NCBI GenBank assembly: GCA_031268255.1
Contig: JAIRXO010000026.1
Span: forward strand, 1-25,158
Source: Spirochaetaceae bacterium
Lineage (GTDB): Bacteria; Spirochaetota; Spirochaetia; Treponematales; Breznakiellaceae
Length of the DNA stretch: 25,158 nucleotides
Reading direction: 5' to 3'
Part shown: positions 1-25,158 of the stretch, one piece after another
Layout of the letters: every line of letters starts with the position of its first letter
How positions within the stretch are numbered: position 1 is the first letter of the stretch
The notes under the pieces: generated by a model
Told to the model about the DNA's origin: nothing
The model's input: the letters and a program-made list of their open reading frames with translations, nothing else
Database searches by the model: none
Translations under genes and position numbers: made by a program

Positions 1-67
1 CGACGAGATAGATTTCCGTACCGGCACGGCGTCGTTTATGCCAAAGGTGGTCCGTTCTGGCAAATGA
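1..67 (+). CDS. ftsQ: 3' end of probable cell division protein FtsQ/DivIB (partial)
   Basis: The frame starting at base 2 reads DEIDFRTGTASFMPKVVRSGK* (TGA 65-67). The IDFR motif resembles the FtsQ C-terminal IDLR, and the position directly upstream of ftsA fits. Confidence 0.6.
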   Translation, partial: DEIDFRTGTASFMPKVVRSGK

Positions 68-1307
68 GGGATTAGTTGTCGGCCTTGACATAGGCACGAC
101 CAAGGTATGCGCGGTTATAGGAGAACGAAGCGACTCAGGCCTGGAGCTTACCGGCGTAGGCGTCGCTCCGTCCACAGGATTACGCAAGGGCGTGGTGGTA
201 AACATCGAAGCCACCCTCCGTTCCGTGTCGGCGGCCATAGAGGCAGCCGAACTGATGAGCGGCAGGGAGGTTCACAGCGCCTGGACCGGTATCGGGGGCA
301 GTCACATAGACGGGCTTAATTCCCGGGGTGTTGTGGCTGTTACGGGGAGAAACCGGGAGACCAGGGAAATTACCCAGGCCGATGTGGACCGGGTGCTTGA
401 GGCCGCCCAGGCGGTGATGATACCCATGGACCGCCAGATGCTGGAAGTAATACCCCAGACCTTTATTGTTGACGACCAGCGGGGCATACGAATGCCCCTG
501 GACATGATAGGGGTGCGCCTTGAAGCCGAGGTGCATATCATCACCTGTTCGGTAACCGGCGCGCAGAATCTTATCAAGTGCGTCAACCGGGCCGGTTTCA
601 GGGTCAACGGCCTTGTGCTCCAGACCCTTGCCTCAGGCCGTTCGGTGCTTACCGAAGAAGAAAAGGAACTGGGCGTGGTCCTTCTCGATCTGGGCGGAGG
701 AACCACCGATATACTGGTGTATTCCCAGGGCGCCCCTTATTCCACGGCGACCATTCCCGTAGGCGGTTCACAGGTAACAAGCGATATATCAATATTGAAG
801 AATCTTTCTTTTGAGACATCGGAAAAGATAAAGATTGAAGCGGGCTGCTGCTGGGAGGCCCTCCTTGAGTCTGATGAGGAAATAATAGTCCCCGGAGTCG
901 GCGGGCGGGCGCCTGTGTCCATACCCCGCTCTCATATCGAAAAGATAATACGGCCCCGCATGGAAGAGATTTTTACCATGGTCAATGACAAACTTGACGA
1001 TCTCTCCCTGCCCAGGCCCCTTGGAGGCGGGGTGGTGCTGTCAGGCGGGGGCGCCCAGCTTCCCGGCGCGGCGGAACTCGCGGCCAGCGTCTTTGATCTT
1101 CCGGTAAGAATAGGCGTGCCCCTTTCGGTGGGCGGCCTTGTGGAAGAGTACCGGGGCCCCGGCTTTGCCACGGCGGTGGGCCTCATGCTTGAGGGATATG
1201 ACCGCGAGGAGAAGAAGAATCCCGAACGCGGCGCGGAGATAAAAACCAGGGACAAGGCGCCCTTTTTGGGACGTTTTACCGACTGGATACGGAAGGAATT
1301 TTTTTAG
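57..1307 (+). CDS. ftsA: Cell division protein FtsA (start extended upstream of ORF-track 192 to a probable CTG at 57)
   Basis: The frame upstream of 192 encodes ANEGLVVGLDIGTTKVCAVIGE (actin-like phosphate-1 motif). Also LDLGGGTTD, VLSGGGAQLPG and FATAVGL. SD-like AAGGTGG at 44-50. Confidence 0.95.
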   Translation: MANEGLVVGLDIGTTKVCAVIGERSDSGLELTGVGVAPSTGLRKGVVVNIEATLRSVSAAIEAAELMSGREVHSAWTGIGGSHIDGLNSRGVVAVTGRNRETREITQADVDRVLEAAQAVMIPMDRQMLEVIPQTFIVDDQRGIRMPLDMIGVRLEAEVHIITCSVTGAQNLIKCVNRAGFRVNGLVLQTLASGRSVLTEEEKELGVVLLDLGGGTTDILVYSQGAPYSTATIPVGGSQVTSDISILKNLSFETSEKIKIEAGCCWEALLESDEEIIVPGVGGRAPVSIPRSHIEKIIRPRMEEIFTMVNDKLDDLSLPRPLGGGVVLSGGGAQLPGAAELAASVFDLPVRIGVPLSVGGLVEEYRGPGFATAVGLMLEGYDREEKKNPERGAEIKTRDKAPFLGRFTDWIRKEFF

Positions 1308-1359
1308 TCCATAGAGGCGTGTCGAGCGCCAATTAAAATAGCTTGGAGCGGGGGGGAAC

Positions 1360-2577
1360 ATGAATATCGAGATACTCGAAGAAAAAGACGGTACAAAAGA
1401 GACTGTCATCAAGGTCATAGGCGTAGGAGGAGGCGGGTCCAACGCGGTAAACCGCATGATATCCTGCGGGGTACAAAAGGTTGAATTTCTGGTCGCCAAT
1501 ACGGACATTCAGGCGCTCAACAAATCCCGGGCCGCGACCGTGCTGGCCATAGGGGCCAAGGTAACAGGCGGGCTTGGCGCGGGCGCCGATCCTGAAAAGG
1601 GCGAAAAAGCCGCGCTGGAAGACCGTGAGACGATAGCCGGCGCCCTCAAGGGGGCGGATATGGTCTTTGTTACCGCCGGCATGGGCGGGGGAACCGGAAC
1701 CGGAGCCGCGCCGGTAATCGCCCAGGTAGCCAGAGAAACCGGGGCGCTGACTGTCGGCGTTGTTACCAAGCCTTTCAAATTTGAAGGGGCTACCCGCATG
1801 CGTATCGCCGAGGAAGGCATCGCCAAAATGAGGGAAGCGGTTGACACCCTTATTATCATACCCAACGAACTGCTTCTCGAAATCGTCGACGACAAAACCA
1901 CCGTAACCGACGCGTTTCTCATGGCCGACGACGTACTCAGGCAGGGCGTTCAGGGCATATCGGACCTCATCACCATACCTGGACTCATGAATGTTGATTT
2001 TGCCGATGTCAAGACCACCATGCACGGCCAGGGCGACGCCCTCATGGGCATAGGGGTCGGTTCGGGAAGCAACAGGGCGGAAGAAGCCGCCAACAACGCC
2101 GTAAAAAATCCCCTGCTTAAAGGGTGCACCATGGCCGGTTCAAAACATGTGCTTATAAACATAACCGGCGGGCCCGATCTTTCCCTCAAGGAAGTAAGCC
2201 GCATAGGAAACGCCGTTACCGCCAATGTTGATCCCGATGCCCTTATCATTACCGGAACCGCCCTGGATGAGACGTTTAACGACAAAATACAGGTAACGGT
2301 TATCGCCACGGGATTCAGGAGCGAAAACATAAGCGAGGTAAAACCTCAGGTCCAGGCCGTTGAGAAGCCTGCCGCTGATATTATGACCGGAAGCGAATGG
2401 GACAAGATACTCGGCCAGTCAGGCCATTCAGGCGGCGGCCTGTCCAAAAAGAACTATGAGGACCTTGATACCCCGGCGTATTTACGGGTTTCCCGGAGCG
2501 GGGTTTCCGAAGGGGATTTCAGAAAGAACGAAGGGGTTTCCGCTTCGGCGTATAATTACATTGCCAGGGAAATGTAA
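1360..2577 (+). CDS. ftsZ: Cell division GTPase FtsZ
   Basis: [15 protein letters not shown], tubulin signature [13 protein letters not shown]7 loop NVDFADV, C-terminal peptide DLDTPAYLR. Confidence 0.99.
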
Positions 2578-2580
2578 AGC

Positions 2581-3495
2581 GTGGACACCCGCCTCCTGGA
2601 ACACTACCGTTCAAACCTCCTTGTCATGGAACGCCGTTCCCTGCTTACCGTTGAGACCTATGAGACGGAGATACGCATTTTTCTCGCGTGGCTTTCCGAA
2701 AGCGGCCTCGAAGCGGCCTCGGTAAAGCCGGAGGACCTGAGCCGGTATCTTGATTTCAGGCGGGAAAAAAACAGTATAGATTCCCGCTCGGCGGCCAAAG
2801 CAATTTCCGCCCTGAGGTCGTTCTTTAGGTATATAGCGGACGAAGGTATACGGGAAGATAACCCCGCCCTGATTCTGGAGCTTCCGAAAAAGAAACGGAA
2901 ACTCCCCGCGGTTCTTTCCCGGGAGGCTGTAGACAAGATGCTTGCTTCGATAGATGTTTCCGGGCCCCGGGGCATACGGGACAGGGCGCTTTTTGAATTT
3001 ATCTACTCGGCGGGGCTCCGTATTTCAGAAGCGGCGGGACTCAACCTTTCGGATGTTTTTTTTGGCGAGAGGATCGCCAAGATACGGGGCAAGGGCGGCA
3101 AGGAAAGGCTTGTTCCCTTTGGGGACGAGGCGGCGCACTGGCTCAGGCTCTACCTTGACGAGGCAAGGCCGCACCTTGCCGGGGCCGCCAATGGCCAGGC
3201 CCTGTTTATAGCGAAGGGCGGGAAGCGCCTGTCCCGCAAGGGAATATGGAAAAACTACGGGGAAGTAACAGACATTTTGGGCATAAGCTCCAAGCTCCAT
3301 ACCCTGCGGCACAGTTACGCCACCGAACTTCTGATCGGGGGGGCCGACCTCCGTTCTGTTCAGGAACTCCTGGGCCACGCGGATCTGGTTACCACCCAGA
3401 TTTATACCCATGTGGATATTTCCCGTTTACGGGAAAACCACCGGCGTTATCTGCCAAAACTGCGGGAATATACAAATGAAAAATCCACGGATTAG
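2581..3495 (+). CDS. xerD: Site-specific tyrosine recombinase, XerD-like
   Basis: Catalytic motifs GLRISE, GKGGKER, HTLRHSYAT and LGHADLVTTQIYTHV; GTG start. The C versus D assignment rests on synteny and the TTQIYTHV ending. Confidence 0.85.
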   Translation: MDTRLLEHYRSNLLVMERRSLLTVETYETEIRIFLAWLSESGLEAASVKPEDLSRYLDFRREKNSIDSRSAAKAISALRSFFRYIADEGIREDNPALILELPKKKRKLPAVLSREAVDKMLASIDVSGPRGIRDRALFEFIYSAGLRISEAAGLNLSDVFFGERIAKIRGKGGKERLVPFGDEAAHWLRLYLDEARPHLAGAANGQALFIAKGGKRLSRKGIWKNYGEVTDILGISSKLHTLRHSYATELLIGGADLRSVQELLGHADLVTTQIYTHVDISRLRENHRRYLPKLREYTNEKSTD

Positions 3496-4231
3496 GGAAT
3501 ATGTTCTGGGCTTTCTGGTAATCATACTCATAGGCGCGATTTTCGTGGGCTTCCAGTTGTACAAAAAACAGTCCGCGAGGAGCCGGCTTGCCTCAAGCAT
3601 AGCCGAACTCAGCCCCCGGGGAGGGCCGCCTGAGACCATCGAGGGTCTGCGCCGGGCCATAGCCCTCTATGAGGACATGATGGAAGAGCAGGTTAATACG
3701 GCGGTCAAAACAGGAATATACTGGAAAATACTTTCCGCCCGCCTCCAGGACAAGGAACTCTACGGCGAGGCTTTTAAGGCCACGGAAAAGGCCCTGTCCT
3801 ATACTCCCGAGGACCCGGCCCTGCACTATTCGACCGGGCTTTTGGCCGGCATACTGGCCAGGGATTACCATGACTACGCCGGCAATACCGGGGAACGGGA
3901 CCGTTACTACCGCCTTGCCGAGGAGGCCTACCTCAGGGCCATAGCCATTGACGAGCGTTATACCAAAGCCCGTTACGGTCTCGCGGTACTCTATGTATTT
4001 GAACTTGAACGCCCCGCCGAGGCCGTTCCCCATCTTGAGAGGTACCTTGAGATACAGACCAGGGATACCGACGCCATGTTTGTACTGGCCAGGGCTTTTT
4101 ATGTTACCGGCAATTATGACGCCGCCCTTGAACTTTACGACAGGATATTATCTATCACAAAGGAACCTACCCGCCGGAGAGAGGCGGAAAACAATAAACA
4201 GCAGGTATTAGCGGCCTCCTATGGGGGCTGA
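3476..4231 (+). CDS. Membrane-anchored tetratricopeptide-repeat protein
   Basis: Start MKNPRIREY at ATG 3476, then a hydrophobic helix VLGFLVIILIGAIFVGFQL and TPR-like repeats (ARYGLAVLY, AMFVLARAFYVTGNYDAALELYDRIL). It overlaps the xerD end by 20 nt. Confidence 0.85.
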   Translation: MKNPRIREYVLGFLVIILIGAIFVGFQLYKKQSARSRLASSIAELSPRGGPPETIEGLRRAIALYEDMMEEQVNTAVKTGIYWKILSARLQDKELYGEAFKATEKALSYTPEDPALHYSTGLLAGILARDYHDYAGNTGERDRYYRLAEEAYLRAIAIDERYTKARYGLAVLYVFELERPAEAVPHLERYLEIQTRDTDAMFVLARAFYVTGNYDAALELYDRILSITKEPTRRREAENNKQQVLAASYGG

Positions 4232-4241
4232 CAGGATTCGT

Positions 4242-5354
4242 ATGGATACACGGGGCCTTTTGGACTTTATTATCATCTCAATTCCCGGCCTTTCTCCCCG
4301 GGACCGCCTCTTTTTATGCGAAAAATTTGACCTTGAGGGGGAAATATCCATACTTTCAAGGGAGGATATAGAAAAAATTCTCCAGAAGCCCCTGAACCGT
4401 TACGCTTTCAGCATGGAAGGCGTGCTGCGACAGGCCGAAGCCGATTACCGGCGCACCCTGAGACAAGGCATAGGTTTTATATCCTGGAAGGACGCGGAAT
4501 ATCCTCCCCTGCTCAGGGAGATAAGCGACCCGCCGGTACTGCTTTTTTTCAGGGGCAGCCTTCCTCCCCAGGACCTGGCCCCTGCCGCCATTGTGGGAAC
4601 ACGAAAGCCCAGCGGCCAGGGTTCCCGCGCCGCCTATACATTTGCCCGCGACCTGGCCGGGGCGGGGATTCCCGTGGTCTCAGGTCTTGCCCTGGGCATA
4701 GACGCCATGGCCCACCGGGGCGCGGTTGACGGAGGTCCCGGAGGCATAGCCGTTCTTGGTTCCGGCATAGACATGGTCTATCCGTCCGCAAACCGCGTCC
4801 TGGCGGGAAAAATCCTCGAAAAGGGCGGCGCCCTGTTCAGCGAATATGTTCCGGGAACCATTCCGGCCAGGTGGCGCTTTCCCGCGAGAAACCGTATCAT
4901 AGCGGGGCTCTGCCGGGGAACGCTCATCATCGAGGCGGGAGACCGTTCGGGCGCCCTGATCACCGCCCAGTTTGCCCTTGACGAGGGACGGGACCTCTGG
5001 GTGGCCAGGGCCGGGATTGATTCGCCCCTGGGCGGGGGCACAAGGCGCCTGGCTTCCGACGGCGCGCCGGTGCTGGAAAACGCGGCGGAACTTCTTGCGG
5101 AATGGCAGGTTCCTTCCGCCGGCGGGGCGATTCCCCAGGGGGAACCCCGTTCAAGCGGAGAGGCCCTGGCCTTTTCACTTATGGAAAATATTTTGCGTAT
5201 TCAAAAGAGGAGCGTATATGGCGGTAAAGACAGCCAAGAAAGAGAAAGACAGGAAAACCCTGGTGATTGTAGAATCCCCGGCCAAGGCCAAGACCATCGA
5301 GAAATATCTGGGACCCAATTACAGTGTCAAGGCGTCCATGGGGCATCTCATTGA
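4242..5354 (+). CDS. dprA: DNA-processing protein DprA/Smf (C-terminus runs 137 nt into topA)
   Basis: YPPLLREISDPP, AIVGTR, VSGLALGIDAMAH, VLGSGID, FPARNRIIAG and EAGDRSGALITA. Start at ATG 4242 after CAGGA. Confidence 0.95.
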   Translation: MDTRGLLDFIIISIPGLSPRDRLFLCEKFDLEGEISILSREDIEKILQKPLNRYAFSMEGVLRQAEADYRRTLRQGIGFISWKDAEYPPLLREISDPPVLLFFRGSLPPQDLAPAAIVGTRKPSGQGSRAAYTFARDLAGAGIPVVSGLALGIDAMAHRGAVDGGPGGIAVLGSGIDMVYPSANRVLAGKILEKGGALFSEYVPGTIPARWRFPARNRIIAGLCRGTLIIEAGDRSGALITAQFALDEGRDLWVARAGIDSPLGGGTRRLASDGAPVLENAAELLAEWQVPSAGGAIPQGEPRSSGEALAFSLMENILRIQKRSVYGGKDSQERERQENPGDCRIPGQGQDHREISGTQLQCQGVHGASH

Positions 5355-7374
5355 TCTTCCCAAGTCCCGCACGGCTATTGATGTGGACAATAATTTTGAG
5401 CCTGAGTACATCACCGTAAGGGGCCGGGCCAAGCTCCTCAAGGAAATCCAGGGCGACGCCAAAAAAGCGGGAGAAGTGCTCCTGGCAAGTGATAATGACC
5501 GTGAAGGGGAGGCCATAGCCTGGCATCTCCGCAACGCCATAAGCGCCAAGACCGCCAAGGTTCCCATAAAGCGCATAGTCTTTAACGAGATAACCCCGTC
5601 GGCGATAAAGGAAGCGGTTTCCAATCCTACCGACATTGACGACGCCAAGGTAAACGCCCAGAAGGCCCGCCGTGTTCTTGACCGTCTGGTAGGCTATAAT
5701 CTTTCTCCCCTGCTCTGGAAAAAAGTAAAGAACGGCCTTTCCGCGGGGAGAGTCCAGTCCGTGGCCCTGCGCCTCATCTGCGAGCGCGAAAAAGAAGTTG
5801 AGTCCTTCATCCCCGAAGAATACTGGACACTGGAAGCGGATTTCAGGGTAGGTAAAAGTACCTTTACCGCCCAACTGGTAAGCTGGCTCGGCGCGAAGCC
5901 CGAACTCAAAAAAGAAGAGGACGTAAAGGCCATTATAAAGAAACTGACCGGATCGGACTGTACGGTCATTGACGTGCGGGAAACGGAAAAATCAGTCAAA
6001 CCAAAGCCTCCTTTTACCACAAGCCAGCTCCAGCAGGCGGCGGCAAACCGCCTGGGCTTTACCAGCAAGAAAACCATGCAGATAGCCCAGCAGCTTTACG
6101 AGGGCGTAAACATAGGCAGCGAGAGCGCCGGCGAAGTGTCGCGGGTGGGCCTCATTACCTATATGCGTACCGATTCGGTCCGCGTCTCACAGACAGCCCT
6201 TGACGAAGTGCGCGGATGGATAAAGGAAAAGTACCGCAAAGACCTTCCTCCTGAAGCCGTGGAATACGCGGTGGGCAAGAAGGCCCAGGACGCCCATGAG
6301 GCTATACGGCCTACCTATATACACTATACTCCCGATTCGGTAAAGGAATTCCTTTCCCGGGACCAGCAGCGGCTTTACGCCATCATCTGGGAACGCTTTG
6401 TCTCAAGCCAGATGAAGAACGCCAGAACCAAGACCCTGAGCGTGGACATAGGCGCCGGAGAGCAGAACGAGGCGGTGTTCCGCATTTCGGGAACAAAACT
6501 TGTGGACAAGGGTTTTTACCGGGTGATCAAACTTTTAGGCACCAAGGAAGAAAAAGGAGAGACCCTGCCCAAACTTGCCAAAGACGACAAGGTTGTTTCG
6601 GAAAAATTCTACCCTGAGCAGCATTTTACCCAGGGCCCGGCCAGGTACACCGACGCGTCCATAGTAAAGACCCTGGAAGAAAAGGGCATAGGGCGGCCTT
6701 CTACCTACGCGCCCATTATTTCGGTGCTTCTTGACCGCTACTATGTTACCCGGTCAAACAAGCAGCTTGTTCCCACTCTGCTGGGAAAGATGATATGCGA
6801 CATGCTTGTCGAGTATTTTCCCCATGTGATTGACTCAGGCTTTACCGCGGACATGGAGAACAGGCTCGATGAGGTCGAAGAAAACCGCGTATCCTGGCCC
6901 GAGATGATCAGGGATTTTTACAGCCCCTTCAAGGAAAGGGTTGACGAGGTAGGCAAGACCCTTGAGTCTTTCAAAGGTTCCCTTGACGAGGAAACCGAGT
7001 ATGTATGCGAAAAATGCGGCAAAAAAATGATCAAGAAGCTGGGCCGCTTTGGCTTCTTCCTTGCCTGCGCGGGTTTTCCTGAATGTAGAAACACCAAGTC
7101 CATACCGCTGGCAAAGTGTCCGAGGCCCGGCTGCGGCGGCGATATAGTGGCCAGAAAGACCAAGGGCAGGGGCAAGGAATTTTACGGCTGCACAAACTAT
7201 CCCGAATGTGATTTTATAAGCCACTTTAAGCCCATAGCCCAGAACTGCCCCAAATGCGGACAATTTATGGTGGAAAAATACGACAAGAAAAACGGCCCCC
7301 ACAAGGCCTGTATAAATCCTGAATGTGATTATCTCCATTCAAGCGAGGAAGAGGGAGATGGCGGCGATGCGTGA
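5218..7374 (+). CDS. topA: DNA topoisomerase I (type IA) with C-terminal Zn ribbons
   Basis: LVIVESPAKAKTI, ASDNDREGEAIAWH, SAGRVQS, active-site ITYMRTDS, GIGRPSTYA, and three C4-type repeats. ATG 5218 follows GAGGAG at 5207-5212. Confidence 0.98.
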   Translation: MAVKTAKKEKDRKTLVIVESPAKAKTIEKYLGPNYSVKASMGHLIDLPKSRTAIDVDNNFEPEYITVRGRAKLLKEIQGDAKKAGEVLLASDNDREGEAIAWHLRNAISAKTAKVPIKRIVFNEITPSAIKEAVSNPTDIDDAKVNAQKARRVLDRLVGYNLSPLLWKKVKNGLSAGRVQSVALRLICEREKEVESFIPEEYWTLEADFRVGKSTFTAQLVSWLGAKPELKKEEDVKAIIKKLTGSDCTVIDVRETEKSVKPKPPFTTSQLQQAAANRLGFTSKKTMQIAQQLYEGVNIGSESAGEVSRVGLITYMRTDSVRVSQTALDEVRGWIKEKYRKDLPPEAVEYAVGKKAQDAHEAIRPTYIHYTPDSVKEFLSRDQQRLYAIIWERFVSSQMKNARTKTLSVDIGAGEQNEAVFRISGTKLVDKGFYRVIKLLGTKEEKGETLPKLAKDDKVVSEKFYPEQHFTQGPARYTDASIVKTLEEKGIGRPSTYAPIISVLLDRYYVTRSNKQLVPTLLGKMICDMLVEYFPHVIDSGFTADMENRLDEVEENRVSWPEMIRDFYSPFKERVDEVGKTLESFKGSLDEETEYVCEKCGKKMIKKLGRFGFFLACAGFPECRNTKSIPLAKCPRPGCGGDIVARKTKGRGKEFYGCTNYPECDFISHFKPIAQNCPKCGQFMVEKYDKKNGPHKACINPECDYLHSSEEEGDGGDA

Positions 7375-8302
7375 GCGCCTTGGCGAATATCTTGATTATC
7401 TGCGTTCGGTGCGGGGCGTCTCTGGCCGTACCCTGACCGCCTACGGCAAGGACCTTGACCATTACGCGTCATACTGCCGTAATCTCGGCGTAAGTCCCGA
7501 CAGCGCAAAGGCAAGGGAAGTGCGGGCCTTTATCGCCGACCTTACCAGGGAAGGCGCCGCAGCGGTAAGCGTCAACAGGGCCCTTTCGTCAGTACGGGGT
7601 TTTTACCGCTGGCTCACCCGCTTTGGCCTGAGAGAGGACGATCCTTCGTCTTCAATACGGAATATAAAAACCCCCAAGACCTTACCTGCCTTTCTCTGGG
7701 AAGGGGAGATGGCCCGTTTTTCCGGCCTGCCCGATACGGCGGGCATACTCTGGCCCCTCAGGGACAAGGCGCTGATTCTCGCCATGTATTCGGCGGGGCT
7801 GCGCATCTCGGAACTCGCGTCCCTTACCCTGGAAAGCCTGCTTCCCGATTTGTCAGGCGGCAGGGTAACAGGAAAGGGCGGCAAGGAGCGTTATGTGTTC
7901 TTTTCCGACGAAGGAAGGGAAGCCCTTGCCGCGTACCTTCCGGCAAGAGAGGCGGGGATAAAGGCGGAAAAACCCACCGATGTACTTTTTATAAACCGCA
8001 AGGGAGGTTCCCTTTCCATACCGGGAATCAGGTGGATTATCAGAAGCTACGCGGAACGTTCGGGGCTGGACAAAAATGTTCATCCCCACGCCCTCAGGCA
8101 CAGTTTTGCCACCCACCTTGTCAATTCAGGCTGTGATGTCAGGGTGGTACAGGAACTACTCGGCCATGCGAGCCTTTCTACTACCCAGCGTTATACCCAT
8201 GTCAACATGGAACACCTCCGGGGAGTTTACGCCTCGGCCCATCCCCACGGGGGACGCCCCAGCCAGGCGGCATCACGCACAGGAGCGGATAATGAAAAAT
8301 GA
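7367..8302 (+). CDS. xerC: Site-specific tyrosine recombinase, XerC-like
   Basis: [27 protein letters not shown] and [15 protein letters not shown]. The start is ATG 7367 or 7358; position between topA and hslV is the usual xerC/codV slot. Confidence 0.88.
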
Positions 8303-8831
8303 ATTCAGGTCAACGACGGTAATCGCCGTCCGCAGGGACGGAAAGGTAGCCATGGCCGGCGACGGCCAGGTAACCATGGGCGAGACGGTGATGAAGAATA
8401 ACGCCCGCAAGGTCAGGCGTCTCCTTGACGGCAAGGTACTCTGCGGTTTTGCCGGCGCCACAGCCGACGCCTTTACCCTCTTTGACCGCTTTGAGGAAAA
8501 ACTCAAGGAATATTCGGGGGACCTTGCCCGTTCGGCTGTGGAGCTTGCCAAGGAATGGCGCACCGACCGTACCCTGCGCCGCCTTGAGGCCCTGCTTCTT
8601 GTGGCGGACAAGGAAAAGACATTCCTCGTGTCGGGAACCGGAGACGTGATAGAGCCGGCCCGGGACGCCCTTGCCATAGGTTCAGGCGGCAATTACGCCT
8701 ACGCCTCGGCCCTGGCCTACCTTGACGGCTCGGATCTTTCGGCCCAGGAGATAGCCAGGCGCAGTCTTGAGATAGCGGGAACCATCTGCATCTATACCAA
8801 CGGGAACATAACCCTGGAGGAAATAAACTAA
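8292..8831 (+). CDS. hslV: ATP-dependent protease subunit HslV (ClpQ)
   Basis: MKNEFRS|TTVIAVRR N-terminal Thr nucleophile, [16 protein letters not shown] and AIGSGG. ATG 8292 follows AGGAG. Confidence 0.97.
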
Positions 8832-10381
8832 TGAGCGAAAAGGAACTTACCCCCCGGGAAATCGTCGCGGAACTGGACAAATATATCGTGGGGCAGAAAA
8901 AGGCCAAACGGGCGGTGGCGGTGGCCCTGCGTAACCGCGTGCGCCGGCTCAGGCTCCAGAGCGATGTACGGGAAGACATAGCCCCAAAAAACATACTCAT
9001 GATAGGACCTACGGGCGTGGGAAAAACCGAAATAGCCCGGCGTCTTGCCCGTCTTGCCGGTTCCCCCTTTATAAAGGTCGAGGCCACAAAGTACACCGAA
9101 GTCGGCTATGTGGGCCGGGACGTGGAGTCCATGATACGGGACCTCATGGCCGCGGGCATACAGATAGTCAAGCAGGAGATGCAGGAATCGGTCAAGGCCG
9201 AGGCCGAAAAACGTGCCGAGGAGGACCTGCTTGACCTTATTCTTCCCGGTACGGGAAAAAAGAAGGAAAGAGCCGCCCCCCAGCCTACCATCAAACCTAT
9301 GGGGGCTTTCTCCATCAATCCGGGCAATACAGGCCCAGGTCCGGCCTTTATGGGCACAGCCATACAGGTGGGTATTCCCCTGGGAAGAATGGGAACAGAA
9401 GAAAACGGAGCGGACGGCGCCCTGCTTGACAGCGTTCCGCTTGACGGCGGCGAGGAGATCCCCGACACTCGGCATGATGCCGGACAGAAGGAGAGGCGGG
9501 AGGACCCGACCAGGGAAAAATTCCGCGCCATGCTCAGGGAAAAGAAACTGGAGGACAGGCTTGTCGAAATCACGGTAAACCAGACACCCCAGCTTCCCAT
9601 GATGGAGATGATGGGGGGCAATATGGAGGACCTGGAGTCAAGTCTTTCGGGTATAGCCGGTTTTTTTGGCGGCGGTAAAAAGAAAAAGCTGGTTACTGTT
9701 GCCAGGGCCAGGGAGATACTCCGCAACGAGGAAGCGGAAAAACTCATAGACCGGGAACGGGTTTCCGACGAGGCCCGCCAGAGGGTTGAGGAGACAGGCA
9801 TAGTTTTTATAGACGAGATAGACAAGATAGCAGTCCGGGGCGACCGGGGCGGAGGCCACGATGTGTCCCGCGAGGGAGTGCAGCGGGACATACTGCCCAT
9901 AGTCGAAGGCGCCGTGGTCAATACCAAATGGGGGCCGGTCAATACGGACCACATACTCTTTATAGCCGCCGGAGCCTTCAATATCAGCAAGCCTTCTGAC
10001 CTCATCCCCGAACTCCAGGGACGCTTTCCCCTGAGGGTAGAACTTGATTCGCTGGGCAAGGATGAATTTTTACGCATACTCACCGAACCCAAGAACGCCC
10101 TGACCAAGCAGTACACGGACCTCCTCGGAACCGAAGGGGTGGAGATAGAGTTTACCCGCGAGGCTGTCGAACGCCTTGCCGCCCTGGCCGCCGATGTCAA
10201 TTCGCGGCTTGAGAACATAGGGGCGAGGCGGCTTCATACCATCATGGAGACCCTGCTTGAGGAACTTTCCTTTGAAGCCCCCGACATTGCCCCTGCCCGT
10301 GTACCCATTACCGAGGACTATGTAAACGGGAAGCTCAAGGATGTTGTTACCGACCAGGATTTGGGACGGTACATTCTATAG
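8831..10381 (+). CDS. hslU: ATP-dependent protease ATPase subunit HslU (ClpY)
   Basis: Walker A GPTGVGKT, pore loop [24 protein letters not shown] and C-terminal RYIL. TAATG overlap with hslV. Confidence 0.98.
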
Positions 10382-10406
10382 GGAGCCTGTGCCGAAAAAC
10401 ACTCAC

Positions 10407-10430
10407 TATAATGTTGAAAAAGGCCGATGA
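10407..10430 (+). promoter_or_regulatory. Candidate flgB operon promoter elements (sigma70 -10 TATAAT and sigma28-like -10 GCCGATGA)
   Basis: TATAAT at 10407-10412 and GCCGATGA at 10423-10430 (7/8 to GCCGATAA). Neither has a convincing -35 box. Confidence 0.45.
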
Positions 10431-10457
10431 TAGAAACAGAGTTTTCCGGGAGGAAGA

Positions 10458-10868
10458 ATGAACAGTTTTGAAAAGACCGTAGATATTATACACCGCTCCA
10501 TGGACGCGAGCCTTTTGCGCAGGGATGTTATTGCCAATAACATTTCCAATGCCGGTGTCCCCAATTACAAAAGGACGGAACTTAGCTTTGAGAGCGAGCT
10601 TAAAAGGGCCCTGGAATCGGAAAAGCAGAAACCTGTCCTTGAATTAAACATGACCAATTCCCGTCATATACCCAACTGGAAGTCCAGGGATTACCGGGAC
10701 GTGGAACCCAGGCGGGTTCTGGACTACCTTACCAGTTCAAAAAACAACGGCAACAATGTTGACGCGGAACAGGAGATCATGCTGGCCCTGGAAAACCAGC
10801 TCATGTATACCCTCATGGCCCAGGCGGAAAATTTTGAGTTCAGCCAGGTCAATCTGGTTTTACGGTAA
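10458..10868 (+). CDS. flgB: Flagellar basal-body rod protein FlgB
   Basis: DVIANNISNAGVPNYK and NNGNNVDAEQE; first gene of the rod cluster. Confidence 0.95.
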   Translation: MNSFEKTVDIIHRSMDASLLRRDVIANNISNAGVPNYKRTELSFESELKRALESEKQKPVLELNMTNSRHIPNWKSRDYRDVEPRRVLDYLTSSKNNGNNVDAEQEIMLALENQLMYTLMAQAENFEFSQVNLVLR

Positions 10869-10878
10869 GGAATAAAAG

Positions 10879-11346
10879 ATGGGAATATTCAATTCGATAA
10901 GCATAGCGGGAACCGGAATGAGCGCCGAAAGGCTCCGCTCCGACGTGATAGCCGACAACATTGCCAACGCCAATACCACGGAAACAACCGGAGGCGGCGT
11001 GTTCAGGCGAAAGCGGGTGGTGTTAAAGCCCATAGCGGAACAGCCCTTCTGGCGTAGCCCCTTTCTTCCTGACACGATGGACAACGGCCCCGGCAAGGGG
11101 GTACGGGTAGTGGAACTCCGGGAGGACCGCGAAAGCGCCCTGCGCAGGGTGTACGATCCTACCCACCCCAAGGCGCTCAAAACCGGGGAATGGGCGGGCT
11201 ATGTGGAATATCCCAATGTTGACATAGTCAGCGAGATGGTAGACCTCATCGCCGCGTCCCGCGCCTATGAGGCCAACGCTTCTATAGTAGAAGGTTCAAA
11301 AACCATGTTTATGCGGGCCCTGGACATTGGCTCGGCGGGGAGGTAA
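10879..11346 (+). CDS. flgC: Flagellar basal-body rod protein FlgC
   Basis: ADNIANANTT, VYDPTHP, YPNVDIVSEMVDLIAASRAYEAN. Confidence 0.97.
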   Translation: MGIFNSISIAGTGMSAERLRSDVIADNIANANTTETTGGGVFRRKRVVLKPIAEQPFWRSPFLPDTMDNGPGKGVRVVELREDRESALRRVYDPTHPKALKTGEWAGYVEYPNVDIVSEMVDLIAASRAYEANASIVEGSKTMFMRALDIGSAGR

Positions 11347-11349
11347 CAG

Positions 11350-11727
11350 ATGACTCTCTATAATCCCACTCTGGTTTCAGGAGACACGGTTTCCATGACC
11401 CGTACCCGCGCGGGGCACTTTATTCCCGGAGACAGGCATTTTACCTCCTCCGGCGCCGCGGTGGTAGAGCTGGAAGAAAAGACAGGCGCCGAGGCGGTAC
11501 TCCGCTCAGGAACATTTGACGATGCCATGCTCAAGGCCATTGACAAGGTAAGCGCCTATCAGCAGGCAACCGGCGTCCTCATGGAAAAAGCCATCACCGA
11601 ACCGGGTTCGGTTGATGTTCATGATATAACCATAGCGGAGGCGAAGGCAAACCTTTCGCTTAACATAACAAGAACCATACTGAGCCGTATAGTCCAGGGC
11701 TGGAGAGACCTGATTAACACAAGATAA
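11350..11727 (+). CDS. fliE: Flagellar hook-basal body protein FliE
   Basis: VDVHDITIAEAKANLSLNITRTILSRIVQGWRDLIN C-terminal pattern; lies between flgC and fliF. Confidence 0.9.
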   Translation: MTLYNPTLVSGDTVSMTRTRAGHFIPGDRHFTSSGAAVVELEEKTGAEAVLRSGTFDDAMLKAIDKVSAYQQATGVLMEKAITEPGSVDVHDITIAEAKANLSLNITRTILSRIVQGWRDLINTR

Positions 11728-11747
11728 GTTCATTGGGGGAGGGGAAC

Positions 11748-13454
11748 ATGAACGAGTGGATAAAAAAATTTCTTGAACAGATACGCAATCTTTGGGGCAA
11801 ATGGTCAATGATCCAGCGCCTCATCCTTATCGGCATCGCCTTCAGCGCGGTAATAGCCGTAATCGTGGTAACGAAGGTTTCTTCGTCTCCCAGCATGGTT
11901 CCGGTTATTGACGCTCCCATAAGGGATGAGGATGCCAGGGACCGCATCGTTACCCGGATCAACGAAGAAGGGGCAAAAGTCCAGGTTACGGCTGACGGGA
12001 CCATCATGGTCCAGGACGAAAAAGCCGCCAGGCGTTTAAGGGCCCTGCTCATACGGGAGGACCTCATTCCCAGGGGAACCGATCCCTGGGCTATTTTCGA
12101 TCAGACCCGCTGGACCATTACCGACTTTGAACGGGATATCAACAAACAGCGCGCCCAGACCCAGATGATAACGAACCATATCAAATCCCTGGATGAGGTT
12201 GATGACGCCGATGTTACCGTGGTATGGCCCAAGGACGAACTCTTTGCCTCGGAACAGAACCCCGTAACGGCCAGCGTCATCATCATACCCAGGCCGGGAA
12301 GCGACATAATCGAGAACCGCAAAAAAATCGAAGGTATACAGAAGATACTGAAATTCGCCGTTGAGGGCCTCACCGACGATCACATAGTCATTACCGACCA
12401 GAGGGGCCTCATACTCAACGATTTTGAGAACATGGCCGCCTTTGACAGGATAAACCAGACCAAGCAGGAACAGGTGCTTATTCAGGCCCTGGAAGGCAAG
12501 TACCGGGGCCTCATACTCCAGGCCGTACAGGGCATCTTTACCGCCGACAGGGTACGGGACCTCAATATCAAAATTGACATGGATATGAGCAAAAAGCAGG
12601 TAAATTCCGACGAAAAATATCCTATTATGCTGAAGGACAGGACGCCGGGGCTCGCGTATGACGACTCAGAGCGCGCCGCGTCCCTTACCGTCTCCGAGGC
12701 GACATCAAGCACCCAGTGGAAGGGTACGGGCTTTGTGCCCGAGGGACCGGCGGGAACCGAAGGCCAGATGCCGGCTAACTACAAGGATATGTCAAACCTC
12801 TTTGGCGAAGTGTCCCAGGAAACCAGGACCACCAACTACGAGTTTAACCAGCGCAGCATAGAAGAGGTACGGAGTCCCAGCCCGGACCGCGTTACCGTCT
12901 CGGTAAATATTGACGGCCAGTGGAAATGGAAGTACGATGAAAAAGGCAAACCGGTAGTGCTGATTGACAATTCCATAGACCGGGAATACATACCTGTTTC
13001 AGGCGAGGACTTGAGAAAGGTCCAGGGGCTTATCCAGGACGCCATAGGGTTCAGCCCTGTCCGGGGAGACTCGGTAACGGTCCAGAACATACCCTTTGAC
13101 CGTACCAGGCAGTTCCTTGACGAGGATGCCAGGTACTTCAGGCAGCAGAGATTTCAGACTACGGTGATGCTCTTTGTCTCGGGCCTTGCCCTGCTTTTGG
13201 TAAGTTTCATCGCCTACAGGCTCATTTACCGTGAGATGGAACGGCGCCGCAGACTCAGGGAGGAGGAACTTTCCAGGCAGCATCAGATGATGCGGGAAAG
13301 CGCCCTGCGCCAGGCGGAAGAAGACGGCGTGGAAGTTTCCATGTCGGTGGAAGAGCGCAAGCGCATGGAACTTCAGGACAACGCCATCAGTCTTGCCAGG
13401 GAACATCCTGAGGATGTGGCACAGCTTATAAGAACCTGGCTTCTGGAGGAATAG
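11748..13454 (+). CDS. fliF: Flagellar MS-ring protein FliF
   Basis: Two TM segments (near the N-terminus and at TTVMLFVSGLALLLVSFIAY), ASVII, VTVQNIPF, and C-terminal PEDVAQLIRTWL. ATG 11748 follows GGAGGGG. Confidence 0.96.
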   Translation: MNEWIKKFLEQIRNLWGKWSMIQRLILIGIAFSAVIAVIVVTKVSSSPSMVPVIDAPIRDEDARDRIVTRINEEGAKVQVTADGTIMVQDEKAARRLRALLIREDLIPRGTDPWAIFDQTRWTITDFERDINKQRAQTQMITNHIKSLDEVDDADVTVVWPKDELFASEQNPVTASVIIIPRPGSDIIENRKKIEGIQKILKFAVEGLTDDHIVITDQRGLILNDFENMAAFDRINQTKQEQVLIQALEGKYRGLILQAVQGIFTADRVRDLNIKIDMDMSKKQVNSDEKYPIMLKDRTPGLAYDDSERAASLTVSEATSSTQWKGTGFVPEGPAGTEGQMPANYKDMSNLFGEVSQETRTTNYEFNQRSIEEVRSPSPDRVTVSVNIDGQWKWKYDEKGKPVVLIDNSIDREYIPVSGEDLRKVQGLIQDAIGFSPVRGDSVTVQNIPFDRTRQFLDEDARYFRQQRFQTTVMLFVSGLALLLVSFIAYRLIYREMERRRRLREEELSRQHQMMRESALRQAEEDGVEVSMSVEERKRMELQDNAISLAREHPEDVAQLIRTWLLEE

Positions 13455-13455
13455 G

Positions 13456-14520
13456 ATGGCAAAAACCGTAAGCTCCACGTCGTCAGGTTCTTCCTCAGGA
13501 GGCAAAAAGGGCAAGGGGTCCAAAGATTTTACTGGCCGGCAGAAGGCGGCCATATTCCTCGTCAGTATAGGCTCGGAGATTTCCGCGGAAATCTTTAAGT
13601 ATCTCCGGGAAGACGAGATAGAAACCCTTACCTTTGAGATAGCCAGGCTCGAAACCATAGAACCTGATCAGAAAGACGCTGTTCTCATGGAATTCCAGGA
13701 ACTCATGATGGCCAATGAGTTTATCTCCACAGGCGGTATCGACTACGCCAGGGAACTGCTCGAAAAATCCCTGGGCAGCCAAAAGGCCATAGACATTATC
13801 AACCGCCTTACCTCAAGCCTCCAGGTCAGGCCCTTTGACTTTATACGCCGCACGGACCCGGCTCATCTTCTTAACTTTATACAGCAGGAACATCCCCAGA
13901 CCATAGCCCTCATCCTGGCCTATCTTGAACCAAACAAGGCTTCGATTATACTCCAGAGCCTCCCCCACGAGGTACAGAGCGATGTGGCGCGGCGCATAGC
14001 CAGCATGGACCGTACCAGTCCCGAAGTACTCAGGGAGGTTGAACGGGTTCTTGAGAAAAAACTTTCCACCCTGTCCAGCGAGGACTACACTGCCGCAGGC
14101 GGCGTCGAGAGCATCGTGGAGATACTCAATATGGTTGACCGGGCGTCGGAAAAACAGATTATTGAGGCCCTTGAGGACGAGGACCCTGAACTTGCCGAAG
14201 AAATCAAGAAGCGTATGTTCGTGTTCGAGGACATTGTCATGCTCGACGACAGGGCCATTCAGAAAGTCATGCGGGAAGTGGATTCCCAGGAACTGGCCAA
14301 GGCCCTCAAGTCGGTGGACACGGAAGTCCAGGACAAGATATTCAGGAATATGTCCAAGCGCGCCGCAGGCATGCTCAAGGAGGACATGGAATACATGGGA
14401 CCCGTGCGGCTTAAAGACGTTGAAGAATCCCAGCAGAAAATTGTTTCCATTATCCGCCACCTTGAGGACACCGGCGAAATCGTGGTTGCCCGTACCGGCG
14501 AGGATGAATTGGTAGTTTGA
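13456..14520 (+). CDS. fliG: Flagellar motor switch protein FliG
   Basis: GRQKAAIFL, GGIDYARELL, EHPQTIALIL, MFVFEDI and GPVRLKDVEESQQKI. Confidence 0.98.
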   Translation: MAKTVSSTSSGSSSGGKKGKGSKDFTGRQKAAIFLVSIGSEISAEIFKYLREDEIETLTFEIARLETIEPDQKDAVLMEFQELMMANEFISTGGIDYARELLEKSLGSQKAIDIINRLTSSLQVRPFDFIRRTDPAHLLNFIQQEHPQTIALILAYLEPNKASIILQSLPHEVQSDVARRIASMDRTSPEVLREVERVLEKKLSTLSSEDYTAAGGVESIVEILNMVDRASEKQIIEALEDEDPELAEEIKKRMFVFEDIVMLDDRAIQKVMREVDSQELAKALKSVDTEVQDKIFRNMSKRAAGMLKEDMEYMGPVRLKDVEESQQKIVSIIRHLEDTGEIVVARTGEDELVV

Positions 14521-14562
14521 AGCAGGGCCGCGTGACCATGCGCGGAGTATGGAGAATAAGTT

Positions 14563-15516
14563 ATGGCGAAGGCTGTATTCAGACCCTCAGAGGTCGTGCT
14601 GAGTAACGAGAAGGTAATCCTCGATCCGCCCCATACCCAGGCGGAACTGGCCCGTATGGCCCAGGCCGCCAGCGTGATGGAAGAACTTGAGGACGCCGAC
14701 GAATACATAGGCCCCACCGCTGACGACATACGCCGTGAAATGGAAGAATTCAAGTCCCGCTGGGACAGCGAAAAAGAAACCATGATTATGTCCGCCCGCG
14801 CCGAGGCTGAGGCGATAAAGAAAAACGCCGAGGACGCCGCCTTTCAGGAGGTCAAGCGCCGCACCGACCACGCCCAGGCCCAGAAGCAGCTTGCCGGGGA
14901 TGAGGCGTCAAGGATTATCGCCGAGGCAAAAGAGAAGGCACAGGCCATAGAAAGCGATGCCAGAGCCGCCTTTGAGGGCGAGAAGAAGGCTGCGGAAGAC
15001 GAAGGTTTTGCCGAAGGCAGGGAACGGGGCTTTGCCGAAGGCAGGGCAGAGGTGGAACGGCTCATAGAAAGGGCCAGGACCATACTGGAAAGAACCCAGG
15101 ACAAGAGGGCCGAGATACTCGCCGAAACGGAACAGCAGATTATAGACCTGGTGCTTCTTATCTCCCGCAAGGTTATCAAGGTTATTTCGGACAGCCAGAG
15201 AAATATTATTATATCGAATGTGGTTCAGGCCCTCCGCAAGGTCAAGGGCCGGGGCAATGTGATCATCCGGGTCAACATGGCCGATATCAAACTCACCACG
15301 GATCACATGAAGGATTTTGTCAAACTTGTCGAAGGGGCAAAATCAATTCAGATAGTGGAAGATTCCAAGATAGACCGGGGCGGCTGCGTTGTCGAAACCG
15401 AATTCGGCGAAATCGACGCCAGGATTTCCAGTCAGCTTGCCGAACTGGAAACAAAAATACTGGAAATATCCCCCATCAAGTCCAGAGCCCGCACGGCTCC
15501 GCTGGACGAGGCTTAA
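14563..15516 (+). CDS. fliH: Flagellar assembly protein FliH
   Basis: Coiled-coil with EGFAEGRERGFAEG glycine repeats and GGCVVETEFGEIDARI; lies between fliG and fliI. Confidence 0.95.
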   Translation: MAKAVFRPSEVVLSNEKVILDPPHTQAELARMAQAASVMEELEDADEYIGPTADDIRREMEEFKSRWDSEKETMIMSARAEAEAIKKNAEDAAFQEVKRRTDHAQAQKQLAGDEASRIIAEAKEKAQAIESDARAAFEGEKKAAEDEGFAEGRERGFAEGRAEVERLIERARTILERTQDKRAEILAETEQQIIDLVLLISRKVIKVISDSQRNIIISNVVQALRKVKGRGNVIIRVNMADIKLTTDHMKDFVKLVEGAKSIQIVEDSKIDRGGCVVETEFGEIDARISSQLAELETKILEISPIKSRARTAPLDEA

Positions 15517-15534
15517 AGGGTTTAGGGAGGGGAC

Positions 15535-16929
15535 ATGGCCGCGTTGCCTACCATACTTGATAAATACCTTGAAACAGCGGAACAGGTTGATCCGGTAAAA
15601 TGTACCGGAAGGGTAACAAAGGTTCAGGGCCTGCTCATAGAAAGCCGCGGACCCGCGGCGATTATAGGCGAGGTGTGCCGCATCGAGGCGTCAAGGCTCC
15701 GTTCGGTGATACGCGCCGAGGTCGTGGGCCTCCGTGACGACATTGTGCAGCTCATGTCCTTTGACGAGACCGCCGGCCTTGAAGCCGGAAACCTTGTGGT
15801 GGCCTCAGGCGAAAGACTCCGCGTTCCCGTATCGGCCAAATTACTGGGAAGGGTACTCGATCCCCTGGGGAGACCCAGTGACGGAAAGGGTGATATTGAG
15901 TCCCCCCTTTTCTATCCTGCCGTATCCGAACCTCCTGACCCCCTTAAAAGGCGGCGCATTACCCAGTGGATGACCACCGGGGTCAGGTCCATAGACGGGC
16001 TTCTGTCCGTGGGCAGGGGACAGAGGCTGGGCATTTTTGCCGGTTCGGGCGTAGGCAAGTCAACACTCCTCGGCATGATAGCGCGTAACACCACCGCCCA
16101 TGTCAATGTGGTCGCCCTCATCGGCGAACGGGGCAGGGAAGTGCGGGACTTTATCGAAAACGACCTTGGGAGCGAAGGCCTTGCCCGTTCGGTAATCATC
16201 GTAGCCCCGTCCAACGCGCCGCCCCTGGCAAGGCTCAGGGGCGCCTATGTGGCCACCGCCGTGGCGGAATTTTTCCGCGACCAGGGCATGGACGTGATGC
16301 TCCTCTTTGACTCGGTAACCCGCTTTGCCAGAGCCCAGCGGGAAATAGGGCTTGCCTCCGGGGAACCTCCGGCAACCAGGGGATATACGCCGAGCGTCTT
16401 TGACTCAATGCCCAAACTCCTTGAACGCTGCGGGACATCCGACAAGGGGACCATAACCGGCTTTTATACAATACTGGTTGACGGCGACGACATGGACGAA
16501 CCCATATCGGATACGGTCAGGGGCATACTCGACGGGCACATCATACTTTCCCGCCGTATCGCCCAGCGCAACCATTACCCCGCCATCGACGTGCTGCAAA
16601 GCATATCCCGTCTTGCCCCGGCGGTAACCGGACCGGTAACCAGAAAGGCCGCGGGCTATATCAGGCGCCTCATGGCCGTTTACGCGGAAGCCGAGGACCT
16701 TATTGACGTAGGCGCCTACAAAGCGGGAAGTAATCCGGCCATTGATGAGGCGGTAAAAAAAATAGACGGCATCAATAAATTTCTCATCCAGGATGTAGAG
16801 GAAAGGTCGTCCATACCTGATACAGCCGCCGCCATGTCCGCCATCGCGGAGATGACGATACCACCGGAGGAACTCGGACCCTACGCCTCAGGACCTGATC
16901 CAGGCGCCGGAGGGACGGCCGGCGCTTAA
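15535..16929 (+). CDS. fliI: Flagellar export ATPase FliI
   Basis: GIFAGSGVGKSTLL, LIGERGREV, FDSVTRFA, DDMDEPISD and HYPAIDVL. Confidence 0.98.
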   Translation: MAALPTILDKYLETAEQVDPVKCTGRVTKVQGLLIESRGPAAIIGEVCRIEASRLRSVIRAEVVGLRDDIVQLMSFDETAGLEAGNLVVASGERLRVPVSAKLLGRVLDPLGRPSDGKGDIESPLFYPAVSEPPDPLKRRRITQWMTTGVRSIDGLLSVGRGQRLGIFAGSGVGKSTLLGMIARNTTAHVNVVALIGERGREVRDFIENDLGSEGLARSVIIVAPSNAPPLARLRGAYVATAVAEFFRDQGMDVMLLFDSVTRFARAQREIGLASGEPPATRGYTPSVFDSMPKLLERCGTSDKGTITGFYTILVDGDDMDEPISDTVRGILDGHIILSRRIAQRNHYPAIDVLQSISRLAPAVTGPVTRKAAGYIRRLMAVYAEAEDLIDVGAYKAGSNPAIDEAVKKIDGINKFLIQDVEERSSIPDTAAAMSAIAEMTIPPEELGPYASGPDPGAGGTAGA

Positions 16930-16948
16930 AAAGAGCCGGAGAAAAACG

Positions 16949-17401
16949 ATGCACAAATTTGTTTTTAAGCTGGAAAAAGTTCTCGAACTCCGGGGTCATT
17001 ACGAGAAAGAAGCCAAGATAGAACTGGGCAGGGCCATCGCCGTACTCTCCGGCATAGAAGGGGAAATTGAAGAAACGGCCAGGAAGCGGGTTGACGCGGC
17101 GGCTGAGCGTTTTCTTCCCGGCAGAACCGGGGCGCAGATATTCAACACCGACCTTTACATCATGAGGCTTGACCGCCTCACGGAAAAACTGTTTGAGGAC
17201 GCTGCCAGGGCGGAACTCGTCGTAGCCGAAAAAAGGGAAACGTACATCGAAGCCTCACGGGAAAAAAAGACCCTCGACAGGCTCAGGGAAAAACGTTTCG
17301 CTGAATATAAAAAGGCCCTGTCCGCCGAAGAAATAAAAACCGTTGACGACATCGCCAACGGCAGCCGTTCCCGCCGGGCCCTGGAGGAAGGCCGCCCCTG
17401 A
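16949..17401 (+). CDS. fliJ: Flagellar export protein FliJ
   Basis: MHKFVFKLEKVLELR N-terminus, 150-aa coiled coil, EEIKTVDD near the end; follows fliI. Confidence 0.9.
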   Translation: MHKFVFKLEKVLELRGHYEKEAKIELGRAIAVLSGIEGEIEETARKRVDAAAERFLPGRTGAQIFNTDLYIMRLDRLTEKLFEDAARAELVVAEKRETYIEASREKKTLDRLREKRFAEYKKALSAEEIKTVDDIANGSRSRRALEEGRP

Positions 17402-17408
17402 TTCTGAC

Positions 17409-17727
17409 TAGCCGCTAAAATTTATCATAAGGTTAGCCGTGGTTAAATTCCAACTACTTGGGGGGTAGGCGCAGACTGCTGTCCGGCTTGCCGGACAGCT
17501 TGGGCTGCGCCCGTCGGCGGCCCTTCGGGACCCGATGGCATACTGAGTCTAAAGTTAGGCCTACGCCATGTTGAATTATCGCCGGGACGCGCTACGCCAG
17601 CTTGCGCACTGTCGCTTGGCGGGGGGCGCGACAAAAAAGGCGGCGCTCAGACGGCCAGTGAGGAAATGCGCCCCCCTTAAAAAGAGAGAAGTGAACCCCG
17701 CGCAAACGGGTTCTTCGTGGTAGCCGC
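17409..17727. other. Structured non-coding island (candidate ncRNA or non-autonomous repeat/mobile element)
   Basis: TAGCCGC direct repeats at 17409-17415 and 17721-17727. Stems GCTGTCCGG-CTTG-CCGGACAGC (17478-17499), CCGTCGG/CCGATGG with a cTTCGg loop (17511-17538), GGGGGGCGC/GCGCCCCCC (17621-17676) and GAACCC/GGGTTC (17693-17713). The structure is directly visible; the family is unidentified. Confidence 0.6.
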
Positions 17728-17730
17728 CGC

Positions 17731-17759
17731 GTGACAAAAGTTTTTTTCTGTGCTATGCT
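17731..17759 (+). promoter_or_regulatory. Probable sigma70 promoter of the PHP phosphatase gene
   Basis: GTGACA (17731-17736), 17 nt spacer, TATGCT (17754-17759) with an extended -10 TG at 17751-17752. The gene starts 19 nt later with little SD. Confidence 0.55.
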
Positions 17760-17778
17760 TTCTAAAGCAGTAAACAGC

Positions 17779-18540
17779 ATGATAGCCAACTACCATACCC
17801 ACACCCGCTGGTGCCGTCACGGAACCGGCGAAATCGAAGACTATATCCGGGAGGCCGTGAAGCGGGGGCTTGCGGAGCTTGCCATTACCGAACATGTGCC
17901 CCTGCCCGGCGATCCTGACCGGATACGCATATACTGCGATGAATTCGATGATTTTGACCGCGAGCTTGACAGTCTCATACAAAAGTACTCGGGGCGTATT
18001 ACGGTGCGCAAGGGTCTGGAATGTGAATATTATCCCAAACTCCTTGATTACTACCGGAACTTACAAGAAAAGCGCGGTTATGAGATTCTCCTCCTCGGCC
18101 AGCATACAAGCATAGACCGGCGCCTTGATAATTTTTGTCTGAGCAGGCCGGAAGAAGTGCTGCTCTATGCCGATGAGGTTACCGAAGGTCTTGCCACAGG
18201 TCTTTTTACTTTTCTTGCCCATCCTGACGTGCCCATTGCGGGCTATGGCAGGGCGGACAGTGCCTTTATGGAAGCAATGGATAAAATTTTTTCAAGCTGT
18301 GAAAAACTGGGTATTCCTGTGGAAATTAACGCCAACGGGCTTTATTATAAACGGGGATATCCCTGCCGGGAGGTCTGGAAGCTGGCGGCAAAGTACCGCC
18401 TTGACTGTCTTGTAAGCGCCGATGCCCACCATGTGGAAAACCTTGTCAGTCCCAGTGTGGAACAATGCGAGGCGCTGGCAAAGGAACTGCGTCTTACCGT
18501 GCTGTCACGCCTGCCCTCCCTTGATCCCTGTCCGCGATGA
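17779..18540 (+). CDS. PHP-domain phosphatase, HisJ/histidinol-phosphatase family
   Basis: NYHTHTRWCRHG, ITEH, GLECEY, FLAHPD, EINANG and SADAH metal ligands. Start at ATG 17779; the substrate is not established. Confidence 0.9.
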   Translation: MIANYHTHTRWCRHGTGEIEDYIREAVKRGLAELAITEHVPLPGDPDRIRIYCDEFDDFDRELDSLIQKYSGRITVRKGLECEYYPKLLDYYRNLQEKRGYEILLLGQHTSIDRRLDNFCLSRPEEVLLYADEVTEGLATGLFTFLAHPDVPIAGYGRADSAFMEAMDKIFSSCEKLGIPVEINANGLYYKRGYPCREVWKLAAKYRLDCLVSADAHHVENLVSPSVEQCEALAKELRLTVLSRLPSLDPCPR

Positions 18541-18576
18541 CGCGGGCTGTAGTATAACAAACTCAAGAGGTGGAAT

Positions 18577-19305
18577 ATGGTAATCAATATTTCCCGGTCG
18601 GTTCTTCTGGAAATTGATGTGCAGAATGATTTTTGTCCTGCCTATGAAAGTTCCGATGGCCGGCGTTTCGGTCCGGGCGCCCTCGCGGTTACAGGCGGGG
18701 AAGAAGTGGTAAAGCCGCTTAACGCTCTGGCGGTAAAGGTAAACGCCGAAGGGGGCCGGGTTATCGCTACCCAGGACTGGCATCCGCCTTTGCATATTTC
18801 CTTTGCCTCCGCCCACGAGGGGAAAAAGCCCTATGATACGATTACCATTCCCCTCAAGCCCCTGCGCGAAAGCGCGGCGAGGACGGGCCTGCCCCTGCCG
18901 GAGGCGATTGACCAGGCGCTCTGGCCCGATCACTGCGTCAGGGGCAGCGCCGGCGCGGCTTTTCATGCTGATCTTGACCTTGATCCGGTACAGTATATAC
19001 TCCGCAAGGGAAGCGATAGGGGTCTTGATTCCTATTCAGCTTTTTTTGAAAATGACAGAAGGACACCCACCGGCCTTGACGGGCTCCTTAAAGGTCTTGG
19101 TATACACACGGTGTTTCTCGGCGGGCTGGCCACAGATTACTGCGTGCTTTACAGCGCCCTTGACGCCGCAAGGCTGGGGTATCACACCGTGGTGGTCCGC
19201 GACGCGGTCCGCGGCGTGGGCGTTCCCGAAGGCTCTGTCGAAAGGGCCATGGAACTGATGCGGGACGGAGGGATCAGTTTTATGAATTCTCAGGAAATTA
19301 TATGA
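18577..19305 (+). CDS. pncA: Nicotinamidase/pyrazinamidase
   Basis: IDVQNDF, TQDWHP, WPDHC, ILRKG and GLATDYCV (Asp-Lys-Cys triad plus metal ligands); adjacent to pncB. Confidence 0.95.
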   Translation: MVINISRSVLLEIDVQNDFCPAYESSDGRRFGPGALAVTGGEEVVKPLNALAVKVNAEGGRVIATQDWHPPLHISFASAHEGKKPYDTITIPLKPLRESAARTGLPLPEAIDQALWPDHCVRGSAGAAFHADLDLDPVQYILRKGSDRGLDSYSAFFENDRRTPTGLDGLLKGLGIHTVFLGGLATDYCVLYSALDAARLGYHTVVVRDAVRGVGVPEGSVERAMELMRDGGISFMNSQEII

Positions 19306-19315
19306 GGAATAGTGT

Positions 19316-20752
19316 ATGCACAGCGCCTTAGTTACCGATTTTTATTCCCTTACCATGGCCCAGGGTTACTGGTTAAGGCAGCCCGGACAGGAAGCCGTGT
19401 TCGAGATGTTTTTCAGGCGTCAGCCCTTTGGCGGAGGCTTCTCGGTGTTCGCCGGTCTTGAGACCCTTCTTGAGACCCTGCGGGATGTCTCGTTTTCTTC
19501 CGGCGACATTGACTATCTCAAATCGCTGAATTTTTTCCGCGATCCCTTTCTTGACTATCTCAGGGATTTTCGTTTTACAGGAAGGCTCTGGTCCGTCGAT
19601 GAGGGCAGGATAGTGTTTCCCCAGGAGCCTCTGATACGCGTTCAGGGCAGCCTTATCGAGTGCCAGATCATCGAGGGCATGCTCCTCAACATCATCAATT
19701 TTCAAAGCCTTATCGCTACCAAATCCGCCCGGGTCTGGCTTGCCTCAAACAAGGGCGGTATCATGGAATTCGGCCTCAGAAGGGCACAGGGGCCTGACGG
19801 CGCCCTGTCCGCCTCCAGGGCAGCCTACATAGGCGGCGCCGGGGGAACTTCCAACGTGCTTGCCGGAAAGGAATACGGCATACCGGTCATGGGAACTATG
19901 GCCCATTCCTGGGTCATGTCCTACGAATCCGAAGAAGAAGCGTTCAGGGCCTATGCGGACATATACCCCGGGCATCCGGTGTTTCTCATTGATACCTACG
20001 ATACCCTCAGGAGCGGAATCAAGAACGCCGTAAAGGTCGGAAAGCAGCTTGCTTCCGAAGGAAAGAATTTCGGCGTGCGTCTTGATTCGGGGGACATACA
20101 TTACCTTGCCGTTGAGGTGCGGAAGATACTGGACGCGGAGGGGCTTCCCCAGGCGACCATAGCGGTGTCCAATGACCTTGACGAATCCATCATCAAAACC
20201 ATGACCGCCGCCGGCGCGCCCATTGATTCATGGGGCGTAGGCACCCAGCTTGTTACCGGCGGCAGCGAGGCGTCCTTTACCGGCGTTTACAAACTTACCG
20301 CGGTCCAGGATCAGGACGGCGGGTTTATTCCGGCGATAAAGTTTTCCGACAATCCCGAAAAGACCACCAATCCCGGAATCAAACAGGTATGGCGCATCAG
20401 GGACAGGCAGGGCAGGGCCCTCTCCGATGTCATGGCCCTGGATACCGGGAATGACGAGGTCAGGGCCGGAAGCCGTCATACCTTCTGGCATCCATCAGGG
20501 GACTACCGCCATGTTTACTGGGACGGCGAGGGCCGGCCCGAGGCCATGCTGAGTCTGAAAATGGAAAACGGCGGACCATGCCTGGACCATCCTCCGCTTG
20601 CCCGCATCAAAGAGAAACTCCGCGCCGAATTTGAATGTTTTGACGACAGTTACAAGCGTATGCTCAATCCCCATGTTTATAAAGTTTCGGTTACCGGACA
20701 GCTTCGGAACCTTAAACTTGAACTCATCAAAAATTACCTTGGGGACCTTTGA
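19316..20752 (+). CDS. pncB: Nicotinate phosphoribosyltransferase
   Basis: TDFYSLTM, EFGLRRA, GTSNV, GTMAHSWV, LIDTYD, VRLDSGD and WGVGT. Confidence 0.97.
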   Translation: MHSALVTDFYSLTMAQGYWLRQPGQEAVFEMFFRRQPFGGGFSVFAGLETLLETLRDVSFSSGDIDYLKSLNFFRDPFLDYLRDFRFTGRLWSVDEGRIVFPQEPLIRVQGSLIECQIIEGMLLNIINFQSLIATKSARVWLASNKGGIMEFGLRRAQGPDGALSASRAAYIGGAGGTSNVLAGKEYGIPVMGTMAHSWVMSYESEEEAFRAYADIYPGHPVFLIDTYDTLRSGIKNAVKVGKQLASEGKNFGVRLDSGDIHYLAVEVRKILDAEGLPQATIAVSNDLDESIIKTMTAAGAPIDSWGVGTQLVTGGSEASFTGVYKLTAVQDQDGGFIPAIKFSDNPEKTTNPGIKQVWRIRDRQGRALSDVMALDTGNDEVRAGSRHTFWHPSGDYRHVYWDGEGRPEAMLSLKMENGGPCLDHPPLARIKEKLRAEFECFDDSYKRMLNPHVYKVSVTGQLRNLKLELIKNYLGDL

Positions 20753-21642
20753 TGCAGGAAGCTTCCTGTCTGACGCGTTTTCTGGGCAGCGGGGAAGATT
20801 TTCCCTGGGACCTTGCCGACGCCTTTGACGCCGCCTGTAACGGCCTCGAAAATCCCGAAGCCCTTGCCCGCATGGAAAAACTTACGGGAAAGGAACTGCA
20901 AAGCTGGAAGCATCTGGTCCACGCGATCAGGGCCATGTACCGGGGCGATGAGGAAAGCTGCCGCGCTGCTTCTTCTTCCATAGATGACGCATCTCCTCCT
21001 TCTTCCCTCAAGGGCCTTTTTTCAGCCTGGGTTTCCGGGGTAAAGAACGCCGGTCAGGCGAATATCGCGGCAGGCGGGGTTTTCGCCGCACCGGTGAGGG
21101 AACTGTACCGGAAACTTTTGGTGCGTCCCCATCCCCTGCGGATCATAGCCGAGCAGGCCGATGAGGCGCTGCGTCAGGGCATGACCGGGCATTTTGAACG
21201 CCTGAGCCAGTCGGTATTCCGGGGACTGCGGGAAGAACGCCGCTGTGACAGCGCCCTTCTCGCCCTGCGCTACGCCCGTTACTGCCTTTCCCTCCTTAAC
21301 GAAGGAGGGTATACCCCGACTGATTTTTTTTCCCTGATAGTCAAAGTGCTGGGAAGGGCGGACGGATTTCTTGTTATAGGGATGAGCCTTCTTGACGATG
21401 ATGAAGAAGCGGCCCTGGAGGCACTGGAGGCGGCGCTGGAAGCCGCCCGTGATCAGATTCAGGAAACAGCGGAAGGGCCTGCCCCGGACAGGAGCGTCTT
21501 TCTTGATGCTGAAATGGCTCTCGCGCTGCGGGCCCTGACCGGCCTCATACCGGACGTTCCCGGCATGGCGGCGGGGAGCGGGAGAAGGCCAAAGAACAGC
21601 AGAGGCCCCAGGGAGTCCCCGGGGCAGCTTGAGTTGTTTTAG
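20752..21642 (+). CDS. Hypothetical helical protein with C-terminal QLELF motif
   Basis: Open 296-codon frame coupled to pncB through a TGATG overlap. No recognisable catalytic motif; it ends in a flexible tail followed by GQLELF*. Confidence 0.75.
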   Translation: MQEASCLTRFLGSGEDFPWDLADAFDAACNGLENPEALARMEKLTGKELQSWKHLVHAIRAMYRGDEESCRAASSSIDDASPPSSLKGLFSAWVSGVKNAGQANIAAGGVFAAPVRELYRKLLVRPHPLRIIAEQADEALRQGMTGHFERLSQSVFRGLREERRCDSALLALRYARYCLSLLNEGGYTPTDFFSLIVKVLGRADGFLVIGMSLLDDDEEAALEALEAALEAARDQIQETAEGPAPDRSVFLDAEMALALRALTGLIPDVPGMAAGSGRRPKNSRGPRESPGQLELF

Positions 21643-21656
21643 ATGAGGACCGTACA

Positions 21657-21881
21657 ATGAAAAGCGGCCTGCTGATTGAGAGGCTGAGAGAGCGATGCGT
21701 ATCGCTGGGAATAAAGACCGAAACCCTGGACCGGCTTGCCCTGGCCCTGACCATTCCCGCGTCGCTTGATGAACTGGAAGAAGCTCTGCCCCCGGCGGTC
21801 CGGTATCTGGGGCCGGGAGCATGGGCCGATACCATAGAAAAGACAGGGGCTTCCAACGAAGTTTCAAGGAGCGTGTCATGA
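21657..21881 (+). CDS. Small hypothetical protein (74 aa)
   Basis: GAGGA lies 7 nt before the ATG. The ORF fills the gap exactly, and its stop overlaps the next start (ATGA 21878-21881). Confidence 0.55.
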   Translation: MKSGLLIERLRERCVSLGIKTETLDRLALALTIPASLDELEEALPPAVRYLGPGAWADTIEKTGASNEVSRSVS

Positions 21882-23533
21882 AAGAGATACAGGTCCGGTT
21901 TAATACCGGCATGAACGTAAGCTGTCCTTTGGGAACCAGTATTGATGAACTTGTCGGCAAGCTGGAAATTTTCCCCCCGCATCTTGCGGCGGTAAAAATC
22001 AACAATAAAATTATGCCCCTTTCAACACGTCTTGATATAAACGCCGAGATAGAACCGGTGCTGCTTGATGTTCCCGAGGGGGTAATGATATACCGGCGTT
22101 CCCTGGCCTTCCTCCTTGCCAAAGCCGCCAGAAGAATTTTTCCTGACCGGGGCCTTTCCGTGGGCCATTCGCTGGGAAACACCTATTACTATACGTTCAA
22201 CCAGGAAAAAAAACCCACTGAGGAGGACGTGGCCGCGCTGGAAGCTGAGATGGAAAAACTTTCCCGCGAGGACCTTCCTATTGAATTTTTTTATATGGCC
22301 TACAGCGAGGCGCTTGAACTTTTCCGCAGCCGCCATCAGACCGATACGGCCCTGCTGCTTGACCAGCGCAGTGAGTCAAAGATACCGGTTAATCTCTGCG
22401 GCGATTTTGCCGACCTCTACATAGAACCCCTGGTCCCCCGGACAGGACTCCTTACGGCGTTCCATCTGATGAGCTACCGGGACGGCTTTCTCCTCCGCTT
22501 CCCCGGCGTAGGGCAGGACGGCGTCATAGAGCCCTTTGAGGACAGCCCCGGAATTTTTTCGGTATACCATGAATACAAAAAGTGGGGGAGGATAATCGGC
22601 GTCCACGCGGTGGGTCAGTTAAACAGTCTTGTGTCGGACCGTACCATACGGGATTACATACGCATAGCCGAGGCCTTTCAGGCCAAGAAGATGGCCGAGA
22701 TAGCCGGAAGAATTTACGAAAGAAAGGATGAAGTCAAGGTCGTACTCATAGCCGGACCTTCAAGCTCGGGCAAGACCACCAGCGCCAAAAGGCTTTCCAT
22801 TGAACTTAAAGTCATGGGCATGGAGCCTGTGGCCATAAGCCTTGATGATTATTACCGGGGCACCGAACAAACGCCCAAAGACGAGAACGGCCAGCCTGAC
22901 TTTGAGTGCCTTGAGGCCCTCGATGTGCCCTGTCTCAATGAGCAGCTCCTTGCCCTCTTTAAGGGGGAAGAAGTTGAAATCCCGTCTTTTGACTTCAAGG
23001 CGGGACGGCGCAGGGCCGAAGGAAAAAGCCTCCGCCTCGGCAGGAGGTCCATCCTTATCATCGAAGGCATACACGGCCTTAACGACGCCCTCACTCCGGC
23101 CATAGAGCGGTCAAAAAAATTCAAACTCTATGTCTCGGCTCTTACCCAGCTTAACCTTGACGACCACAACCGCATACCTACAAGCGACAACCGGCTCCTC
23201 CGCCGCATGGTACGGGACAACCAGTTCAGGGGCGCCGGAGCGGAAAGAACCATCAGGATGTGGCCTAACGTTCAGAAAGGCGAGCGCAAGCATATATTTC
23301 CCTTTCAGGACAGCGCCGACGCGGCCTTTAATTCGGCTCTTGACTACGAACTGGCGGTGCTGAAATTCTACGCCGATCCCCTGCTCCGCTCGGTAAAACC
23401 CACCATGGCCGAATACGCCGAAGCGGTGCGGCTTCTTTCCTTCCTTGAGAATTTCGCCCCCATACCGCCCCAGTATGTACCGGGAACGAGCATACTCCGC
23501 GAGTTTATAGGCGAATCGGAGTTTAAGTACTAG
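21878..23533 (+). CDS. Nucleoside kinase (uridine kinase family) fused to a ThrRS N-terminal TGS/editing-like region
   Basis: C-terminal P-loop IAGPSSSGKTT, SLDDYY and LIIEGIHGL. The N-terminal ~200 aa follow the ThrRS N1/N2 pattern (YRRSLAFLL, GHSLGNTYYY, GDFADLYIEP). ATG 21878 follows AAGGAG. Confidence 0.88.
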   Translation: MKEIQVRFNTGMNVSCPLGTSIDELVGKLEIFPPHLAAVKINNKIMPLSTRLDINAEIEPVLLDVPEGVMIYRRSLAFLLAKAARRIFPDRGLSVGHSLGNTYYYTFNQEKKPTEEDVAALEAEMEKLSREDLPIEFFYMAYSEALELFRSRHQTDTALLLDQRSESKIPVNLCGDFADLYIEPLVPRTGLLTAFHLMSYRDGFLLRFPGVGQDGVIEPFEDSPGIFSVYHEYKKWGRIIGVHAVGQLNSLVSDRTIRDYIRIAEAFQAKKMAEIAGRIYERKDEVKVVLIAGPSSSGKTTSAKRLSIELKVMGMEPVAISLDDYYRGTEQTPKDENGQPDFECLEALDVPCLNEQLLALFKGEEVEIPSFDFKAGRRRAEGKSLRLGRRSILIIEGIHGLNDALTPAIERSKKFKLYVSALTQLNLDDHNRIPTSDNRLLRRMVRDNQFRGAGAERTIRMWPNVQKGERKHIFPFQDSADAAFNSALDYELAVLKFYADPLLRSVKPTMAEYAEAVRLLSFLENFAPIPPQYVPGTSILREFIGESEFKY

Positions 23534-23576
23534 TAGGGCAACGCTGATTAACTTGAGGCCAATCAGCGTTGCCCTA
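23534..23576. repeat. Perfect 16-bp palindrome H1
   Basis: TAGGGCAACGCTGATT (23534-23549), 11-nt loop, AATCAGCGTTGCCCTA (23561-23576). Confidence 0.9.
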
Positions 23577-23592
23577 TTATTTTTCTCGTTTT
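23534..23592 (+). terminator. Probable intrinsic terminator after the kinase gene
   Basis: Hairpin H1 starts immediately after the stop codon and is followed by TTATTTTTCTCGTTTT; it sits between convergent genes. Confidence 0.6.
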
Positions 23593-23618
23593 CCTGCGGA
23601 AAACTGCGAAAAATCACA

Positions 23619-25158
23619 TTAAAGTAGCACTGATTTATTCGCATTCGAATAAATCAGTGCTTCCCTAGATGTCCGGGGAGCCGTGCGGGTATCGGCGGCA
23701 ATCGAAATTTTTGACCCAAGGGCTGTTTTGCTGACTTCTATACGCGAGGGAACGCGGGAGCGCATTTCGCCTACATGGGAGATAATCCCTACCATGCGGT
23801 GTTCCCTGAGTTCATCAAGTATGTTGAGGGCCTTGTCGAGACTGGCCTCGTCAAGGCTGCCAAAGCCCTCGTCTATAAATACCGCGTCGAGCCGTATGCC
23901 TCCTGAACGGGCCTGTATCGAATCGGCGAGGCCCAGGGCAAGGCTTATGGAGGCCATAAAACTTTCGCCCCCCGAGAGGGTTCCGCAGGGGCGGCTTCTT
24001 CCGGTATGGGCGTCAAAGACGGCGAGGTCAAGGCCCGTCTTGCCCCTGGCCCCTTCTCCCTCCCGGTCAAGTATCAGGGCGTAGCGTCCCTCGCTCATTC
24101 TTTCGAGGCGCTTTGTGGCATAGGCGCTTACCTCGCTGAGATAACGGCCCAGGAGCCACACGTCAAAGGCAGGTTTCTTTTTGTCATTGCCCGAGAGGTC
24201 GTCGGAGAGGGCCTTGTATCGCCGGGTCTCTTTGGCGAGTTCTTCCCGCCGGGCTGAGATTTCGGCGTACTGCTTTTGGTCCCGTCCGGCGGCGGCAAGT
24301 TCCCCGGCGGCCTCATCCCGTATGCTCTGGATTTCGCGGTAGTCGTTTTCAAGGTCTGCCAGTTCCCGCTCTGTTTCGGCCCTGGTCCCCGGACGGGTGG
24401 CGCCTTCTTTTTCCTTCCCCAGTGAAGCAAGGTCATCCTCAAGATTTTTTACGCGGCCCGAAAGTTCAGCTTTCTTTTCTCCCCGCAGCCTGAGGCTTTT
24501 TTCCAGACCGGCTATGCCGTCTTCGGAAAGCGAGGCATCCTCAAGGGCCTGTAGATCGGGGAAGGGGGACGCGGCGAGTTTTTCCGCAAAGGCCCTCTGC
24601 CCTTCGCCATGGCGGAGTTCCGCCTGACGCCGCGCCTCCTTTGCCGCCGCCGATCCTGTCCTGGCCGACGCGAGCGCGAGGGCCGCGTTTTCCTTTTCTT
24701 TTTTGTAGGCCGCGTCTTCCTTTTCTTTTCCGGCGAGGATGCTGTCGAGGGCGGCCAGGGCGGAGAGGACATCGGGGGCATCCCATTCCCTGATACGGTT
24801 TTCGTATTTTGCCCTGCACGATGCCGCGGCTTCTTCCAGGGCTTTTTTTCTCGCGTCAAGAACAGCCTGTTCCCTGCCGGATTCCGATACCTCGTCCCGC
24901 AGGGCATCCCGCTCCGCGCGGGCCTGCTGTATCTGTCCTGATGCCCTGCGGCCCTCTTCCCGCCGAACACTGATTTTATTGAGACCGGCGGCGTGGGTTT
25001 GCAGCAGCCTTTCCGCTTCGGGTAATTCGGGCAGGGAGGCAGGGCCCTGGTGCAGGGGAACAGCGCCCTCTTCCCCGCCTTCGGAGAGGAGGGCGCGGTA
25101 TTCCTGTTTTAACGCTTCTTCCCGCGCCGCTGTTTTTTTTAGTTCGCCGGCTTTGGAA
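23619..25158 (-). CDS. sbcC: SbcC/Rad50-family SMC-like ATPase, C-terminal part (5' end beyond window)
   Basis: TLSGGESF signature, VFIDEGFGSLD Walker B/D-loop and GIISHV. I checked codon by codon that the frame stays open from 24161 to the window end through an Ala/Glu-rich coiled coil ending LSDDLSGNDKKKPAFDVWLL. Confidence 0.93.
   Translation of the reverse strand, partial: SKAGELKKTAAREEALKQEYRALLSEGGEEGAVPLHQGPASLPELPEAERLLQTHAAGLNKISVRREEGRRASGQIQQARAERDALRDEVSESGREQAVLDARKKALEEAAASCRAKYENRIREWDAPDVLSALAALDSILAGKEKEDAAYKKEKENAALALASARTGSAAAKEARRQAELRHGEGQRAFAEKLAASPFPDLQALEDASLSEDGIAGLEKSLRLRGEKKAELSGRVKNLEDDLASLGKEKEGATRPGTRAETERELADLENDYREIQSIRDEAAGELAAAGRDQKQYAEISARREELAKETRRYKALSDDLSGNDKKKPAFDVWLLGRYLSEVSAYATKRLERMSEGRYALILDREGEGARGKTGLDLAVFDAHTGRSRPCGTLSGGESFMASISLALGLADSIQARSGGIRLDAVFIDEGFGSLDEASLDKALNILDELREHRMVGIISHVGEMRSRVPSRIEVSKTALGSKISIAADTRTAPRTSREALIYSNANKSVLL
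23620..23667. repeat. Palindrome H3 (perfect 16-bp core) related to H1, lying inside the sbcC 3' end
   Basis: AGCACTGATTTATTCG (23626-23641), loop CATT, CGAATAAATCAGTGCT (23646-23661). The outer end read on the minus strand, TAGGGAAGCACTGATTTA, matches the H1 end at 14/18. Confidence 0.85.

Follow-up and report, generated by a model that had tools for sequence, protein, structure and literature searches.

BOX elements of Streptococcus pneumoniae are intergenic, non-coding repeats of about 100 copies, with the structure boxA-boxB(n)-boxC: a start module, a repeated middle module and an end module. GTAG REPs have stems of 6–13 bp, loops of 2–3 nt and GYAG variants of the tag; they form sub-families that differ by complementary changes and occur as singles, dimers and clusters, head-to-tail units on one strand being uncommon for classical REPs (Di Nocera, De Gregorio and Rocco 2013, PMC3733652). 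The same survey recorded GTAG repeats from Proteobacteria, Cyanobacteria, Chloroflexi and PVC bacteria, but from Spirochaetes CGTC repeats only (PMC3733652). TD-1 and TD-2 were described, from T. denticola alone, as motifs with several copies and modular stems whose status as RNAs is uncertain (Weinberg et al. 2007, PMC1950547).

We analysed a stretch of 25,158 nucleotides ("the window") from contig JAIRXO010000026.1 of a Spirochaetaceae bacterium (assembly GCA_031268255.1). Positions 17460–17678 of the window are one copy of a dispersed, modular repeat and not a one-off RNA. An earlier note on this DNA had put the locus forward as its strongest candidate for novelty. No Rfam family matches the window copy; the family is new as such and for the phylum Spirochaetes, but its kind (REP/BIME) is already well known. 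With it, a GTAG-tagged, REP/BIME-like family is documented in the phylum where the 2013 survey had found only the CGTC type.

The island between fliJ and the PHP gene

The genome of the window (G000) comprises 1.96 Mb in 306 contigs, is 75% complete and has 54.6% G+C. In the window, fliJ (16949–17401, plus strand; Pfam FliJ, 4e-13) is followed on the same strand by a PHP-domain gene (17779–18540; Pfam PHP, 5e-16). The 330-nt island between them (17402–17731) is absent from the orthologous spacer of two congeners: on contigs G002:C12 and G001:C137 the distance from the fliJ stop codon to a conserved promoter-like box, TGACAAAAGTTTTTTT, is about 14 nt, as against 330 nt in the window, where a promoter scan places the promoter-like site upstream of the PHP gene at 17731–17759. 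A third congener (locus L011, G003:C308) has two small reverse-strand ORFs about 100–800 nt downstream of fliJ that, judged by eye from the DNA, resemble an HTH-antitoxin/toxin pair; given these putative toxin-antitoxin genes, the junction after fliJ appears to be a recurrent insertion site.

Every hairpin and competing word that the earlier note had listed in the island is present. A 9-bp hairpin with a gCUUGc loop (17478–17499) lies inside GGCGCAG (17468–17474) and CTGCGCC (17505–17511), a stem capped by cUUCGg occupies 17511–17538, and a 9-bp stem joins 17621–17629 to 17668–17676. The folding energy of the island is unremarkable given its base composition, with weak z-scores on both strands: -0.58 (plus) and -1.20 (minus) for 17402–17780, and -1.10 (plus-strand RNA), -2.15 (minus-strand RNA) and -1.37 (plus-strand DNA) for 17460–17678. 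It is the comparison among copies of the element, described below, and not folding energy, that places these hairpins beyond chance. The note had seen no likeness to tRNA, tmRNA, SRP, RNase P or the riboswitches that it could recognise, and our searches agree: ARAGORN found neither tRNA nor tmRNA in the window, no Rfam family (riboswitches, HEARO/omega RNA and Termite-flg/leu included) reached its gathering score for the window copy, and the single match in the window when E was allowed to rise to 10 was S15-Halobacteria with 14.2 bits, which is chance level. No hairpin of the island is followed by a U-tract, and a terminator scan of the island found none. A query of public sequencing runs for positions 16900–18300 listed none, which weighs neither for nor against transcription. 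A tRNA-derived (SINE-like) origin of the word GGCCCTTCGAGG likewise found no support from ARAGORN.

The small hairpin formed by GAACCC (17693–17698) and GGGTTC (17708–17713) on the plus strand is also present, though it lies outside the repeat element. It has matches of 20–26 nt (92–95% identity) on contigs C79 and C231, and the element family does not cover it. Together these loci (window 17693–17713, C79:312–337 and C231:7–26) make up a minor repeat of its own, consisting of the hairpin CCCCGCG(C/T)AA(A/G)CGGG followed by TTCTT. A 7-bp direct repeat, TAGCCGC, is found at both ends of the island (17409–17415 and 17721–17727), and a matching target is absent from the empty sites of G001 and G002. 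The words GTGGT-TAAATTCC from the left of the island and TTCTTC-GTGGT from its right are contiguous on G000:C79 as TTCTTCGTGGTTAAATT, which makes the ends of the island look circularly permuted.

Another dispersed repeat, unrelated to the element, contributes a GCCGTGGTTAAATTCC unit at 17436–17456 on the plus strand. Its end word, GTGGT[TA]AWWWT[TC], has 40 matches in the genome. This second repeat is a tandem array of degenerate units (type GTCCGTG / GTGGTCNGTG) with GTGGTTAAWATTC at its end, and it often lies just upstream of S modules (the first module of the element, described below), about 10 nt before the GGGGGGTAG start, as on C164 and C304, or just downstream of the element's end. Besides the window, its loci in G000 are C164:4001, C304 (minus strand), C150:79, C43, C17, C142 and C194.

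Copies, modules and pairing of the element

The earlier note had offered a structured repeat family as one option, and had proposed a search for homologues and a test of covariation. A BLAST search of 17402–17780 against its own genome gave 54 matches, all inside 17455–17688, and an iterated nhmmer search gave about 100, on both strands, of which 24 are near full length; the element is also present in the other three genomes of the genus. A strict end motif has 69 matches in G000 and its reversed control has none. The genome contains 87 E-ends matching GGAAA[TC]..CCCC+, 45 cores and 81 clusters, so that it has about 70–100 copies depending on the count (nhmmer about 100; end motifs 69–87). Many of them lie at contig ends, as expected of repeats that break assemblies; copies of this element do break MAG assemblies, and screens based on structure can mistake them for ncRNAs. 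The ends of the element are sharp and common to the copies. At the 5' end they begin with GGGGGGTAG, and at the 3' end they finish with GGAAA(TGCG|CAGG)CCCCCC followed by T-Y-M-W, where T is found in 75 of 87 copies, Y in 81, M in 74, and W comes next.

The element is built from three modules. Module S consists of GGGGGGTAG, a perfect 6–8-bp stem with a variable interior (a short loop or a nested hairpin), and C-GYAG. Module C is an optional core, present in 1–4 copies, with an invariant GGCGGCCCTTCGAG..GGCATAC, the word GGCCTACGCC and a variable hairpin. Module E is a hairpin GGGGGGC..CCCCCC, closed by GGGGGGC(GC|C)/(GC|G)GCCCCCC and followed by TT; its stem has two variants, CGC/GCG and CC/GG. 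The commonest architecture is S-E (25 copies, about 88 nt); S-C-E, which is the form in the window, has 11 copies, and arrays have up to four cores.

In the window, module S spans 17460–17516 on the plus strand and starts with a G6 run and GTAG tag at 17460–17468. The tag itself (17465–17468) is followed by the outer stem GCGCAG/CTGCGC (17469–17474 / 17505–17510) and a degenerate linker, CCGTCG, where other copies carry C-GYAG. Across the family, GGGGTAG is followed without a gap by a perfect stem of 6 bp or more in 44 copies, whose arms come in at least nine different sequences, and the linker after this stem is CGTAG in 28 of these copies and CGCAG in 12 (40/44 copies); at other GTAG sites such a stem comes next in 4.4%. 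The perfect 9-bp palindrome nested in the S loop, GCTGTCCGG-CTTG-CCGGACAGC (17478–17499, plus strand), is private to the window copy: BLAST found no second full copy of it, it has no counterpart in other copies, and in its sister copies (GCGCAG subfamily) a short loop, ACCTTGG, takes its place. Module C, delimited by alignment, spans 17517–17616 on the plus strand with the invariant GGCGGCCCTTCG..GGCATAC; it has the inverted GTAG word GGCCTACGCC at 17557–17566 and its variable hairpin at 17588–17608. Module E (17617–17678, plus strand) is the third noted hairpin, formed by GGGGGGCGC (17621–17629) and GCGCCCCCC (17668–17676), then TT, with a long loop that ends in GGAAATG.

The stems covary. 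When ten S-C-E copies are aligned, pairs form in 95.7% of the cells of the variable C hairpin and the E stem. Covariation scores 0.311 there and 0.089 in shuffles, none of 500 of which reached 0.311; the score fell to near zero when partner columns were slid. Compensatory change is seen in four of the five pairs of the variable C hairpin. The plus strand folds better than the minus strand in 54 of 56 copies, but the difference in minimum free energy is -10.5 kcal/mol in the real sequences and -11.1 kcal/mol in shuffles matched for composition, and mismatches in stems are G.T in 10 cases and A.C in 6 (p = 0.45). Pairing has no strand preference beyond base composition. These are DNA-type palindromes: their structure is selected, and there is no sign of selection on a single transcribed strand. 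Loops of 3 nt form the largest class of hairpin loops in whole elements (78 of 237 loops), and those closed by C-G are the largest single class.

Two arguments for an RNA in the earlier note look different when the copies are compared. It had taken the UUCG loop as readable on the plus strand only. The stem around CCCTTCGGGA (17511–17538) is real, but its closing pair is a local variant, CUUCGG being found in 2 of 45 cores and CUUCGA in 41, and with shuffles reproducing the folding asymmetry the argument for a strand falls. It had also seen two competing folds. The words for them are there, and over 90% of cells allow GTAGGC/GCCTAC as well as the equivalent pairing that uses the linker word CGTAGGC; however, all columns of the alternative pairing are invariant and its covariation is zero, while AGACT/AGTCT is specific to the window copy. 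The appearance of two folds is explained by three copies of one conserved GTAG word, two direct and one inverted.

Distribution and sites lacking the element

All genomes compared are incomplete MAGs, which is a weakness of the REP/BIME reading set out below. The end motif is found 69 times in G000 and 24–29 times in each of its three congeners, which makes four genomes of the genus. Two other genera have 4–11 matches per genome, except that, in one of these genera, one genome out of the four sampled has none, and the rest of the 151 genomes of the family have 0–2, compared to 0–3 for reversed-pattern controls. The element is restricted to these few genera. Across GTDB, the core pattern hit three records named "MAG: Spirochaetaceae bacterium", which we take from their naming to be termite-gut MAGs, plus 3 hits at chance level. 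A pattern scan of JGI metagenomes gave 3 matches, all of them without the 5' parts of the element. A literature search found nothing on repeats of termite Treponema.

The copies are mostly intergenic: ORFs called by a crude method overlap 28% of the average element, compared to 89% of the genome, and by the same crude caller the E end often lies 0–35 nt from where a convergent gene stops. Of the clusters between co-directional genes, 10 are in sense and 3 in antisense orientation, a weak difference that is not significant, and the upstream gene is on the strand of the element in 26 cases versus 13. This mild sense bias leaves room for a role at the RNA level and so counts against the REP/BIME reading.

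Besides the fliJ junction, copies are missing at other orthologous sites. The copy on C290 sits in a 421-nt block that is missing from G001, and at the site of the C103 copy G003 is without the element, with homology restarting at TTCA right after the C6 run. The absent blocks at two polymorphic sites (330 and 421 nt) are longer than the repeat, so that a clean insertion of a single element is seen at one boundary only; for four further copies (C75, C253, C232 and C259) the loci are rearranged or split and the boundaries are not clean. There is no target duplication: the flanks match over 0, 1 and 2 nt in 16, 14 and 9 of 39 copies, respectively, and none matches over more than 2 nt.

Class, rival readings and mobilisation

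We consider it highly probable that the family belongs to the class of GTAG-tagged repetitive extragenic palindromes joined into mosaics. As in GTAG REP/BIMEs and the E. coli REP/BIMEs with their TnpA-REP (PMC3333891), a GTAG (GYAG) tag stands beside a GC-rich stem of 6–9 bp. In module S, the unpaired tag adjoins a GC-rich 6–8-bp stem, which is the arrangement that defines GTAG REPs. Many loops are 3 nt long, and sub-families differ by complementary stem changes, visible here in the nine or more S arm variants and the covariation. Copy number is high, location is intergenic, copies occur as singles and as clusters with linkers, there is no target duplication, and the genome has a RAYT-type Y1 gene. 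The family differs from GTAG REP/BIMEs in that its units run head-to-tail on one strand between G6 and C6 runs, in its repeatable, invariant, non-palindromic core and the palindromes nested in its loops, and in that we found no REPtron (a repeat-flanked RAYT gene) for it. With BOX it shares a start module, a variably repeated middle and an end module, as well as an intergenic location, about 100 copies and the absence of coding capacity, but the sequences are unrelated, BOX lacks a GTAG tag, and it is from a different phylum.

The resemblance to TD-2 / TD-1 (RF03162, clan CL00124) concerns both behaviour and sequence. Those motifs are multi-copy (28 and 36 copies), confined to spirochaetes and covarying, with modular stems of variable length, and a two-hairpin module (GGAGTTTTGC..GCAAAACTCC, AA, second hairpin), which sits in the E loop of some copies of our element, aligns with TD-2 over its full length. 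But copies with this extra module score about 21–38 bits, the best at 37.6 against a gathering score of 48.7, and they match on the strand opposite to the GTAG orientation. The window copy lacks the TD-2-like module and has no TD-2 or TD-1 match at E up to 10. This link of part of the family to an Rfam entry suggests that TD-1/TD-2, too, may be DNA repeats of a REP-like kind rather than genes for RNA. Only one match in the genome is a true TD-2 (65.5 bits; G000:C244:3947–4038, minus strand). It is part of a third repeat family, made up of GGGCTTTCCGCTCCAATC..GGATTTCCGCTTCAATCCCTTGCGC and two hairpins, which shares the two-hairpin module and has related copies at C37:1–80, C156:6356–6448 and C302:4169–4255.

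Could the family instead encode structured RNAs with a function, either small RNAs or UTR elements acting in cis, similar to TD-1/TD-2 and read from the plus strand or its complement? Covarying, modular stems of variable length are the very criteria behind the TD-1 and TD-2 candidates (PMC1950547), the copies with the extra module reach 37.6 bits against the TD-2 model, and elements are mildly co-oriented with neighbouring genes. Yet the pairing asymmetry between strands does not go beyond composition, neither a promoter nor a terminator is conserved at the element ends, the copies occupy both strands, have unrelated genes as neighbours and are missing at orthologous sites of congeners, the window copy has neither a TD-2-like part nor an Rfam match, and the TD-2-like matches run against the GTAG orientation; we think such a role improbable. 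We rate just as low a RAYT-independent hairpin-handling system of termite-gut spirochaetes, with S-E and TD-2-like modules as its substrates or products, or a set of TD-2-related functional small RNAs. Such a system would put elements beside T-Y-M-W, often at the stop codons of convergent genes, and they would grow by perfect palindromes inserted into loops.

Less likely still is that the element is a classical MITE, with the G6 and C6 runs as terminal inverted repeats for a DDE transposase that an IS element at another locus encodes. Its ends are inverted at GGGGGG..CCCCCC and partly further (GGGGGG-TAG-GCGC versus GGGGGGCGC), and its size of 88–250 nt, copy number and intergenic position would fit, but the inverted ends extend for 6–9 nt only, no fixed-length target-site duplication is seen (nothing above 2 nt among the 39 copies), no S..E pair encloses an ORF, and internal tandem modules and a flank conserved on one side are atypical of MITEs. 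The earlier note had also offered a switch at the end of the flagellar transcript; a local device of that operon between fliJ and the PHP gene, be it a switch, an attenuator or a terminator, we find hardly credible. The island does start where fliJ ends and precedes the promoter-like site of the PHP gene, and mutually exclusive pairings can be drawn in it. On the other hand, congeners with the same gene order have the 14-nt spacer and no element, the island has no U-tract and no predicted terminator, and the alternative pairings, which lack covariation, are made of invariant words of every S-C-E copy at unrelated loci. Neither this switch nor the locus-specific novel ncRNA proposed in the same note is supported, since the island is missing in two congeners and about 100 copies lie on both strands beside unrelated genes. 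A false lead is thereby removed: this is neither a riboswitch nor an operon-specific RNA after fliJ. An integron attC reading of GTAGGC..GCCTAC was also rejected, by inference from the location of the copies among housekeeping genes and not in cassette arrays.

The explanation that we prefer as a whole is that 17460–17678 is one member of a family of palindromic DNA repeats that are modular, non-autonomous and of REP/BIME type, which we hold to be very likely, if a shade less so than the class assignment. The basic element is S-E, about 88 nt long: GGGGGGTAG, a short perfect hairpin, C-GYAG, and the second hairpin GGGGGGC..CCCCCC. The window copy has in addition one core module C and its private nested palindrome. 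By analogy with the action of RAYT/TnpA-REP on REPs, the spreading form may be a single-stranded DNA hairpin on which an enzyme acts in trans, recognising the tag together with the hairpin; copies would land beside a T-Y-M-W word without duplicating the target. Elements would then grow through slippage or recombination, giving arrays of cores, and by insertion of palindromes into loops. If the fliJ or PHP transcripts are affected at all, this would be a by-product.

The genome contains one RAYT-type Y1 (HUH) transposase gene, at G000:C230:11496–12011. Its product matches NCBIfam REP_Tyr_transpos at 80.6 bits, where the cut-off is 80, and Pfam Y1_Tnp at 3.7e-15; the sole PDB match is E. coli TnpA-REP (4ER8). 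Even granting the REP/BIME class, it is rather doubtful that this single gene is the mobiliser. Its flanks contain no copy of the element in G000, nor do those of the RAYT-like genes in G010, G073, G107 and G109; homologues are present in relatives without the element; and a search for a master copy that carries a gene found none, as no S..E pair spans 600–5000 nt and none encloses an ORF. For these reasons the link to RAYT is a lead only. A search of all four congeneric genomes, G000 included, gave no TnpB (PF07282). Around the RAYT-like gene, and on that contig only, are nine copies of GAGGGACAGAGCT on both strands (C230, about 3.8–11.5 kb), among them an inverted pair immediately before the gene; these copies may be iterons, or else TIR-type repeats belonging to the gene itself. 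In another genus of the family, IS200-like genes have expanded greatly: the 3.1-Mb genome G017 gives at least 115 matches to the Y1-transposase query, at 31–38% identity and in ORFs about 170 aa long.

Follow-up and report, generated by a model that had tools for sequence, protein, structure and literature searches.

In eukaryotes and archaea, adaptors of the sliding clamp PCNA carry a PIP-box motif on a basic disordered tail, which tethers a non-enzymatic module to the clamp. For the bacterial beta-clamp, whose known partners are few and nearly all DNA enzymes, hardly any non-catalytic adaptors of this type are on record. The clients of this clamp carry a penta- or hexapeptide of the form Q-phi-x-[L/M]-[F/L], as in Pol II (QLGLF), Pol IV (QLVLGL), Pol Y1 of B. 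subtilis (QLDLF), Pol I (QLELF) and Hda (QLSLPL); this form defines the clamp-binding motif, with QLxLF as its highest-affinity version (PMC11139829), and a QLELF peptide binds in vitro to two distantly related clamps. The clients are DNA-acting enzymes or AAA+ regulators. A 2024 review, in which the parallel between PCNA and the bacterial clamp is also drawn, considers that probably only a subset of the clamp partners has been found so far (PMC11139829). For the protein body described below, the closest described structures are TPR scaffolds such as HOP TPR1, the CpoB/YbgF TPR domain and FLU-TPR.

The gene studied here, designated gene X, lies in a 25,158-nucleotide stretch of DNA (the window: contig JAIRXO010000026.1 of assembly GCA_031268255.1, positions 1 to 25,158 of the forward strand) from a Spirochaetaceae bacterium of the family Breznakiellaceae. 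Like the clamp clients, its product bears the motif on a disordered terminus, where it is conserved amid varying flanks (PMC11139829). In contrast to these clients, it has neither a catalytic nor a nucleotide-binding motif, nor a detected DNA-binding domain; its body is a TPR-like scaffold, accompanied by a 60-aa partner domain that is either separate or fused, and its binding to the clamp is a prediction. The logic resembles that of the PCNA adaptors, whereas the clamp and the motif are different and there is zero homology. The features of the locus are compiled in Table 1.

Table 1. Position and basis of the features discussed in the text (coordinates refer to the window)
Feature	Position	Strand	Basis or remark
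PHP/HisJ-like phosphatase	17731-18540		upstream of pncA
pncA	18577-19305		upstream of pncB
pncB, nicotinate phosphoribosyltransferase	19316..20752	+	NCBIfam NF006695, 2e-184
Gene X, 296-aa product (P0001)	20752..21642	+	ORF and translation
Two-lobed all-alpha TPR-like body of X, residues about 17-265	20800..21546	+	AlphaFold2 models, conservation
Disordered Gly/Pro/Arg/Lys-rich tether of X, residues about 269-291	21556..21624	+	pLDDT below 50; sequence and length vary among homologues
C-terminal pentapeptide QLELF of X, residues 292-296	21625..21639	+	fits the beta-clamp-binding consensus QLxLF
Small partner gene, 74 aa	21657..21881	+	motif ...F[ED]EL..LPPxxRY[LV]GPGxW[IM]xAI
UdkL, 570-aa ORF	21878..23533	+	ThrRS N-terminal-like (TGS plus N2) and uridine-kinase/PRK-type P-loop; Pfam, NCBIfam, PDB

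The translation of gene X is free of stop codons and ends in ...RESPGQLELF, followed by TAG, so that the beta-sliding-clamp-type C-terminus reported in an earlier note, which had been made from the sequence alone, is borne out. The ATG at 20752 shares bases with the stop codon of pncB (ttTGATGcag), an overlap that agrees with the translational coupling claimed in the same note, and the close homologues have the same start (MQE..SCL). The acidic patch and the Gly/Pro/Arg-rich tail that had been noticed are both present, the former as an acidic helix (LLDDDEEAALEALEAALE, residues about 213-230), and the body, described there as helical, is modelled by AlphaFold2 as 14 helices.

Neither the product of gene X nor the 74-aa ORF has a match in Pfam, NCBIfam or PADLOC scans, a profile search of PDB sequences with gene X returned nothing below an E-value of 0.03, and literature searches yielded no description of the family, all of which is in line with the first view of the gene as undescribed. 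By sequence, gene X is a member of an undescribed and uncharacterised Spirochaetota family. An exhaustive HMMER search recovered 68 representative homologue clusters at E<=1e-3, with identities down to about 25%, and the corresponding loci comprise 22 in species-representative genomes and 51 in metagenomes. The eight close relatives stem from the cultured Breznakiella homolactica and from assemblies of Spirochaetaceae and Treponema of the termite gut; the distant members that bear names are designated 'Spirochaetales bacterium'. In an even sample of Spirochaetota, the family was present in only 5 of 401 genomes, which makes X a rare accessory gene that cannot be a core part of the replisome.

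Conservation within the body is concentrated in the blocks D23-A-F..N30-G31..N34-P35, W52 and Y63. The AlphaFold2 model of the gene X product itself, built from nine sequences, reaches a mean pLDDT of 70, with residues 269-296 below 50. A clearer view is provided by a natural fused homologue (L011:7956-9020), for which a 70-row alignment gave a model with a pLDDT of 92.1 and a pTM of 0.85. Its body consists of two helical lobes (about residues 12-131 and 130-264), and its C-terminal domain is a small four-helix unit (residues 291-350, pLDDT 88-97). The linker between them, residues 261-290, holds the motif and is the sole low-confidence stretch of the model (pLDDT 56-67 versus >88 elsewhere), indicating that the motif is not docked in cis.

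With a structural aligner, the lobes superpose on TPR domains of about 100 residues, the matches including 2xev (Z 8.1, rmsd 4.1, 109 residues) and 4yvq (Z 7.9, rmsd 3.3, 103 residues aligned), although such scores lie at the background for helical models. The same holds for the fold search proposed in the earlier note: run on two models, it returned only TPR-type domains, but the best of them, with Z of 7-8 and Foldseek E-values of 0.05 or worse, match at the chance level for helical models. Protein-atlas neighbours of X carry TPR names, and two distant relatives of 634-862 aa have weak TPR matches elsewhere in the chain; in a Pfam scan of the gene X product at E<=0.1, the TPR family was absent. 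As for the TPR scaffolds named at the outset, a non-catalytic adaptor role is plausible; however, the Pfam TPR model finds no match in X and the Z-scores stay at the helical background, so that 'TPR-like, without a catalytic site' is to be read as a description of the fold and not as an assignment to the family. The statement that the protein has no catalytic motif stands, as Pfam, NCBIfam and the fold searches gave none.

The C-terminal pentapeptide is the best conserved part of the protein. An alignment of 48 diverse homologues that spans the whole family, with identities as low as about 20%, has just six invariant columns (D23, G31, W52, Q292, L295 and F296), half of which belong to the motif. 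Among 67 representatives, the motif columns are occupied by Q (94%), L (86%), E (70%), L (94%) and F (94%), and the motif block is 78% conserved, compared with 16% and 21% in the two preceding ten-residue blocks. A motif kept in the homologues while the tail diverges was what the earlier note had asked to be looked for, and this is the pattern found: the first, fourth and fifth positions are invariant in the 48 sequences, and the 20 flanking residues are conserved at 16-21%. The motif was present in all 58 complete X genes read from the fetched loci. In 50 of them it is terminal or near-terminal, and in the other eight, which are fusions, it is internal. The unfused genes have exactly QL[ED]LF in 46 of 50 cases, the remainder being QPELF, QMELF, QLSLF and QLEFF, and 0-9 variable residues follow the motif. 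The fused forms (n=8) show QPDLF, QPELF, QRELF, QAELF, QRYLF and QPELV, with P, R or A but never Leu at position 2. The residues trailing the motif and its internal position in the fusions indicate that a free carboxylate is not needed. Known clamp-binding motifs are likewise independent of a free carboxylate.

At the nucleotide level, every codon available for Gln (two), Leu (six) and Phe (two) occurs at the motif; this free choice of synonymous codons shows that selection favours the peptide rather than a DNA sequence. In the genome from which the window derives (a 1.96-Mb assembly in 306 contigs, 75% complete), gene X alone, out of 8943 stop-to-stop frames with a length of 80 aa or more, has QL[DES]LF within the final 20 residues. 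We conclude that the pentapeptide is almost certainly a functional short linear motif. Its pattern can be described as fixed Q1, L4 and F5, with E, D or S at position 3 and tolerance at position 2. This per-position pattern mirrors the experimentally established rules for clamp-binding motifs (PMC11139829). According to published peptide data, a residue other than Leu at position 2, as in the fused forms, would weaken clamp binding (PMC11139829).

Downstream of gene X lies a small ORF that is absent from the earlier note and that proved to be the constant companion of X. Its ribosome-binding site (AGGA) is located within the 14 nt that separate it from the stop codon of X. A homologue of this partner is adjacent or fused to X in 21 of the 22 genome loci, and the remaining locus (L003) ends before the partner would be reached. 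In 8 of the 22, it forms the C-terminal domain of X behind the motif, and in the split forms the break between X and partner falls directly after the motif. Of the 42 complete distant loci, 36 have an ORF with the signature [YH][LIV]GP[GR]xW behind X, the exceptions being mostly short contigs, and this ORF accompanies X also in distant loci that have no UdkL. Given this adjacency or fusion in nearly all loci, we regard X and the 74-aa partner as one two-part unit that occurs in split or fused form. A protein-atlas search with the 74-aa ORF gave no usable match. A helix-hairpin-helix (HhH) reading of the partner, prompted by eye from a GPG hairpin between two helices, was rejected, no Pfam family being found at E<=0.1.

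The genes are arranged in the order pncB-TGATG-X-(14 nt)-partner-ATGA-UdkL. The probable start of UdkL (ATG at 21878) overlaps the stop codon of the partner (ATGA) and is preceded by AGGAG 6 nt upstream; within this gene run, no terminator-like site stands out. UdkL directly follows X and the partner in each of the 19 related genome loci long enough to show it and also in most of the distant loci, whose proteins are 22-35% (X) and about 50% (UdkL) identical to those of the window, so that the order X-partner-UdkL is retained down to 22% identity of X. Upstream of X the picture differs between clades: this position is taken by pncB in 16 of the 22 genome loci, whereas no pncB was found beside X in the distant-clade loci, which have an HD-GYP-type protein (PF13487) immediately before X. 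UdkL is missing from one sub-clade in which HD-GYP, X and the partner are kept, and the C-terminus of X there is still GQLDLF. UdkL itself is far more widespread than X, being present in 129 of the 401 sampled Spirochaetota genomes, and two genomes from the family to which the window belongs have pncA-pncB joined directly to UdkL, with X absent.

The coupling of pncB and X is a piece of local history confined to termite-gut treponemes; the deep linkage of X is that to the partner and UdkL. The earlier note had seen a meaning in the co-expression with NAD-salvage genes, given that the bacterial DNA ligase uses NAD. Since the linkage to pncB is confined to one lineage and was not found in the distant loci, this idea is left without support, and we have dropped the NAD/ligase rationale, also in view of the two genomes with pncA-pncB-UdkL but no X. 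None of the conserved neighbours of X (HD-GYP, UdkL, pncAB) is a recognised gene of DNA replication or repair. As for UdkL, its N-terminus aligns to the TGS and editing region of ThrRS (1tje, 1nyq). For a three-domain relative of UdkL from T. maritima, NMP-forming (nucleoside-kinase) activity was not seen (PMC10248530).

Based on the body, the tether and the motif, we consider it reasonably probable that the gene X product is a non-catalytic adaptor of the beta-clamp. The beta-clamp is the best-supported receptor because the peptide fits the high-affinity consensus exactly, because the tether is disordered and basic, and because the motif persists across clades whose neighbours, apart from the partner, all differ. 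We propose the following hypothetical arrangement, in which (i) the two-lobed TPR-like body of X would associate with the small partner protein; (ii) the body would bear a disordered basic tether of 25-50 residues that ends in QL[E/D]LF or, in the fusions, contains it; (iii) the peptide would most likely insert into the hydrophobic pocket of DnaN between domains II and III, by which the unit of X and partner would be tethered to DNA-loaded clamps; and (iv) the helical groove of X would hold a client, with the co-translated ThrRS-like/P-loop kinase UdkL as the best candidate. Observed are the motif, its conservation throughout the family beside a divergent disordered flank, the fusion with the partner, the linkage of the genes and a canonical clamp pocket in a relative; that X attaches to DnaN, which client it holds and what it does in the cell are inferred. 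The sub-clade that has X and the partner without UdkL indicates that UdkL is not a universal client. The lack of replication or repair neighbours, the fused forms with their weakened motif, the rarity of the family and the negative search for dnaN in the incomplete genome of the window's organism speak against clamp binding. We are rather doubtful of the most specific version of the proposal, namely that X and the partner constitute the first dedicated non-catalytic TPR-type bacterial clamp adaptor and bring UdkL to DNA-loaded clamps.

A different protein could be the receptor of the peptide. The Qx[E/D]LF motif may dock onto the partner, the TGS/ThrRS-N2-like domains of UdkL or the HD-GYP protein, which would make X a regulatory subunit in a complex of nucleotide metabolism that has nothing to do with DNA. 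We hold this to be unlikely but to be taken seriously, as the conserved neighbours are all nucleotide or second-messenger enzymes, the partner ORF accompanies X, the translational coupling suggests a stoichiometric complex of the kind that is common for TPR-like bodies, and the weakened motif of the fused forms would fit as well. However, the motif is unchanged in clades without UdkL and in those without an HD-GYP neighbour, which argues that neither of these is the universal receptor, and in the fusion model the stretch with the motif is the least ordered one and packs neither on the small domain nor on the body. Moreover, the match to the highest-affinity clamp consensus, including D, E or S at position 3, would then have to be a coincidence.

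Many degrons are terminal and lie on disordered tails, and the position of the motif on such a tail, at or near the end of 50 of 58 genes, would also suit a hydrophobic degradation or quality-control tag (read by an adaptor of ClpXP, Lon or a similar protease) that sets the level of X. Yet up to nine variable residues trail the motif in the unfused proteins and about 70 residues including a folded domain stand behind it in the eight fusions; an invariant N-terminal Gln within the motif is not known as a degron feature, and we regard this explanation as very improbable. That the ORF or the motif is a functionless chance feature of GC-rich sequence has nothing in its favour beyond the lacking database annotation of X and has a negligible probability. 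This reading was rejected on account of the homologues, with E-values that reach 1e-119 among the 68 representatives, the invariance of the motif, its codon use and the frame count, gene X being the only one of the 8943 frames with such a C-terminus; the conserved synteny and the confident AlphaFold2 model of the fusion likewise stand against it.

Should the gene X product act as a beta-clamp adaptor, the 'tool-belt' of the bacterial clamp would extend to enzyme-free adaptors, as is the case with PCNA, and an adaptor holding UdkL would link the phosphorylation of nucleotides, NAD or nucleic-acid ends with spirochaete replication or repair. It would also provide a first functional handle on the three-domain ThrRS-like 'uridine kinase' and on the 60-aa GPGxW partner domain.

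A search with PF00712 and PF02768 found no dnaN in the 75%-complete genome from which the window derives. The unit of X and partner is carried by the cultured Breznakiella homolactica RmG30, and the DnaN of Breznakiella (encoded at L025:1489-2592, minus strand), as that of an X-bearing genome, could be compared with its E. coli counterpart. The two are 28% identical overall; in subsite I, for which the residue list was taken from PMC11139829, 9 of 12 residues are identical (R152, T172, G174, R176, L177, P242, R246, V247 and M362) and the three changes are conservative (L155M, H175R and V360I). A search of the complete Breznakiella genome with the DNA pattern for Q[LF][DE][LF]F gave 15 sites versus 10 for the reversed control. 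In three further genomes, in which 30 of 45 sites were checked, the X homologue was the sole match close to a long ORF's end. In Breznakiella, only two of the sites end long ORFs, one being the X homologue and the other a UvrD-like DNA helicase of 1125 aa (...KKDSQLDLF).

Beyond X, the protein whose C-terminal QLELF is a putative DnaN (beta-clamp)-binding peptide, clamp-motif-like peptides occur in other proteins of the same genome and in a relative. The 1125-aa UvrD-like helicase of Breznakiella homolactica, which carries an N-terminal extension of about 490 residues, has QLDLF as its exact C-terminus and is a candidate for a second putative clamp client of the lineage. In the window's own genome, a ZapB-like cell-division protein has a long Pro/Ala/Gln-rich tail with the terminus ...DSDQLDIF, by sequence a near-consensus clamp-type peptide. 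Such peptides are also present in two ORFs of another contig, as the C-terminal end ...LQLPLFDF of a radical-SAM + HhH protein and as ...EVQMSLFDV close to the N-terminus of the following ORF; the two genes look like a 'putative DNA modification/repair radical SAM' gene pair.

Coordinates of proteins with clamp-motif-like peptides and of neighbours of X
Feature	Location	Strand	Remark
ZapB-like coiled-coil protein	contig C165, L026:1032-1616	-	PF06005, 3.9e-12
Radical-SAM + HhH protein	contig C82, L023:2256-3524	+	
ORF after radical-SAM + HhH protein	contig C82, L023:3550-4077	+	
UvrD-like helicase, 1125 aa	L093:57-3434 (G001, ~3651356-3654733)	-	
SbcC/Rad50-like ATPase, C-terminal part	window 23619-25157	-	convergent with end of X operon
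HD-GYP-type phosphohydrolase	L058:5552-6718	+	PF13487, 5' of X
HD-GYP-type phosphohydrolase	L059:6334-7125	+	PF13487, 5' of X
Small partner, distant version	L048:8997-9293	+	

The SbcC/Rad50-like neighbour also occurs at three further loci (L001, L002 and L004). In the non-treponeme clade, the gene immediately 5' of X on the same strand is always an HD-GYP-type phosphohydrolase (~388 aa) at all L027-L077 loci with sufficient upstream reach, and the spacing to X is only 4 nt in L059. The small partner encoded after X has, in one distant version (L048), an N-terminal stretch (DPFARLGVSRNA...YRQAL) that precedes the GPGxW motif and resembles the start of a J-domain.

UdkL, the ThrRS-N-terminal-like plus uridine-kinase-like protein encoded last in the X operon (window 21878-23533, + strand), was found in 129 of the 401 Spirochaetota genomes sampled, and in two same-family genomes (L100, L101) pncA-pncB lead directly to UdkL, with X absent; UdkL may have a link to NAD salvage. 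A Thermotoga maritima relative of UdkL lacks nucleoside-kinase activity (PMC10248530). The UdkL-containing open frame comprises 970 aa in L098 (genome G031) and 818 aa in L099 (G095), where the kinase may carry a long N-terminal extension or fusion.
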